Below are positions 1 through 64,000 of a stretch of 64,000 nt of DNA, piece by piece. A program made the translations under genes and the position numbers. The notes beneath the pieces are model-generated. The model saw only the letters and a list, made by a program, of their open reading frames with translations. It ran no database searches and was not told the origin of the DNA. The DNA is from Elusimicrobiota bacterium (lineage in GTDB: Bacteria; Elusimicrobiota; Endomicrobiia; Endomicrobiales; Endomicrobiaceae), in assembly GCA_017528425.1 (NCBI GenBank), contig JAFXOV010000003.1:25174-89173 (forward strand), in the 5' to 3' direction. Within the stretch, counting starts at the first letter, position 1. The number at the start of each line of letters is the position of its first letter.

Positions 1-1574
1 GTAACTTCTTCTTCTTCCGTATATGTTACTTCTTCGGTATCTTCGTATGTTTCTTCTTCTTCATACGTGTATTCATACGTATATTTGTTACCGTTTTCAT
101 CCACATCTGTTGCCGTGGCTGTTTTTGTTACCGTTCTTGTCTTTTGTACCGTCACGGTCTTTGTTTTCTCTACGGTTACTGTTCTGGTTACCGTTTTTGT
201 TACCGTCTTTGCTCCGGTTATTTCTTTCATATCTTCTATACTTAATTTTTCAGACCTACCTTCTTTTACCTGTTCTTGTAAGCCCTCACTTGCACTTAAA
301 ACCCTTATTTTTCCATCTTTCCCTTCTGCTTTATAACTTACTCCTACTTCCTGTCCGTCTATATCTCTTCCTTCCTTTCCGCTTAATATCGCTTTTAATA
401 CTTGTACACTATACTCTACCTTATCTCCGTTCCTTACATTAGGATCACTTATCGTGAAGTTTCCGTTCTCTAACTTACTTACCGTTATATAATGATCACC
501 GTTTACCCATACTATAGCACTCTCTCCGGGCATTAAACCTTCCGCAAAAGAATCCATATCAACTGCATATCCCAATGTCTCCTGTCCGAACTGTTCCGAT
601 ACACTTTGAATGGTTAACATACTCGTCATTAATTGCGTCTCACCTGCATTTATTAAATCCTTGTTATTCTTAACAAATAAACCGGTAGATATTTCTACCA
701 ATAGCGCTTGTAATCCCAACACACCTTTACTTGTCACATTTAAAACTTCTTTCAACGCAGATACTGCACAGTTAATTATACTTCCTCCCTGTGCTAAGAA
801 ATTTGCTAGTAATCCTATTACTTCTTCCTTTTCTTTTTCTGTTTTGCCTGCCAAGACGTCTTCTAATCCTTTAGTAACATCTTCTTTACTTACTCCGCTC
901 TGTTTTGATAATTCACTTATTATTCTGTTATATTCCTGATTAACATCCAATTGCTCTTTGTTTTCTCCCTCTATTCCTTTTATGTCCGCTTTTTCTTCAT
1001 CTTCTTTTTTATTTATTGTTTCTTCTTTTATTTCTTCCTCTGCATTTTTTTCTGCTTTTACTTCCTGTCTTTCTGTTTCACCTATCTTCTCTATCTTTCC
1101 TATCTTCTTCTTTTCAGTTTCTCCTTTTTCAAACGATTTTTTTCTGTTTACAAGAGCTTGATAATATACAATATCACTTTGGCCAGCATATCCTAATACT
1201 TGTTCTTTTTCTGCATTATATACAGCTACTACTTTATTCTTTTTCTTATCCTTCACTACTCCGGCTTGTTCGTCTATCTCTATTATGCTATCAACTTCTT
1301 CTTCACTCATGTTTCCTATTCTGTTCATCGTATTCACACCTTCACCGCTTCCTGTCCTCATTGCTTCTTCCGATGTCGTCAAACCAATTTCACTCGTATC
1401 CGTCTTCCCTGTTTTTATAACCTGTTCATTTTTTTCTTTATTATCTTTTGCTCGTCTGTCACTTTTAGCATATACCGGTAAATTAGCTATACTTAAAATA
1501 AAACATAGAACCACAAATAAACTTATGGCTTTATTAAATAAAATCATCATCTTATTTTTTAATTTTGTATTCAA
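1..1574 (-). CDS. Secreted protein with a C39-like (papain-fold) cysteine peptidase domain. Partial: the 3' end runs off the window start.
   Basis: Manual minus-strand translation is open from 1574/1550 down to base 1, so it is absent from the ORF track. N-terminus MMILFNKAISLFVVLCFILSIANLPVYA looks like a signal peptide. The ordered motifs are LAQGGSIINCAVSAL (Cys codon 768-770), GDHYITV (His codon 492-494), then ISDPN. An in-frame TTG at 1574-1572 lies 6 nt after GAGGTG, while the ATG at 1550 has no SD. The plus-strand L/F-rich ORFs here are antisense artefacts. Confidence 0.75.
   Translation of the reverse strand, partial: MNTKLKNKMMILFNKAISLFVVLCFILSIANLPVYAKSDRRAKDNKEKNEQVIKTGKTDTSEIGLTTSEEAMRTGSGEGVNTMNRIGNMSEEEVDSIIEIDEQAGVVKDKKKNKVVAVYNAEKEQVLGYAGQSDIVYYQALVNRKKSFEKGETEKKKIGKIEKIGETERQEVKAEKNAEEEIKEETINKKEDEEKADIKGIEGENKEQLDVNQEYNRIISELSKQSGVSKEDVTKGLEDVLAGKTEKEKEEVIGLLANFLAQGGSIINCAVSALKEVLNVTSKGVLGLQALLVEISTGLFVKNNKDLINAGETQLMTSMLTIQSVSEQFGQETLGYAVDMDSFAEGLMPGESAIVWVNGDHYITVSKLENGNFTISDPNVRNGDKVEYSVQVLKAILSGKEGRDIDGQEVGVSYKAEGKDGKIRVLSASEGLQEQVKEGRSEKLSIEDMKEITGAKTVTKTVTRTVTVEKTKTVTVQKTRTVTKTATATDVDENGNKYTYEYTYEEEETYEDTEEVTYTEEEEV
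105..215 (-). repeat. In-frame short tandem coding repeats (KTVT/RTVT units) in the C-terminal part of the C39-like protein
   Basis: Repeated gttaccgtt/ggtaac-type units on the plus strand. They translate as KTVTKTVTRTVTVEKTKTVTVQKTRTVTKTATA, followed by the acidic stretch YTYEYTYEEEETYEDTEEVTYTEEEEV. Confidence 0.7.
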
Positions 1575-1697
1575 GAGATTCACCTCTGATTTTTTATAAA
1601 TAAAAAGAAGAGTACCTAATGTAGTATATATATATTATATAGGAATTCATAATAAAAGACTTGTTAAATTTTTGTGAAAAATTTATATTGAAAAAGA

Positions 1698-3494
1698 TTA
1701 AATATCTAATTGTTTAAGGACATCAAAAGTTTTGTTATAAAACTCTCTTAAATTTGTTTCATTATTTGAAGAATTTTGAGAATATAATACGATAGAACAA
1801 TCGTCTATAATTTCTTCTATTTGTTTTATCAAATCAGCATTAACAGACTTTTGTTCCAACTCTTTTCTTATTTTGTAAGCTGTCAAACCATCCGCAGACT
1901 GTCCCAAAACCGATGCAAAATATTCCAATAATCCTTTGTACATGTATTCATAAAATTCGGTTGCAACTTTTGTTTTCTTTGCCTTTTGGAAATATTTTTT
2001 TGATTTTTTGTATGCTTTTTTATTTTTTAATTTCTGTTGGTCTTTATTTATGTATTCAATATACTTAATAATCAATCTTGCCAAAATATATAAAAGTAAT
2101 AACGAACCTAAAATTATCCACAATACAGGCTTCTTTATAAACTCATAAATTTTAATAAAAACAGATATGTCTATGTTCGGTTGAACTTGACCTGTGATAT
2201 CCTTATCCCCATGAAAATCTTTATTATTTTCCACAATACCATTTGCAATATCAGAACTTTTTTTAACTGATAAATCTTCCAATACATTAACTTTTATACT
2301 TTTTGCAGGCAAATTTTTTACTTGTTTCATCTGTATATCAAAATATTTTTGAGAAAGGATTTTTATTTCTCCCTCACCTGAACTTAAAGGCATTATTAAA
2401 GTTGTAAATTCTTTTCCCGTTTCTTTATCACCTTGCTTTATTATTTTTTCGGATGTCTCATATTTCTTTAAATTATCGGAAAGCATAATTTCCGGTTCTT
2501 GAATTGTTCTAATATTACCGTCCCCGGATATTGTTATTTTTAAATCAAACGGTTCATTTTCTTTTTTATCTTTTTTATCTACGGTTGCAGACATTTTAAA
2601 ATTACCGACCATACCGATATTTTGAGGAACTTTTGAAACTTTTATATTTATTTCGTCGGTTACCAATTCAACGTTTTTACTTCTTCTGAAAAAACTGGCA
2701 AAAAAATCATCGTAGTTCTTGGAAAAATCTTCTATAGATACCATTAATGTTGATTTATCTATTTTTATGTTACCTTCTTGTTGAGGATACAGTTCGGTTG
2801 AAACTTCGGTAACGACATAATCTCTGCCGTTAATTTGTGTCCTGTAATTATTTTGTGTCGTATTACCGGTAAAAAAGCCGATAAAGCTCGGTCCCTGATA
2901 AGAAGGATTAGACAATAAATTAATCGATGTATAAAAAGAAAAAGTATATATTATTTTTTCATTGATATACGCTGTTTTTTTATTAACTTTTGCTTCAACA
3001 AAAACAGCCTTTGATGTATCAAAATTATAAACTTGCGAAGATTGTTTCTGTTGCGGTATTTGGGTATTTTGAACAGATACGGAACTTACCGTTTGCGCCG
3101 GTGAAACAGTTATTTTTATAGGATCTGTTTCATATGTTTGGCCGTCATAATCAAGTTTAAAAGAAGGAATTTCATATTCACCTTCTTTTTTAGGGCTTAA
3201 TGTGTATATATAACTTACGGTATTTGTTACCTGCCCGTTAATAATAGACATACTTTTGGACTGCGAAGAACCGTAAGTATTGAAATCTTTTAATGTCGGC
3301 GCAGAAAAATAAGGTAAACTTTTTGAATCGCCTGTTATTGAAATTGTAAGCTGCAAAGTTTCATTTAACGCAACAGATGTTTTGTTCACCGAAGAATACA
3401 TTTCAATTTTATTTGCATATACAAATGCTGTTGAAATAAAACAAATTGTTAAAGCATAAAATAACTGTCTGAATCTTTTCATAATTTTTACCAT
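1698..3494 (-). CDS. batD: BatD-like protein (oxygen-tolerance family); last gene of the Bat operon
   Basis: 598 aa with an N-terminal signal peptide, a long beta-rich extracytoplasmic region, one late TM helix (VLWIILGSLLLLYILARLI) and a helical cytoplasmic tail. It sits after the TPR BatC-like gene. Its start overlaps the upstream stop (ATGGTAA). Confidence 0.7.
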   Translation of the reverse strand: MVKIMKRFRQLFYALTICFISTAFVYANKIEMYSSVNKTSVALNETLQLTISITGDSKSLPYFSAPTLKDFNTYGSSQSKSMSIINGQVTNTVSYIYTLSPKKEGEYEIPSFKLDYDGQTYETDPIKITVSPAQTVSSVSVQNTQIPQQKQSSQVYNFDTSKAVFVEAKVNKKTAYINEKIIYTFSFYTSINLLSNPSYQGPSFIGFFTGNTTQNNYRTQINGRDYVVTEVSTELYPQQEGNIKIDKSTLMVSIEDFSKNYDDFFASFFRRSKNVELVTDEINIKVSKVPQNIGMVGNFKMSATVDKKDKKENEPFDLKITISGDGNIRTIQEPEIMLSDNLKKYETSEKIIKQGDKETGKEFTTLIMPLSSGEGEIKILSQKYFDIQMKQVKNLPAKSIKVNVLEDLSVKKSSDIANGIVENNKDFHGDKDITGQVQPNIDISVFIKIYEFIKKPVLWIILGSLLLLYILARLIIKYIEYINKDQQKLKNKKAYKKSKKYFQKAKKTKVATEFYEYMYKGLLEYFASVLGQSADGLTAYKIRKELEQKSVNADLIKQIEEIIDDCSIVLYSQNSSNNETNLREFYNKTFDVLKQLDI

Positions 3495-4339
3495 GTTTTC
3501 CCGCTTCTTCCTATTTTCCGAACAGCTTTACCACCATCTTTAGCATTATCAAGATTTTGCTTATCTTGTTTATCAAAATAATCTAAAAGATGTTGATTGG
3601 GATTCTGTTTCTGATTATTTTGTTTATCGTCTTTATCCTGTTGTTTGCTGTCGTCCTGTTTATCTTGATCTTTTTGTTTATCTTGTTGATTATTATCTTT
3701 ATCATTCTGATTATTTTTATCTTTGTCTTGATTATCTTTGTCCTTTTTATCCTGATTATCTTTTTTATCTTGTTGATTATCTTTATTTTCATTGTTTTGA
3801 TTCTGTTTATCTTTATCGTTATTGTCTTTATTATCTTGATTATCTTTGTTTTGATTATCTTGTTGTTTATTATCTTTATTTTTATCGTTTTTATTATCTT
3901 TATTATTATCTTTATTTTGTTGTTGTTCCTGTTGCAAAAACTCTATATTTTGTTTTGCTGCCATATCAGAACTATCCAATTTTAAACATTCTTTATAGTA
4001 ATTTAAAGCCGAATCTTTATCTTGTTTCCTGTATGCGGTATTTCCCATATTATATAATGTCGCACTTCTCAAATTAATGTCCTTCGTATTATTTAAAACA
4101 GTTTTATAATTTTCCATTGCTTTATCGTACTCGCCTTTTCTGTAATAAGCATTTGCCAAATTATAATTAATCATAGCATCTTCACTATTACTCTCTTTTG
4201 CTTTTTCGTAATATTCTATTGCTTTATCAAAATTATTTTTTTGATATTGTTTATTCCCCTTAACCATATTTTCATTTGCATAAGAAAATACAGAAAACAA
4301 AAACATTATAAAAATTGAGCTTAATATTTTTTTCATCAT
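3488..4339 (-). CDS. batC: BatC-like TPR-repeat protein with a long D/N/K/Q low-complexity tail
   Basis: Signal peptide, then about 3 TPR units (AIEYYEKA.., LANAYYRKGEYDKAMENY.., MGNTAYRKQDKDSALNYYKECL), then about 115 aa of KDN/QDK low complexity. Operon position follows two VWA genes. Confidence 0.7.
   Translation of the reverse strand: MMKKILSSIFIMFLFSVFSYANENMVKGNKQYQKNNFDKAIEYYEKAKESNSEDAMINYNLANAYYRKGEYDKAMENYKTVLNNTKDINLRSATLYNMGNTAYRKQDKDSALNYYKECLKLDSSDMAAKQNIEFLQQEQQQNKDNNKDNKNDKNKDNKQQDNQNKDNQDNKDNNDKDKQNQNNENKDNQQDKKDNQDKKDKDNQDKDKNNQNDKDNNQQDKQKDQDKQDDSKQQDKDDKQNNQKQNPNQHLLDYFDKQDKQNLDNAKDGGKAVRKIGRSGKTW
3593..3934 (-). repeat. Low-complexity coding repeat (Asp/Asn/Lys/Gln-rich) inside batC
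   Basis: aa 136-249 read QQEQQQNKDNNKDNKNDKNKDNKQQDNQNKDNQDNKDN... The DNA consists of degenerate ttatctttat / ttgtt units. Confidence 0.8.
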
Positions 4340-4343
4340 TCTC

Positions 4344-5348
4344 TTATATTCTTCCGTCCTTACGTTTTTTCGTTGTCGGCATAAACAAATATATTAACAA
4401 AAACAGCAATGCCACAGCCAAAGGATAATAAAATCTGTCTTCCAAATTATTAAAAATATTTGCCGTTCCTTCAATTTTATCGAGTTTGTTCAATCTGTCA
4501 ATAAGACTGCTTAAAGACGGATTTTGATTCATATTATAATATCTTCCGCCGGTAGCTAATGCTATTTGTTCCAAGGTAGAAGAATCAAGCTTTGTCACAA
4601 CCGTCTTGCCTTTTTCATCTTTCAAATATTCTTTAAATTGTCCGTTTTCATATGTAGGGATAGGCTCACCTTTTTCCGTTCCTATACCCACACAAAATAT
4701 TTTTGTTTGACTTTCTTTTGCAAGTTCTAATGCTTGTTTCAAATCCCCGTCAAAACTTTCACCGTCGGTAATAACAACAAGAGCTTTTGCATTTGAAGGA
4801 ACTTTTTTCAAGCTCTCACAAGCCAACTCTATCGGTGCTGCAATATTTGTCCCGTAAAAAGGAACAGCATCCGTATCAAGCAAAGATAAAAACATTTCAA
4901 AAGCTTTTATATCCGATGTTAACGGGCACTGCCAATAAGCCTGACCTGCAAAAGCAATCAAACCTATTCTCTGTCCTTTTAATTTTTCGGACAAATCTTT
5001 AAAAACAATTTTTGCTCTTGTAATTCTGTCAGGTTTTAAATCTTGTGCCAACATACTTTTTGATACATCTATGGCAACAACTATATCACTCGATAAAGAT
5101 TTCGCTTCAACTTGTTTTAATCCCCATTTAGGTCTTGCAAGAGCAACAACTATAAAGAACAATGCCAAAATAAAAGCCGTATTTTTTATAAACACTTTTA
5201 AGAAGTCTACATTCAGTAAATTTTTCCATAAACAAGAGTTCGTAAAATCATTTATTCTCTTTTTGGACAACTTAAAAGAAATCAAAAATATTATTAATAC
5301 GCCCAAAACAACTGTTAAAAATAATAAATTATTTACATTTTCAAACAT
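4344..5348 (-). CDS. batB: VWA-domain membrane protein, BatB-like
   Basis: 334 aa. N-terminal TM helices, a MIDAS motif DIVVAIDVSKSM, later ITDGES, and a C-terminal TM helix. Paired with a second VWA gene. Confidence 0.8.
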   Translation of the reverse strand: MFENVNNLLFLTVVLGVLIIFLISFKLSKKRINDFTNSCLWKNLLNVDFLKVFIKNTAFILALFFIVVALARPKWGLKQVEAKSLSSDIVVAIDVSKSMLAQDLKPDRITRAKIVFKDLSEKLKGQRIGLIAFAGQAYWQCPLTSDIKAFEMFLSLLDTDAVPFYGTNIAAPIELACESLKKVPSNAKALVVITDGESFDGDLKQALELAKESQTKIFCVGIGTEKGEPIPTYENGQFKEYLKDEKGKTVVTKLDSSTLEQIALATGGRYYNMNQNPSLSSLIDRLNKLDKIEGTANIFNNLEDRFYYPLAVALLFLLIYLFMPTTKKRKDGRI

Positions 5349-5350
5349 TA

Positions 5351-6337
5351 TTACGGCAACCTTTTCAAAATTGTAATTTTAAATAAAAATCCTAATATTA
5401 AAATCCAAAAGCCGGGAAACAAAAATTTCATAAATTGTTCATTATAATTTACCGATTTCGTATGCTCTATTGTAGTTTTTTCAAGATCGTCTATACTTGA
5501 AAACGCTTTATATAAATCTTTTGATGTTTGTGCGGAAAAATATTCCCCGTCGGTTTTTGCTGCAATTTCTTTCAACAAATTCTCATCTAAATCGTTTCCT
5601 TGAGCTTGAACCTTTCTTTTCCCCCAAAACAAATCGTCTATCTCATAATAATCTCTTTCACTTCCGACTCCTACCGTATAAACTTTTATACCGTTATCTT
5701 TTGCAAGCTGTGCTGCCGTCATAGGGCTGATTTCTCCCCTGTTATTTGCTCCGTCGGTAAGCAAAACAACAATCTTACTTTTACTGTCAACTTTTGAAAG
5801 CCTGTTAACTGCCGTTGCAAGTGCATCTCCTATTGCTGTTCCGTCGGCTTTTGTTATTTGTGTATTTATTAAATCAATAAAATTCACCAACGCATCTTTG
5901 TCTAATGTCAATGGACATTGTGTAAATGCTATCGAGCTGAAAACTACAATTCCCATCCTGTCATTTACTCTTTTTAGAACAAATTCTTTTGCCCTGTTTT
6001 TTGCATTTTGTATTCTTGAAACATTAACTGTAGGATCTATAGCTTCCATACTTGTAGATGTATCCATAACAAGCATTATATCTATACCGTTTGCTTGAAA
6101 AGTTTCATATTTAGACGAACTTTGAGGTCTTGCAAGAGCACAAATAACAAGACATATTCCCAATAATATCAATATGTCGGGAATTATCAATAATTTTGTT
6201 CTAAGACCTTTTTTATTACCGAAAAAGGATAATGAAGAAAATTTCAATAATCGCTTGGAATAATATTTTTTCTTAAAAAAGAAAAATATTAAAATTAAAG
6301 GAATTAAAGATAATAAATAAACATATAAAAATCTCAT
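5351..6337 (-). CDS. batA: VWA-domain membrane protein, BatA-like
   Basis: 328 aa. Two N-terminal TM helices, a MIDAS motif IDIMLVMDTSTSM, LLTDGANN, and a C-terminal TM helix. Confidence 0.8.
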   Translation of the reverse strand: MRFLYVYLLSLIPLILIFFFFKKKYYSKRLLKFSSLSFFGNKKGLRTKLLIIPDILILLGICLVICALARPQSSSKYETFQANGIDIMLVMDTSTSMEAIDPTVNVSRIQNAKNRAKEFVLKRVNDRMGIVVFSSIAFTQCPLTLDKDALVNFIDLINTQITKADGTAIGDALATAVNRLSKVDSKSKIVVLLTDGANNRGEISPMTAAQLAKDNGIKVYTVGVGSERDYYEIDDLFWGKRKVQAQGNDLDENLLKEIAAKTDGEYFSAQTSKDLYKAFSSIDDLEKTTIEHTKSVNYNEQFMKFLFPGFWILILGFLFKITILKRLP

Positions 6338-7209
6338 AGTTTTTCTATAAAACCTTTTGCTGTTTCAAAATCTTTTTCTATTTCTTCCGATGACGGTATA
6401 AGTTTTGCAAATTTAACGAAATCACAATTAATCAAATAATTTTTTAATTCTCTGTTGTGTTCCGGTGCAATTTTATTTTTCAACATAGAATAAAACTCTG
6501 TTGTTGTTTTTTCCATTCCGTCAACGGAATAAGTTCTTGATATGTAAAATCTGATAATATCCGATAATCTATCGTAATATTCTTTTACATGACCTTTCTC
6601 TATTAAACTAAGAGTCTGTAATTCATCCAATTGTTTTAATGCATATTCTTTCGGAGGAATAGATTGTATTATTTCTTCCGGTGTGGGTTTTCTGTTTTTC
6701 TTTTTAATATACCTGTAAATGAAGTATATTGCCAAGCTTAAAATTATTAATGCTATCAAAAACGGTAAATACCATAATAAGCCATGATGAAATTTAATGA
6801 TACCTTTTATATCTAAAATATCCGTCGGCGGATTTTTAGGATCCAACACACTTTTTACTTCTATAGGCAATGCATTTGTTTTTACGAATTTTTTTTGATC
6901 AACATAAGTGTAAGGAATCTCAACCGATAAAAGTTCTGTCTTCCCTGCTTTATAAACGGATAAAACCAAATCTACACTACCGTCTTGTGTCGGTTGAACA
7001 TTTAGAAGTTCAAAATCTCCGAAATTTGCTTCGGCAAGTTTTTCTTTATCCAAAGAATCAACGGTTAACCCTTCGGCTTTTATATTAAGAACAACTTTAT
7101 CACCGACTGTTATATCATTTTGCGGTGATAAAGTTTGTTCAAATGCATATAATCCGACAACTGATACAAATAATATTACAACTGCTAATGCTTTTTTATA
7201 TAAAAACAT
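6334..7209 (-). CDS. Membrane protein of the Bat operon (DUF4381-like position and architecture, tentative)
   Basis: 291 aa. Signal/TM N-terminus, an extracytoplasmic beta-rich segment, a central TM helix (LWYLPFLIALIILSLAIYFIY) and a helical C-terminal domain. It overlaps batA by 4 nt. It occupies the slot between DUF58 and batA that such proteins hold in known MoxR-VWA operons. Confidence 0.6.
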   Translation of the reverse strand: MFLYKKALAVVILFVSVVGLYAFEQTLSPQNDITVGDKVVLNIKAEGLTVDSLDKEKLAEANFGDFELLNVQPTQDGSVDLVLSVYKAGKTELLSVEIPYTYVDQKKFVKTNALPIEVKSVLDPKNPPTDILDIKGIIKFHHGLLWYLPFLIALIILSLAIYFIYRYIKKKNRKPTPEEIIQSIPPKEYALKQLDELQTLSLIEKGHVKEYYDRLSDIIRFYISRTYSVDGMEKTTTEFYSMLKNKIAPEHNRELKNYLINCDFVKFAKLIPSSEEIEKDFETAKGFIEKL

Positions 7210-7250
7210 TTGTTCTTGCTCGCAAGAAACAAACTGAAAGATTGTTTTCC

Positions 7251-9893
7251 TTATTTGCTTTCCTGTTTGTTCGCATCTTCTTCAATCTTTTTCAATTCTT
7301 CTTTTAATGCTTTTTCTTTTTCCGCCTGTGCAGCTTTTATTTTTTCCTGCTCGATTTTTGCTTCTGTTTTTGCTTTATCGTTTGCATGCTTTTCCGCTAA
7401 TTTTACTTTTTCTATTTCGGCATTTGCATGAGCTCTTGCTTTATTATTTGCTTCCTTTTCCGCCGCTTTTATTTTTGCTTCTTCGGCTTTAAACTCATTC
7501 GATGCCTTTGCTATTGCTTCTTTTTCTATGGCCTTAATTCTTTCTTCTTCCTTTTGTGATGCCAACTTTCTTTCAGCTTTTATTTTTTCCGTTATTTCTT
7601 TTTCCGCTTCTTTCTTTGCTGCTTCTATTCTTTTTGCTTCTTCTTTTGCCGCTAATTTTTCAGCTGCTTTTTTCTCTGCTTGGAGTTTTTTTGCTGCCGC
7701 CTTTTCTTCGGCTTCAAGTTTCTTTAATTCCTCTTTTGATAAACCTTCTCTTGCTGCCATTTCAGCTTTCAATTTCTCTTCTTCGGCTCTTATCTGTTCC
7801 GCCGTTTTTGCTTGTGAAGCTTCGAACATAGCTGCCTGTTCTTTTTCGGCTTTTATCTGATCTTTCATTTTATTTTCTGCATCTTTAACAGCGTCTTTAA
7901 TTTTCTTTGCATCTTCTTTGGCTGCTTGTTTATCTGCTGCTTTTTTCTCTGCCATAAGTCTTTTTGTCTCTGCTTTTGCTGCATCTTCTTTTTGTTTTTG
8001 TATTGTTTTTAATTTTTCAATCTCTGCATTTGCTTGAGCTTTTGCTTTATCATTTTCTGTTTTTTCTGCTACCTTTATTTTTTCAATCTCGGCTTTTGCT
8101 TGAGCTTTTGCTTTCTCGTTTGCTTGTCTTTCTGCTGTTTTTACTTTTTCTTGAGCAATTTTTGCCTCAGCTTTTGCTTTGTCTTTTGCTTGTTTTTCTA
8201 TAGCCTTTTCTTTTTCTTTTGCAGCTTTTTCGGCAGCTTTAACTTTTTCTTTTTCTTCTTTTGCCTTTGCAGCTTGTTCTGCTTTTATTTTCTTTTCTTG
8301 TTCTTTTAACTCTTTTGCTTTTGCAGCCTGTTCAGCCTTTAGCTTTTCTTTTTCGGTTTTTGCTTTTTCTTTTGCTTCCTTTTCGGCTGCTTTAGCTTTC
8401 TCTTTTGCAGTCTTCGCATCTTCTTTAACAGCCTGTTCAGTACTTGCAGCTTCTTCTTTTATCTCGTTTTCTTTCTCGGCTATCTCGTTTTTGATATTCT
8501 CTTCTTCCGTCTTTACTGCAGTTTCTATTTTTTCTTTTTCCGCACTTACTTGTTCTTTTACATCATTTTCTTTCTTTTCTGCATCTTCTTTTATTGCTTG
8601 CTCATTTTTAACAATTTCATCTTTGGTTTCTTTTATTTCTTCTTTAACATTTGCTTCGGTTGCTTCGGCATTATCTTTTATATCTGCAACTACGACACCC
8701 GAAGATGTTTTTACCTCGGTTGAAACATCCGACTTATCTTTTTTCAATGATTTTATAGGTTCCAAAGATGCATCCATGCCGATTGTTTCACCGAAAGCAT
8801 CACTGTTTAATTCTTTTAATTTCGTTGCAGCCAACTCATGTCCTTGATCTGCTGCCATTTTAAACCATTTTTTTGCTTCATTTAAATCTTGTTTTACACC
8901 CTGACCTTCAGCATACATAAATCCTATCATATATTGTGCATCCGGATCTTTCTTTAATCTGTTATATTCCAGATAATAATCCATAGCTTCTTTATAATCT
9001 TTTTCTACTTCATATCCGTTATAATACATTTCTCCCAACATATAAATGGCATCGTCATTACCGTTAACCATTGCTCTTCTGAAATATTCCAAAGATGCAA
9101 CCAAATCTATTTTTCCGGTTTCACCTTTATAGTAAATAAGTCCTAATGAATATTCGGCGTCGGCATTTCCCTGATTTGCCGCTTCATCATACCATTTTAA
9201 TGCTGCTTTATAATTTTCCCTGTCATAATAATAATTACCTAACTCGTTTTCTGCCTTCGCATATCCTTGGTTAGCTGATTCTTTATAATATTGCAAAGCT
9301 TTTTCTTCATTTTTAGGAGTTCCCTGTCCCTTTCTATACATTTCGGCTAAACAAAACTGAGCTCTTTTATCTCCCTGTTCTGCCGCTTTCAAATACCATT
9401 TATATGCTTTTTCATAATCTTTTTGTACCAATCTTCCGTTATAATACAAATCTCCGAGATAATATTGTGCTTCATAAAATCCGTATGCTGCGGATTCTTC
9501 ATAATATTTCAAAGCTTTTTCGTCGTCTTTGGTTGTAGCTCTTGCATTTTCATACATTTCACCGAGATAAAACTTTGCTTCTCCCACACCTTGCTCCGAT
9601 GCTTTTTGATACCATTTAAAAGCTTCTTTATCACTTTGATGAACATTGCCCGAACCGCTGGCACATAAACCTGCTAATTCATATTGTGCCTGAGCATGTC
9701 CCTGTTGAGCGGCTTTTTTAAACCACTCATATGCTTGAACATAATTTTGTCCTACTCCTTCGCCGTGAAGATATTGCATTCCTATCTCATACTGCGAACT
9801 GGCATTCTTTTCGTTTTCGTTAACAACCGCTGCCATAACATAAGTAACACCGGACAAAAGTGCAACCATAATCAAACTGACCAATTTTTTCAT
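7251..9893 (-). CDS. Secreted Sel1-like-repeat protein fused to a ~475-aa Lys/Glu/Ala-rich coiled-coil tail
   Basis: 880 aa. Signal peptide MKKLVSLIMVALLSGVTYVMA. About 9 Sel1 units carry the signature G.GV.Q[ND]Y..A..W[FY].KAA.QG (aa ~33-360). From aa ~405 to the end the sequence is AEKEAKEKAKxE-type repeats. Confidence 0.85.
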   Translation of the reverse strand: MKKLVSLIMVALLSGVTYVMAAVVNENEKNASSQYEIGMQYLHGEGVGQNYVQAYEWFKKAAQQGHAQAQYELAGLCASGSGNVHQSDKEAFKWYQKASEQGVGEAKFYLGEMYENARATTKDDEKALKYYEESAAYGFYEAQYYLGDLYYNGRLVQKDYEKAYKWYLKAAEQGDKRAQFCLAEMYRKGQGTPKNEEKALQYYKESANQGYAKAENELGNYYYDRENYKAALKWYDEAANQGNADAEYSLGLIYYKGETGKIDLVASLEYFRRAMVNGNDDAIYMLGEMYYNGYEVEKDYKEAMDYYLEYNRLKKDPDAQYMIGFMYAEGQGVKQDLNEAKKWFKMAADQGHELAATKLKELNSDAFGETIGMDASLEPIKSLKKDKSDVSTEVKTSSGVVVADIKDNAEATEANVKEEIKETKDEIVKNEQAIKEDAEKKENDVKEQVSAEKEKIETAVKTEEENIKNEIAEKENEIKEEAASTEQAVKEDAKTAKEKAKAAEKEAKEKAKTEKEKLKAEQAAKAKELKEQEKKIKAEQAAKAKEEKEKVKAAEKAAKEKEKAIEKQAKDKAKAEAKIAQEKVKTAERQANEKAKAQAKAEIEKIKVAEKTENDKAKAQANAEIEKLKTIQKQKEDAAKAETKRLMAEKKAADKQAAKEDAKKIKDAVKDAENKMKDQIKAEKEQAAMFEASQAKTAEQIRAEEEKLKAEMAAREGLSKEELKKLEAEEKAAAKKLQAEKKAAEKLAAKEEAKRIEAAKKEAEKEITEKIKAERKLASQKEEERIKAIEKEAIAKASNEFKAEEAKIKAAEKEANNKARAHANAEIEKVKLAEKHANDKAKTEAKIEQEKIKAAQAEKEKALKEELKKIEEDANKQESK
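7254..8681 (-). repeat. Degenerate in-frame tandem/dispersed coding repeats (~60 nt units) encoding the KEA coiled-coil
   Basis: Near-identical units include ttttcaatctctgcatttgcttgagcttttgctttatc (about 8018-8055), tttttcaatctcggcttttgcttgagcttttgctttctc (about 8080-8118) and a related copy at about 7400-7440. The peptide repeats are A[EK]K.ANDKAKAQA.AEIEK.K. Confidence 0.75.
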
Positions 9894-9916
9894 ACTTCCT
9901 CCAAAAATATATTATT

Positions 9917-10804
9917 TTAATAATGTTTTAATGCTTTTTCTTGTCTATATTTAAAAAACTTTATTAATTCCGATATATAGGGTTTATCCGTATATATATT
10001 CATTACGTCTGTTTTTGCCGCTTTAAATGTTTCATCCAAATAATTTTCGTGTAATCTTAAATTTTTATAATATTCATTTCTAACATCTTTAGACGAAAAA
10101 TCTATATCCGTAAACAATCCGGTTTCTGCATCTTGTATCCCGAAAATCCCCTTTTCCGGAATATTTTGTTCTTTGGGATCCGAAATTTTTATACAAACCA
10201 AATCATGTTTTTTCGCGGTAACTTTTAACATTCTATCAAAATTCTCATCATAGAAATCAGATATTAAGAAAATTAAAGCTTTTCTTTTACAAAGTCTGTT
10301 CAAAGACTTCAACGCATTTTCAATACTCGTTTTATCGTTTTGCGGTTTATAACTCAAAATTATATCTATTAGTCGCAAAATATGTTTTTTGTTTTTTTTA
10401 GGTTTTATGTACTGCTCAACCTCGTCCGTAAAAGTCAAAAGACCTGCTCTGTCACTGTTTTTAAGTGCCGAAAAAGCAAGCACAGCAGTAAGCTCCGCAA
10501 TCAAATCGTTTTTTGTAACAGTTTTGCTTCCAAACTGTCCCGAAGCACTTAAATCAACAACAAACATTACTGTCTGTTCCCTTTCTTCGTCATATTTTTT
10601 TATGTAAGGTTTATTTCTTCTGGCTGTAACATTCCAAGAAATTCTTCTTACATCATCACCGGGAACATATTCTCTTACTTCACTGAATTCCAAACCCTGA
10701 CCTTTAAAAACACTATGGTATTTCCCCGAGAAAACATCATCAACAAGTTTTTTTGATCTGAGTTCTATTTTTTTTATTTTTGATAATATTTCTGATTTTA
10801 ACAA
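9917..10804 (-). CDS. DUF58 family protein (VWA-like partner of MoxR)
   Basis: 295 aa. The hallmark stretch EFSEVREYVPGDDVRRISWNVTAR is followed by VMFVVDLSASG. It lies directly downstream of the MoxR ATPase. Confidence 0.85.
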   Translation of the reverse strand: MLKSEILSKIKKIELRSKKLVDDVFSGKYHSVFKGQGLEFSEVREYVPGDDVRRISWNVTARRNKPYIKKYDEEREQTVMFVVDLSASGQFGSKTVTKNDLIAELTAVLAFSALKNSDRAGLLTFTDEVEQYIKPKKNKKHILRLIDIILSYKPQNDKTSIENALKSLNRLCKRKALIFLISDFYDENFDRMLKVTAKKHDLVCIKISDPKEQNIPEKGIFGIQDAETGLFTDIDFSSKDVRNEYYKNLRLHENYLDETFKAAKTDVMNIYTDKPYISELIKFFKYRQEKALKHY

Positions 10805-10856
10805 TCTTATTATCCTTAATTTAATTACTCTTCAGCCACTATCGTCATCTATAATT

Positions 10857-11852
10857 TTACGGTACTTCAACACCGTCAAAAATTTGTTTTATTATATCAT
10901 CACTCGTCAATTCCTGTGCATCCGCATCATAAGTTGTAAGAACTCTGTGCCTTAAAACATCCGGACCTATATCTTTAATATCTTCCGGCGTTACAAATCC
11001 TCTTCCTTTTAAAAATGCCAGAGCTTTTCCTGCTCTGTTCAAATTAATCGTAGCTCTTGGAGATGCTCCGAAAGCTATAAGATTTTTTAAATTTTCAAGA
11101 CCGTATTTTTCCGGTTTTCTTGTTGCAATAACAATATCGACTATATAATTTTTTACTTTCTCATCAACATATATTTCATCAACAGCCTGCTTTGCTTCCT
11201 CTAAATCTTTTAATGTTATAACCTGATTTACTTCTATCTTTTTTCTTGTGGAATATCTGTCTAAAATTGCTCTTTCTTCCTGTTCTGTCGGATAATCCAA
11301 CTTTAACTTAAGCATAAATCTGTCAACTTGAGCTTCCGCCAACGGATATGTTCCTTCCTGTTCTATAGGGTTTTGTGTTGCCAAAACCAAAAAAGGATTC
11401 GGTAACGGATATGTTACATCTCCTATTGTAACTTGTTTTTCCTGCATAGCTTCCAAAAAGGCACTTTGAACTTTTGCCGGTGCTCTGTTAATTTCGTCTG
11501 CCAATATAAAATTTGAAAAAACAGGGCCTTTTTTTACATTAAAATCTCCCTGTTTTGAATCGTATATAAGAGTTCCCGTTAAATCAGAAGGTAATAAATC
11601 CGGAGTAAATTGTATTCTTTTAAAATCTCCCGATACCGCCTTTGCCATTGTATTTACAGCTAAAGTCTTTGCCAGCCCCGGAACACCTTCCAACAAAATA
11701 TGTCCGTCGGATAGCAAGCCTACCAACATTCTTTCAAGAATATAGGTTTGTCCGACAATAACTTTTGACACTTCACTTAAAAGTCCCATTATGGACAAAG
11801 ATTGCTGTTTTACCTTCTCGTTTAAACTTTTAATATCAATACTTTCTGCCAT
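10857..11852 (-). CDS. moxR: MoxR-family AAA+ ATPase
   Basis: 331 aa. Walker A LLEGVPGLAKT, Walker B/sensor ILADEINRAPAKVQSAFLEAMQE, and VLATQNP. There is a strong SD (GAGAGGTGGAG) upstream. Confidence 0.92.
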   Translation of the reverse strand: MAESIDIKSLNEKVKQQSLSIMGLLSEVSKVIVGQTYILERMLVGLLSDGHILLEGVPGLAKTLAVNTMAKAVSGDFKRIQFTPDLLPSDLTGTLIYDSKQGDFNVKKGPVFSNFILADEINRAPAKVQSAFLEAMQEKQVTIGDVTYPLPNPFLVLATQNPIEQEGTYPLAEAQVDRFMLKLKLDYPTEQEERAILDRYSTRKKIEVNQVITLKDLEEAKQAVDEIYVDEKVKNYIVDIVIATRKPEKYGLENLKNLIAFGASPRATINLNRAGKALAFLKGRGFVTPEDIKDIGPDVLRHRVLTTYDADAQELTSDDIIKQIFDGVEVP

Positions 11853-11914
11853 TTTAACTCTCCACCTCTCTATATTGCATATTAATTAAAATTTTAAAGC
11901 ATCGATGACTATAT

Positions 11915-12208
11915 TTATCCGGCCAATATTTCAAGAACTTTTTTTACAGGCATATTCATACTTATACCAAGTTCTTGAGCTTTTGCCGTAATAGCAACAA
12001 CATTCGAATTAAGAATATCTTCTATCGTTTTTACTCCCGTAACGATACAAGCAACATCATTTCTCTTTTGAGCCGTATTTATATTCAAATAACCGCACAT
12101 AATATAACCTTTTTTACCGGTAATAACCAACAATTTAGTCTCATCACACAAATCTAATTCTATGCCCTTAAAAACCGTATTCTTTACTTTTATTTCTTTC
12201 GTTACCAT
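11915..12208 (-). CDS. DUF1805 (YunC-like) small protein
   Basis: 97 aa. The pattern KGYIMCGYLNI...VACIVTGVKTIEDIL...V..IT.KAQELGI matches my recollection of the YunC/DUF1805 family. Confidence 0.6.
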   Translation of the reverse strand: MVTKEIKVKNTVFKGIELDLCDETKLLVITGKKGYIMCGYLNINTAQKRNDVACIVTGVKTIEDILNSNVVAITAKAQELGISMNMPVKKVLEILAG

Positions 12209-12287
12209 CTAAATTTTCCTTAATATATTTTTTAGACTATCCCATTACTTACTTTGTTACTTTTTTATATTTTATTACAAAACAATT

Positions 12288-14489
12288 TTACACTGTCCAC
12301 GACAAAACATTAAAATTCTTAACCGGTTTAGGTAAAATAACCGAAGATTGGTACGGCCATCTTTCAACTTCCATACTATCCTTATCTACACTAACCGTAA
12401 ATTCCATATTGTTATAATCTTTAGGAAATTCCAAAATTTCCAAAGGAATTTTCAGTTCTATTATCGAATTAAATTTTATATTATCTATCGGCAATTCCTT
12501 CTTTTCTTTTCTGCCTTCATAATAAACATCAAATCCCGTCACATTATGTTCTATATCAAATTTAAAAGAAACTTTAGTTTTTGCAGGTTCTAAAAAGTTA
12601 ATATTGAAACTAAAATTTTCTATTTCTTTAGACTTTTGTTCGATGTTTAGTTCTAATGCCAAATATATATTTCCCAAATCAAAACCGAAATTAAACGATT
12701 TTATCGTACTGGCAACCTGATGCATCGAACCGCCGGTTTGACCTACTATATACAAACCAGCTCTTTTCCATTCGAAGAAATTTGTGATTTCTCCGTCTAT
12801 AACAGGAGTTATCAAAGACGTCGGCATTATAAAATTACCGCTACGACTATTTGACATGTGTTGCTGACCTTTAATAGCTTTATGCAAATAGTCAGGGATT
12901 TTTTCGTTTAATAAAGAATATATTGCCATTAAATGTTTTCTAAACAATAAATCAAACATTCCGTCATTACCGGAAGAATGATCGTCTCCATACCACCAGT
13001 TCCAGTCTGACCCTTCCGCGGCATACAAAATTTTCCATACTTGTTTTTCCAAGTCGCTACCTGCAAACTCAGGATGATTTTTTGTATATTCAACTATAAA
13101 GTCCCTTGTTTGTCCTACATATTGCCAAGAAGTATTATCTTCGTTGTGCCCAATCCATATACCGAAATTTCCGTTTATCCAAGAGCCTGCCATCAAATGT
13201 GTCAGAGTATCTCTGGGCGGAAATCTGTTTAAATAATCAGTTATGGTTACTGTTTCAATTTCATTATCGCTGTTCAATGCGGCGTACAGTTTAGACAAGA
13301 AATCTCTACCGTCGTTTCTATAATATTCCCAACAATTTTCCCCGTCGAGTATTACGGAAACCAACGGATGTTCATATTCCTCCGAAGCATAATTACCTAT
13401 ATTTTTTATTTTAGTCACAAAATCTCTCACGGCATCATCTGGATTCCATTTAGAATAAACAAATCCTATAGAATCAGATAAACCATGATCTCTGAAAATA
13501 ATGTTTGTATGTTTACCGTCAACCGTCACATTGTAAGGTCTGAACAAACTTCTTCTGTTTTCACAAGCTCTTCCGGAACTTCCGCTCAATATTGCTTCAT
13601 CGGTTGCTATCCATCTTATTCCGTTATCGGATACTATTTTTACAACTTCATCACAAACAGATCCTTCGGAAGGCCACATTCCCGTAGGCTTTCTTCCGAA
13701 TAGTTTTTCATAATATTCAATAGCTGATTGAACTTGCCATACGGCATCTTCTCTGTGAGAAAATCTTTTTTTAGGCAAAACAATGTTAGGTGTTGCATCC
13801 AAAGCATTGTTTGTATCGCATAACAAAGGAAGTATAGGATGATAAAAAGGTGTTACGGAAACTTCTATTTGTCCCTTATCCTGTAATTCTTTATGTTTAG
13901 AAACTATTTTTCCGCAAATCTCAAGTTGTTTTTCTATCAATTTATGTTTTTCATCTTCGGTAAAATCTCTTCCTTTCACATACAAATAGTTAATATATTC
14001 GTCTTGTTGCCTCCAATAAGGATCAAACCAAGATAAATTAAACCACACTTGCAAATCTCTTATATCTTCATTTTTAAAGTAATTCAATATTCTTCTAACG
14101 TCAGCTTCACTGGTTTGTTTTCCTCTTTTTTCCAATAACTGATAATATCTGTTATACGGAAAAACCATAGTTTCCCAGTTTGCCATGAAAAAATTCATAA
14201 GAATAAAAACTTTTTCATCGTCGGACAATTCCAAAACCGGCTTCAATGTTAAATCTAAAAATTTATCTTTAGCTATACCTTTGGAATATTCGTCAAGTTG
14301 AACCAACAAAGACGGAACCAAATTAATATTTGCTTTTACTCTCGGATAATCTTCTAAAATCGCAACCATATCGTAATAATCTTTGGTTGCGTGAAGTCTT
14401 ACCCACGGTAATTCGTAAGTATTATTTAACGGATTCTTATATATCGGCTGATGTTGATGCCATAAAAAAGCTAAATATACTTTCTTCAT
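12288..14489 (-). CDS. Glycoside hydrolase family 57 protein (alpha-amylase / 4-alpha-glucanotransferase-like, long form)
   Basis: 733 aa. The N-terminus LAFLWHQHQPIYKN...WVRLHATKDYYDM is typical of GH57. Further motifs are SVTPFYHPILPLL and GMWPSEGSV. Confidence 0.85.
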   Translation of the reverse strand: MKKVYLAFLWHQHQPIYKNPLNNTYELPWVRLHATKDYYDMVAILEDYPRVKANINLVPSLLVQLDEYSKGIAKDKFLDLTLKPVLELSDDEKVFILMNFFMANWETMVFPYNRYYQLLEKRGKQTSEADVRRILNYFKNEDIRDLQVWFNLSWFDPYWRQQDEYINYLYVKGRDFTEDEKHKLIEKQLEICGKIVSKHKELQDKGQIEVSVTPFYHPILPLLCDTNNALDATPNIVLPKKRFSHREDAVWQVQSAIEYYEKLFGRKPTGMWPSEGSVCDEVVKIVSDNGIRWIATDEAILSGSSGRACENRRSLFRPYNVTVDGKHTNIIFRDHGLSDSIGFVYSKWNPDDAVRDFVTKIKNIGNYASEEYEHPLVSVILDGENCWEYYRNDGRDFLSKLYAALNSDNEIETVTITDYLNRFPPRDTLTHLMAGSWINGNFGIWIGHNEDNTSWQYVGQTRDFIVEYTKNHPEFAGSDLEKQVWKILYAAEGSDWNWWYGDDHSSGNDGMFDLLFRKHLMAIYSLLNEKIPDYLHKAIKGQQHMSNSRSGNFIMPTSLITPVIDGEITNFFEWKRAGLYIVGQTGGSMHQVASTIKSFNFGFDLGNIYLALELNIEQKSKEIENFSFNINFLEPAKTKVSFKFDIEHNVTGFDVYYEGRKEKKELPIDNIKFNSIIELKIPLEILEFPKDYNNMEFTVSVDKDSMEVERWPYQSSVILPKPVKNFNVLSWTV

Positions 14490-14509
14490 TAAAAAACCCC
14501 AAAACCAGT

Positions 14510-15163
14510 TTAATTTGCTTTTTCTTCTGTCTGTTCTGCTTGTTCTGTCTGTTCTGTTTGATCGGCTTTTAATCTTTGAGGATATTTCGTTAACAATTCT
14601 CCATATACCTCTTTAGCTTCATCTTGCTTTCCGGCTAATTCGTACAATCTTGCTAAATTTTCCATCACAGAAGGAACTAAATAGTTATCTGGATATTTTG
14701 CCAAGAAATCTTTTGAAAGGGTAATCGCTTGTTCCACATTATTGTTATCATCATACAAAGAAATCAATAAAGGATATCCTATAGGTCTTACGGAAACCGG
14801 TACCGCTCTTTCTATATAAAATTTCAACAAAGCTTCAGCCTCTTCATATTTTTTGTCGAACAACAAATTACTTGCTTTAATTATAATCGCCCTAAATGCC
14901 GCGGGTGTATTACGATATGTTATAATAATATCGTTTATTAAAGAGAGTCCTTGTTCTAAATTTCCGGAAGCAATTATTTTTGTAGCCGTATCCAATTTGT
15001 CGGATGCGGCAGCTCTTACCATTTGTATTCTTACACAAACAAAAGTTATTATCAAAGCTACCACTATTACACTTATGATAGTACCAAAAAAAGGATTTTT
15101 ATTTCTTTTAATCCAATTAATAACATCAACAATTGCCGAATTTTCCTGTTTTTCCATTTCCAT
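14510..15163 (-). CDS. Membrane-anchored TPR-like protein (YfgM-like architecture)
   Basis: 217 aa. A short cytoplasmic N-terminus, one TM helix (FFGTIISVIVVALIITFVCV), a helical TPR-like periplasmic domain (..KYPDNYLVPSVMENLARLYELAGKQDEAKEVY..) and a (QTE)n tail. Confidence 0.55.
   Translation of the reverse strand: MEMEKQENSAIVDVINWIKRNKNPFFGTIISVIVVALIITFVCVRIQMVRAAASDKLDTATKIIASGNLEQGLSLINDIIITYRNTPAAFRAIIIKASNLLFDKKYEEAEALLKFYIERAVPVSVRPIGYPLLISLYDDNNNVEQAITLSKDFLAKYPDNYLVPSVMENLARLYELAGKQDEAKEVYGELLTKYPQRLKADQTEQTEQAEQTEEKAN
14525..14560 (-). repeat. Four tandem 9-nt units (ttctgtctg / ttctgcttg / ttctgtctg / ttctgtttg) encoding (QTE/QAE)n at the C-terminus of the TPR-like protein
   Basis: Counted directly in the sequence. 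The units are in frame (multiples of 3) and translate as ..ADQTEQTEQAEQTEEKAN. Confidence 0.85.
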
Positions 15164-15166
15164 TTT

Positions 15167-15820
15167 TTATCCTCTGTTTTTTGAAGCAACAATATCGTAA
15201 GAATTTTGTTGCATAATATTAAAATATTCCAAATCCAAACCGGATTGTTTTAAAGTATTTTCTATTTTTGTTTTATCCATCAAGTTTTCAGGTTCATGAG
15301 AATCTGTATTTAAAATAAGTTTTGCTCCGCACTCCAATGCCAAAGATGCAACTTCTTTGTTTGTTGCATTATGTCCGCATCTTGTAGTAATTTCCAAACA
15401 AACATTATTCTCTTTTGCAAGCATAACATCTTCTTTTGTTATATGTCCCGGGTGAGCAAGAATGTCTATTCCCGCTTGAACGGCATAATGGTTTGTTGTA
15501 GGTGGTACTGTTTCCGCAACGGTTTCACCATGAACCACAATAATTTGCGCTCCCAAACTTTTACATTTGTCTGCCATATCTTTTATAAGTTTCGGAGGAA
15601 CATAAGTTATTTCCACACCGGGAAGAACCTGAAGATCATATTGTTCCTGCAAAATTGCAGCAACTTTTATTATTCTCGGTATAACATAATCGTAAGTCGA
15701 ATAGTCAACATGGTCGGTCAAAGCAATAGTTTTATATCCTTTAAACTTTGCTCTGTATACCAACTCACTTGGCAACAAAACTCCATCAGAAAATAATGTG
15801 TGCGTATGTAAATCTATCAT
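15167..15820 (-). CDS. PHP-domain metal-dependent phosphoesterase (histidinol-phosphatase-like)
   Basis: 217 aa. N-terminal MIDLHTHTLFSDG, with later conserved His/Asp residues (LTDHVDY, VVHGE, LAHPGH, NTDSH). Confidence 0.75.
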   Translation of the reverse strand: MIDLHTHTLFSDGVLLPSELVYRAKFKGYKTIALTDHVDYSTYDYVIPRIIKVAAILQEQYDLQVLPGVEITYVPPKLIKDMADKCKSLGAQIIVVHGETVAETVPPTTNHYAVQAGIDILAHPGHITKEDVMLAKENNVCLEITTRCGHNATNKEVASLALECGAKLILNTDSHEPENLMDKTKIENTLKQSGLDLEYFNIMQQNSYDIVASKNRG

Positions 15821-15844
15821 AACTGAAATATTATATCATTTTTA

Positions 15845-16594
15845 TTAATTTTTTATAACTGTTCCGTTAAGTTTTTTTATACCGCTTACACCATCAACAA
15901 TTAAAACTTCTTTAACACCTTTTTCCACCGCTTGTTTACAACTGTTTATTTTCGGTATCATTCCGCCTGTAATAACTTCCGTTTTTATAAGATTATCAAC
16001 TTCATTTATTTTTATTTCCTGTATAGTTTTTTTATCTTTATCGAGAACACCGGCAACATCGGTTAAAAAAATAAGTTTTGCAGCTTTAAAAGATATAGCA
16101 ATATTTGTTGCCAACGTATCGGCATTTATGTTTAATGCACGTGTATCTTCCGCCATACCTACCGAAGAAATAACCGGGAAAAATCCGCCGTTTATTAATG
16201 TTTCTATCAAATTTATATTTATTTTTACCGGTTCACCTACAAAGCCCAACTCTTTTTTCACGTCGCAAACGGCAATTGCACCGTCTCTTGCCGATATTCC
16301 AACCGCTTTAACACCGCAACTTATAAGTTCTGCCGTTAACATTTTGTTTACTTTTCCGCTTAAAGCCATTTCCACGGCTTCCAACGTTTGTTCATCGGTA
16401 TATCTTAAACCGTTTACAAATTTAGACTCTATGTTTAATCTTGAAAGCAAATTATTTATTTCCGGCCCACCGCCGTGAACAAGAACTATTTTTTGCGTTT
16501 TGGAAATTTCCGCCAACTCTTTTATAAATTTTTTCTGAGCATCCTTGTTTTTTGTTAAACTTCCGCCGAACTTGATTACCGTAATATCGTTCAT
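15845..16594 (-). CDS. argB: Acetylglutamate kinase
   Basis: 249 aa. Motifs are VIKFGGS, VLVHGGGPEIN, GLRYTDEQTLEAVEMALSGKVNK and NINADTLA. Confidence 0.85.
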   Translation of the reverse strand: MNDITVIKFGGSLTKNKDAQKKFIKELAEISKTQKIVLVHGGGPEINNLLSRLNIESKFVNGLRYTDEQTLEAVEMALSGKVNKMLTAELISCGVKAVGISARDGAIAVCDVKKELGFVGEPVKININLIETLINGGFFPVISSVGMAEDTRALNINADTLATNIAISFKAAKLIFLTDVAGVLDKDKKTIQEIKINEVDNLIKTEVITGGMIPKINSCKQAVEKGVKEVLIVDGVSGIKKLNGTVIKN

Positions 16595-16612
16595 CTAATC
16601 CCCCAAAAAAGG

Positions 16613-17584
16613 TTATTGCTTATCCGTATTATATTGCTTAATTATTTTTCTATATCTTACAATTTCATAAATTTCGTCTACATTTGCCGAAATTTTTATA
16701 ATTTTACCATCGTCTGTATTCGTATTTCTCACATAAAATCCCGTCAACATCTTTGCTAAAGTTCCGTTATTATTTTGTGCTACGGAAAATTGAGGACTTA
16801 TTTTCAATCCGGCTTTGTTCGTAGCAGCAAAATCTTCCTTACTCATATTTGAACAATCATATTTTAAATTATGAACAACTGTCAGTTCTCCCGTATATAT
16901 TATTTTTATTATCATGTATTTATTGTTAACTTTGCTTAAAGCAACTACTTTTGCTTTTTCGTTACCTTCGCTTCTAAAATAATTTTTTTGAAAAAACTGT
17001 AATCTTTCGATATACGGATTCATCGTTTCCGACATTAAAGCCAACACTTTATATTTACTGCCTTTTTTATTTAGTTCCTCGGAACGATCCGAAGCACCGT
17101 ATTGTATAAAATCAAGTCCGGTATCACTTTCCAAAAATCTCTCGTTGTCCGCTTCCAACAAAGATTCGAACTCATTCAATAAATTTTCCGTCTCTTTTTT
17201 TATTTCTGTAGCTTCTTTTAATATTTTTTGAATGGAATTGTCTGTCGTTACATCCGGCCAATCAATCATATACTTTTTTGCTTTATATTCTATTTCTTTT
17301 GCTTTAATCTGATTTTCTATTTCTATTCTTTTTATACCGTCTTCTTCCGAATCAAAAATTCTTTGTAATTTTCTAATGTCTTTTTTGTTTTGTTCTTCAA
17401 GAGCTTTAAGTTCATTTTCTTTTTCAAGAGCCTGTTCGTCTTCTGACAATTCTTCATCTTCTTTTACTCTTTCCGTTTTAAACTCTTTAGGTTCAAAATC
17501 TATAAACTCTTCCTGAAAGCCGTCATCCTCGCAAAAGCAAGGGACACTTAATAACATCATGATTATAAATAAAATAACTTTCAT
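16613..17584 (-). CDS. Hypothetical secreted protein (acidic coiled N-terminal half, beta-rich C-terminal half)
   Basis: 323 aa with a signal peptide MKVILFIIMMLLSVPCFC. I recognise no family motif. The coding assignment rests on length, strand consistency and tight spacing. Confidence 0.6.
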   Translation of the reverse strand: MKVILFIIMMLLSVPCFCEDDGFQEEFIDFEPKEFKTERVKEDEELSEDEQALEKENELKALEEQNKKDIRKLQRIFDSEEDGIKRIEIENQIKAKEIEYKAKKYMIDWPDVTTDNSIQKILKEATEIKKETENLLNEFESLLEADNERFLESDTGLDFIQYGASDRSEELNKKGSKYKVLALMSETMNPYIERLQFFQKNYFRSEGNEKAKVVALSKVNNKYMIIKIIYTGELTVVHNLKYDCSNMSKEDFAATNKAGLKISPQFSVAQNNNGTLAKMLTGFYVRNTNTDDGKIIKISANVDEIYEIVRYRKIIKQYNTDKQ

Positions 17585-17596
17585 AAAATTATCCCC

Positions 17597-18361
17597 TTAT
17601 ATAAGATCTGCAATCGTTACTTTAAAATCATCTTCTCTTGTTTTCAAGCTGCTATATTTGCAAGAAGATTTAAAATCACATAAACTGCATTTATCCGTAT
17701 TAGGATCAAACTCGTTATTATTAATTTTTTCAGCGACCTGTAAAGATAAATTCAATGCACTCTTTATTTGTTCTTCGTTTCTGGCAGTATAAATTTTTTT
17801 GTTATGGGACAAAAAATATATTGCTATTCTGTCGGGAATAAACCCGAGTGCAACTTTGCATGCATAACAATACAAACTTAATTGCAAATCATTATCTACT
17901 TTTTCCTGTTCCCATATAACTCTATGAGTTTTATAATCCACCAACTCTCTTGTTCCGTCCTCATATTCGTCAATTCTGTCGATTATTCCTATAAAAGAAT
18001 ATTTTCCTATTTCGGATTTAAAATTGTGTTCGGTAGATATTTTTTTAGGAGGATATTTCCCGTACGTTTCCCAAAAATTTTTTAAAACATCTACTGCTCT
18101 CAAATAAGCAACGTATGCTTCCTGATGATTTTCATACCCGCTGCTTTCCCAACAGGTATTTAAACTGTCTAAAAGAGCTTCGTAAGAATAAACTCCGTTT
18201 TTATAAAAACAGTCCAATGTTTTGTGAACCGAGTTTCCGAAAGAAATATCTCCGTTTAAAGGAATATATTTATTTTCCAAATATATCAATTTATATTTGT
18301 GCGGACAGAATAAATATGTATTTATTCTCGAATAACTGATTTTAAAAGAATTATCTCTCAC
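17597..18361 (-). CDS. PD-(D/E)XK nuclease with a Cas4/AddB-type 4-Cys cluster (stand-alone)
   Basis: 254 aa. N-terminal Cys in YLFCPHKY, nuclease motifs GIIDRID and ELVDYKT, and C-terminal CSLCDFKSSC (C-x2-C-x5-C). Confidence 0.75.
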   Translation of the reverse strand: MRDNSFKISYSRINTYLFCPHKYKLIYLENKYIPLNGDISFGNSVHKTLDCFYKNGVYSYEALLDSLNTCWESSGYENHQEAYVAYLRAVDVLKNFWETYGKYPPKKISTEHNFKSEIGKYSFIGIIDRIDEYEDGTRELVDYKTHRVIWEQEKVDNDLQLSLYCYACKVALGFIPDRIAIYFLSHNKKIYTARNEEQIKSALNLSLQVAEKINNNEFDPNTDKCSLCDFKSSCKYSSLKTREDDFKVTIADLI

Positions 18362-18363
18362 TG

Positions 18364-18930
18364 TTATATCATCCTGTAAAAAGCAACTACGGTATCACCG
18401 TACTTTTCTGTTCTGTAATTGTTTAATCCTGCAACATCTCCTACCGGTTCTTTCATATGCCTTTGAGAAATAACTATTCCGTTTTCTTTAAGCATAGAAA
18501 ATAAAACAACATTTTTCAGTGTGGGATATGTTAAAGCCAATGCTTTTTTGTCTCCGTCTTTATAAGGCGGTCCCATAAAAATAATATCGTATTTGTTTTG
18601 AAATTTCGGAAACCCTTTTACTACGTCACATTTTACTATGTCGGCTTTATCTTCAAAACCGAGCATTTTTAAATTGTATTTTACAAGAGCTATCGATTTA
18701 TCGCTGATTTCGGCAAAAACAACCCTCTTTGCACCTCTGGAAAGAGCTTCTATACCTACAGAACCTACCCCCGCATACAAATCAAGAAACAAACTGTCCG
18801 GTAATATAGGTGTAATAATATCAAACACGGACTTTTTCATCATACCGAGCATCGGTCTTATGGAAAAATCCTCTTTAGGTAACGTTTTTAGTTGCCTTCC
18901 CCTTGCTGTTCCAGCTATAACTTTTAACAT
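18364..18930 (-). CDS. rsmD: 16S rRNA (guanine966-N2)-methyltransferase
   Basis: 188 aa. SAM motif DLYAGVGSVGIEALSRGA and the catalytic MGPPY. Confidence 0.85.
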   Translation of the reverse strand: MLKVIAGTARGRQLKTLPKEDFSIRPMLGMMKKSVFDIITPILPDSLFLDLYAGVGSVGIEALSRGAKRVVFAEISDKSIALVKYNLKMLGFEDKADIVKCDVVKGFPKFQNKYDIIFMGPPYKDGDKKALALTYPTLKNVVLFSMLKENGIVISQRHMKEPVGDVAGLNNYRTEKYGDTVVAFYRMI

Positions 18931-19002
18931 AATAAAATCCTAATAGTTTATTGTTAATATTTTACTATTTTTATATTAAAGATTAAAGGTTTAAAAAGGC
19001 AA

Positions 19003-19716
19003 TTATTTTTGTTTCGGAAACTTCGCAAAAAAGAGTCCCAACTCAAACAAAAGATACGTAGGAATAAACAACAAAATTTGAGAAACAACGTCGGGCGGAG
19101 TAAGAATTGCCGCAAGGAAAAGAAGTATTACTACAACATAAGGCCTTTTATTTTTTAAACTTTCCAATGATATTATATCGAATCTTACCAAAAAGTATAT
19201 TGCTATAGGAAATTGGAACATTAAACCGAATGCCAACATAAGCCAACCGGAAAGAACTACAAAGTTGCTTATACCCAAAATAGGTTTAATTTGTTCGGTT
19301 GCAAAGCTCATAGAAAACTTCATTATCAACGGCAACACAAAACCAATACACATTGCCGCACCCAAAACAAAAAGGAAAGTTGAACAAAATACTGCCGTTT
19401 TTACAAATTTTTTTTCTTTATCGTATAATGCGGGAAGCAAAAATTGCCATATTTTATAAATTATATAGGGAAATCCTAAAACAAGAGCAAGCACAAAACC
19501 TATTTTCAAATTTAGAATAAAAACTTCCATCGGAGAGAAAAAATTCAATTGTGCATTATCAACAGGAAAGCTCCACTGTACCAACCAATCGATACAATAT
19601 GGAGCTAAAAAATAACCTATAGGAAATAAAACGACTAAACAAACAACTATTGAAATGATTGTTTTTCTTAGTTCGGATAAATGATAAGTTAAAGTTTCCT
19701 GATCTAAATCCGCCAT
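19003..19716 (-). CDS. tatC: Twin-arginine translocase subunit TatC
   Basis: 237 aa with six predicted TM segments. The N-terminus reads LTYHLSELRKTII and a FLAAILTPPDVVSQ motif is present. Confidence 0.9.
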   Translation of the reverse strand: MADLDQETLTYHLSELRKTIISIVVCLVVLFPIGYFLAPYCIDWLVQWSFPVDNAQLNFFSPMEVFILNLKIGFVLALVLGFPYIIYKIWQFLLPALYDKEKKFVKTAVFCSTFLFVLGAAMCIGFVLPLIMKFSMSFATEQIKPILGISNFVVLSGWLMLAFGLMFQFPIAIYFLVRFDIISLESLKNKRPYVVVILLFLAAILTPPDVVSQILLFIPTYLLFELGLFFAKFPKQK

Positions 19717-19721
19717 TTAAT

Positions 19722-19961
19722 TTACTTATCTGTTTTTTCTTCCGACTTTGTATCTGTAATTTGTTGCTTTTCCGAAGTTGTATCACCGGATTCCGCTTTT
19801 GCTATTTCATCGGACTCTTTTTTTAACATTTCTTTTGCTTTTTTATATTCGTGACCGGCTCTTGCTATCGCTTTTACCAATTCCGGAATCTTTTTTGCAC
19901 CGAAGAACAAAATTACTATTACTATAAGAATTACAACTATTTCAGAAAAACCTAAGCCCAT
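19722..19961 (-). CDS. tatA: Twin-arginine translocase subunit TatA/E
   Basis: 79 aa. The N-terminus MGLGFSEIVVILIVIVILFFGAKKIPEL is followed by an amphipathic helix. Confidence 0.85.
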   Translation of the reverse strand: MGLGFSEIVVILIVIVILFFGAKKIPELVKAIARAGHEYKKAKEMLKKESDEIAKAESGDTTSEKQQITDTKSEEKTDK

Positions 19962-19993
19962 AATTTTACCTCCAATAAAAACTTACACAAAAT

Positions 19994-21256
19994 TTATTTT
20001 ATTGTTGTAGGGTCTGCAATATATCCTTTAATTGCAGAGGCTGCAGCAACCGCCGGACTTGCCAAAAAGAGTTCGGATTTTGTATTTCCCATTCTTCCTA
20101 CAAAATTTCTGTTTGTAGTAGAAACACATTTTTCCCCGTTTGCAAGAATACCCATGTGCCCGCCCAAACACGGACCGCAAGTAGGTGCGGAAATTATTGC
20201 ACCTGCTTCTATGAATATTTTTAACAAACCTTCTTTTAATGCATCAGCATAAACTTGAGGAGTTGCAGGTATAATAATAGTTCTTACATTACTGTTAACT
20301 TTTTTACCTTTTAAAATTGCCGCGGCAACTCTTAAATCTTCAATTCTGCCGTTAGTACAAGAACCTATAACAACCTGATCTATATAAGTTTTTTTAACCG
20401 ATTTTGCGGCTTTTGCATTCTCGGGTAAAAACGGTAACGAAACCTGCGGATATATTTTAGAACAATCTATTTCTATAATATTTGCATATTTTGCATCTTT
20501 ATCGCTTTCATAAACTTTAAATTTTCTTAAAGCTCTTTTTGAAACATAATCCAATGTAATTTTGTCTACAGGGAAAATTCCGGATTTTCCGCCGGCTTCA
20601 ATAGCCATGTTAGCCATTGTAAGTCTGTCGGCCATTTTTAAATTTTTTACTGTTTCACCGGTAAATTCCATTGTCTGATATAATGCACCGTCAACACCGA
20701 TTTTTCCTATCGTGTAAAGAATCAAATCTTTACCGCTGACGAATTTGTTTAATTTTCCTTTATATACAAACTTTATTGATTGAGGAACTTTTAACCAAAC
20801 TTTACCTGTCGCAAGAGAAGCACCTACATCGGTTGAACCTACACCTGTTGAAAATGCACCTAAAGCTCCGTAAGTACAAGTATGAGAGTCTGCTCCGATG
20901 ACAATATCACCGGGAACAACTATTCCTTTTTCCGGAAGCAATGCGTGTTCTATACCAACATTACCGCCTTCATAATAATGTTTTATTTTTTCTTTTTTGG
21001 CAAATTCTCTGACAAACTTAACATTTTCTGCCGATTTAATATCTTTGTTAGGGGTAAAATGGTCCATAACCAAAGCTATTTTATTTTTATCAAAAACATG
21101 CTTTTTGCCCGTTTTTAAATATTCTTTTATTGCAAGAGGTGCGGTAACATCGTTAGATAACGATATATCAACTTTCGGTTCTATAAATTCGCCCGGAACA
21201 ACAGCTTTTTTACCGCAATGAGCTGCCAATATTTTTTCTGTTATTGTTTGACCCAT
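19994..21256 (-). CDS. leuC: 3-isopropylmalate (or homoaconitate-type) dehydratase large subunit, ~420-aa form
   Basis: Motifs [30 protein letters not shown] and GSCTNGR..DL. It lies directly after leuA with a 1-nt gap. Confidence 0.88.
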
Positions 21257-21257
21257 T

Positions 21258-22811
21258 TTATTTCTTTCCTCCGAATTGCATTATAACTATTTTGTTTACG
21301 GCATGAATGTAAGCATTTATACTTGCTTCAACAATATCGGTAGACATACCTTTACCGATATATTTAGCCCCGTTATATTTTACTTTAACATTTACTTCAC
21401 CTTGAGCATCTTCACCGCTTGAAATTGCTCTTAAAGTATAGTCTTCCAAATCTACGGTTATACCTGTAATTTTATCTATAGCTTTATATGCGGCATCTAC
21501 AGGTCCCGATCCGCAAGCTGCTTCTTGTATAATTTCTTTTTTATTTTTAATTGTTTTAACAAGTCTTATTGTCGCCGTAGGAATTACACCGACACCTGAA
21601 GTAACGTTTACATAATCTATGGTATAAACTTCTTTAACTCCGGATACGGACTGTTCCACCAATGAATTTATATCATCGTCAAACACACATTTTTTCTTAT
21701 CTGCCAAAAGTTTAAATTTTTCAAATAATTGTTCCATAACTTCAGGTTGCAATTTGTTGTATCCCAAATCTTTTAATCTCTTAAAGAAAGCATGTCTTCC
21801 GGAATGTTTTCCCAATACCAACAAACTTTCAGGAACTCCAACATCTTGCGGAGACATAATTTCGTAAGTTCTTTTATCTTTTAACATTCCGTCCTGGTGA
21901 ATACCTGACTCATGCGCAAAAGCATTTATACCGACAATAGCTTTGTTAGGTTGAACCGTAATTCCCGTTAAATTAGAAACCAACTTACTCGATTTATATA
22001 TTTCTTTTGTCTTGATATTATAATTTACAGGATAAAACATAGGTTTTGTTTTTATTGCCATTACAATTTCTTCTATTGCGGCATTACCTGCTCTTTCACC
22101 TATACCGTTAACCGTACATTCTATCTGTCTTGCACCGTTTTCTATTGCTGCCAAAGAATTTGCAACACCCAATCCCAAATCGTTATGACAATGAACACTT
22201 ATAACAGCCTTTTCTATATTTTTTACTCTTTGTTTAATTGTTGCGATTAAATTACCGAATTCCGAAGGAATTGCATAACCTACGGTATCGGGAATATTTA
22301 CTGTTGTTGCTCCTGTTGCAATAACTGCTTCTATTATTGAACACAAATAATCCACATCACTTCTGCTTGCATCTTCCGCGGAAAATTCCACATCGTCACA
22401 AAAACTTTTTGCAAGTTTTACGGCATTAACAGCCATATCGAAAACTTGTTGTCTTGTCTTTTGTAATTTCTTTTCTATATGCAAATCAGATGTTGCAATA
22501 AATGTATGAATCCTCGGTTTTTTTGAATATTTTATTGCATTCCAACAAGTTGTAATATCTTTTGTGTTTGCTCTGCAAAGTCCGCAAATTACAGGACCTT
22601 TAACCTGTTGTGCTATTGATTTTACGGAATCAAAATCTCCTTGACTCGATATAGGAAAACCTGCTTCTATAATATCCACATTCATAGCGGCAAGTTGTTG
22701 TGCAACCAATAACTTTTCCTGAAAAGTTAAACTTGCTCCCGGTGACTGTTCTCCGTCTCTTAATGTTGTATCAAAAAAAACTACTGTATCTTTTTTATTT
22801 TTCTTTGCCAT
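21258..22811 (-). CDS. leuA: 2-isopropylmalate synthase
   Basis: 517 aa. Motifs [35 protein letters not shown] and HESGIHQDG, plus a C-terminal LeuA dimerisation/regulatory domain. Confidence 0.92.
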
Positions 22812-22940
22812 TTTTATTTCCTCTAATTATTTATTTTTTTCAGCTCATCAATTTTTTGTTATACAAACAAATAAATAATCAGCTATTGTAATCGCCAATT
22901 TCCTAAAAAACCGATATGTAATATTTTTAATATAATTTTA

Positions 22941-23762
22941 TTAGTTTTCATTTTTATTTTCTTTTTTATTTTTAGATATTGCTTTTCTTATTTTATAACC
23001 TCTAACCAAAAGAACTATAAATCCGGAAAGTATATAGAGTAAAAATATTATAAAAATCGTGTTTTGCGGATATGTACAAATTAAAGCAACAAACACAACC
23101 GCCAAGAAAAATACCTGTATGGATTTCGGTCTTGTCCATTTAATATGTTTAAATGCTCCGTAAGGAACTGTAGATACCATCAAGAATGCCAAAACAACCA
23201 TTATTACAGGCATAGCATTAAAGAAAAACGGCATTTTCTTCATAAGTAAAGGAATAGTTTTAAAATTCAAAACTGTTCCGTCGAATATTTCATAACTTAA
23301 AACAAAAGATGCAATAAGGCCTGCCGACGCAGGTGTAGGAAGTCCCGAAAAAGTATCACTTTTGGCTTTGTTTTCATCGGGCGGTTCCATTGCTTTAACG
23401 TTAAACTTAGCAAGTCTTGTAGCACTTGCGACAACAAAAATAACAGCAATTGCAATTCCTACGTTTCCCATAGTATTTAATACTAATTGGTACATTAAAA
23501 CCGCCGGGGCAACACCGAACGATACCAAATCGCACAAAGAATCAAATTCCATACCGAACTTGCTCATTGTTTTGGTAAGTCTTGCAACTCTGCCGTCGCT
23601 CATATCAAAAGCGATTGCAAGTATTATAAACCATGCAGCCGCATTGAAATTTCCGTTTATTGCACATATAACCGAAATAAAACCGGAAGCCAAGTTACCG
23701 GCAGTAAACATACTCGGTAAAACATATAACCCTTTTCTTAAAGAAGGCATCTTTTTCTCCAT
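22941..23762 (-). CDS. pssA: CDP-diacylglycerol--serine O-phosphatidyltransferase
   Basis: 273 aa, polytopic. CDP-alcohol phosphatidyltransferase motif DMSDGRVARLTKTMSKFGMEFDSLCD. Confidence 0.88.
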   Translation of the reverse strand: MEKKMPSLRKGLYVLPSMFTAGNLASGFISVICAINGNFNAAAWFIILAIAFDMSDGRVARLTKTMSKFGMEFDSLCDLVSFGVAPAVLMYQLVLNTMGNVGIAIAVIFVVASATRLAKFNVKAMEPPDENKAKSDTFSGLPTPASAGLIASFVLSYEIFDGTVLNFKTIPLLMKKMPFFFNAMPVIMVVLAFLMVSTVPYGAFKHIKWTRPKSIQVFFLAVVFVALICTYPQNTIFIIFLLYILSGFIVLLVRGYKIRKAISKNKKENKNEN

Positions 23763-23784
23763 TATAAAAAATCGCTCTGCAATT

Positions 23785-24390
23785 TTATTTTATTATTGCA
23801 AATATACTAAGCCCGGATGTTACTTTATCCCCTACTTTTACTCTTACATCGTAACCTGCAGGCATAATCAAATCCACCTGGGAACTGAACTTAATAACAC
23901 CGATTTTATCACCTTGCTTTACAACATCACCGGGTTTTACCCAAGCAACACATCTTCTTGCAAGAATACCGGCAATTTGTTTTACTATATAAGTTCCGTT
24001 CTCATTTTCTATTGTAATAACATTTTGTTCGTTTTCTATATATGCTTCAGGTAAATGTGCTTTCAAAAATTTGCCCGGTTTATGTTCAACCGATTTTACC
24101 GTTCCGGAAATAGGAGATCTTTGTAAATGAACATTAGCAACAGACATAAAAACTCTAACTTCTGTTTGCCCGTTTTCCCCTTCTATAACATTCATTACCG
24201 TTCCGTTACATGGTGACAAAATAAATTTTTCATCTGCATTTATAGTTAAGTTGGGATCTCTAAAAAACATTAAACAACCTACTGCCATAAGATAACAAAT
24301 GATGGCTAACGGCGGAAAAACAAAATGAAAAATAATACCTACTATAAAAAATCCTAAAATAAAAGGATACCCTTCTTTAACTATTTTCAT
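23785..24390 (-). CDS. psd: Phosphatidylserine decarboxylase, short (Asd-type) form
   Basis: 201 aa with an N-terminal TM region. Motifs are SPCNGTV, VHLQRSPISG and a C-terminal IKFSSQVDL processing-site region. It is adjacent to pssA. Confidence 0.8.
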   Translation of the reverse strand: MKIVKEGYPFILGFFIVGIIFHFVFPPLAIICYLMAVGCLMFFRDPNLTINADEKFILSPCNGTVMNVIEGENGQTEVRVFMSVANVHLQRSPISGTVKSVEHKPGKFLKAHLPEAYIENEQNVITIENENGTYIVKQIAGILARRCVAWVKPGDVVKQGDKIGVIKFSSQVDLIMPAGYDVRVKVGDKVTSGLSIFAIIK

Positions 24391-24462
24391 AAATTATTCT
24401 CCTTAAAAGCAACAAAATACTAATTGGTTATTTTATCAAATTGACCAACAATATTCAAACTT

Positions 24463-25257
24463 TTAAGCCTTTTTTATTTGTGATGCTTTGAAAGTCTTTA
24501 TATTGTTCTCCGAAAGTTCAACATTAAAAGTTTCTTTTATACAATCAACAGAAACGATTTTCCCCTTTCCGTTGGGAGTGATTACCGTTTCCCCGACTTT
24601 CGGATGTTTGTTTTTAAAACAAACATAATTATCGTATTCGTAAGCCAAACAACACATCAATCTCCCGCAAAGTCCGGAAAGTTTTGAAGTGTTTAAAGAT
24701 AAATCCTGATCTTTTGCCATATCTATCGTTACCGACGAAAAATCTTTTAAAAATATTTGGCAACACAACTGTTTACCGCAAACTCCCACTCCGCCTACAA
24801 TTTTAGACTCGTCTCTAACACCGATTTGAACCATCTGTATTCTTGTTTTTAATACATGAGCCAAATCTTTTATAAGTTCTCTGAAATCAACTCTGGTTTC
24901 AGATGTGTAATAAATAAAAAGTTTTGTTCTGTCGAAAGTATATTGAACACATGTCAATTTCATATCGAGTTTATGTTCCTGGACTTTTTTTGAAACAGTT
25001 ATTCTTGCCTGTGCATTTTTGTTTTCATTGTTAACAAGTCTTTTCAAATCATTTTCGGTTGCTATTCTTAAAATTTTACCGATATACATATCCTTTGCAG
25101 GTTGTATATTTTTTTCTTTTTCGCAAACTACACCGAATTCTGTTCCGTGCTCTGTTTCAAGTATAACTTTATCGTTTAAATTTACAGTATATTTACCCGT
25201 TTGAGCATAAACTTTATCTTTAATTCTTCTGACTATTACTCCCACTACCATTGGCAT
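24463..25257 (-). CDS. ricT: PSP1-domain protein (YaaT/RicT-like)
   Basis: 264 aa with the Cys-rich PSP1 C-terminal signature LSGLCGRLMCCLAYE. The tmk-holB-yaaT gene order is conserved. Confidence 0.8.
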   Translation of the reverse strand: MPMVVGVIVRRIKDKVYAQTGKYTVNLNDKVILETEHGTEFGVVCEKEKNIQPAKDMYIGKILRIATENDLKRLVNNENKNAQARITVSKKVQEHKLDMKLTCVQYTFDRTKLFIYYTSETRVDFRELIKDLAHVLKTRIQMVQIGVRDESKIVGGVGVCGKQLCCQIFLKDFSSVTIDMAKDQDLSLNTSKLSGLCGRLMCCLAYEYDNYVCFKNKHPKVGETVITPNGKGKIVSVDCIKETFNVELSENNIKTFKASQIKKA

Positions 25258-26222
25258 AACTTTATATCTCCGTTTATTTTAGAATTTATATATAAAAACA
25301 AATTGTCCAACACATTTGTAGGGTTGGCATTTCGTTCTAAATATTTTTTACTTTCAGACAATTGCTCAATAATATTAGCATACTTTCCGGGATTTTGTCT
25401 AAAAAATTTTGTTGCACTTTCCGTAAGAATTGTAACCGCTTCAATTGCACTATCTCTATCTTTGGCAACAGACTTACTTTTTATAAGAATATCCGCAACC
25501 GCCAATTTCTTGCTTGTTAATTCACTCCACAAAGTAGAATATTCGTTTTGTGTATTTAACATCAACGTTTCCGCCTTTTCTATGGAACCGTCAGCCATTT
25601 CGGCAATATTATCTGCTTTATCCTGCGACAAGAAATGTTTTTCCTGCAAATATTTTGACACTTCTTCTGTTCGTAAAGGTTGAAAGAAAACAGTTTGAAC
25701 TCTGGATACAATAGTAACGGGAATCGTTTCTTTATGTTTTGCTATCAATATAATTATCGTATTGTCAGGCGGTTCTTCCAAAGTTTTTAACAAACAGTTA
25801 AAAGCTTCTATTGTCATCTTTTCTGCGGGCTCTATAATAAAGAACTTCCATTTTCCGTCGGTTGCTTTAATATAAACTTTGTCCTGCATATATCTTATAA
25901 GTCTTATACCAAGCTTGGTTTTTCCCTTTTCACTTTCTTTTTCGGCAATTTCGTCTTGTTTTTCGAAATTTATTATATGTAAATCGGGAAATGTTCCTTT
26001 ATCTATATGTTCGCATGATAAACAATGGTTGCACGGACCGGCATCCGTTTTAGTATAATCGTTAATCATACAATTTAACGTTTTTGCAAACTCTATTGCA
26101 GTTAACATTTTACCGGTTCCTTCTTCACCCATAAAAATATAAGCATGCGGAATCTTATTGTTTTTTATTTGTTCGGAAAGGATTTTCTTTGCTCTGTCTT
26201 GTGCTATTATTTTTTCAAACAT
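25245..26222 (-). CDS. holB: DNA polymerase III delta-prime subunit
   Basis: 325 aa. Motifs HAYIFMGEEGTGK, a zinc module CNHCLSCEHI, and LLKTLEEPP. Confidence 0.85.
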   Translation of the reverse strand: MFEKIIAQDRAKKILSEQIKNNKIPHAYIFMGEEGTGKMLTAIEFAKTLNCMINDYTKTDAGPCNHCLSCEHIDKGTFPDLHIINFEKQDEIAEKESEKGKTKLGIRLIRYMQDKVYIKATDGKWKFFIIEPAEKMTIEAFNCLLKTLEEPPDNTIIILIAKHKETIPVTIVSRVQTVFFQPLRTEEVSKYLQEKHFLSQDKADNIAEMADGSIEKAETLMLNTQNEYSTLWSELTSKKLAVADILIKSKSVAKDRDSAIEAVTILTESATKFFRQNPGKYANIIEQLSESKKYLERNANPTNVLDNLFLYINSKINGDIKLCQW

Positions 26223-26874
26223 ATATTTTTTTCTTCTTAAAAAATTTATCTATTTCTTTATTTATTTCTTTTTGAGTTTTTTCTATTATTTCACTGGTCT
26301 TAACTTTCTTTATTCTGTTAGGATACTTTTTTGCAAGTTCAATAAACCCTTTTCTTACATTGTTATGAAATTTTAAACTTTCTCTTTCGATTCTGTCCCC
26401 GCCGGTAAGTTTTCCTTTATTAACCGTTTTTGCTTTTTTTATGCCTTTATTCGGATTTATATCCAAATATATGGTTAAATCGGGTTTTAAGCCGGATGTA
26501 GCAATATTATTTAATTTTTTTATTATCTCTTTATCTATTCCCCTTGCATAACCCTGATAAGCAAGTGTGGAATCGGTAAACCTGTCACAAATAACGATAT
26601 TACCTTTTTCCAAATTCGGCTTTATTATATCTTTCAAATGTTGTGCTCTTGATGCTTCATACAACATAAGTTCGCAATAAGGATCAACAACAAAATCCGG
26701 ATTAAGCAAAATATTTCTTACTTGCTCGGCAACAACACTTCCTCCGGGTTCTCTTGTTAAAACAACAGTTAACCCTTTAGATTCCAAATATTTTTTTAAC
26801 AGTTCGGATTGTGTCGTTTTACCGCACCCTTCACAACCTTCTATGGTAATAAAAACAGCTTTTTTATGTTTCAT
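26215..26874 (-). CDS. tmk: Thymidylate kinase
   Basis: 219 aa. P-loop ITIEGCEGCGKTTQ, then TREPGG and DRF..S..AYQG. Confidence 0.92.
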   Translation of the reverse strand: MKHKKAVFITIEGCEGCGKTTQSELLKKYLESKGLTVVLTREPGGSVVAEQVRNILLNPDFVVDPYCELMLYEASRAQHLKDIIKPNLEKGNIVICDRFTDSTLAYQGYARGIDKEIIKKLNNIATSGLKPDLTIYLDINPNKGIKKAKTVNKGKLTGGDRIERESLKFHNNVRKGFIELAKKYPNRIKKVKTSEIIEKTQKEINKEIDKFFKKKKIYV

Positions 26875-26944
26875 ATATCTTAAAATTCTATAAAAAAATG
26901 CTATATAGTGTCAAAGTAAATTGTTTTCTTATAATTATTTTGTA

Positions 26945-26973
26945 TTGTCTAATATTTTTAAACTTGCTATAAT
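26945..26973 (+). promoter_or_regulatory. Candidate sigma-70 promoter (TTGTCT-N17-TGcTATAAT, extended -10) for the zinc-ribbon/rnpB/dcw block
   Basis: -35 TTGTCT at 26945-26950, a 17-nt spacer ending in TGc, and -10 TATAAT at 26968-26973. A GGAG SD lies 6 nt before the ATG at 27006. This is sequence pattern only. Confidence 0.4.
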
Positions 26974-27005
26974 TAATCAATCTTATAGTTCATATTGGAG
27001 ATACA

Positions 27006-27731
27006 ATGGAAAATTTAAAAGAAACTTTAGAGCTTTTATATCAATTACAAGAAAAAGACGTAAAAATTTTTGAATTAAAAGAAAACCTTACTAAATTGCC
27101 GAATCTTATAGACGAAAAACAGAAAAAAATTGCCGATGTGAAAGCAAGTTTTGAAAATAAAAAAGCGGAATATGTAAGACTAAATTCTTTGAAAAAAGAA
27201 AAAGAAGCTTTGCTTGCAACAAAAGAAGCTTCGATAGCAAAACATACTTCCGATTTGAATACAATTAAAGCAAACGATATGTATAAAAATTGTTTACTTG
27301 AAATAGAAAAAGCAAAGGCGGACAAAAGTGTTGTAGAAGACGAAATCCTTCAACTTATGGAAGACATTGATAAAGAAATAGTAAATTTAAAGAAATATGA
27401 AGAAGAAACAAAAGTAAAAGAAGCTGAAATTAATAAAGAAATTGCCGATGCAAAGCAAACAATAGAAAAAGCTAAAGAAAATATTGAAACTATACAAAAA
27501 GAAAGAGACGAATTTTCTAAAACAATAGATAAGAACATTTTGTCACAATATGAAAGAATAAGAGAAAGCAGAAACGGACAGGGAATAGCAACAATCGACG
27601 GTGAAAGTTGCAGCGGTTGCAATATGGTTTTAAGACCGCAGTTAATAGTTCAAGCTACAAAATGTAAAGAATTAGTATATTGTGATAACTGTTCCCGAAT
27701 ATTATTTAATAAAAAAGGTATTCAAGAATAA
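27006..27731 (+). CDS. Coiled-coil protein with a C-terminal C4 zinc ribbon (COG1579/DUF164-like)
   Basis: 241 aa. A long heptad-rich region is followed by CSGCNMVLRPQ...YCDNCSRIL. Confidence 0.75.
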   Translation: MENLKETLELLYQLQEKDVKIFELKENLTKLPNLIDEKQKKIADVKASFENKKAEYVRLNSLKKEKEALLATKEASIAKHTSDLNTIKANDMYKNCLLEIEKAKADKSVVEDEILQLMEDIDKEIVNLKKYEEETKVKEAEINKEIADAKQTIEKAKENIETIQKERDEFSKTIDKNILSQYERIRESRNGQGIATIDGESCSGCNMVLRPQLIVQATKCKELVYCDNCSRILFNKKGIQE

Positions 27732-27732
27732 C

Positions 27733-28066
27733 ATAGCAGACGGTTCGTGGTCGCTTTACACTTGTTGTAAAGAGGAAAGTCCGAACTTTACTCTCCTTCG
27801 GGAGAAAAACGGTAGCGGGCAACTCCCGCAGTCCGCAAGGATAGAGGTGCGAGCAGAGACGATTTTTCCTGAAAAGGAAAAATGTTCCTTGAAAAAGGAA
27901 TAGCTCTTACTATAACCAAGGTAAGAGGTGAAACGGCTAAATCCTTACCGGAAAGCAAGATAGCAGTTATTATCGCTTGACCATATAGAGCAATTTATAT
28001 GGCAGAGAAATGACCACAATGTTTACTTGTAAACATACAGAATTCGGTGTATAGCCGTCTGTTTTG
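27733..28066 (+). ncRNA. rnpB: RNase P RNA (bacterial, probably type A)
   Basis: Universal P4 elements GAGGAAAGTCCG (27771-27782) and ACAGAATTCGGTGTATAG (28038-28055). Conserved GGTAAGAGGTGAAACGG, GCAAGATAGCAG and AGAAATGACCAC blocks. A terminal P1 helix pairs GCAGACGG (27736-27743) with CCGTCTGT (28055-28062). Confidence 0.88.
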
Positions 28067-28092
28067 TTATTCTTTAAATAAACACTCCAAAA

Positions 28093-28977
28093 ATGGATAA
28101 AAACTTTTATCATCTGCCGGTTATGGTAAACGAAATAGATCAGTATCTCATAACTAAAGATACGGGATTTTATGTCGATTGCACTTTTGGAGGCGGAGGA
28201 CACAGTTTGTTTGTCCTCAACAAATACAAAAACATTAAAATTATTGCTTTTGACCAAGATACCGATTCTCTAAAAAGATTTAACGAAAATTCCGATTTAC
28301 AAAAATTTAAAGACAGAATTATTTTTTGTCACGATAATTTCAGAAACATTAAAGAAAATTTACAAAAATTGAATATAGAAAAAGTTAACGGATTACTTGC
28401 GGATTTGGGTGTATCGTCAAAACAGCTTGACGATAAAACAAGAGGTTTTTCTTTTAATTCCGATGATTTTCTCGATATGAGAATGAACAAAGAACAAGAT
28501 TTAACAGCTTATGATGTTGTAAACACTTTCAGCAAAGATAAATTGCAGGACATTTTTTTTAAATACGGCGAAGAAAGTTTTTCAAAACAAATTGCGCAAA
28601 AAATAGTCGAAGAAAGATTAAAGGGTAACATAAAAACCTGTAACCAATTAAAAGATATAATTTGTAAAGTTAAATGGTCTAAAGGTAAAATTAATCCGGC
28701 AACACAAATCTTTCAAGCTTTAAGAATTTTTGTAAACGATGAACTTGGAAGTCTGCAAGATTTGTTAAACAGTATTTCAGATGTTTTAGATATCGGAGCA
28801 AGAGCGGCATTTTTAACTTATCACTCTTTGGAAGACAGGCTTGTTAAACAATCTTTTAAAGAAGACGAAAACTTAAAAATAATAAACAAAAAAGTTATAA
28901 CTGCCTGTGAAGAAGAAATAAAAACAAATCCGAGAAGCAGAAGTGCAAAATTAAGAGTAGCGGAAAAAATATTATGA
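28093..28977 (+). CDS. rsmH: 16S rRNA (cytosine1402-N4)-methyltransferase
   Basis: 294 aa. Motifs HLPVMVNEI and DCTFGGGGHS, with a DLGVSS..LD motif. Confidence 0.92.
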   Translation: MDKNFYHLPVMVNEIDQYLITKDTGFYVDCTFGGGGHSLFVLNKYKNIKIIAFDQDTDSLKRFNENSDLQKFKDRIIFCHDNFRNIKENLQKLNIEKVNGLLADLGVSSKQLDDKTRGFSFNSDDFLDMRMNKEQDLTAYDVVNTFSKDKLQDIFFKYGEESFSKQIAQKIVEERLKGNIKTCNQLKDIICKVKWSKGKINPATQIFQALRIFVNDELGSLQDLLNSISDVLDIGARAAFLTYHSLEDRLVKQSFKEDENLKIINKKVITACEEEIKTNPRSRSAKLRVAEKIL

Positions 28978-29264
28978 ACGGAACACAATTAAAAAAACTG
29001 TTTATACTTACGTTAGTTTGTTTCATTTGTTATTTTATTGTCATCGGACAAATGAATAATAAATTGGTAAGCTTAAGAATAAAGATTACCGATCTTAAAG
29101 AAAATTACGATATATTGGAAAACAAATCCAATGCCATGAAAGCAGAAATAAAAGCATTGCTTTCCATAAAAAATCTTGAAAAAATTGCCAAAGAAAAAAA
29201 TTTTAATAAACCGACAAAAGAACAAAAAATAATAATACAAAATGATAAAGATAAAGAAGAGTAA
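28974..29264 (+). CDS. ftsL: FtsL-like cell-division protein
   Basis: 96 aa. One TM helix followed by a coiled coil. It lies between rsmH and ftsI with 4-nt and 23-nt overlaps. Confidence 0.6.
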   Translation: MNGTQLKKLFILTLVCFICYFIVIGQMNNKLVSLRIKITDLKENYDILENKSNAMKAEIKALLSIKNLEKIAKEKNFNKPTKEQKIIIQNDKDKEE

Positions 29265-31158
29265 ACAAAAACCACCATTTTTTAGCTTTGCAACATTAAA
29301 GAAATATTTAAATGCAAATCCGTTTTCTTCTTCGGCAAGACAAAAAATTATTATAGGTTTTTTGTTCTTCTTTTTTGCCTTAATAATAATAAAGCTTATT
29401 AACTTACAGGTATTTCAACATTCCGATCAAGATCAATTTGTAAACAGTATGGCATATAAGGAAAGCGAAGAACTTCAACAAAGGGGTTTTATTTTCGACA
29501 GAAATAAAGATACTTTGGCAATGAGTGTAAAAACCTACACTATATCTCTCGATGCAAAAATGATGCCGGATATCAAAGCAATAGAAGATTTGTTGTCAAG
29601 ACACGACATTTATTTAAACCCGTCCCATTATAAATCGATAGAAGCAAAAAAAAGATATATTCCCATAAAAAATAATATTTCCGAACTTACAATACTTGAA
29701 ATAAAACAAGATATTGCAACGGAAAGAAAGAAAATAAAAGAAAGAATACGGCAATTAAAAAAAGACAAAAAACTTTATAAAAAAGACAAAGAAAAACAAG
29801 AACAGTGTATTGCCGAACTTAACAGTATAAAAGAAGATAAATTTGTTTGTATAAAAATAGAAAGCAAATATAAACGAGTTTATCCGGAAAAAGAACTTGC
29901 CGCACATGTTATAGGAAAAGTAAATTCCGAAAATGTAGGAACAAACGGAATAGAAAAAGCTTGTGAAGAACAGCTTAACGGTGAAAACATAAAAAGATCA
30001 AAAATGGTAATCAACAATTACAAAAGTGTGTATATGGACTCTTTAGACGATGAAAACATAGAACAATCCAACAACGTGACTTTAACTATAGACAGAAAAC
30101 TTCAATTTATTGCCGAAGACGAACTTGAAAAAGGTTTAATAAGAACAAAATCAAAAAGAGGCGTTGCAATAATACAAAATCCGCATAACGGAGAAATTCT
30201 TGCAATGGCATCTCTTCCTACTTACAATCCCGAAGAGAAAGTAGGAAAGCAGGAATATTTAAGAAATAATGCAATAAGCATGACCGCAGAACCGGGCTCT
30301 ACTTTTAAAATCGTTATACTGTCTACAGTGCTTGATAGAGGTATTTTCAAGTTAACCGATAAAGTTTATTGCGAAAACGGAAACTTTAAAATTTTCGGTG
30401 CAACAATACACGATCACGACAAACAAAAAACTATCACCGTTCAACAAATATTGGAACAATCTTCAAATGTCGGCACATCCAAACTTGCATTAAAAACAGA
30501 TAACGAAGTCTTTTATAAATACATTTTAGATTTCGGTTTCAATTCCCGCACGGGAATAGAATTAACCGGAGAAGAAAAAGGTATTGTTTCTCCCGTAAAA
30601 AAATGGAGTAAAATAAGTCCTTGTTCTTTATCGTTCGGACAGGAATTATTTGTTACTCCGTTACAAACAATAGGCGCATATTCAACCATAGCCAACGGCG
30701 GAACACTTTTAAAACCTAAAATAATAAAATCTATTGCAGATAAAGAGTGTCCGGAAAAAGAAGTGGTAAGAAGAAATGTAATAAGTGAAGATACCGCTTA
30801 TAAAGTAAAGCAAGCATTGGCCGGTGTCGTAAAAGACGGAACAGGCAAATCTGCTCGTGTTCCCGGATATACGGTAGGCGGAAAAACGGGAACCGCACAA
30901 AAATTTGATCAACAACTGAGAAAATATTCAAAGAAAAATTATTTGGCATCATTCTGCGGAATGTTGCCGGCAATGGACCCGGAAATAGTAATTCTTGTCG
31001 TGTATGATGAACCTTACGGAGACGAATATTATGCATCTACGGTTGCTGCTCCCGTGTTTTCAAAAATAGCACAAAGAGCAGCTGAATATCTTAATATAAA
31101 ACCGGATAAGCCCGAAGAGTTAGTCGAGAAAAAAACAAAAAAAGGAACAAAAAAATGA
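29242..31158 (+). CDS. ftsI: Penicillin-binding protein (FtsI/PBP3-class transpeptidase)
   Basis: 638 aa. N-terminal TM helix, and the motifs STFK (GSTFKIV), SSN (QSSNVG) and KTGT. Confidence 0.88.
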   Translation: MIKIKKSKQKPPFFSFATLKKYLNANPFSSSARQKIIIGFLFFFFALIIIKLINLQVFQHSDQDQFVNSMAYKESEELQQRGFIFDRNKDTLAMSVKTYTISLDAKMMPDIKAIEDLLSRHDIYLNPSHYKSIEAKKRYIPIKNNISELTILEIKQDIATERKKIKERIRQLKKDKKLYKKDKEKQEQCIAELNSIKEDKFVCIKIESKYKRVYPEKELAAHVIGKVNSENVGTNGIEKACEEQLNGENIKRSKMVINNYKSVYMDSLDDENIEQSNNVTLTIDRKLQFIAEDELEKGLIRTKSKRGVAIIQNPHNGEILAMASLPTYNPEEKVGKQEYLRNNAISMTAEPGSTFKIVILSTVLDRGIFKLTDKVYCENGNFKIFGATIHDHDKQKTITVQQILEQSSNVGTSKLALKTDNEVFYKYILDFGFNSRTGIELTGEEKGIVSPVKKWSKISPCSLSFGQELFVTPLQTIGAYSTIANGGTLLKPKIIKSIADKECPEKEVVRRNVISEDTAYKVKQALAGVVKDGTGKSARVPGYTVGGKTGTAQKFDQQLRKYSKKNYLASFCGMLPAMDPEIVILVVYDEPYGDEYYASTVAAPVFSKIAQRAAEYLNIKPDKPEELVEKKTKKGTKK

Positions 31159-32642
31159 ACTTAAAAAATTTAATCGACACAATAAAAGTTAAAGAGATTT
31201 TCGGAAATACGGATATAGATATAACAGGATTATCTTACGATTCCAGAAAAATTTCGCAAGGGAATATATTTTTTGCAATGAAAGGTGCTCATACCGACGG
31301 AACAGAATTTGCAAAACAAGCAATTGAAAAAGGTGCGGTATGTGTTGTTTCCGAAACAAAAATAAACGATTGTAATTGCACAAACATAATTGTTGATGAT
31401 ATTTTAGACACGATGGCAAAAATCAGTGCAAAGTTTTACGACTATCCCGATAAAAAGTTAACCGTTATCGGTGTTACGGGAACTAACGGCAAAACATCCA
31501 TAACATATATGACCGAATCAATATTCAAAAAACTAAATACAGATATAGGTGTAATAGGAACCATCAGTTACAGATATGGAGATGTTGTTATCGATGCCCC
31601 CAATACTACCCCCCAATCTTTAGATTTGTATAAGATGATGGCGGAAATGGTAAAACGAAACATAAAATATTTAATAATGGAAGTTTCTTCTCATTCTCTC
31701 GTATTGGGCAGGGTTTCCGGTATAGAATTCGATGTGGCTGTTTTCACAAATTTAACGCAAGATCATCTCGATTTTCATAAAAGCATGGATAACTATTTTA
31801 ATGCAAAAAAAATGCTGTTTTCTTCGTTATCAACTAATTTAAAAAACAATAAAAAGTTTGCTATAATTAACTCTGACGATTTTTACGGTAAAAAACTTTT
31901 GGAAGATACCGATATTACGGCAACAAAAGTTTCTTATTCGACTTGTTCAAAATACGGAAATTTGTATTGTTTTGCAAAAGATGTTTCGTTAAACAGCGAA
32001 TATAGTTCTTTTAATTTGGAATCTGCTTTCGGTAATGCACAAATAAAAACAAATCATGTCGGTATGCATAACATATACAACATTCTTGCGGTATTCGGCA
32101 TTTGTATGGCAATAGGGCTTGATTTCAATAAAGTTGTCGAATGTTTAAAAAACATATCCGGTGCTCCCGGAAGACTCGAAAGAGTAAACGGCAGCAAAGA
32201 TTTTTCGGTTATAGTTGATTATGCGCATACGGACGATGCTTTAAAAAATGTATTATCCGCAATAAAGAGTTTAAATCCGGCAAAAATTATTACGGTATTC
32301 GGATGCGGCGGTAACAGAGATAAAACTAAAAGACCGAAAATGGCAAAAGTTGCCTGCAGCATGAGCGATTTTGTTTTTATTACTTCCGATAACCCCAGAG
32401 AAGAAAATCCCGTAGAAATAGTTGAAGATGTTGAAGCCGGAGCAAAAGAAATAAACAAAACAAATTATAAAGTTGTCGTTGACAGAAAAGAAGCAATAAA
32501 AGAAGCAATTATCAGTGCAAACAAAAACGATGTAGTTTTAATAGCAGGCAAAGGACACGAAAATTATCAAATAATAGGAAGAACAAAAATTCATTTTGAC
32601 GACAGAGAAACAGCTTCGGAAATATTAAAAAATTTCAGGTAA
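31155..32642 (+). CDS. murE: UDP-MurNAc-L-Ala-D-Glu--2,6-diaminopimelate ligase
   Basis: 495 aa. GVTGTNGKTS, and the DAP-specific DNPR motif within TSDNPREE. Confidence 0.92.
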   Translation: MNLKNLIDTIKVKEIFGNTDIDITGLSYDSRKISQGNIFFAMKGAHTDGTEFAKQAIEKGAVCVVSETKINDCNCTNIIVDDILDTMAKISAKFYDYPDKKLTVIGVTGTNGKTSITYMTESIFKKLNTDIGVIGTISYRYGDVVIDAPNTTPQSLDLYKMMAEMVKRNIKYLIMEVSSHSLVLGRVSGIEFDVAVFTNLTQDHLDFHKSMDNYFNAKKMLFSSLSTNLKNNKKFAIINSDDFYGKKLLEDTDITATKVSYSTCSKYGNLYCFAKDVSLNSEYSSFNLESAFGNAQIKTNHVGMHNIYNILAVFGICMAIGLDFNKVVECLKNISGAPGRLERVNGSKDFSVIVDYAHTDDALKNVLSAIKSLNPAKIITVFGCGGNRDKTKRPKMAKVACSMSDFVFITSDNPREENPVEIVEDVEAGAKEINKTNYKVVVDRKEAIKEAIISANKNDVVLIAGKGHENYQIIGRTKIHFDDRETASEILKNFR

Positions 32643-32648
32643 TATAAA

Positions 32649-34055
32649 ATGGAAAATTTTTATTTAATGGACTTAATAAATGCGGTAAACGGTTCTTTTG
32701 TATTGGGTAATCCCCACTTACCTATAGGAGAAGTAGGAATAGATACAAGAACAATAAAACAAGATTCTTTGTTTTTTGCAATAAAAGGTAAAAGTTTAGA
32801 CGGACACGATTATATAAGAGAAGCTATAGAAAAAAAAGTTTCGGCAATCGTATATTCAAGAGACGATATAAATTTTGAAAATTTGTTCCCTACATTACCG
32901 TCATTGGTGAAAGTTCAAGACACATCCGTTGCTTTGGAACAATTAGCCAAAGCATACAGAAAAAGGTTTAATCTTTTACAATGTGTTGCAATTACCGGCT
33001 CAAACGGTAAAACAACAACAAAAGAAATGTTGGCATCCATATTCAGGCAAAAAGGTAAAACTTTATCCAACCAGGGAAACTTTAATAACAGAATAGGTGT
33101 TCCTTTAACGGTGTTTAATCTTACCAGCGATACCGAATATGCTGCAATCGAAATAGGAACGTCAGAATTCGGAGAAATAAAAGCTTTAACCGATATCATA
33201 GCTCCACATTGCGGAATAATAACAAATATCGGCAGTTCTCATTTGGAATTTTTTAAAACTCCGGAAAACGTTTTAAAAGAAAAAAGAACTTTAATAGACG
33301 GTATAGACGATGACGGTTTTATAGTATTGAACAATGAAAACCCGTATTTAAAATCAATAATTCCGCAAGCAACAAAAAAAGTTATTACTTTCGGTTTATA
33401 TAACGGAGCTGATGTTTATGCCAAAAACATAAAGTTATGGTTAGACAAACCTCTTTTTGACATGTATATCGACGGAGAAAAAGAAACAATAGAACTTCCG
33501 ATAAAAGGTAAATTTAATATTTTCAATGCTTTGGGAGCAGCCGCAGTTGCATACGGGTTGGGTTTTTCTCTTCAAGAAATAAAAGAAGGGCTTGCAACTT
33601 GCACTCCGCCGAAAATGAGAATGCAACCTTACACGTTGGGTAACGGCGCTGTTATGGTAAACGATGCTTACAATGCAAACCCTACATCAATGCAAACATC
33701 AATAAAAAGTCTTTCACAATCTTATCCGAACAGAGAAGTAATTTTAGTTTTGGGAGATATGTTGGAATTAGGTGAAAAAACAGCAGATTATCATGCAGAA
33801 CTCGGTAAGTACATAAACACTTTACCAAACATTAAATCAGTTTATTTGTTTGGAGATTTGGTTAATCATTTAAAGAGAGAACTTACCGACAAGCAATCAA
33901 AATATTTTATATCAAAAACTATTCTTTGCGAAGAAATAATGGAAGATATAAAAGAAAATTCATTGGTATTCATAAAAGGTTCAAGAGGTATGAAACTTGA
34001 TGAAATTTACAACGAGATAATTACGGCAGATAAAATTAAAAGGGGTATAAAATAA
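32649..34055 (+). CDS. murF: UDP-MurNAc-tripeptide--D-Ala-D-Ala ligase
   Basis: 468 aa. ITGSNGKTTT and NDAYNANP. Confidence 0.9.
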   Translation: MENFYLMDLINAVNGSFVLGNPHLPIGEVGIDTRTIKQDSLFFAIKGKSLDGHDYIREAIEKKVSAIVYSRDDINFENLFPTLPSLVKVQDTSVALEQLAKAYRKRFNLLQCVAITGSNGKTTTKEMLASIFRQKGKTLSNQGNFNNRIGVPLTVFNLTSDTEYAAIEIGTSEFGEIKALTDIIAPHCGIITNIGSSHLEFFKTPENVLKEKRTLIDGIDDDGFIVLNNENPYLKSIIPQATKKVITFGLYNGADVYAKNIKLWLDKPLFDMYIDGEKETIELPIKGKFNIFNALGAAAVAYGLGFSLQEIKEGLATCTPPKMRMQPYTLGNGAVMVNDAYNANPTSMQTSIKSLSQSYPNREVILVLGDMLELGEKTADYHAELGKYINTLPNIKSVYLFGDLVNHLKRELTDKQSKYFISKTILCEEIMEDIKENSLVFIKGSRGMKLDEIYNEIITADKIKRGIK

Positions 34056-34056
34056 T

Positions 34057-35130
34057 ATGTTCTACCATATTTTTTACACATTACTAAACATAAACCTTTT
34101 CCAATACATCACGTTTAGAGCAGGTGGTGCAATTTTAACAAGTTTAATAATAACATTTCTAATTGCTCCCGCAATTATAAGAAACTTAAAAAAATATAAA
34201 ATCGGTCAGGTAGTAAGAAGCGATGGACCGAAAACTCATCAAATAAAAGCCGGAACAACAACGATGGGCGGAATAATAATTTTGTTATCCTTACTTGTAT
34301 CGACAGTTTTATGGGCAAGATTAGATAACCATTTTATTTTATGGTTAATAGCAGCAACAATATATTTCGGTATGATAGGCTTTTTCGACGATTATTTAAA
34401 GTTGGTAAAGAAAAATCCTAAAGGTTTGTCCGCAAAGAAAAAATTATTGTTTCAATCTGTTTTCGCCATAGGTGTAATAGCATACTTATATTTTTATCCG
34501 ACAAACGAACAGTTTGCAACTTCATTAAATATTCCATACTTAAAAACAACTTTCGTAGAATTATCTTTCTTATATTTTGTATTAATATTTCTTGTTATCG
34601 TCGGAAGTTCAAACGCGGTAAACTTAACTGACGGGCTCGACGGACTTGCAACCGGTAATATTATAATTGCAGCGGTAACACTTGCAATATTTTCTTATCT
34701 TATAGGGCATTCGCATATAAGTTCTTACTTGAAAGTTTCTTATGTAGCAGGTGCCGGTGAAATTTCGGTATTTTTGATGGCATTATTCGGTTCCGGACTC
34801 GGCTTTTTATGGTACAACTCATACCCTGCAGAAATCTTTATGGGTGATACCGGGAGCTTATGCCTTGGCGGTCTTTTAGGATTGACAGCTGTATTTATTA
34901 AACAAGAACTTATTCTTTTTATATTAGGAGGAATATTTGTAGCAGAAGCATTATCGGTCATGATACAGGTTTCCGTTTTCAAGAGAACACAAAAAAGAGT
35001 TTTTAGAATGGCACCTTTACATCACCACTTTGAGTTGGGCGGTCTTGCCGAAACAAAAGTAACGATAAGATTTTGGATAATAGGAATTGTCCTTGCTATT
35101 ATATCAATAGCTTCTCTCAAATTGAGATAA
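34057..35130 (+). CDS. mraY: Phospho-MurNAc-pentapeptide translocase
   Basis: 357 aa, polytopic. Motifs NAVNLTDGLDGLA, MGDTGSL and APLHHHFE. Confidence 0.95.
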   Translation: MFYHIFYTLLNINLFQYITFRAGGAILTSLIITFLIAPAIIRNLKKYKIGQVVRSDGPKTHQIKAGTTTMGGIIILLSLLVSTVLWARLDNHFILWLIAATIYFGMIGFFDDYLKLVKKNPKGLSAKKKLLFQSVFAIGVIAYLYFYPTNEQFATSLNIPYLKTTFVELSFLYFVLIFLVIVGSSNAVNLTDGLDGLATGNIIIAAVTLAIFSYLIGHSHISSYLKVSYVAGAGEISVFLMALFGSGLGFLWYNSYPAEIFMGDTGSLCLGGLLGLTAVFIKQELILFILGGIFVAEALSVMIQVSVFKRTQKRVFRMAPLHHHFELGGLAETKVTIRFWIIGIVLAIISIASLKLR

Positions 35131-35133
35131 AAA

Positions 35134-36468
35134 ATGGCAAAAAACAACGGCATCAAAATAACAGTGTTAGGTTTGGGAAAGTCCGGAATTGCATGTGCAA
35201 ACTTGGCAATATCAAAAGGTTATACTGTTTTTGCAAGTGACAGCGGCAAAGTAAGAACTCACAAACAAATGAAATTAAACAAGAAAGTTGAAGTTGAGTT
35301 CGGTAAACATTCTTTAAAAGTTCTTGAAAGTGACATAATAGTAAAAAGCCCGGGATTACCTAACGAGCTTGAAATTCTTAAACAGGCAAGAAAACAAGAA
35401 ATACCCGTTTTAAGCGAACTCGATTTTGCATTAAACTTCGCAAAACCTAAAAAAATAATTGCAGTTACGGGAACTAACGGTAAAACTACCACAACAACCT
35501 TAATTTACGAAATAATCAAAAAAGGATACAAAAACACATTTGTTGCAGGAAATATAGGGTTTCCGATATCAGAAGTTGTAACAAAACTAAACTCAAAATC
35601 TGTTTTGGTTTTGGAACTGTCTTCTTATCAACTTGAAGATTCCCCTCTTTTTAGGCCGAATATAAGTGTCAGCATGAACATTACTCCCGACCACTTAAAA
35701 CATCATCACACAATGGCAAACTATGTAAAAGCTAAAGCAAACGTGTTTATAAATCAAAATAAACAAGATTTTGCAATATACAACTATGAAGACAAATATT
35801 TAAAAAAATCCATTCTAAAAACAAAAGCGGTAAAGTTTGAATTTAATAACAACAAAACTAAAAACTGTATTTGTTTTAAAGACGGAACAATTTATTTAAA
35901 GAAAAATAACAAAACCGTAAAACTTAATCCTAAAATAAATATTCCGGGAAAACATAACATAGATAACATACTTGCTTCCGTTGCTGCAAGTTTTCTTGCA
36001 GGCACAAAAAAATCCGTAATTGAAAAAGTTATATCCGGATTTAAAGGTGTGGAACACAGGATAGAATTTGTAAAAGAAATAAACGGTGTAAAATATTATA
36101 ACGATTCTAAAGGAACAAATGTCGATTCCACAAAAGTTGCACTTGAATCGTTCGACAAAAATATTCAACTTATACTCGGCGGGCAAGATAAAGGAAGCCC
36201 GTATAAACCTATTGTTAATCTAATAAAGAAAAAAGTAAAAAATATATTTTTAATCGGTGAAGCAGCAGATATAATAAAAAAACAACTTAAAGGTTCCGCA
36301 CCTATGGTAGATTGTAAAACTTTATCGAACGCAATAAAAAAAATATATTCGGTAGCACAGAAAGGTGACATTGTTTTATTTTCCCCCGCATGTGCATCGT
36401 TCGACCAATTTAACGATTTTGAACATAGAGGCAGAGAATTTAAAAAATTTGTTTTAGCTATAAAATAA
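35134..36468 (+). CDS. murD: UDP-MurNAc-L-Ala--D-Glu ligase
   Basis: 444 aa. An N-terminal Rossmann fold (LGLGKSG), VTGTNGKTTT, and YNDSKGTN. Confidence 0.9.
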   Translation: MAKNNGIKITVLGLGKSGIACANLAISKGYTVFASDSGKVRTHKQMKLNKKVEVEFGKHSLKVLESDIIVKSPGLPNELEILKQARKQEIPVLSELDFALNFAKPKKIIAVTGTNGKTTTTTLIYEIIKKGYKNTFVAGNIGFPISEVVTKLNSKSVLVLELSSYQLEDSPLFRPNISVSMNITPDHLKHHHTMANYVKAKANVFINQNKQDFAIYNYEDKYLKKSILKTKAVKFEFNNNKTKNCICFKDGTIYLKKNNKTVKLNPKINIPGKHNIDNILASVAASFLAGTKKSVIEKVISGFKGVEHRIEFVKEINGVKYYNDSKGTNVDSTKVALESFDKNIQLILGGQDKGSPYKPIVNLIKKKVKNIFLIGEAADIIKKQLKGSAPMVDCKTLSNAIKKIYSVAQKGDIVLFSPACASFDQFNDFEHRGREFKKFVLAIK

Positions 36469-36469
36469 A

Positions 36470-37645
36470 ATGACTAACTTCTTTTTTAATAACAAAATCA
36501 TAAACGGATTAAAGAAAAATAAAGATGCGAGATTTCTTTCATATTGGACTTCTGGCCTGATTGTTATAGGTGTTTTAGCCGTTGCGTCATGCAGTGCCAT
36601 GGTAAGCATAAATTCTCCGTTCGACTGTATTTCAAAACATCTTATGAATATAGGTTTAGGGTTCGGTCTTTTTATTATTGCTTCTTTTTTTGATTACACA
36701 AAATACAGAAAATTTTCTTTTTTCCTTTTTATATTAACAACGGTATTATTGTTATCCACTATTTTTTTCAGAGAAATAAACGGTGCTCACAGATGGATAA
36801 ATCTCGGATTTTTTAATTTTCAACCGTCGGAAATGGCAAAACTTGTAATGATAATACTAATGTCGGACTTTCTTACCAGACACAAACATCATATAAACAC
36901 TTGGAACGCAAACGTTTTTCCGTGCGTATATTTAGGTGTATTTTGTTTTATTATTTTTATTATGCAAAGTGATTTAGGAACGGCTTTCTTACTTTTTGCT
37001 ATATGGTCATCACTTTTGATTGTAGCCAAAATAGATGTAAAACGAATGCTTTTAATTGTTTTAGCTTGTGTATTGGCTTTAGCTGTAGCAATAGCAATAA
37101 AACCTTACAGAAGAAAAAGAGTGTTAACTTATATCAAACCTGTCATTCAATATGTTATGAAAACAAATACTGCGGAAACTCCGCAATCAAAGGCAGAAAA
37201 AATTAAAAATTCCGATTCATATAATTCCGATATAGCTTTTGCAGCCTTCGGATCCGGCGGTTTAACAGGCAAAGGTGCGGGCAAGAGCGATACAAAATTG
37301 AGATACTTACCTGAAAAACATACCGACTATATTTTTCCTATTATAGGCGAAGAGCACGGCCTTATAGGAACATTACTTACCGTCTTTCTTTTTATTATGT
37401 TCACAAAAACGGCTCTGAATATTAACAGTAAATGTAAAGATGAGTTTGGGAAATATTTATCTTTAGGAATAATTTTAACCATAACCGGACAAGCTATCAT
37501 CAATATGGGTATGACTACAGGCATTTTACCGTCTAAGGGAATACCTCTGCCTTTTATTTCTTACGGAGGTTCGGCAATGCTTATAAATTGTTATATGGTA
37601 GGAATACTCGTTAATATTGCAAGGAGCAACAGCAGATTATTATGA
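36470..37645 (+). CDS. ftsW: SEDS-family peptidoglycan polymerase FtsW
   Basis: 391 aa, polytopic. Motifs FQPSEMAKL, HTDYIFPIIGEE and SKGIPLPFISYGGS. Confidence 0.88.
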   Translation: MTNFFFNNKIINGLKKNKDARFLSYWTSGLIVIGVLAVASCSAMVSINSPFDCISKHLMNIGLGFGLFIIASFFDYTKYRKFSFFLFILTTVLLLSTIFFREINGAHRWINLGFFNFQPSEMAKLVMIILMSDFLTRHKHHINTWNANVFPCVYLGVFCFIIFIMQSDLGTAFLLFAIWSSLLIVAKIDVKRMLLIVLACVLALAVAIAIKPYRRKRVLTYIKPVIQYVMKTNTAETPQSKAEKIKNSDSYNSDIAFAAFGSGGLTGKGAGKSDTKLRYLPEKHTDYIFPIIGEEHGLIGTLLTVFLFIMFTKTALNINSKCKDEFGKYLSLGIILTITGQAIINMGMTTGILPSKGIPLPFISYGGSAMLINCYMVGILVNIARSNSRLL

Positions 37646-38733
37646 AAAATATACTTATTGCAGTCAGTGGTACAGGCGGACACGTTTATCCCGGAATAGC
37701 ACTCGCTTATGAATTGAAACAAGCAGGATATCATCCTGTTTTTATAGTGAACAATAATAAGAACGGTGTATCATTACAAATTGTGAGCAATTCCGGTTAC
37801 GATTATGAACTGTTGGATTTTAAAGCTCCTCCGAGAAAAATATCGCTGGATTTATTTTTGTTCCCGTTCAAACTTATTAAAACATTGTTTGCGGCAAAAA
37901 AAATATTGAACAAGTTTTCGCCCGTGGCAGCGGTAGGGATGGGCGCATACTTATCCTTCCCTATATTACTTATAGCAAAAATAAAAAAGATACCTACACT
38001 TATTCACGAACAAAATTCCATTCCGGGACTCGCAAACAAATTATTATCTAAGATAGTTACAAAAGTTGCCGTAAGTTTTCAAGGATCCGAAAAATATTTC
38101 AACAAAAAGAAAACAATATTTACTTCTAACCCGATAAGAAAAGACATTTTTAATATTTCAAGAACTGAAGCGGCAAACAAATTAAATCTTGATGCCGATA
38201 TTTTCACAATTTTTATTTTCGGCGGAAGTTTAGGCGCAACAAAGCTGAACAATATTATGTTCAATGTTAACGAATATTTATTTAATCGACATAAAGGTAA
38301 AATACAATTTATACATATTACGGGAAACAACGATTTCGAATCATTAGATAACAAATACAAAAAACTTAATACAAAAAAGTTTATAACAAAATATATGAAC
38401 GATATAGGAAATGCTTATGCCTGCAGCGATTTGTTGGTTTGCAGAGCAGGAGCGGGAACGGTAAAAGAAGTAGAAAATTACAATTTGCCGGCACTGTTTA
38501 TACCTTTCCCTTATGCTACCGACAATCATCAATACTTCAATGCAAAATCGGTAGAAATACCGAATTTCAGAATTGTTATAGAAGAAAAAAATATTACCGA
38601 ACAAGAAATAATAAAATTTATCGAACAATACATATCTAATGTCATAGATGTTACCAGAGTAGTTACTCCGGAATATTTCCCTCAGGAAATATTGGCTAAA
38701 GAGGTTATAAAATTAGCAAATGAAAAAATATAA
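37642..38733 (+). CDS. murG: UDP-GlcNAc--lipid I GlcNAc transferase
   Basis: 363 aa. N-terminal GTGGHVYPGIALA and C-terminal CRAGAGTV.E. Confidence 0.9.
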   Translation: MKNILIAVSGTGGHVYPGIALAYELKQAGYHPVFIVNNNKNGVSLQIVSNSGYDYELLDFKAPPRKISLDLFLFPFKLIKTLFAAKKILNKFSPVAAVGMGAYLSFPILLIAKIKKIPTLIHEQNSIPGLANKLLSKIVTKVAVSFQGSEKYFNKKKTIFTSNPIRKDIFNISRTEAANKLNLDADIFTIFIFGGSLGATKLNNIMFNVNEYLFNRHKGKIQFIHITGNNDFESLDNKYKKLNTKKFITKYMNDIGNAYACSDLLVCRAGAGTVKEVENYNLPALFIPFPYATDNHQYFNAKSVEIPNFRIVIEEKNITEQEIIKFIEQYISNVIDVTRVVTPEYFPQEILAKEVIKLANEKI

Positions 38734-39469
38734 TATTTTAATATCAAACGACGACGGAATAAACGGACCGGGCTTAAAACCTTTGATGAAAGAGTTATCT
38801 TCTTTCGCAAATATTTATGTTATTGTTCCAAAACACGAAATGTCGGGAACAAGCCATTCGATACATTTGAAGAAATGGTTAAAACTCGAAAAAAACAAAA
38901 ATAATATTTATATTCTTGTAGGCGGAACACCTGCAGACTGTGTAAAATATGCGCTATATTCTTTTTTTAAGGATAAAATAGATTTGGTTGTAGCCGGAAT
39001 AAATACGTGTGCGAACCTTGCACAAGACGTTGTTTATTCTGGAACGGTTGCTGCCGCAAGAGAAGGGGCATATTTGGGAATACCGTCAATGTCTGTTTCG
39101 GCAAGCGACGAACAAAACCCTTGTTATGAACAAACAGCCAAAGCTGCTTTAAAAATAGCAAAAACAGTATTAAAGAAAGAAAAGAAGGGGGGCAGACCTG
39201 CATTATGTTTAAATATTAATATTCCCCCCAATTATAAGGGAATAAAGGTTGTTCCTTTGGGAATAAGATGCTACGATGAAAGTGTTATAGAAAAGAAAAC
39301 AAAAAAAGGAACATACTTTAAACTTGCCGGAAGATTCATTTCCGGTAAAAAGAATAAAAAGTCTGATATTGATGCCATAGAACAGGGATACATATCGGTT
39401 ACTCCGTTGGAACTCGACCAAACCGGTTTTTCAAAAATCAAAACCTACAAAATTTTAGAAAGAATTTAA
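38720..39469 (+). CDS. surE: 5'/3'-nucleotidase SurE
   Basis: 249 aa. Motifs ILISNDDGINGPGL, GTPADCV and SGTVAAAREG. Confidence 0.88.
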   Translation: MKKYNILISNDDGINGPGLKPLMKELSSFANIYVIVPKHEMSGTSHSIHLKKWLKLEKNKNNIYILVGGTPADCVKYALYSFFKDKIDLVVAGINTCANLAQDVVYSGTVAAAREGAYLGIPSMSVSASDEQNPCYEQTAKAALKIAKTVLKKEKKGGRPALCLNINIPPNYKGIKVVPLGIRCYDESVIEKKTKKGTYFKLAGRFISGKKNKKSDIDAIEQGYISVTPLELDQTGFSKIKTYKILERI

Positions 39470-40185
39470 AAAGTAGCTCTCGCTAACGTTACCACTATAC
39501 ACTTACTTTTTAAATTTTTTAGTACTTTTGCGCATTGATTCGCAGTGCTACACGTCGTTGCAATATCATCAATCAAAAGAATTCTCTTATTCTTTATCGT
39601 ATCCACATACTTTTTATTTATCTTAAATATATCTTCCAAATTTTCTTTTCTCTGTCCTTTTCTAAGGTTAAATTGCGGTTTAGTATATTTTGTTCTAATC
39701 AAAGCATTACACATCGATTTATTGATAATTTTTGCAACATTTTCCGCCAACAATTCCGCTTGATTGTATCCCCTTCTCCACTTTTTAAACCAATGCATCG
39801 GAACAGGAACGACAACATCTATATCTTTATCGATACTCTCTTTTACTATAAATTTTGCAAGTTCCGCAGCCAAATCTTTTGCCAAAAATTGTTTTCTCGA
39901 ATATTTTAAATTCTTTATCAACTTTTTCATTTGAGTCGAATAAGTGTAAGGTGCTTTTAAAACTTCAAAATAAATATCTTTGTTGCTTTTACAATCCGAA
40001 CAGGTTGCTCCCCCGTCGGGTAACGGCAACGAACATTTATGACAAATCAATCCTTCCAATTTAGGAATGTTTTCCAAACAATTATTACAAATGTTTTGTT
40101 CCGAAGAAAACGGCAGCGTTTTCCCGCACAATGAACACGTTCTCGGGAACAAGATTGATGTAATAAAATTTAAAATTTTTTTCAT
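39466..40185 (-). CDS. comF: ComF-family protein (zinc-finger N-terminus plus phosphoribosyltransferase domain)
   Basis: 239 aa. Four CxxC pairs at the N-terminus and the PRT motif ILLIDDIATTCST. Its stop overlaps the surE stop inside TTTAAA. Confidence 0.8.
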   Translation of the reverse strand: MKKILNFITSILFPRTCSLCGKTLPFSSEQNICNNCLENIPKLEGLICHKCSLPLPDGGATCSDCKSNKDIYFEVLKAPYTYSTQMKKLIKNLKYSRKQFLAKDLAAELAKFIVKESIDKDIDVVVPVPMHWFKKWRRGYNQAELLAENVAKIINKSMCNALIRTKYTKPQFNLRKGQRKENLEDIFKINKKYVDTIKNKRILLIDDIATTCSTANQCAKVLKNLKSKCIVVTLARATF

Positions 40186-40186
40186 T

Positions 40187-43100
40187 TTAGAATTGTATCG
40201 TCAACTTACTTGAAAGTTCTATATTTGTATAATTTTGTTCGGGAACATAAGTGTATAAATATCTTGAAAAACTCGTTCCTAACGCAAATCTGAAGTTCTT
40301 GGATATTTCGTAATCTCCCGCCAATTTAAACCCGAAATTTTGATAGTTTGCAGCTTCTACATCTACCGCAGAACTTTGAGTATTGTAAAACACATTGGAT
40401 TCAAACAATAATCTGTTTTTCAACGGTATATTTCCTATCAAAGGAAGTTTTATGCCAGTCGGGAACAACAAATCCGAAGTTGCTTGACCGTTAACTGCGT
40501 TAGAGAAAACTTGTGATGCAAGATTACCTTCAGAATTTTTGGACCAATTTTGAGAATTGTCGTATCTCAAACTGAATCTCCACTGCTTAACATTTGTAGC
40601 AATCTGAACAGCCCAATTGGTTATCTGACCTTCCTGTTTTAAAACATTTTCTTCCTTATCGTATTCCTGATTTTTTGTAACATCCGCGGATAAAAACAAA
40701 TCATACTTTTTGATAACTTTTAACTTATAATCTCCGCCGAACATAATGCTGTCACCGTACGAAACACCTGCAACCGTAGTAGTTTTCTTATTGTATTTTA
40801 AATTAAGTTGTGTATCGCTCATCCAACTTTGTCCGAACAATTTTTCAAATCTGCTCATACCGATAAGGATATCCGGCCAAGTTTTTGTATAAGAATCCTT
40901 TGTGGTTCCGGTATTATACGATTCTTCTTCTCCGTCGGTAAATGTAAAGCTCATGGTCATTGTTTTTATCGGCATAAGTTTACCTTTAAAATCGAACGCT
41001 TCAAACGGATTATATCTTCCTATAATTCTTCTATCGTCTCTTTTTAATACCGTTTTAACAGTATAAGATGACGTTGAATATACCGGCTGTATTTCTTTTA
41101 AAAGGTTATCTCTTATCCATAATTTATTGGTGGCAATACCTACGGAAGAAAAGCCTTTTTCCACATTGGTATAAGAATCGGAATCCTGCATTCTGTAAGA
41201 CGTAGTGAAGGTTAAACTTCTTAAATATTTGCTGTTAAAGATATCTCTTGCCTGAAGATTCCATGTAAATTCCGTTGTCCCGACTCTGTCTATTGCCTTT
41301 TTTTCTCCAGGATAAACTTTATTTACAGATGCACTGCTATAAGTTAAATCATAAGTTTCCACGGTATTCAAACTGTAAATAATATTCGGTTGAAACCATT
41401 TTGCGACTTTAAAATTCAAACTTGCACCGATATCCTGATTTAAAGATTTATCATAAAAAATTTCTTCGTTTTCAAAATATTCTTTATTTTTTTCATTAAC
41501 TCTTGTAATAACGTAAGCAGGAGAAAATATAACTTTATCATAGAAAGAGAACGGTGCTTTAAGGCCCCAAGTTTCGGTTTTTTCCAACGTTAAGAAATCT
41601 TCCACTTCCATATATTTTCTCATTGTATCCAAATCTAAGAAAGCATTAGTATCTTCTATTTTTTCCGTCGGATAAATTTTGTATGCGGAATTACTTATTC
41701 TGTAATCTCCCACAAGACTTGTAGGTAAGAAATCAAAATCTATCGGATTTAAATAAACCATGTTAGCGGAAATAGTTTCTTTATCTTCAAGTCGTTCTAT
41801 ATTTTCCGTGTCTTTAATGAACCTGTTATATTCCAATGTGAATTTAGGTAAATCCGTTCCCGCGGATAAAACGGTATTAACATTTCCGCTATACGAAATA
41901 ACTTTACCTTCATCCAAAACAGAAACTTGGTCGGATGTATTTTGTAATGCAAGAGGTGTAACGGTTTTTGTTTTTGTTAACGATGCATTAATCGGTAAAA
42001 CTTGTGTTCCTGCTATTTCGATACCTTTAAATTCAAGGTCTGCATAATCTTCCAATAATTCTCTGTCGTAAGTTCCAGGTGCGAAAGTTTCAAAATCTTT
42101 ATCTATTCCCTTCCTATGCAAATTAACATTTAAAGCACCAATTGCTCCCCTGCCTGCCCAGTTTATACTAAAATCTGTTTTCCAGGCATTACCGTCTTTA
42201 CTTTTTGCATCTGTAACATGAATTTCGTTCACCCAAATTTCACCTGTGTCTGCTCCGTTTGTTTTTACACCGGTTTCAATGAACGCAACTTTTTGCAGAC
42301 TCGGTTCACCTTTCGGTATGATTGTAGCTCTCGGATCAACAGCAACCCATTCCGTTGTTGCTCCATACCCTTTCTGTTTAATTTCCAAGACGTTCCATTT
42401 TCCTTTCATATCATCAGTTATCGGAATAGAATATTCGAAATAATTGTTTTCGTCTCCACCGACTCTCATTATGAAATTACTTTCTTCCGGACTTACCGCG
42501 GTAGTACTTGCAATATACAAGAAGAATTTAAACTTTTCATAATTTGATAAATCAAATCCGGAACTATAAGTTGTTCTCGCAAAAAATTCGTCGCCGCCTG
42601 TACTCGAATCGTAACTTATGGCTAATGCTTGTTCATCTCTTTTAGAGTCACTGTCTATATCGTACAAATCTCTATAATATGAGTTCGTTAAAAGGGAAAC
42701 ATATTGCGGGTTATCTCTTCCTATAGAAAATATTTCACTGGTGCTAAAAGAATCACTTTGTTCTTTAGTCCACTTATTTCCGACAACGGCAATTTTACCT
42801 ATCGTCATTTTACCTTTATCATAAAAACCAGATACTCTGTTAACAGTTAATCTTGTAACTCTTATGTTTTTCCACTTTTCTTTGTCGGCATCGGATGTAA
42901 TATCCAACGGAATTTGTATTCTTTGCCAACCGGTTTTTGTAATATCGGCATACTCTTCCAAATTAAAGTTTGTAAGATTTACATCAGCCAAATCCAAACG
43001 ATTGTTACCGTTTAAATCTTCAGTATCGAGTCTGCCGTTATTTGCACCGATTTTAGATATTCCGTAAGCGGCAGTTTTGTTTGTAAAATCTCTACCTATA

Positions 43101-45736
43101 TCTTCCCAGGGACTTATTATTCCGTCTCCGTTTTTATCTTCTGTATCCAAAACATAGTTCTGATCGGAATCTTCATTCATTGCAGAAGCTAAATCAAGAC
43201 GAACATTTACCTGTGCAAAGTTTGCTTTTATCCAAATTTCCAAATACAACTTTTTTGAAAAATCGTAACCTGCCACAGATACGACTTGACCTATAGAGGC
43301 ATAATCACAAACAGACATATCATAATTTATATCCATAACCTGCTGTTTTTCGCCCGATATAATTTCCAAATTTTTGTCTATATCTTTTTTTTCTATATCG
43401 TAGTTTCTCCAAGTTATTGCATTCGTATCATATTCTGCATATATACCGTTAGGTGTTGATGCATAAAACCAATTATCGTCTATCAAAGAAAAACTGTCAT
43501 CCTGTTTTGCACTTTCCATAGATTCTATTATTGCTTTACCTGTAGTGTTTTGAATATATTTACTCATAGCATATTCCGCATTTGCGGATATGCTTAAGCT
43601 ATCCGTTATTTTTACATTTTTTACTTTTGCATCAACTTCACCTACAAGCGTACTTGACGGAGCGGAATATATATCCGGAAGTTTTGTATCTTCTGCGGCA
43701 AACTCATAAATAAAACTTCCTCCCAAAGAAATATTATCCGTAAAATCATATTGAGATCTCACTCCTACAAGAGTCGAGCCTGACGATGCTCCTCCCAACG
43801 GAGAATAATCGTAAGAAACATCTATAACGGTATCGTTGTTAATATATTCATCTTTTAAAATCGTCAATATACCGACATCGTAATCCAGCATATAGTCTTC
43901 ATTTATCTTCAAAGTTTTACCGTTTGCAACAACTTTTTCCGACATAGGAACAATACCTGTTCTTAAATTAAAAATTTTAATTTTATACTCGTATTGAACA
44001 ACAAAGTTGTATTTATGTGTATTTGATGTATATAAATCATCGTGTAACGGTTTACCTGTTATAGGTTGCAAATTGAATACACCGTTATCAAAATCTACGA
44101 TAATATTTGAATCATATCCGTCTATATTCGGAAATTTCGGAACATGTTTTCCTCCTTCTATGGAAGAAGGAATCGTATCATTTAAATCTCTGACTTCCAA
44201 TATAAAATTATCTCTGCCGTTATATTTTGTAATTTGATAGTTGCCTATGCTGTAAAAAGTATGCACTTCCGTAGATAGAGCATCGGTATTATCCGTATCC
44301 TTAATTACTTGAGGATTTCCCCCTGTTGAATCCGACAACCAAGTGCCATCCGTATATTGGTAATCGATAGCAACAACATACTGATTAGATAAAGTATTTT
44401 TAAATGTAATTATACCGGTAGTATAATCTATGGTATAGTCCGTTCCTGCCGTAAGTTTAATAAAATTACCTTTATATACTTTGGACAAATCTTTCATATA
44501 ATGCAATTCCGTATCGTCTCTTATTACGACATAATCACTGATGGTAGTTTTTATTTTATCCAAATACACTTTTGCGGAATCATTTTTTATTTTTTTAGAA
44601 GGATCACTGATAATGGAATAATATTTATATTTTATATACGAAGTATCGGATATAATTTTTTTCTCCATTTTACTGCTTCCTTTAAACTGTTTGCTTTCGG
44701 AATAACCCTTTGTTTTAGAGAAAAAGAATTTCGTTTTTAATCCCTTATATTGAGTATCAACTTTAGCACCGAACAATTCTTTTGAATATCCCGAAAATTC
44801 GGTACTCGGCAAATCAACATTAATATCACCGAAAGCGGCTTCTCTTACAAATTCGTTTCCTTTTCCCTTATAAAGAATATAAATATCTTTTTTATCTTCT
44901 TGTGTATCATCGAAATCAACATTTAATTCAAGCCTGTCTCCGACAGTACCTTTTATTTTCATTTGCAATTCTTGTTCCATGGAAAAGTCCGAAGAATTTG
45001 ATCTTTTACCGGACTCTTCATTATCATAAATCGTTCCGGAATAATTTACGCCTATCATTTTTCTTCCGGATAACAACAACTTAGAATCAAAAGGTAATTT
45101 ATCCATCATTTTTTTTGCAAAAGATTTTGCCTTATCGTCTTCTTTTTGTTTTTCTTCCGTTTCTTGTTTTCCTTTATTCTCTTCTTTTTTTGAAACAGGC
45201 TCAACAGTTGCCGTTGTTGTTGATTGATTAACATCGGCTGCCGTATCGGTAGATTTATTAAGATTTAATTTGTCTAAAACTTTTTCTCCTGCAATACCCA
45301 TTGCTGTTGTTGTAGGCAAATTCAAATCATAATTTGCTGTATTTTGCGGCTTTTCAACAATTGCACCCGAAGAATAATATGTCCCCAAATCGTTTTCATC
45401 CGGAATAACGGTCATCGAAGAAACAACAATATCTTTATTTTCTTTTACTTCCTTGTATTTTAAAGGTTTGGTAATATCAATAGCTTGTGTATTACTTGAA
45501 ACATTTACTGTATCCGTAGATATGTTTACTTGTGCCGTATCCGTAGAAACACTTATTGTGTCTGTAGATATATTTACTTGTGATGTATTTGTGGAAATAT
45601 TTACCGTGTCGGTAGAAGTTACAATTTGAGAATTTGTATTATCCGTTGCGGTTTCACTGCTTACGGAAACAACATCTTCCGCAAACATGTATACCGAACA
45701 AAACAGAAAAATAATTATCAAAAATATTTTTTTCAT
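40187..45736 (-). CDS. Giant (1849 aa) predicted outer-membrane beta-barrel protein, tentatively SprA/Sov-like
   Basis: Signal peptide MKKIFLIIIFLFCSVYMFA. S/T-rich 8-aa repeats and a K/E linker. Alternating beta-strand patterns run throughout, with an OMP-type C-terminus ..IELSSKLTIQF. The block aa 255-375 (EQELQMKIKGTVGDRLELNVDFDD...ILYKG...FGDINVDLP...ELFGAKVDTQYKGL...FFFSKTKG) parallels the SprA N-terminal pattern as I remember it. Confidence 0.85.
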   Translation of the reverse strand: MKKIFLIIIFLFCSVYMFAEDVVSVSSETATDNTNSQIVTSTDTVNISTNTSQVNISTDTISVSTDTAQVNISTDTVNVSSNTQAIDITKPLKYKEVKENKDIVVSSMTVIPDENDLGTYYSSGAIVEKPQNTANYDLNLPTTTAMGIAGEKVLDKLNLNKSTDTAADVNQSTTTATVEPVSKKEENKGKQETEEKQKEDDKAKSFAKKMMDKLPFDSKLLLSGRKMIGVNYSGTIYDNEESGKRSNSSDFSMEQELQMKIKGTVGDRLELNVDFDDTQEDKKDIYILYKGKGNEFVREAAFGDINVDLPSTEFSGYSKELFGAKVDTQYKGLKTKFFFSKTKGYSESKQFKGSSKMEKKIISDTSYIKYKYYSIISDPSKKIKNDSAKVYLDKIKTTISDYVVIRDDTELHYMKDLSKVYKGNFIKLTAGTDYTIDYTTGIITFKNTLSNQYVVAIDYQYTDGTWLSDSTGGNPQVIKDTDNTDALSTEVHTFYSIGNYQITKYNGRDNFILEVRDLNDTIPSSIEGGKHVPKFPNIDGYDSNIIVDFDNGVFNLQPITGKPLHDDLYTSNTHKYNFVVQYEYKIKIFNLRTGIVPMSEKVVANGKTLKINEDYMLDYDVGILTILKDEYINNDTVIDVSYDYSPLGGASSGSTLVGVRSQYDFTDNISLGGSFIYEFAAEDTKLPDIYSAPSSTLVGEVDAKVKNVKITDSLSISANAEYAMSKYIQNTTGKAIIESMESAKQDDSFSLIDDNWFYASTPNGIYAEYDTNAITWRNYDIEKKDIDKNLEIISGEKQQVMDINYDMSVCDYASIGQVVSVAGYDFSKKLYLEIWIKANFAQVNVRLDLASAMNEDSDQNYVLDTEDKNGDGIISPWEDIGRDFTNKTAAYGISKIGANNGRLDTEDLNGNNRLDLADVNLTNFNLEEYADITKTGWQRIQIPLDITSDADKEKWKNIRVTRLTVNRVSGFYDKGKMTIGKIAVVGNKWTKEQSDSFSTSEIFSIGRDNPQYVSLLTNSYYRDLYDIDSDSKRDEQALAISYDSSTGGDEFFARTTYSSGFDLSNYEKFKFFLYIASTTAVSPEESNFIMRVGGDENNYFEYSIPITDDMKGKWNVLEIKQKGYGATTEWVAVDPRATIIPKGEPSLQKVAFIETGVKTNGADTGEIWVNEIHVTDAKSKDGNAWKTDFSINWAGRGAIGALNVNLHRKGIDKDFETFAPGTYDRELLEDYADLEFKGIEIAGTQVLPINASLTKTKTVTPLALQNTSDQVSVLDEGKVISYSGNVNTVLSAGTDLPKFTLEYNRFIKDTENIERLEDKETISANMVYLNPIDFDFLPTSLVGDYRISNSAYKIYPTEKIEDTNAFLDLDTMRKYMEVEDFLTLEKTETWGLKAPFSFYDKVIFSPAYVITRVNEKNKEYFENEEIFYDKSLNQDIGASLNFKVAKWFQPNIIYSLNTVETYDLTYSSASVNKVYPGEKKAIDRVGTTEFTWNLQARDIFNSKYLRSLTFTTSYRMQDSDSYTNVEKGFSSVGIATNKLWIRDNLLKEIQPVYSTSSYTVKTVLKRDDRRIIGRYNPFEAFDFKGKLMPIKTMTMSFTFTDGEEESYNTGTTKDSYTKTWPDILIGMSRFEKLFGQSWMSDTQLNLKYNKKTTTVAGVSYGDSIMFGGDYKLKVIKKYDLFLSADVTKNQEYDKEENVLKQEGQITNWAVQIATNVKQWRFSLRYDNSQNWSKNSEGNLASQVFSNAVNGQATSDLLFPTGIKLPLIGNIPLKNRLLFESNVFYNTQSSAVDVEAANYQNFGFKLAGDYEISKNFRFALGTSFSRYLYTYVPEQNYTNIELSSKLTIQF
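45482..45631 (-). repeat. Tandem ~21-27 nt coding repeats (STDTxxVNI units) at the N-terminus of the giant OMP
   Basis: The peptide reads TSTDTVNISTNTSQVNISTDTISVSTDTAQVNISTDTVNVSSNTQ. The DNA shows repeated gtagatat(a/g)tttac / ccgtagaaac units. Confidence 0.8.
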
Positions 45737-45742
45737 TATTAA

Positions 45743-47359
45743 CTATTGAGCCAAAACTTTTGCATTTTTGTATTTTATATCTTTTTCATTTACAAACCAC
45801 TGATAAAAATTCCATCCTATACCTGCCGGAGCAAGTTCTACATTATTAAACCTTTTATGAACACAAACAAGGTTTTCCGGATAATATAAAAATATGCACG
45901 GCGGATCTTCTCTCATAATGTCTTGAATTTTATGGTAACATCTGATTCTTTCTTCTTTATCAAATGTTGTCCTTGCTTTTACCAACAAATCATCAACTTC
46001 GTTATTTTTGTAAGACATAAAATTGTATTGCCCTAACCCGCATTGCGAAGAATGCCACAAGGAAAACTGGTCGGGATCAATTGCAGTATTCCACCCTAAA
46101 ATAAGAGCATCAAAATTCTTTTTGTTCACATATTGGTTTAAGAATGTGCTCCATTCCAAAATTCTTATATTAACCGTAAGACCTATTTTTTTCAATTGTT
46201 CCTGTATGATTTGAGCCGTTAACTCTCTTGATTTGTTACCTTGATTGGTAATTATGTTTATTTCAAAATCTTTATTATTATAAAGTAATTTATCGTCCGG
46301 AGATTTGCTGAAACCTATAGAGAGCAAAAGTTCCAAAGCTTTTTCGGGATTATACTCATAAGGTTCTACTTCTTTATATGCCCAAGACTGCGGCGGAAAT
46401 ATTCCCCATGCGGTTTTTGCCATATCGGATAATACTCCCTTTATGATATCTTTTTTATCTATTGCATAAGATACTGCTTGTCTGAACTTGATATTATTGT
46501 AAGGTTCTTTTTCCAAATTAAATCCTAAAAAAGTGAACCCGAAAGACGGATAACGATACTTATCATAATTTTTGAAGAAAGAATCATACGCATTCCATTG
46601 ATCCGGAGTTAAAGAAAGTTCATCGATAGTTTCTGTTCTTAACTCCAAAAATTGAACCGATTGGTCCGGTATTACTCTAAACAAACAAACTTTTATTTTT
46701 GGAACACCTTCATAATAATTGGGATTAGCTTCCAAAACTATTTTTTGGTCTGTCACCCACTTTTTGAAAATATATGGCCCCGTACCTACCGGTTTTCTGT
46801 TATATTCGGACGTATTTATATCTTCATTTCTGAAAATATGTTCCGGAATTATACCTATACACCAACTTTCAAGTATCGGAGCAAAAGGTTGTTCGTAAGT
46901 GACAATAAAAGAATAATCATCTAACACTTCGAAATTCTTTACCATCAAATAGTCGGAAGAAAAAGGTGTTCTTGTATTCGGATCTGTCAATTTATCAAAC
47001 GTAAATTTAACATCTTTAACGGTAAACGGTTCCCCGTCGTGCCAAAATATATTTTTCTTTAAGTTAAACTTTATCTGTAATCCGTCTTGTGACACCTGAT
47101 AACTTTCCGCCAAATCGCAAACCAAATTTAAATCTTTATCGTATTTCAACAGTCCGTTATATATGTAAGAATTAACCGACGAGGATGCAGAATCCGAAGC
47201 TAAAACCGGATTCAAGAATATTGCATCCCCTATAGAAGACACAACATACATATCTTTTGAGACTGTATTATCGGTATAGTCGGTCAATTTATTTTCGTTA
47301 TTACAAGATAACAGCAAGACCGAGAAAAACAATAAAAAAATAAATTTTTTTAACTTCAT
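45743..47359 (-). CDS. Family-5 (peptide/nickel, OppA/DppA-type) solute-binding lipoprotein with no cognate permease or ATPase nearby
   Basis: 538 aa. Lipobox LLLSC at aa 15-19. The length and motifs (FNLKKNIFWHDGEPFTVKDVKFTF, ANPNYYEG) are typical of SBP_bac_5. It ends 6 nt upstream of the giant OMP gene. Confidence 0.85.
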   Translation of the reverse strand: MKLKKFIFLLFFSVLLLSCNNENKLTDYTDNTVSKDMYVVSSIGDAIFLNPVLASDSASSSVNSYIYNGLLKYDKDLNLVCDLAESYQVSQDGLQIKFNLKKNIFWHDGEPFTVKDVKFTFDKLTDPNTRTPFSSDYLMVKNFEVLDDYSFIVTYEQPFAPILESWCIGIIPEHIFRNEDINTSEYNRKPVGTGPYIFKKWVTDQKIVLEANPNYYEGVPKIKVCLFRVIPDQSVQFLELRTETIDELSLTPDQWNAYDSFFKNYDKYRYPSFGFTFLGFNLEKEPYNNIKFRQAVSYAIDKKDIIKGVLSDMAKTAWGIFPPQSWAYKEVEPYEYNPEKALELLLSIGFSKSPDDKLLYNNKDFEINIITNQGNKSRELTAQIIQEQLKKIGLTVNIRILEWSTFLNQYVNKKNFDALILGWNTAIDPDQFSLWHSSQCGLGQYNFMSYKNNEVDDLLVKARTTFDKEERIRCYHKIQDIMREDPPCIFLYYPENLVCVHKRFNNVELAPAGIGWNFYQWFVNEKDIKYKNAKVLAQ

Positions 47360-47365
47360 TATATT

Positions 47366-47722
47366 TTATAACTTGCTCCATTTTTGTTTTCCTTCTCTTA
47401 ACATGTTGGCACTTACCCCATCTTTTTTCAAGTGAGGATTATATTCACCACCCATATCATGCATCGCGGCTTTCCAATTTTTACTTGAATAAACGGAATT
47501 GTTATACTGTTTTATTCCGGGCAAATTATTGAACCAATTTTTAAATTTCGTCCAACCCGCTTTCACCGATGTTGTAAATCTTACAACTGCCGGTTTATGC
47601 ATAAATTTATCGTATGCTCTTTCTATTTTTTGAGTAACAGATAATTCTTCCGCATAAATTTTATTAGTTCCGACAATACAAAACAAACTGCACAATACAA
47701 AAAACAACACAAGTTTTTTCAT
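47366..47722 (-). CDS. Small secreted hypothetical protein (Lys/Trp-rich)
   Basis: 118 aa with a signal peptide MKKLVLFFVLCSLFCIVGTNKIYA. It sits tightly (6 and 13 nt gaps) between operon neighbours. Confidence 0.55.
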   Translation of the reverse strand: MKKLVLFFVLCSLFCIVGTNKIYAEELSVTQKIERAYDKFMHKPAVVRFTTSVKAGWTKFKNWFNNLPGIKQYNNSVYSSKNWKAAMHDMGGEYNPHLKKDGVSANMLREGKQKWSKL

Positions 47723-47735
47723 TTTATTCCCCCTT

Positions 47736-49811
47736 TTATACTCTTTCTAAATTTTTTTTAAAATCTTTATCTACAACAAAATTATACTTCTCTGCTTTTT
47801 CAACATCTTTTTTTGCTAAATCATATTTATTTAACAAATACCACACAGCTGATCTTTTAAAATAATACTCCCCGTTATCTCTATTTAGTGTAGTAGCCAT
47901 CGTATAACACATTAATGCTTTCTCATAATACTCTTCCAACGCAAAAACATTTCCCAACAAAAAATAACTAAAACTGTCGAAATAATCAAAATTAGAAACT
48001 AACAAATTTTGTACATCATCATATCTTTCATTTTCAAAAAAATATGCTGCTAATTTGTTAAGTATATCTGTTTTGTTATCTGCATTTTGCAGCCCTTCAA
48101 ATGCAGTCTTTTCAAAATTTACAAAATCCTTATTTTTCTCATATATCGTCATCAACTGAATATAATATGTTTCTTCAAAAGGATTCAATGTCACAGCTTG
48201 TTTCATGTTTTCTATTGCTTTATAGATATTGTTTTCTTTATAATAGAGCTGTGCCAATGTGGCAAAAAAATATCCCGGAACAAAAAAACTTGCTTTTTCT
48301 TTTTTCTTCTCCATAAAAGATAATGCTTTTTGCGTTTTACCTTCAATATCCAATATGATACCAATGTTATTTATTGCGGCTATATAGTTAACATTTGTAT
48401 ACGGAATACAAGAATAATATTTTTTTGCCTGCAAATATTCTTTTTGTTCTTGTTTTAACTGTCCAAGCCGAAAAACGGTATATGCATTAATTTTATTTAA
48501 CGAATAACTCTTTTCTATATCTTTTTCGGCTAAATTAAACTTACCTTGGTTTTTATATATAATACCTCTCAACAAATAAGCCTCGGATGCACTATCCGGA
48601 GCATAATTTACGGCTTCCGTTATTAATTTTTCGTTATCCGACCACAATATACTTCTTTGATAAGTTAAATATACAAAACTTGACCCTATAACAAATAAAG
48701 CAAAACAAACGATTATTTTTAAAATTTTGTTTCTCTTATACATACTAAACAACAATTCAGCAACCATAAAAGACAAACCTATATACGGAATATAAGTATA
48801 TCTGTCTGCTACCGGAGCAATTCCGGTAGACAAAATACCGCTTGAAGGCAATAATGTTATTAAAAAGAAAAAGAAACCAAAAAATATTTTTTTGTTTATT
48901 TTCAAACTCAATGTAACAAAAAGAATCAACAAATATAATATCGTTGCCGAAAAAAATATAAAAGCCGGAGTAAGTGTATTATGATTATAAAAATTAGGAT
49001 ACAGACACGATAAATTTATAGGCAAGAAAAATTTGTATATATAAAATAAGCAATAAAAATGAGCATCGAAGAAATTCATACATCTTACAAAAATTGTAGT
49101 AATTGCTTTTTCCTGCTCGGAATAATGTCCGGAAACAGCAACATACGAAAAAATAAGCATTATGACAAAAAACGGTATATATTTTCTCAAAAAAGTTGTC
49201 GTAACTTTGAGCTTGTTATTATAAAAATCAACCAACATAAGAATTATCGGTAAAGTTACTGCCGTAGGTTTAGACAAGCAAGAGAAAATAAAAAGAATTA
49301 TCGATAAATAATATAAATTTTTCCCTTTTTTTATTTCATAAGATTTTATATAGACAAGAAGAGACGATAAGAAAAAGAACGAAAACAAAGTATCTTTTCT
49401 TGCCGTAACCCAAGCTACAGGTTCGACATGAACCGGATGCAATGCAAAAACAAATGCGGTAAAAAATCCCACAAAGAAAGATTTCGACAGTAGTTTTATT
49501 ATATAAAACACCAACAACGTATTCAGCAAATGTAAAATAATATTATCCACATGATATAAATACGGATCTATTTTGCAAATCGAATATTCTATTGCATAAG
49601 ACAGTATAACCATAGGGTTATATAAGCCATATTGATAAGAAGAAAATATACGCTTTATGTTATCCAAAGATAAGCTTCTAATATCCTGATTATTCACAAC
49701 CATAGCGGTATCATCGAGATTTATAAAGCCGGATGTAATCGATGGATAAAAAGATAATATCACAATATACGACAAAAATATTAAGAATAATATTTGATAT
49801 TTTTTTATCAT
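47736..49811 (-). CDS. Polytopic GT-C-like (PMT/TMTC/DUF1736-like) membrane protein with C-terminal TPR repeats
   Basis: 691 aa. About 10-11 TM helices. The first-loop acidic motif GFINLDDTAMVVNN is followed by YNPMVILSYAIEY...YHVDNIILHLLN. The C-terminal ~300 aa are TPR-like. Confidence 0.7.
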   Translation of the reverse strand: MIKKYQILFLIFLSYIVILSFYPSITSGFINLDDTAMVVNNQDIRSLSLDNIKRIFSSYQYGLYNPMVILSYAIEYSICKIDPYLYHVDNIILHLLNTLLVFYIIKLLSKSFFVGFFTAFVFALHPVHVEPVAWVTARKDTLFSFFFLSSLLVYIKSYEIKKGKNLYYLSIILFIFSCLSKPTAVTLPIILMLVDFYNNKLKVTTTFLRKYIPFFVIMLIFSYVAVSGHYSEQEKAITTIFVRCMNFFDAHFYCLFYIYKFFLPINLSCLYPNFYNHNTLTPAFIFFSATILYLLILFVTLSLKINKKIFFGFFFFLITLLPSSGILSTGIAPVADRYTYIPYIGLSFMVAELLFSMYKRNKILKIIVCFALFVIGSSFVYLTYQRSILWSDNEKLITEAVNYAPDSASEAYLLRGIIYKNQGKFNLAEKDIEKSYSLNKINAYTVFRLGQLKQEQKEYLQAKKYYSCIPYTNVNYIAAINNIGIILDIEGKTQKALSFMEKKKEKASFFVPGYFFATLAQLYYKENNIYKAIENMKQAVTLNPFEETYYIQLMTIYEKNKDFVNFEKTAFEGLQNADNKTDILNKLAAYFFENERYDDVQNLLVSNFDYFDSFSYFLLGNVFALEEYYEKALMCYTMATTLNRDNGEYYFKRSAVWYLLNKYDLAKKDVEKAEKYNFVVDKDFKKNLERV

Positions 49812-49824
49812 AGCTTAATATTAT

Positions 49825-49854
49825 ATTTTACTAATTTTAGGCTTATTCTTGCAA
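49825..49854 (-). promoter_or_regulatory. Candidate promoter TTGCAA-N18-TAAAAT for the GT-C/giant-OMP operon
   Basis: -35 at 49849-49854 and -10 at 49825-49830 on the minus strand. Only 13 nt separate the -10 from the ATG at 49811 and there is no SD, so the transcript would be near-leaderless. This is pattern only. Confidence 0.3.
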
Positions 49855-49893
49855 AAAAAAGAGATATATTATATTTATATAATATATCTCTTT
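49853..49893 (-). terminator. Rho-independent terminator after lpxI
   Basis: A perfect 16-bp inverted repeat, AAAGAGATATATTATA (49858-49873) and TATAATATATCTCTTT (49878-49893), with a 4-nt loop. On the minus strand it is followed by T8 (49853-49860). Confidence 0.6.
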
Positions 49894-49921
49894 AACTCCA
49901 AAATATTGAAAAAAATTCAAA

Positions 49922-50722
49922 CTACATTGCAATAATCGTAACACCCGCTTGTTTTGCTTTTAATATTACATCTTCTTTATCCAATATCAAAGTGGAACCT
50001 GCTTCTATTATCATTGCTCTTATTTTATTGTTCTTTAAAGTATCTATTGTTCTTGTTCCTATTACGGGAACATCAAATCTGAAATCCTGGTTCGGTTTTG
50101 CAACTTTTACGACTATTGCATTTTCCCCGCCCAAAGAATACGCTCTTTTTATACATTCATCGGTTCCTTCTATAGATTCTACCGCCAACACGGATTTGTC
50201 TTTAACAACCACCGTTTGACCGATATCAAGTCCCGCAATAGCTTTTGCCATTTTAAAACCGAATTGCGCATCTTTATCTTCATCGGAATTTAATTTTTTA
50301 CCGACGATAACACCCTTTTGCGCAAGCAAATGCTGCAAATATATGTGCGAAGGTAAAAATTTTATACCGTCTTTTTCGAATTCTTTCACTACAGCTCCTA
50401 AAATTGTATCTGTTTTTTTGTTCACTAACGATGTCATTATTTTAAGAGCTCTTAAATCCATGGTTATTGCAGAATAAATTTTTGCATGTTTAACCTGTCC
50501 TACCATTATGGCAGTATCTACGTTTCTGCTTTTAAAAGCATCTATAATTTTTTGAATTTTGCCGACGGAAAGCCATACTGTTTCATCACAAAATTTTTCA
50601 ATATCTTTATCGGCTTCTTCTTTTAAAGCAACGGTAATAACCTTGTCTCCCTGTTTTTTTATTTCTTGAGCGACAAGAAAAGGAAATCTTCCGTTACCTG
50701 CAATCATTCCTATATTTTTCAT
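49922..50722 (-). CDS. lpxI: UDP-2,3-diacylglucosamine pyrophosphatase LpxI (DUF1009)
   Basis: 266 aa. The N-terminus IGMIAGNGRFPFLVAQEIKKQG and the motif D.GQTVVV.....AVE..EGTD are characteristic of LpxI. It follows lpxA. Confidence 0.8.
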   Translation of the reverse strand: MKNIGMIAGNGRFPFLVAQEIKKQGDKVITVALKEEADKDIEKFCDETVWLSVGKIQKIIDAFKSRNVDTAIMVGQVKHAKIYSAITMDLRALKIMTSLVNKKTDTILGAVVKEFEKDGIKFLPSHIYLQHLLAQKGVIVGKKLNSDEDKDAQFGFKMAKAIAGLDIGQTVVVKDKSVLAVESIEGTDECIKRAYSLGGENAIVVKVAKPNQDFRFDVPVIGTRTIDTLKNNKIRAMIIEAGSTLILDKEDVILKAKQAGVTIIAM

Positions 50723-50724
50723 AA

Positions 50725-51495
50725 TTATTTAGGTCTGCAAATTCCTCTTTGAGATTTCTTAATAAAATCTATTATATCTCGAACATAAAGTGAATTGCCT
50801 AATTCTTCCTCTATTTTTGCTACGGCATCATTTAACGTCAAATGAGATGCAAACAAGATTTTGTAAGCATGTTTTATATTTTCTATTTCAGCAATAGGTA
50901 CTCTTTTTCTCTTAAGACCTACCAAATTTAAACCGAACAATGTTGCTCTGTCTCCTTGTGCCTGCATGTAAGGAATTATATCCATACTTACCATTGATCC
51001 GCCACCGGTAACAACATTTTTACCGATTTTAACAAACTGATGAACTGCGGTAAGTCCACCCATAACAACTCCGTCACCGACTTCAACGTGTCCTGCAATT
51101 GCACAACAGTTTGCAATTATACAATTATCTCCCAAAATACAATCGTGAGCAACATGTGCACATGTCATAATAAGACAATTTTTACCGACAACCGTTTGTC
51201 CGCTTGCACTTGTTCCTCTGTTAATTGTTGCAAACTCTCTAACGGTTGTTCCGTCACCTATTATTGCAATTGTTTTTTCTCCGGCATATTTTAAATCTTG
51301 AGGAGGTGCACCTATTGATGCATGAGAAAATATTCTACAATTTTGGCCTATCTTTGCACATTCTATAGTTGCATGAGCACAGATAACCGTTCCGTCACCG
51401 ATTGTAACATTTTCTCCTATTACAACATAAGGACCTATTTCTACATTTTGTCCGATTACTGCAGATTTATCTATTATTGCTGTGCTATGTATCAT
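50725..51495 (-). CDS. lpxA: UDP-GlcNAc acyltransferase
   Basis: 256 aa. N-terminal MIHSTAIID.SA, hexapeptide repeats, and a C-terminal helical domain. Confidence 0.92.
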   Translation of the reverse strand: MIHSTAIIDKSAVIGQNVEIGPYVVIGENVTIGDGTVICAHATIECAKIGQNCRIFSHASIGAPPQDLKYAGEKTIAIIGDGTTVREFATINRGTSASGQTVVGKNCLIMTCAHVAHDCILGDNCIIANCCAIAGHVEVGDGVVMGGLTAVHQFVKIGKNVVTGGGSMVSMDIIPYMQAQGDRATLFGLNLVGLKRKRVPIAEIENIKHAYKILFASHLTLNDAVAKIEEELGNSLYVRDIIDFIKKSQRGICRPK

Positions 51496-51496
51496 A

Positions 51497-52846
51497 TTAT
51501 TTCTCCCTATCTACTATAATAAACATAAATTCTGCTTCTGCTACAAGTTTACCTTCAACAAAAGCTTCTCCTCTTACTTTACCTTTTCTTCCGCTGTCTC
51601 TTATAACCTCAACCTTTAATTCCAACATATCGCCGGGAATAACGGTTTTTCTGAATTTAACTTTATCTATTCCCATAAAATATGCTAAACAATTTCTTAG
51701 TGTCGGTCTTGATAAAAACATAACACAAGATGTTTGTGCCATAGCTTCAACAATTAAAACTCCCGGCATAATAGGTTGTCCCGGAAAATGACCTTGAAAG
51801 AAAGGTTCATTACCGCTTACACATTTATAACCTGTTGCCTTTTTATCTCCCGCACCGAACAATTTAACTCTATCTATCATTAAAATCGGAAATCTGTGAG
51901 GGATAATTTGTTGAATTTCAGCACAATTATAAACTTTTACTTCTTCCTCGGAAACATTCGTCTCTTTTTTCTCTTCTGCAACTTTCACTTTTGTTTCTCC
52001 TTTATCTATAACAGCTTTAGAAACAAACTCTTTTACAAAGCTGACATTACTTTTGTGTCCCGGCTTTTCCGCAACAAGTCTTGCTCTTATCGGTTTACCT
52101 GCCAAAGAAATATCACCGATTAAATCCAATATTTTATGCCTTACAAATTCATTATCAAATCTTAACGGTTCTTTATTGTATATTCCGTTAGGACCTATAA
52201 CTATTGCATTATCCAAGCTTCCGCCTTTTGCAAGGCCGTTCGACTGCAAAGCTTCAATCTCAAAATCGAAACAAAATGTTCTTGCAGGTGCAATATCGTT
52301 AAGATAAGATTCTTTCGTTATTTCAAATGTTGCTTGTTGATTTGATAAGAAAGGATGATCGTAACCTATTGTACAATCTATTTCCAATTTGTCACTGGGA
52401 TATGCAACAATTTTTGTGTTACCCGATATAAATGTAACAGGTTCTTTTATTGTATAAAATTCTTTTTCTGCATCCAGTTCTTTTATACCCGACTCCAATA
52501 TTTTCTGTGCAATAACTTTTGCACTTCCGTCCATGATGGGAGGTTCGTTATTATCTATTTCTATTATTAAATTATCTACTCCCAAAGCAAAACATGCAGA
52601 CAAAATATGTTCTATGGTATGAATTTGAACATCTCCGGACTGAATGGTTGTTCCTCTTATAGCAACACCGCTGGACAAGCTGTTCCAATCTGCTTTTATG
52701 TCGGGTTTGTTCGGTAAATCTACTCTAACAAAATGTATGCCCGTATTTTTTTCTGCAGGTTTAAATACCATTTTACTTTTGTTTCCGGTATGTAAACCTA
52801 CTCCCTCGATAGTGAATTCTTTTTCAATAGTAGTTTGTTTTATCAT
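51497..52846 (-). CDS. lpxC/fabZ: Bifunctional UDP-3-O-acyl-GlcNAc deacetylase / 3-hydroxyacyl-ACP dehydratase (LpxC-FabZ fusion)
   Basis: 449 aa. The LpxC N-terminal part has QTTI..EF...GVGLHTG and HKILDLIGD. The FabZ C-terminal part has LPHRFPILMIDRV and GHFPGQPIMPGVLIVEAMAQ. Confidence 0.92.
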   Translation of the reverse strand: MIKQTTIEKEFTIEGVGLHTGNKSKMVFKPAEKNTGIHFVRVDLPNKPDIKADWNSLSSGVAIRGTTIQSGDVQIHTIEHILSACFALGVDNLIIEIDNNEPPIMDGSAKVIAQKILESGIKELDAEKEFYTIKEPVTFISGNTKIVAYPSDKLEIDCTIGYDHPFLSNQQATFEITKESYLNDIAPARTFCFDFEIEALQSNGLAKGGSLDNAIVIGPNGIYNKEPLRFDNEFVRHKILDLIGDISLAGKPIRARLVAEKPGHKSNVSFVKEFVSKAVIDKGETKVKVAEEKKETNVSEEEVKVYNCAEIQQIIPHRFPILMIDRVKLFGAGDKKATGYKCVSGNEPFFQGHFPGQPIMPGVLIVEAMAQTSCVMFLSRPTLRNCLAYFMGIDKVKFRKTVIPGDMLELKVEVIRDSGRKGKVRGEAFVEGKLVAEAEFMFIIVDREK

Positions 52847-52848
52847 GA

Positions 52849-53871
52849 CTATTCCTCTATATTTAACTTTTTTGATATTTTTCTGATTTTTGAAAACAAT
52901 TCCGGTAACTTCTTTATCAAAGCTAAAGATTCCAAATGTTTTCTGAGCGGTTGTATAGGATAACCGGAAACTATTTGATTATTTTCCAAATTTCCGCTTA
53001 TACCGCTTTTTGCACCGACCATTACATTATCTCCGACGGTTATATGTCCTACAATGCCAACCTGACCGCCGAGAGTAACTCTGTTACCTATTTTCGTAGA
53101 ACCTGCAATACCTACCTGAGATACTATTATGGTATTTTCTCCGACTTGAACATTATGTGCAATCATTACCAAATTATCTATTTTCGTATTATTTCCTATG
53201 GAAGTTTTTCCTATTGCAGCTCTGTCGATTGTGGTATTGGATCCTATTTCGACATTGTTTCCTAATTCAACATGACCTATTTGCGGAATTTTTTCTCCGG
53301 TAGCGGCAAAACCAAAACCGTCTCCGCCGAGAACGACTCCCGGATGAATTATACAATTGTCACCTATTATTGTTTTTTCTCTTATAGTAACATTAGGATA
53401 GATTAAACAATTTTTACCGATAACAACATCACTTCCTACGAAAGTGTTAGCCAATATTTTTGTATTGTCACCAATCTTTGTATTTTCTTCAACAACTACA
53501 TTATGTCCGATAGTAATATCTTTACCCAAAACAACATTTGGTTCTATTGTTGCTTTTGGACTTATTCCCGGTTTTATTTTATCTAATCTTTGTTTATCTA
53601 TTATCACCAACATCTTTGAAAAAGCAAGTTGCGGATCTTTTACAACTATAAGATTTTTATCTTTATACTCTTCAACATTTATATCTTCACCGACGAATAT
53701 TGCACTTGCCTTAGTGTCTTTCAAAAAATGTGTATATTTTTTATTACCTAAAAAAGAAATTTGTCCGCTTACGGCATCCTGAATTGCGCCGACACCGACA
53801 ACTACAAAATCTTCCTGCCCTATAAGTTTTCCGTTAACAATACCAGCAATTTCTTTTAAAGTTAAATTCAT
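52849..53871 (-). CDS. lpxD: UDP-3-O-acylglucosamine N-acyltransferase
   Basis: 340 aa. N-terminal LKEIA..V.G.L.G, then extended hexapeptide repeats. Confidence 0.92.
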
Positions 53872-53885
53872 TTTGTCCTCTTATA

Positions 53886-56800
53886 TTAAAAAACATTTCC
53901 TATAGTAAAATAGAATTGTTGTAAATCTTCGCCTCTTTTATGATTCAAACCGTATCCCCAATCAAGTCTCAACGGGAATACCGGCGTTGCAAATCTTATA
54001 CCGAAACCGAAACCGGATTTTAAATAATATGAGTTTGTATCGTCATTATCCGTTCCAAAAGAGAAATTAACATGATTTATATCTTTCCAAGTTCCTCCGA
54101 TATCGTAGAAGAACGCACCTTGCAATATTGTTCTCTTGTTTTCTTGAACGATAGGGAACTTATATTCAACATTTGCTACAGCCATTACTTTACCGCCGTT
54201 ATAAGGACCTACTTCCGTTCTGTATTTATAACCTCTTATTGTGTCTGCTCCGCCGACATAATATTTTTCATACAAAGGAACATCCGAAGAGTCTCCGTAA
54301 CTTTCTATCCAACCCGTATTAATATTTATCGACAAAACAAATTTCCAGAATGTAGGGAAGAACCATGTTCCCCTGACTGAATTTCTTACATAATTAACAT
54401 TACCGCCTAACGGTCCGCCGGCAACACTTATTCCGTAAGAATATCTGACTCCCTTTGATGCATCATAAATATAATCCCTTGTATCATAAACTATTTGAGC
54501 TCTGACACTTGATGTTCTGTCTTTTGCCAAATCGGGATCGTTCATAATGTCTTCTTTAAGTTCGTCATCGTCTATATCAAAAATTCTGACATGTTCGTAA
54601 GTATAACCGAACAACAACGCTATTTTATCTGCCACTCTCGGACTTATTGATACCGAGCCTCCGAGTCTTCCTTCCCTGTAAGCATCACTTGTATTATGAT
54701 AATCTCTTAATCTTTCTATGTTATATACCGACAATCCTAAACTCATGGCTTTTCCCAAGAACCAAGGTTCAGTCCAATCCAATTCATAATTTTGTCTTCT
54801 TGCACCGAACTCCCACAACAAATTCAATTTCTGTGCTCTTCCGAACAAATTCATATGTTGTAACTGAATTGAACCTACAAACTTATCTACGGAAGAATAA
54901 CCCGCACCGGCAGTTATCATACCGGGCTTACCTTCAGTTATGGAAAAAGCCAAATTCATAATATCAGGTTGCCCCGTAGGGGAAATATTCGGTTCTGCCC
55001 CGTCAATAAAGCCTAAATTATAAATTTTTTCCATACTCCTTCTTACTTTACCGGAAGAGAAAACATCGCCCGGTCTAAGTAAGATTTCCCTTCTTATGGT
55101 ATTATCTTTCGTGTGTGTTAAACCATCTATGTAAAGATCACCGACATAAACAATATTGTTTTCCTGAATGTTAAAATCAACATTAACAACATTATCTATT
55201 ATCTTTTTCGTTTGAAGTTTGGCCATTTTGTTTTCTAATTTGGTCTTTTTCTTTTCAAGCTTTTTAATTTCTTCATATTTAAGACCTTGTTCTTCACTTT
55301 CGTTACCGTCTATTTCTATTTGCATTTCAGACATATCACCGGCACCAAGATCTGTTAATTGTTGTTTAACTTCATCCAATTTTGTCTGTAATTTTTCTTC
55401 TTTCTTGTTCTGTTTTTCTAATTTCTTTTCCTGTTTTTTTACTTTCTTTTCCTCTTTGGCAACAAGTTTTTCTTTGTTTTTTTCTTCTTTTGCCAACTTC
55501 TTTTCTAGCTTAACTTTTTTCTTTTCGAGCTTTTTTGCCTGTTTTTCGGTAAGAACAAAAATTTCGCCATCTTCTATTTTCTGATTAACTTCATCTATAT
55601 CATTTTGTACAATTTGCTCTTTGCTTTTTTGTTCCGTAACTTTTCTTTCTCTCTTTTCCAATTCTTTATGTGCTTTTGCCAATTTCTTTTCTAATTTAGC
55701 TCTTTTCTTTTCAAGTTTTGCAACATATTTTTCTTCTTTATATTCTCTATATTCCAAATTCTGGTCTACAACAGCTATTTTATCTTTTATACTTTGCTCT
55801 TTAGCATTTTGGTTTAAAACTTCGTTTTCTCTGTTTCTTGTTTTATATTTTGTTCTTTCAAGTTTTCTGTTTAATTTTTTAATTTTTTTATTAGCGGCAG
55901 TTCTGTTTACTTTTGTTTCTATTTGCTCGTCAATAGTATCAATATCATCTTGTATTACAATTTCTTTTTCCGTTTTTTTGGAGCCGAGTTCTTCCTGCAT
56001 TAAGTTATCGGTACTTTTTGAAAAATCCGGTTCGATATAAGAATGTAAATAACCTCTGTTTGAATAATCATCATAAACTTTATTTAAAAGTTCAAGTATC
56101 TTTTCTTGATTGAATATTTCATTTCTTTTTATTGTGGAATGTTTTGATAATTCCTTGGATGATATTACCGAATTACCTTCAAAGCCTATATCTCCCATTT
56201 TATATCTCACACCCTCATTTACTCTTAAAGTAATAAACATCTTGGTTCTTGCTTCATTGTATGTTATTTCGGGTTCATCAACCGAAAAGTCCATAAAACC
56301 GCGATTAACATAAAATCTCTTTATTGAAGCCATATCGCTTTTCAAAGTTTCTTCTTTGAAAACTTTTTTCTTTTTTGTTTTAGCTAACTTTTTAATTTTT
56401 TTGTTTTTAAAACTTCTTACACCTTCAACAAACAAATCTCCCACCAAAACTTTATTGTTTTCGGTAATAAGGAAAGTTATCGTCATTGTATTGGTATCTT
56501 CATCGGTGGTAGGATACACTTCCATTTGGCAATCGGCATATCCTTTGTCTTTATATAAAGTAATAATTTTTCTTTTTGATTCTTCAAGGTCAATAAAATT
56601 ATAGAAATCTTTTTCTTTTAAGGTAAGTTCCCCTTTCAACTTGTTTTCGGAAAATTGTTTATTGCCTTTAAAAACTATTCTCTTAATATATGGTTTTTCC
56701 ACTACAGTAAACTTAACTATTTTATTTTCTTTATCTACGGAAATTTCAGCATTATCAAAATATCCCAGTCCTAAAACAGTTCTTAAATCTTCTCTCGCTA

Positions 56801-56981
56801 TGGATGTAGCATACACCTTACCCTTTTTCAATTGAATTTCGGAACGGACTGTTTTCGGTTTTACATTTTGCAATCCATCGAAAACAACATCTTTTATTCT
56901 AAAAATAGTATCATCATCCGCAAAAACAAAAGGTGCACAAAAAATTACAGCCAATATAGACATTAAAACTTTTTTAATCAT
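53886..56981 (-). CDS. bamA: Outer-membrane protein assembly factor BamA with a ~275-aa coiled-coil insertion in POTRA4
   Basis: 1031 aa. Signal peptide, then five POTRA-like units and a C-terminal Omp85 barrel (..YVGGADTIRGY.., terminal FYFTIGNVF). aa 321-595 are K/E-rich and interrupt the fourth POTRA between YLHSYIEPDF and VNVDFNIQENN. Confidence 0.88.
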   Translation of the reverse strand: MIKKVLMSILAVIFCAPFVFADDDTIFRIKDVVFDGLQNVKPKTVRSEIQLKKGKVYATSIAREDLRTVLGLGYFDNAEISVDKENKIVKFTVVEKPYIKRIVFKGNKQFSENKLKGELTLKEKDFYNFIDLEESKRKIITLYKDKGYADCQMEVYPTTDEDTNTMTITFLITENNKVLVGDLFVEGVRSFKNKKIKKLAKTKKKKVFKEETLKSDMASIKRFYVNRGFMDFSVDEPEITYNEARTKMFITLRVNEGVRYKMGDIGFEGNSVISSKELSKHSTIKRNEIFNQEKILELLNKVYDDYSNRGYLHSYIEPDFSKSTDNLMQEELGSKKTEKEIVIQDDIDTIDEQIETKVNRTAANKKIKKLNRKLERTKYKTRNRENEVLNQNAKEQSIKDKIAVVDQNLEYREYKEEKYVAKLEKKRAKLEKKLAKAHKELEKRERKVTEQKSKEQIVQNDIDEVNQKIEDGEIFVLTEKQAKKLEKKKVKLEKKLAKEEKNKEKLVAKEEKKVKKQEKKLEKQNKKEEKLQTKLDEVKQQLTDLGAGDMSEMQIEIDGNESEEQGLKYEEIKKLEKKKTKLENKMAKLQTKKIIDNVVNVDFNIQENNIVYVGDLYIDGLTHTKDNTIRREILLRPGDVFSSGKVRRSMEKIYNLGFIDGAEPNISPTGQPDIMNLAFSITEGKPGMITAGAGYSSVDKFVGSIQLQHMNLFGRAQKLNLLWEFGARRQNYELDWTEPWFLGKAMSLGLSVYNIERLRDYHNTSDAYREGRLGGSVSISPRVADKIALLFGYTYEHVRIFDIDDDELKEDIMNDPDLAKDRTSSVRAQIVYDTRDYIYDASKGVRYSYGISVAGGPLGGNVNYVRNSVRGTWFFPTFWKFVLSININTGWIESYGDSSDVPLYEKYYVGGADTIRGYKYRTEVGPYNGGKVMAVANVEYKFPIVQENKRTILQGAFFYDIGGTWKDINHVNFSFGTDNDDTNSYYLKSGFGFGIRFATPVFPLRLDWGYGLNHKRGEDLQQFYFTIGNVF
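55197..56021 (-). repeat. Lys/Glu-rich coiled-coil insertion with three copies of an (A/I)KKLEKKK(V/T)KLE(K/N)K(L/M)AK unit
   Basis: Peptide copies are AKLEKKRAKLEKKLAKAHKELEK (aa ~421-443), AKKLEKKKVKLEKKLAKEEK (aa ~482-501) and IKKLEKKKTKLENKMAKL (aa ~572-589). DDIDTIDEQIE and NDIDEVNQKIE are also paired. Confidence 0.8.
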
Positions 56982-57124
56982 GATTAAAATCCTATTAAAA
57001 TCAATATATAGATATTCTATTAATTTTATTAAAAAATAACTAAATAATCAATAAAGATTATCCTTATAAAATTACATATATTTGTTAGACAAAACAGGAT
57101 ACATAAAAGTTTCAAAAATAAAAC

Positions 57125-57158
57125 AAAAAAAGGGAGATGATTTTTATAATCATCTCCC
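57125..57158 (-). terminator. Rho-independent terminator after rpoD
   Basis: A perfect 11-bp stem, GGGAGATGATT (57132-57142) and AATCATCTCCC (57148-57158), with a 5-nt loop. On the minus strand it is followed by T7 (57125-57131). Confidence 0.7.
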
Positions 57159-57178
57159 CTTAAATATTATCCGTAAAA

Positions 57179-58921
57179 TTAGCTTAAATATTCCTTTAAC
57201 GACTTACATTTGCTCGGATGTCTGAGCTTTCTTATAGCTTTTGCTTCGATTTGTCTTACTCTTTCCCTTGTAACACCGAACTTTTTACCTACTTCTTCAA
57301 GAGTGGAAGGATAACCTATTCCTATACCGTATCTTAATCTTATTATTTCGGATTCTCTCGGTGTTAAAGTATTCAGAACTTTTTCCAATTCCAACTGTAA
57401 TCTGTACTGATATGTTTTAGTTACGGGATTCGGACTGTTTTGATCTTCTATAAAATCTTCCAACTTAGAATCCTCTTCCTCTCCTACAGGTGTAGCAAGA
57501 GATACAGGTTCCTGCATCATTTTCAAAATCTTTCTTACTCTGTCGGTAGACATTTTCAAGAATTTACTGTACTCTTCTATTAACGGTTCTCTACCCTGTT
57601 CCTGTTGGAATTTTTTCTTTAATTTCGTTAATTTTGAAATTAATTCTTTCATATGAACAGGAATTCTTATTGTTCTTGCCTGATCTGCGATTGCTCTGTT
57701 AATGGATTGTCTTATCCACCATGTGGCATAAGTTGAAAATTTAAAACCTCTTTTCCATTCGAACTTTTCAACAGCTTTTGACAAACCTAAATTTCCTTCC
57801 TGTATCAAGTCTGAAAGCTCCAAATTGCTTATTCCGACATGTTTTTTTGCTATGGAAACAACCAATCTGAAATTTGCTTCTATCAATTTCATTTTATCTC
57901 TGTGAATTAACTCTTCCAAATCTCTTATTTTTCTGTCTGTTTCTATCAACTCTTTCGGAGTTATGGAAATTCCTTCTTTAATATGCGTTTGTTTTGAAAC
58001 CAAACTTTGAATATGTTCGATATTTTCCGCCATATTCACTGCTACAAGTCCGCCTGTCATTTTTTTGAAATTTGCAGCGGTTATTTTTCCGGAAACATAC
58101 TGTCTGTACAATGTCTGTAACTTTGATACAGGCATCTTATACTTTCTTTCCATTCTTTCGAGTTCGGAATTTATTTCGTTCAATTTGTTTGCGGTTGTCT
58201 TTATTTTATTTATAAGTCTTTTTATCTTATCCTGATTAAGGTTAAGACCTACTATCAAAGAAATTATTTCTGCTCTTATTGCTTGTCTTTTGGTTTCAAG
58301 TTTTAATTTTTCTTTTTGTGACAAACCCCTTTGTTTTGCTTTCAAATCTATCTTTGCAATATTTTTTTCAAGCTGTCCTATCCTTTGAACGGTTTGTTTA
58401 ACTTTTATTCTCATATTTCTAAGCTGAGTAGTAGATTTTCTTCCTCTTGGCATAAGCTCTTTAGGAGTCATTTCTTCCTGTTCTATCAATGTATCCCAGC
58501 TTTTTATTTCTTTAATTATTAAAGGAGATTCCAAAACTATATGTGTAAGTTTTTTCTCGTTCTCTTTTACATTTTTTGCAAGTTCAACTTCAACATTTCT
58601 TTCAAGCAAAGGAACTTTTGCCATTTCCGTAAGATACATTCTTACGGGATTAATTTCTTCATCTTCATTGCTTTTTACGACAATATCTGCGGTTTCAGGC
58701 GTATTTTTCTCTTTTTTCGAAGATGTATTTGTTGTTACCGTAACGGAAGAACTTTTATCTACCATCTTTATGCCCAACTCCGCAAGTCTAATATAAAAAT
58801 TATCAAGTTTATCAGGACTTACATCTTTTTCAGATAATTTTTCATTTATCTGATCGTAAGTGATATACCCTTGTTTTTTACCCATTGATACTAAATCTTT
58901 AAACATTTCTTTTCTAGCCAT
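57179..58921 (-). CDS. rpoD: Primary sigma factor (sigma-70)
   Basis: 580 aa. Region 2 has [31 protein letters not shown]. Region 4 has [30 protein letters not shown]. Confidence 0.95.
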
Positions 58922-60705
58922 TACTTTTTCCCCGAACCCTTAATTTGAGATGTTAGCTGAAGATATCTTTTTATTTTATCCTTATCGGATGCAATTTTAC
59001 CTTCAGTCATCAGCAATACTTCTTTTTCAAGTAACTTTCTTTCTTTTTTCAACTTTTCCAATTCTATATCTCTACACAAAATATTAAAAGTTTCGTAGAG
59101 CTCTATAGAACTTTCATCTTTTCTATTGCCGTCTTCGGCCGCTGTTTGTTCATTTACAATTGCTATTTTAGAGAACCACTGTTCTTGCTTTTTATCGTTT
59201 ATTTTAGACAAGATTTGCGGTATTGAGATATTCTCATTCTCTAACAGCATATTGTATATAGTAATACAATTACTATCACTGAAAAAATCTTTTTTTACTT
59301 TCTTTATATATTGTCTGTTACTTATATCCAACAAAAATCTTAATAACTTTTCTTCCAAAGATGTTTTTTGTTTGAAATCGTTTTTCTCTACAAACTTATC
59401 TTCCTGTATATTCGTCTTGAAAACGGTTTTTCTTTTAAACTCCTGCCAAATAACATCTTCTTCAATATTTAATTTTTGTGCAATGAATTTAACATATTCT
59501 CTTTGCACAATTACATTTTTATTCTTTTCAACAAAATCCAATAATACGGATACCGCTTTTGCTTTGTTTTGTGCCGTACTAATATCTATTTGCGATAAAA
59601 CTCTGTCTACAACAAACTCTATTGCCGTTTTAGAATTGGAATTTACCAAACTAAAAAATTTATCTTTCCCGTTTGCCAACAAATATTCGTCGGGATCTAC
59701 CCCTTCGGGCAAACTGGAAGTTTTTACCGCCATATTGTTTTCGGCACAAATTTCCAACGCTCTTTGTGTCGCAGTTCTTCCGGCATCGTCGGGATCGAAC
59801 AATAATGTAACATTATCGGCATACCTGTTTATCAGTTTTGCCTGTTGCGTTGTAAATGCGGTTCCCAACGGAGCAACCGCGCCCGAAACTCCGTACTGTT
59901 GAGAAAGAACAACATCCATATATCCTTCAACTACAAATATAGACTTCTCTTTCCTTAATTCCGGCAAGGTTTGATAAAGCCCGTACAAATTAGACGACTT
60001 TGAATACACAATTGTTTCGGGTGTATTCAAATATTTTGCTTTACTGTCGGCTAACGTTCTTCCGCCAAATGCAACAACCCTGCCTTGTATATCCAATATA
60101 GGAAATACAAGTCTCTCGGACATATATTCAAAAACACTTCCAAAATCGGTTTTGGTAAAAAGTCCGGCTTTTGAAAGTATGTCATAAGCATAGCCCTTTT
60201 TTTTCGCAGATTCAAGGAGTTTTCCTTTCGGAGCATAACCTATCATAAATTTTTCGATAGTTGCGTCGGTCATTCCTCTTTGTTTAACATAGTCTCTTGC
60301 AAAAGATGCAGCCTTTGTTTCCAAAAGACACCTGTTATAAAACTTTGCAGTCATTTCCAACAATTCGAAAATTTTTGTTTTTTCGGACACGGAATACTTT
60401 TCGTTAAAAGTTTCCTGTATTGTTATTCCGCTTTTTTCCGCAAGTTTTTTTACACTTTCTATCCACGAAATATTTTCAATGAGCATAACAAACTTAAAAA
60501 CATCACCGGCTACTCCGCAACCGAAACACCTGAAAATTCCTTTTTCAGGACTAACGATAAACGATGGTGTCTTTTCCGTATGAAAAGGACAACAACATTT
60601 AAAATTTCTTCCGGCCTTTTTTAAGTCGGGAACATAATCTCCTATTACAGAAACAATATCGGAGGCCGTTCTTATTTGTTCTATTACTTGATCCGGTATA
60701 GCCAT
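58921..60705 (-). CDS. dnaG: DNA primase
   Basis: 594 aa. Zinc finger [13 protein letters not shown]...CFGCG and TOPRIM motifs VVEGYMDV and LLFDPDDAG. It overlaps rpoD by 1 nt (TAATG). Confidence 0.93.
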
Positions 60706-61661
60706 TATCTTCTAAATCTTCTAAATCCCGAGCATTCTATAAATTCTAACTGACCATACTTCTTTTCCAATCCGTCAAGCATCAAATTAATACCGAGATT
60801 ATCCGACGAAATATGGCCTGCCACTATGGCATTTATTTTATATTTACCCATTTCTTTATAATGCTTTTCACTGAAATGCATACCTACAATTGTCCCTACG
60901 CCTGCATTTGCAAGTTTTTCTATCATTTCTACAGGACCTTCGGTTCCGCCGGTCATATCTACAAAAACTTTACCGCACTTTGAATCTTTACTTCCGCACA
61001 ATATTGACGGACCGTTTCCGAATGTTTTTGCATATTTATATTCGGGAATGTCTTTTAAAAAGTCCATTATATCTTTCAAATATCTCGGTTTTAACTTATC
61101 TATGTTAGTTTGCAAATATTTTACTACATGATTATCGGCAACAGTGTGTGCAGTCATCATAGGAATATTTAAAAGTTTTGCGGCATCATATACTCTTTGA
61201 TGATTGCTTCCCGCAACACTTCTTCCTACCTCGTCTGCTCGTGAACATATAAGTTTTTCGGAAACATTTATGGGAACACCCTGCACTTCATTTATTTCCG
61301 CCTGCATACCTATAACCTGATAAAAAGTAGAAAATGCTTTTCCTTTCGGATGATGTCCTAAAACGACATCTATTTTCTTACCGGAAAGTCTTAACTGGTT
61401 AGCAATTAAAAGTTCCGGAGCTTCAATATCTATGCCGACCATAACGGTTTTTATTTCTTCTTCACCGGTTCCGAAAATTATTCTTGAATCGGCATATGGA
61501 TTCGTTAACAAATCGACATCAAATTCTTCTTTTGTTTGTTTATCGGAATTTTTATATTTTTCGTTTATTTCTTTTAATCTTGTGGTAACTTCATCTTTGC
61601 CGCGAGGATCATTTTCTATTCCTGCCTGTACAAAAAACTCATACATTTGCCTTAAATTCAT
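60705..61661 (-). CDS. Nif3-family dinuclear-metal-centre protein
   Basis: Motifs VVLGHHP, MMTAHTVADN and VAGHISSD. I place the start at ATG 61661 (MNLRQMYEF..) because AGAGAGG lies 6 nt upstream. The longer ORF start at 61703 would overlap the rpsU terminator hairpin. Confidence 0.8.
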   Translation of the reverse strand: MNLRQMYEFFVQAGIENDPRGKDEVTTRLKEINEKYKNSDKQTKEEFDVDLLTNPYADSRIIFGTGEEEIKTVMVGIDIEAPELLIANQLRLSGKKIDVVLGHHPKGKAFSTFYQVIGMQAEINEVQGVPINVSEKLICSRADEVGRSVAGSNHQRVYDAAKLLNIPMMTAHTVADNHVVKYLQTNIDKLKPRYLKDIMDFLKDIPEYKYAKTFGNGPSILCGSKDSKCGKVFVDMTGGTEGPVEMIEKLANAGVGTIVGMHFSEKHYKEMGKYKINAIVAGHISSDNLGINLMLDGLEKKYGQLEFIECSGFRRFRR

Positions 61662-61687
61662 AATAAACCTCTCTTTAACAAAAATGT

Positions 61688-61726
61688 AAACAAAAGGGGA
61701 CATTCACGATACTGCCGAATATCCCC
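61688..61726 (-). terminator. Rho-independent terminator after rpsU (internal to the rpsU / nif3-dnaG-rpoD arrangement)
   Basis: On the minus strand, GGGGATATTC (61717-61726) pairs with GAATGTCCCC (61696-61705). That is a 10-bp stem with one G-U and an 11-nt loop, followed by TTTTGTTT. Confidence 0.6.
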
Positions 61727-61764
61727 CTTTTTAATAAAAATTCAATAAACTTATCAACTATTGA

Positions 61765-61971
61765 TTATCTTGACCAATTGTTGTCCTTCATCATTTTGCG
61801 ACGAATTTTTCTTCTAGCTTCAGCAAGTTTTTCTTTTTTTATAACACTAGGAGATTTATAAAATTCTCTTTTTTTAATCTCTTGCATTATTCCGTTTCTT
61901 TCGCATTCTCTTTTGAATCTTCTGATAGCTTCTTCTATTGATTCGCCATCTCTTACTTTAACACTGACCAT
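61765..61971 (-). CDS. rpsU: 30S ribosomal protein S21
   Basis: 68 aa starting MVSVKVRDGESIEEAIRRFKRECERNG, with an SD AAGGTGGTG upstream. The 109-aa ORF in the track is an N-terminal over-extension into the hit gene. Confidence 0.9.
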   Translation of the reverse strand: MVSVKVRDGESIEEAIRRFKRECERNGIMQEIKKREFYKSPSVIKKEKLAEARRKIRRKMMKDNNWSR

Positions 61972-62009
61972 TGATTTTTTACACCACCTTTTTTTCCGTC
62001 TTAAATATT

Positions 62010-62351
62010 CTAACCCGGAGGCCAACCGAAAGTTCTGCCGCCAAGCAAATGATAATGAATATGAGCAACTGTTTGCCCGCCGTCTACTCCGCAATTATTT
62101 ACAAGTCTGTAACCGTCAACCAAATTGTTTTCTTTAGCCAACTTGCTTGCAACAAGTTGTATGTGGCCCAACAATTCAATATCTTCACCTGAAACATCGT
62201 CAAGACTTTTAATATGTTTCTTAGGAATAATCAAAATATGAACAGGAGCCTGAGGATTTATATCACCGAAAGCTAAAACTTTATCATCTTCATAAACTTT
62301 ATTGGTAGGTATTTCACCTGCTATAATTTTACAAAAGAGACAATCTGCCAT
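62010..62351 (-). CDS. Histidine-triad (HIT/HinT-like) nucleotide-binding protein
   Basis: 113 aa. Motifs CLFCKII.GEIP and the triad HIHYHLLGG. Confidence 0.88.
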   Translation of the reverse strand: MADCLFCKIIAGEIPTNKVYEDDKVLAFGDINPQAPVHILIIPKKHIKSLDDVSGEDIELLGHIQLVASKLAKENNLVDGYRLVNNCGVDGGQTVAHIHYHLLGGRTFGWPPG

Positions 62352-62389
62352 AAATACCTCAAAAACATATAATAATAACTAACTGAATA

Positions 62390-62418
62390 ATTATATATTT
62401 TTTTTACTAAAAACTCAA
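62390..62418 (-). promoter_or_regulatory. Candidate sigma-70 promoter TTGAGT-N17-TATAAT upstream of hit-rpsU
   Basis: -35 at 62413-62418, a 17-nt spacer, and -10 at 62390-62395 on the minus strand. A GAGGT SD lies 4-5 nt before the ATG at 62351. Confidence 0.4.
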
Positions 62419-62433
62419 TAATTTTTTATATAC

Positions 62434-62470
62434 ATAAAAAAAGAAACAATTTTATAAAAAAATGTTTCTT
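62434..62470 (-). terminator. Possible terminator after tRNA-Gln
   Basis: An 8-bp stem, AAGAAACA (62441-62448) and TGTTTCTT (62463-62470), with a long A/T loop. On the minus strand it is followed by TTTTT. The stem is weak. Confidence 0.4.
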
Positions 62471-62486
62471 TTCATTCATATAGAAA

Positions 62487-62557
62487 CTCCGAGACCAGGA
62501 TTCGAACCTAGACGAAGGGATCCAAATTCCCTTGTGCTACCATTACACTATCTCGGA
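62487..62557 (-). tRNA. tRNA-Gln (anticodon UUG), 71 nt, CCA not encoded
   Basis: Hand-folded cloverleaf. Acceptor TCCGAGA/TCTCGGA plus discriminator G; D arm GTGT-AATGGTA-GCAC; anticodon arm AGGGA-ATTTGGA-TCCCT; T arm CTAGG-TTCGAAT-CCTGG. Confidence 0.9.
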
Positions 62558-62563
62558 ATTAAA

Positions 62564-62848
62564 TTATATTGTTTGGTTTTCTGTTGCCGGTGCTTCCGCT
62601 AATTTCTTTTCATAAGCATCCAAAACAACTTTTTCCAACTCACTTCTAAACTCGTTTGTTATAGGATGAGCTATATCTTTGAAAGTTCCATCGTTCTTTT
62701 TTCTTGAAGGCATACAAACCATCAAACCTTTTTCACCTTTAACAATTCTCAAATTGTGAACAACAAATACACTATCGAAAGTAATCGCTGCATAGGCTTT
62801 TAATTTTTCTTCTGCTTTTGGGAAAATTCTAACTTCTGTTATTTTCAT
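62564..62848 (-). CDS. spoVG: SpoVG-family nucleic-acid-binding protein
   Basis: 94 aa. MKITEVRIFP......KAYAAITFD..FVVHNLRIV.G.KGLMVCMPSRK..DG.FKDIAHPI. Confidence 0.92.
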   Translation of the reverse strand: MKITEVRIFPKAEEKLKAYAAITFDSVFVVHNLRIVKGEKGLMVCMPSRKKNDGTFKDIAHPITNEFRSELEKVVLDAYEKKLAEAPATENQTI

Positions 62849-62860
62849 AAACGCCTCCGT

Positions 62861-63721
62861 TTATTTTTGCCTTTCGATTTCGAACGAGCTCGCAAGCCAC
62901 ACATTCCAGGAGTATTTTTTTAATTCATTTAAAATAAAATCTATATTTCCTTTATCTTGAACTAAACCAAAAACAGTAGCCCCGGAACCCGACATCAAAC
63001 TCGCACAGCCTAAATTTTCAAGAACTTTCCTAATTTGTTTTATTTCTTGATATTCATCAAATATAAAATCTTCAAACCTATTAAAAAAAAGAACTTTTGC
63101 TTCTTCAAAACCCAACCCTCTTTCAAGAGTTCCAATAATCTTACTAATTTTACGTGGGTTTGTCAATGGGAATTTTACCTTGGAATATGCATACGGAGTT
63201 GATACTCCGAAATTCGGTTTTACCAACACAAAATCGTAATTTAAATTTGTATTTATCTTCTCGACAACATCACCTATACCGGAAATTTTTGCAGTTCCCC
63301 CCGTCATAAAAAAAGGAACATCCGCACCTAGAGTTGCACCCAATAACTCCAAATTTTTTATATCATCATTTATTTTCCATATCTTATTTAAAGCAACAAT
63401 TGTTGCCGCAGCATCGGATGAACCGCCACCCAAACCTGCGCCCATCGGAATATTTTTTGTAAGTTTTATTTTTACTCCGGTTGTTATGTTGTATTTTTCT
63501 TTAACCTTTTTCGCTGCTTTATAAACAAGATTTTTTTTACTATCAAACAAATCAGCATTATCACAAACAAGTTCTATCTTATCTTCTTGAAGTTCGGTAA
63601 ACTCCAAAATATCAAACAAAGAAACAGTGTGCATAACGGATTCTATATTGTGATATCCGTCGGGCCTTTTATTTATGATTTCAAGATATAGGTTAATCTT
63701 GGCCGGAGCTTTCACTATCAT
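62861..63721 (-). CDS. ispE: 4-diphosphocytidyl-2-C-methyl-D-erythritol kinase
   Basis: 286 aa. APAKINLYLEI and the GHMP kinase motif PMGAGLGGGSSDAAA. Confidence 0.9.
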   Translation of the reverse strand: MIVKAPAKINLYLEIINKRPDGYHNIESVMHTVSLFDILEFTELQEDKIELVCDNADLFDSKKNLVYKAAKKVKEKYNITTGVKIKLTKNIPMGAGLGGGSSDAAATIVALNKIWKINDDIKNLELLGATLGADVPFFMTGGTAKISGIGDVVEKINTNLNYDFVLVKPNFGVSTPYAYSKVKFPLTNPRKISKIIGTLERGLGFEEAKVLFFNRFEDFIFDEYQEIKQIRKVLENLGCASLMSGSGATVFGLVQDKGNIDFILNELKKYSWNVWLASSFEIERQK

Positions 63722-64000
63722 TTTTTGCTTGCCTTAACAATTTTTGTATTTCAGGAGCTGACAATATCGACGATTTATTTAAATTACATACAGCCTTAAA
63801 TCTTGTTTGTTCCGCTTCGAAGGTTACACTTGAAGGAATTTTCGATATATCATTATATTTTTTGTATGAGCCTAATTTCAAAACAAAACTTTTTTCTTTT
63901 GAAAATTCTTTAAACATTCCTGTTTTAGAATCGATTTTGAATATGTACCCGTCATCACTTTTATAAATAACTTCATTGCCTTTTTGCGATTTCGTCGATG
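63693..64000 (-). CDS. Hypothetical protein, C-terminal part only (the 5' end lies beyond the window)
   Basis: The frame stays open from the window edge (..STKSQKGNEVIYKSDDGYIFKIDSKTGMFKEF..) through the 74-aa ORF in the track. It overlaps ispE by 29 nt. I recognise no motif. Confidence 0.5.
   Translation of the reverse strand, partial: STKSQKGNEVIYKSDDGYIFKIDSKTGMFKEFSKEKSFVLKLGSYKKYNDISKIPSSVTFEAEQTRFKAVCNLNKSSILSAPEIQKLLRQAKNDSESSGQD

Follow-up and report, generated by a model that had tools for sequence, protein, structure and literature searches.

A coiled-coil module within the fourth POTRA domain of BamA from a rumen Endomicrobiaceae bacterium

A minus-strand ORF in the 64,000-nt stretch of DNA analysed here (the window) encodes a genuine BamA of 1031 aa, in which five POTRA domains precede an Omp85 barrel, and a 272-residue coiled-coil module is inserted within its POTRA4. 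Neither the searched literature nor the survey of Omp85 diversity in PMC4104836 describes a BamA with this POTRA4 insertion, in agreement with the earlier note on this DNA, which was aware of none, and no POTRA-internal insertion of this size was found in the BamA structures or surveys searched. As a whole explanation, we propose with not quite even confidence that the module is a stepwise-grown, selected coiled coil, which would serve a minimal BAM machine as an accessory arm in the periplasm.

POTRA domains have the topology β-α-α-β-β, and BamA comprises five of them at its N-terminus followed by a 16-strand Omp85 β-barrel. Five POTRA stretches were found by Pfam in the 1031-aa protein, together with the Omp85 domain (PF01103, aa 711–1031, E = 5.6e-63), and DSSP analysis of its AlphaFold model gave five β-α-α-β-β units, the fourth broken by the insert, with a pLDDT near 90 in the barrel. 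The TIGR03303 score was 481.2 bits (cutoff 297.15), while the TamA models scored far under their cutoff, and Foldseek comparison with BamA structures gave TM-scores of 0.67–0.74 (on target length) with E-values down to 1e-49. The loop-6 motif IRGY is located at aa 914–917, of which R916 and G917 do not vary across 106 sequences. Canonical BamA (E. coli 5D0O, N. gonorrhoeae 4K3B) and the rumen protein have in common the five POTRA domains, the 16-strand barrel, the loop-6 (I/V)RGY motif, the fold and the bamA-lpxD neighbourhood, but differ in the POTRA4 β2–β3 turn, which is ~13 residues in the former and ~283 in the latter. The gene order bamA-lpxD-lpxC/fabZ-lpxA-lpxI was kept in every Endomicrobiia locus whose downstream region was checked. 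Since bamA-lpxD-lpxC/fabZ is conserved in all loci, the BamAs compared are orthologues and not paralogues, and the protein is shown to be the BamA orthologue, encoded at a single locus, of a Ruminimicrobiellum-like rumen bacterium (family Endomicrobiaceae, phylum Elusimicrobiota). A role as outer-membrane protein insertase would follow from the BamA assignment.

Alignment with N. gonorrhoeae BamA (4k3b) using phmmer matched query residues 4–317 to chain residues 4–323 and query residues 601–1031 to chain residues 337–792, with ~283 query residues standing in place of ~13. In the AlphaFold DSSP assignment, POTRA4 begins with β1 (260–268), α1 (275–279), α2 (292–308) and β2 (315–324), after which there are helices alone at 325–592, then β3 (597–606), with POTRA5 starting from 612. 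The insert, of ~272–283 residues, lies exactly between POTRA4 β2 and β3 (Table 1). Because these two strands stand on either side of the block, it is intra-domain, and the inter-domain linker that the earlier note had named as the competing reading is ruled out by phmmer and DSSP. The claim of that note, that the excess length forms one contiguous block between β2 and β3 of POTRA4, was borne out by phmmer, the BamA alignment and DSSP, and the limits it had given (aa 321–595, 55197–56021) are only a few residues off the structural ones (aa 325–596, 55194–56009).

Table 1. Features of the bamA locus, in window coordinates (ordered by position)
Feature	Position	Strand	Residues, basis and remarks
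lpxD, directly downstream of bamA	52849..53871	-	ORF list; tblastn synteny over loci
bamA-lpxD spacer, 14 nt	53872..53885	.	site of skp/ompH in other Elusimicrobiota
bamA CDS	53886..56981	-	1031 aa + stop; ORF list, Pfam, TIGR03303, Foldseek
Omp85 β-barrel incl. loop-6 IRGY	53889..54923	-	aa 687-1031; Pfam aa 711-1031
POTRA5	54930..55157	-	aa 609-684; DSSP E612-619, H626-630, H643-654, E659-668, E674-683
POTRA4 β3	55164..55193	-	aa 597-606, VVNVDFNIQE; DSSP; aligns to 4k3b from residue 337
Inserted helical module	55194..56009	-	aa 325-596; two AlphaFold runs; alignment of 106 BamAs
Return helix H563-592 to POTRA4 β3	55206..55295	-	DSSP
17-aa repeat copy 3, IKKLEKKKTKLENKMAK	55218..55268	-	aa 572-588; self-comparison; DNA repeats
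Variable tip loop	55296..55349	-	aa 545-562; pLDDT < 50, conservation 0.39
66-residue helix H479-544	55350..55547	-	net charge +11; DSSP, heptad analysis
17-aa repeat copy 2, AKKLEKKKVKLEKKLAK	55488..55538	-	aa 482-498; self-comparison; DNA repeats
Arm A helical hairpin H360-410 / H417-470	55572..55904	-	DSSP, β-bridge 358-476 in both models, charge pattern
17-aa repeat copy 1, VAKLEKKRAKLEKKLAK	55674..55724	-	aa 420-436; self-comparison; DNA repeat family D1
Acidic stalk helix with DDIDTIDEQIE	55914..55970	-	aa 338-356, net charge -7; DSSP
POTRA4 N-terminal part (β1, α1, α2, β2)	56010..56210	-	aa 258-324; DSSP; aligns to 4k3b up to residue 323

The β2–β3 interval of POTRA4 spans 11–17 residues in 76 of the 106 aligned BamAs, including 820–900-aa BamAs of other phyla, and among the BamAs examined the long insert is confined to rumen Endomicrobiaceae (Ruminimicrobiellum-like, uncultured). 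The survey of BamA length therefore found no such block common elsewhere, consistent with the unusual character that had been attributed to it. The long form was recovered in frame in 22 protein clusters (90% identity) from NCBI, ENA, Logan and JGI assemblies, in some cases on contigs reaching 1.11 Mb. An assembly artefact, the possibility that the earlier note had attached to its repeats, is excluded by the recurrence of the in-frame insert in many assemblies made independently. The lengths of lpxD, lpxC/fabZ, lpxA and lpxI are unchanged relative to relatives without the insert; the lengthening is specific to BamA, with neighbouring genes unaffected.

Within the rumen clade the site is occupied by 13, 30, 32, 42, 58, ~150 or 263–290 residues, and a separate 45-aa insert is present at the same POTRA4 site in another clade. 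The 13-residue loop is that of Proruminimicrobium. The 150-aa forms have the N- and C-terminal insert motifs in common with the long forms, and arm A is absent from them (gap in P0025/27/28). Repeats are found throughout the module. The three copies of the 17-aa unit are identical pairwise at 11–13 of the 17 residues, and at the DNA level show 63–74% identity over 80 nt; the DDID..QIE motif at aa 345–355 recurs in the diverged form NDIDEVNQKIE at aa 460–470 (DNA repeat 74% identical); and a heptad-phased 21-nt tandem repeat was detected by Tandem Repeats Finder at 55392–55457 (period 21, 3.1 copies). The duplicated DDID motif was thus found as claimed beforehand, as were three copies of a Lys/Glu unit, although copy 1 matches the pattern that had been proposed for that unit less exactly. 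Sequence comparison shows that the insert grew stepwise in the rumen clade by duplication of heptad-phased units. A simple single-gain history is not supported: the short forms P0023, P0024 and P0026 cluster with the long forms, the 150-aa forms lying outside, at 100% bootstrap. Yet the β3 motif VDxxY of these three also occurs in P0029 and P0030, which are basal short forms, and P0023 and P0029 both retain a loop remnant, GI(K/E)VELPKDDG. Their grouping points to an apparent secondary loss of the insert, or else to recombination or convergence; such a loss would make the insert dispensable.

In two independent AlphaFold runs the insert was all-helical, with pLDDT of 80–96 across most of the module; it was divided into six or seven helices, and in each run a β-bridge joined aa 358 to aa 476. 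The hydrophobic occupancy of heptad a/d positions was 0.6–0.8 in four of five insert helices and 0.47 in H479–544, where the seam is weak at aa 493–513, compared to 0.13–0.17 at the other positions. Because its hydrophobic residues follow this heptad pattern, the insert is a coiled coil, as had been predicted from the sequence, and since both chain ends return to POTRA4, the coiled coil is antiparallel and intramolecular. The helix count and the 358–476 bridge imply a stalk and two arms that meet in a junction of four helices; the long antiparallel helical hairpin suggested earlier was therefore correct as to helicity and antiparallel course, but apparently not as to one single hairpin. The insert contains 23.7% K, 16.3% E and one Pro (net charge +14, calculated pI 9.3), with a charge pattern compatible with antiparallel pairing and complementary between the arm A helices. 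Hydrophobic residues make up 18–23% of the four long helices, and opposite-charge i/i+4 pairs are at 0.00–0.14. Both the 150-aa forms and the long forms retain the acidic stalk helix. The tip loop is indel-rich, and its length varies among lineages.

From the helix lengths, the predicted bridge and the charge complementarity, we infer an insert consisting of a stalk, a ~50-residue hairpin arm and a second arm. In the stalk, the acidic helix 338–356 would pack on the start of the basic helix 479–544; the hairpin arm, ~75 Å long, would be formed by helices 360–410 and 417–470; and in the second arm the end of helix 479–544 would pair with helix 563–592. With this geometry the whole rod would measure roughly 10–17 nm; POTRA topology would place its attachment at the membrane-distal end of POTRA4, with the rod directed into the periplasm.

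The insert has no sequence or fold relative elsewhere. A Pfam search of the insert alone gave no significant domain, with sub-threshold coiled-coil noise only; a phmmer search against 1.84 billion representative proteins had as its sole match a fragment of the same BamA; and Foldseek with the insert-only model had no match at E ≤ 0.001, the weaker matches being long helical proteins of a generic kind. Several coiled-coil or helical systems nevertheless invite comparison. ER/K single α-helices have dense i/i+4 Glu-Lys salt bridges and no hydrophobic seam. With these, and with K/E insertions in AT-rich genomes, the insert has high Lys/Glu content, repeat growth and fast evolution in common, but it differs by its clear a/d seam, few i/i+4 pairs and purifying selection. 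The seam and the scarcity of i/i+4 pairs rule out a charged single α-helix for most of the module, aa 493–513 being the sole stretch that resembles one. A precedent for clade-specific loop extensions of POTRA domains is found in cyanobacterial Omp85 and Toc75, where they take the form of short loops or of a Pro-rich region at the N-terminus; they are not known to include a 270-residue POTRA4 coiled coil.

Skp is a homotrimer whose β-barrel body bears three helical tentacles, which enclose a cavity (the "jellyfish"). Like the insert, Skp/OmpH (PF03938) extends long helical arms of basic, amphipathic character into the periplasm, and skp normally lies directly after bamA, where it is absent in the rumen clade. 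However, the insert has no sequence similarity to Skp/OmpH, its arms are intramolecular on POTRA4 and would not enclose a trimeric cavity, and the β body of Skp has no counterpart in the insert model. A Skp/OmpH fusion as the source of the insert was ruled out by BLASTP (E = 2.7 against E. proavitum OmpH), by Pfam (no OmpH match at E ≤ 10) and by a clade-specific Endomicrobiia OmpH HMM, which gave no match in the 64,000 nt of the window.

The dN/dS values, leaving out the saturated comparisons with L006, were 0.07–0.20 for the insert, 0.04–0.11 for POTRA1–4 and 0.005–0.045 for the C-terminal part; for the best pair (L004–L007, dS ~0.83) they were 0.066, 0.039 and 0.005, respectively. The dN of the insert was 2–3 times that of POTRA1–4 and 7–10 times that of the C-terminal part, making it the fastest-evolving part of BamA. 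Conservation is even over the insert helices (0.65–0.80, compared to the lower value of the tip loop), the length of the long form is held at 263–290 residues over lineages with saturated synonymous sites, and non-repetitive motifs such as KKLNRKLERTKYKTRNRENEVLNQN are kept in the crown lineages P0001–P0019. The codon comparisons clearly indicate that the insert is kept in frame and under purifying selection.

An skp (OmpH) gene beside bamA is absent in every rumen-clade locus and present in 13 other loci. P0030, P0029, P0023, P0024 and P0026, with a 13–58-aa loop, likewise have no adjacent skp. Since these short-loop relatives are also without it, the loss of the adjacent skp predates the insert and does not require it. 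The earlier note had raised a substitution for Skp or the Bam lipoproteins by the insert; strict compensation for Skp is not supported by the comparison of loci. An OmpH profile search (insensitive, with a word pre-filter) returned 28 proteins, of which none was on the bamA contigs of 1.11, 1.06 and 0.75 Mb. The genomes of Ruminimicrobiellum are reduced, with a possible ciliate association, the envelope-biogenesis toolkit of the lineage is also reduced, and no Endomicrobiaceae are reported to have BamBCD (PMC11257099). POTRA4 of E. coli is not where BamB, BamD or BamE chiefly dock (PMC13067283), which would fit POTRA4 being a site free to bear an appendage.

We hypothesize that the rod is an accessory arm, reaching into the periplasm, of a BAM machine that works without BamB, BamC, BamD and an adjacent skp. 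The arm would extend the reach of BamA and present a long, positively charged amphipathic surface, on which unfolded outer-membrane proteins could be caught or passed on, or to which a partner protein could bind. Close relatives work with 13–58 residues at the site, so that the insert is not needed for basic BamA activity. The hydrophobic content of 18–23% is regarded as low for a client-binding surface, which limits a holdase role, and the arms of Skp are judged richer in hydrophobic residues than this.

The main rival, which we consider unlikely but by no means negligible, is a tolerated low-complexity expansion without specific function. In this scenario, Lys/Glu codon repeats rich in AT would have slipped during replication and recombined unequally, inflating a permissive surface loop in a small, AT-rich, drift-prone genome, and selection would merely preserve a helical, soluble, harmless state. 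The window has ~32% GC, Lys accounts for 10.7% of residues in its proteins, and other proteins in it are K/E-rich (for example, ~500 residues of the 880-aa ORF 7251–9893). The 21-nt tandem repeat in heptad phase and the more diverged repeats of 80 nt within the insert, the wide range of site lengths among close relatives (13, 30, 32, 42, 58, 150 and 263–290), the independent 45-aa insert in another clade, the apparent secondary loss in P0023, P0024 and P0026, the rapid evolution of the insert within BamA and its want of a homologue or fold relative all favour such an expansion. However, its dN/dS of 0.07–0.20 is far under neutral and close to that of POTRA1–4, non-repetitive motifs such as KKLNRKLERTKYKTRNRENEVLNQN persist in P0001–P0019, and 263–290 residues are held despite saturated synonymous divergence. 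The heptad seam and complementary charges, moreover, give a confident helical assembly and not disorder, and the neighbouring genes are not lengthened.

A bolder form of the arm hypothesis, which we hold doubtful, is that rumen Endomicrobiaceae have a one-polypeptide BAM, in which a de novo, repeat-built rod would be a cis chaperone and tether taking over the substrate capture and delivery for which Skp/SurA and the Bam lipoproteins are normally responsible. On this reading the rod may have arisen within one genus-level radiation and may reach deep into the periplasm.

An envelope spacer or tether is improbable. Here the basic rod would reach peptidoglycan or the inner membrane and fix the depth of BAM, or couple BAM to Sec or TamB-like machinery, in the manner of Lpp/OmpM-type stalks. 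OmpM/SlpA and Lpp are outer-membrane proteins with a long periplasmic coiled coil usable as a spacer, and their stalks, which are parallel homotrimers, terminate either in an SLH domain that binds peptidoglycan or in a covalent link. The insert, in contrast, is an antiparallel single-chain loop, and this BamA has no peptidoglycan-binding Pfam domain. The inferred rod length of ~10–17 nm from the membrane-distal end of POTRA4, the net charge of +14, which might help the rod to make contact with anionic peptidoglycan or phospholipid, and the reduced envelope-biogenesis toolkit of the lineage (PMC11257099) are in favour of a spacer. Against it, the insert has no SLH, OmpA-like or LysM domain, membrane anchor or lipobox, with nothing significant in Pfam; the coil is antiparallel and intramolecular, bringing both ends back to POTRA4; its tips are the least conserved parts; and relatives without the insert share the same habitat.

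A reading of the block as artefactual or misinterpreted (repeat misassembly, inter-domain linker, fused Skp/OmpH or opposite-strand gene) is extremely improbable: the region is repetitive and has plus-strand ORFs at 55219–55584 and 55621–56040, but the latter are Phe/Ser/Leu-rich and merely mirror the Lys/Glu codons, so that they are rejected as genes, while the in-frame insert is found in many independent assemblies (some contigs of 1.06–1.11 Mb), is flanked by POTRA4 β2 and β3, and has no OmpH similarity by BLASTP, Pfam or the clade-specific HMM.

BamA, an essential and widely conserved protein, is a drug target, and its POTRA domains are usually seen as compact scaffolds of fixed size. The natural series at one POTRA4 loop, with 13, 30–58, ~150 and ~280 residues, probes the limits of periplasmic remodelling of BAM, and also bears on the building of accessory functions into BamA itself and on the birth of a folded coiled-coil module from repeat expansion. 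Even if the insert is mere ballast, the POTRA4 β2–β3 turn would still be a permissive site for tags or probes in BamA.

The product of the 1031-aa ORF is a true BamA: Pfam recognizes an Omp85 barrel and five POTRA stretches, and the BamA equivalog model TIGR03303 is matched with 481 bits (cutoff 297). When searched against solved structures with phmmer, its match to N. gonorrhoeae BamA (4k3b) was split in two, pairing query residues 4–317 with chain residues 4–323 and 601–1031 with 337–792, so that ~283 query residues stand in place of ~13 in 4k3b. An AlphaFold2 model of the whole protein (106 homologues as input, mean pLDDT 84.2) was matched by Foldseek to BamA structures with E down to 1e-49 and TM-scores on target length of 0.67–0.74. 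In this model the extra residues form a purely helical block flanked by strands β2 and β3 of POTRA4 (Table), and the block therefore lies inside POTRA4, where an earlier note had placed it (aa 321–595).

The insert contains 23.7% Lys, 16.3% Glu and one Pro, with a net charge of +14. Its repeats, also described in the earlier note, are real: three copies of a 17-aa unit are identical at 11–13 of 17 residues in pairwise comparison, the corresponding 80-nt DNA repeats show 63–74% identity, and a tandem array has a heptad-phased period of 21 nt. Two ORFs on the + strand over the insert were rejected as genes, being Phe/Ser/Leu-rich mirror artefacts of the Lys/Glu codons.

Positions of features in the window (nt), its BamA (aa) and compared genomic loci (L-numbers)
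Feature	Position	Remark
BamA ORF	53886..56981 (-)	1031 aa
Omp85 barrel	aa 711–1031	Pfam
POTRA4 before insert	aa 260–268 (β1), 275–279 (α1), 292–308 (α2), 315–324 (β2)	AlphaFold2 model
Insert	aa 325–596; 55194..56009 (-)	
Insert helices	aa 325–334, 338–356, 360–410, 417–470, 479–544, 547–550, 563–592	AlphaFold2 model
POTRA4 β3	aa 597–606	AlphaFold2 model; complete POTRA5 follows
17-aa units	aa 420–436, 482–498, 572–588	
21-nt tandem array	55392–55457	
Rejected + strand ORFs	55219–55584; 55621–56040	121 aa; 139 aa
bamA–lpxD spacer	53872–53885	
Fused LpxC–FabZ	51497–52846 (-)	449 aa
ORF with Sel1/TPR-like repeats	7251–9893 (-)	880 aa
ORF without Pfam match	40187–45736 (-)	1849 aa
ompH/skp between bamA and lpxD	L001 8249–8842; L015, L016–L019, L021–L023, L025, L027–L029	
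Enlarged ompH/skp	L019 12251–13156; L021 12237–13010; L023 12449–13222	257–301 aa
ompH remnant	L026 9208–9381	31 codons
Gap at skp position	L024 12232–12420	188 nt

A second AlphaFold run, on aa 312–608 with 22 insert-bearing homologues, gave the same helices, with pLDDT 89–96 at aa 342–501. The a/d heptad positions are hydrophobic at 0.6–0.8 in four of the five main helices (0.47 in helix 479–544) and the other positions at 0.13–0.17, and i/i+4 pairs of opposite charge are scarce (0.00–0.14), a pattern indicative of a coiled coil and not of a charged single helix; aa 493–513 may be an exception. In both models a β-bridge links aa 358 to aa 476, so that the junction of helices 338–356 and 360–410 adjoins that of helices 417–470 and 479–544. 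The acidic helix 338–356 (net −7) lies opposite the basic start of helix 479–544, and acidic 458–470 opposite basic 360–387. The helix lengths (19, 51, 54, 66 and 30 residues), the bridge and this charge pattern lead us to infer a stalk, a ~75-Å hairpin arm and another arm in which the end of helix 479–544 would pair with helix 563–592; the whole would be a rod of roughly 10–17 nm, anchored part-way along its length. Since β3 heads toward the next domain in the POTRA topology, the end of POTRA4 that carries the β2–β3 turn should be the one farther from the membrane.

A homologue search covering 5.8 billion protein clusters placed the gene in Endomicrobiia (phylum Elusimicrobiota), with Candidatus Ruminimicrobiellum ovillum (85% identity) as the closest named relative. 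Site length was read from a 106-sequence alignment as the stretch separating query residues 317 and 601. It is 11–17 residues in 76 BamAs, among them that of E. proavitum and the 820–900-aa proteins of other phyla; 13 in the anaerobic-digester bacterium Ca. Proruminimicrobium quisquiliarum; 30–58 in five clusters of the rumen clade (P0023, P0024, P0026, P0029 and P0033); 150–151 in P0025, P0027 and P0028; and 263–290 in 22 long-form clusters. Independent insertions at this site in other Endomicrobiia lineages, of 45 aa (P0049 and P0050, another Endomicrobium clade) and 42 aa (P0033), differ in composition from the insert, and the β2–β3 turn is an indel hotspot. Mis-assembly of the repeat region, a concern of the earlier note, is ruled out because the long and intermediate forms recur at identical lengths in independent assemblies from NCBI, ENA, Logan and JGI, the longest of the contigs concerned reaching 1.06–1.11 Mb.

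The 150-aa and long forms share an N-terminal (SEKEILLEEDI..E.Q) and a C-terminal motif (KKEIKKL..K.KLEKKL), and the former lack aa 358–415 and 439–478; the long form therefore derives from a shorter helical insert by addition of a hairpin built from duplicated units. In a neighbour-joining tree of the non-insert alignment columns, the short forms P0023, P0024 and P0026 clustered with the long forms, leaving the 150-aa forms outside, with 100% bootstrap, and the rival grouping of long and 150-aa forms without these three received 0%, implying secondary loss or recombination. However, the tree conflicts with the β3 motif VDxxY, which P0029 and P0030, basal short forms, have in common with these three, and with a loop remnant common to P0023 and P0029. 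At two short-form loci (L008 and L009), the C-terminal part of BamA is 90–91% identical to the query and the adjoining LpxD is 82% and 64% identical to that of the window; these figures suggest that rumen lineages have recombined at this locus or carry mosaic versions of it.

In 13 loci, from E. proavitum and 12 others (Elusimicrobiota, Omnitrophota and KSB1), ompH/skp, for a periplasmic holdase, lies between bamA and lpxD. In every rumen-clade locus, including Proruminimicrobium (13-aa loop), the 30–58-aa forms, a 150-aa form and the window, bamA abuts lpxD at 12–64 nt, and a search for OmpH found none in the surrounding ±10 kb or anywhere in the 64-kb window. As skp is already gone at loci with 13–58-aa loops, its syntenic loss is older than the insert and not tied to it; kinship of the insert with OmpH/Skp was rejected, no relation being found. 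Decay of skp is also seen in two termite-gut Endomicrobium MAGs, one retaining only a remnant that matches the OmpH C-terminus (L026) and the other a gap without OmpH (L024). Three outgroup Elusimicrobiota encode enlarged OmpH/Skp (usually ~197 aa), the extra length being a mid-protein low-complexity insertion, S/T/P/Q-rich in L019 and L023 and acidic in L021. According to Mies et al. 2024 (PMC11257099), all Endomicrobiaceae lack BamBCD, LptD and FadL, and the genomes of Ruminimicrobiellum, a possible associate of rumen ciliates, are reduced.

The neighbouring lpxD, lpxC/fabZ, lpxA and lpxI are as long as in relatives, and the expansion is therefore specific to BamA. However, long K/E-rich tracts also occur in some other proteins of the window. 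A second very long charged tract, ~500 K/E/A-rich low-complexity residues, follows N-terminal Sel1/TPR-like repeats (sub-threshold NCBIfam matches only) in the 880-aa ORF. The LpxC–FabZ fusion (PF03331 plus PF07977) has a K/E-rich linker and is found also in E. proavitum, a Proruminimicrobium-like contig (L002) and a 150-aa-form contig (L031). The 1849-aa ORF matches TIGR04189 (T9SS outer-membrane translocon SprA/Sov) below threshold (131 bits, cutoff 200); its product may be a giant β-barrel protein, which would be a demanding BAM substrate.

Searches with the insert gave no significant Pfam family, no Foldseek match at E ≤ 0.001 and, by phmmer against 1.84 billion representative proteins, nothing except one fragment of the same BamA. 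This sole match, P0121, is a 221-aa predicted protein whose start lies inside a long-form BamA insert and whose end is hydrophobic and unrelated, probably from a chimeric or truncated contig. Long-form proteins are already public, labelled as ordinary BamA (such as MBR3653892.1, a query-cluster member in NCBI nr, annotated plainly as BamA). Such an insertion is nowhere mentioned in the BamA literature covered by full-text search, an Omp85 diversity survey (PMC4104836) or a 2026 BAM review (PMC13067283), in agreement with the earlier note, which knew of no described example.

Nei–Gojobori dN/dS was obtained for the window against five long-form representative genomes, one per GTDB species. Values were 0.07–0.20 for the insert, 0.04–0.11 for POTRA1–4 and 0.005–0.045 for POTRA5 plus barrel, and 0.30–0.38 (dS saturated), 0.06–0.17 and 0.05–0.06, respectively, against the most distant genome. 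L004–L007, the pair with the least saturation (dS ~0.83 in all three regions), gave 0.066, 0.039 and 0.005. The insert is therefore faster-evolving than the rest of BamA, yet clearly constrained. Conservation is even along its helices (0.65–0.80) and lowest (0.39) in the tip loop, aa 545–562, which also varies in length.

The main alternative is a tolerated low-complexity expansion, which the length variation at the site, the apparent loss and the AT-rich composition favour, but the low dN/dS, stable long-form length, conserved non-repetitive motifs and confident predicted fold argue against it. The insert could possibly act as a spacer or tether, though no binding module supports this. The orthologous BamA of this lineage carries in its POTRA4 β2–β3 loop a lineage-restricted coiled-coil module, built by repeat duplication and selectively maintained. 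We hypothesize that it projects into the periplasm as a basic rod, and that it may be an accessory arm of a BAM machine with few helpers, serving in substrate capture or hand-over or in partner docking.
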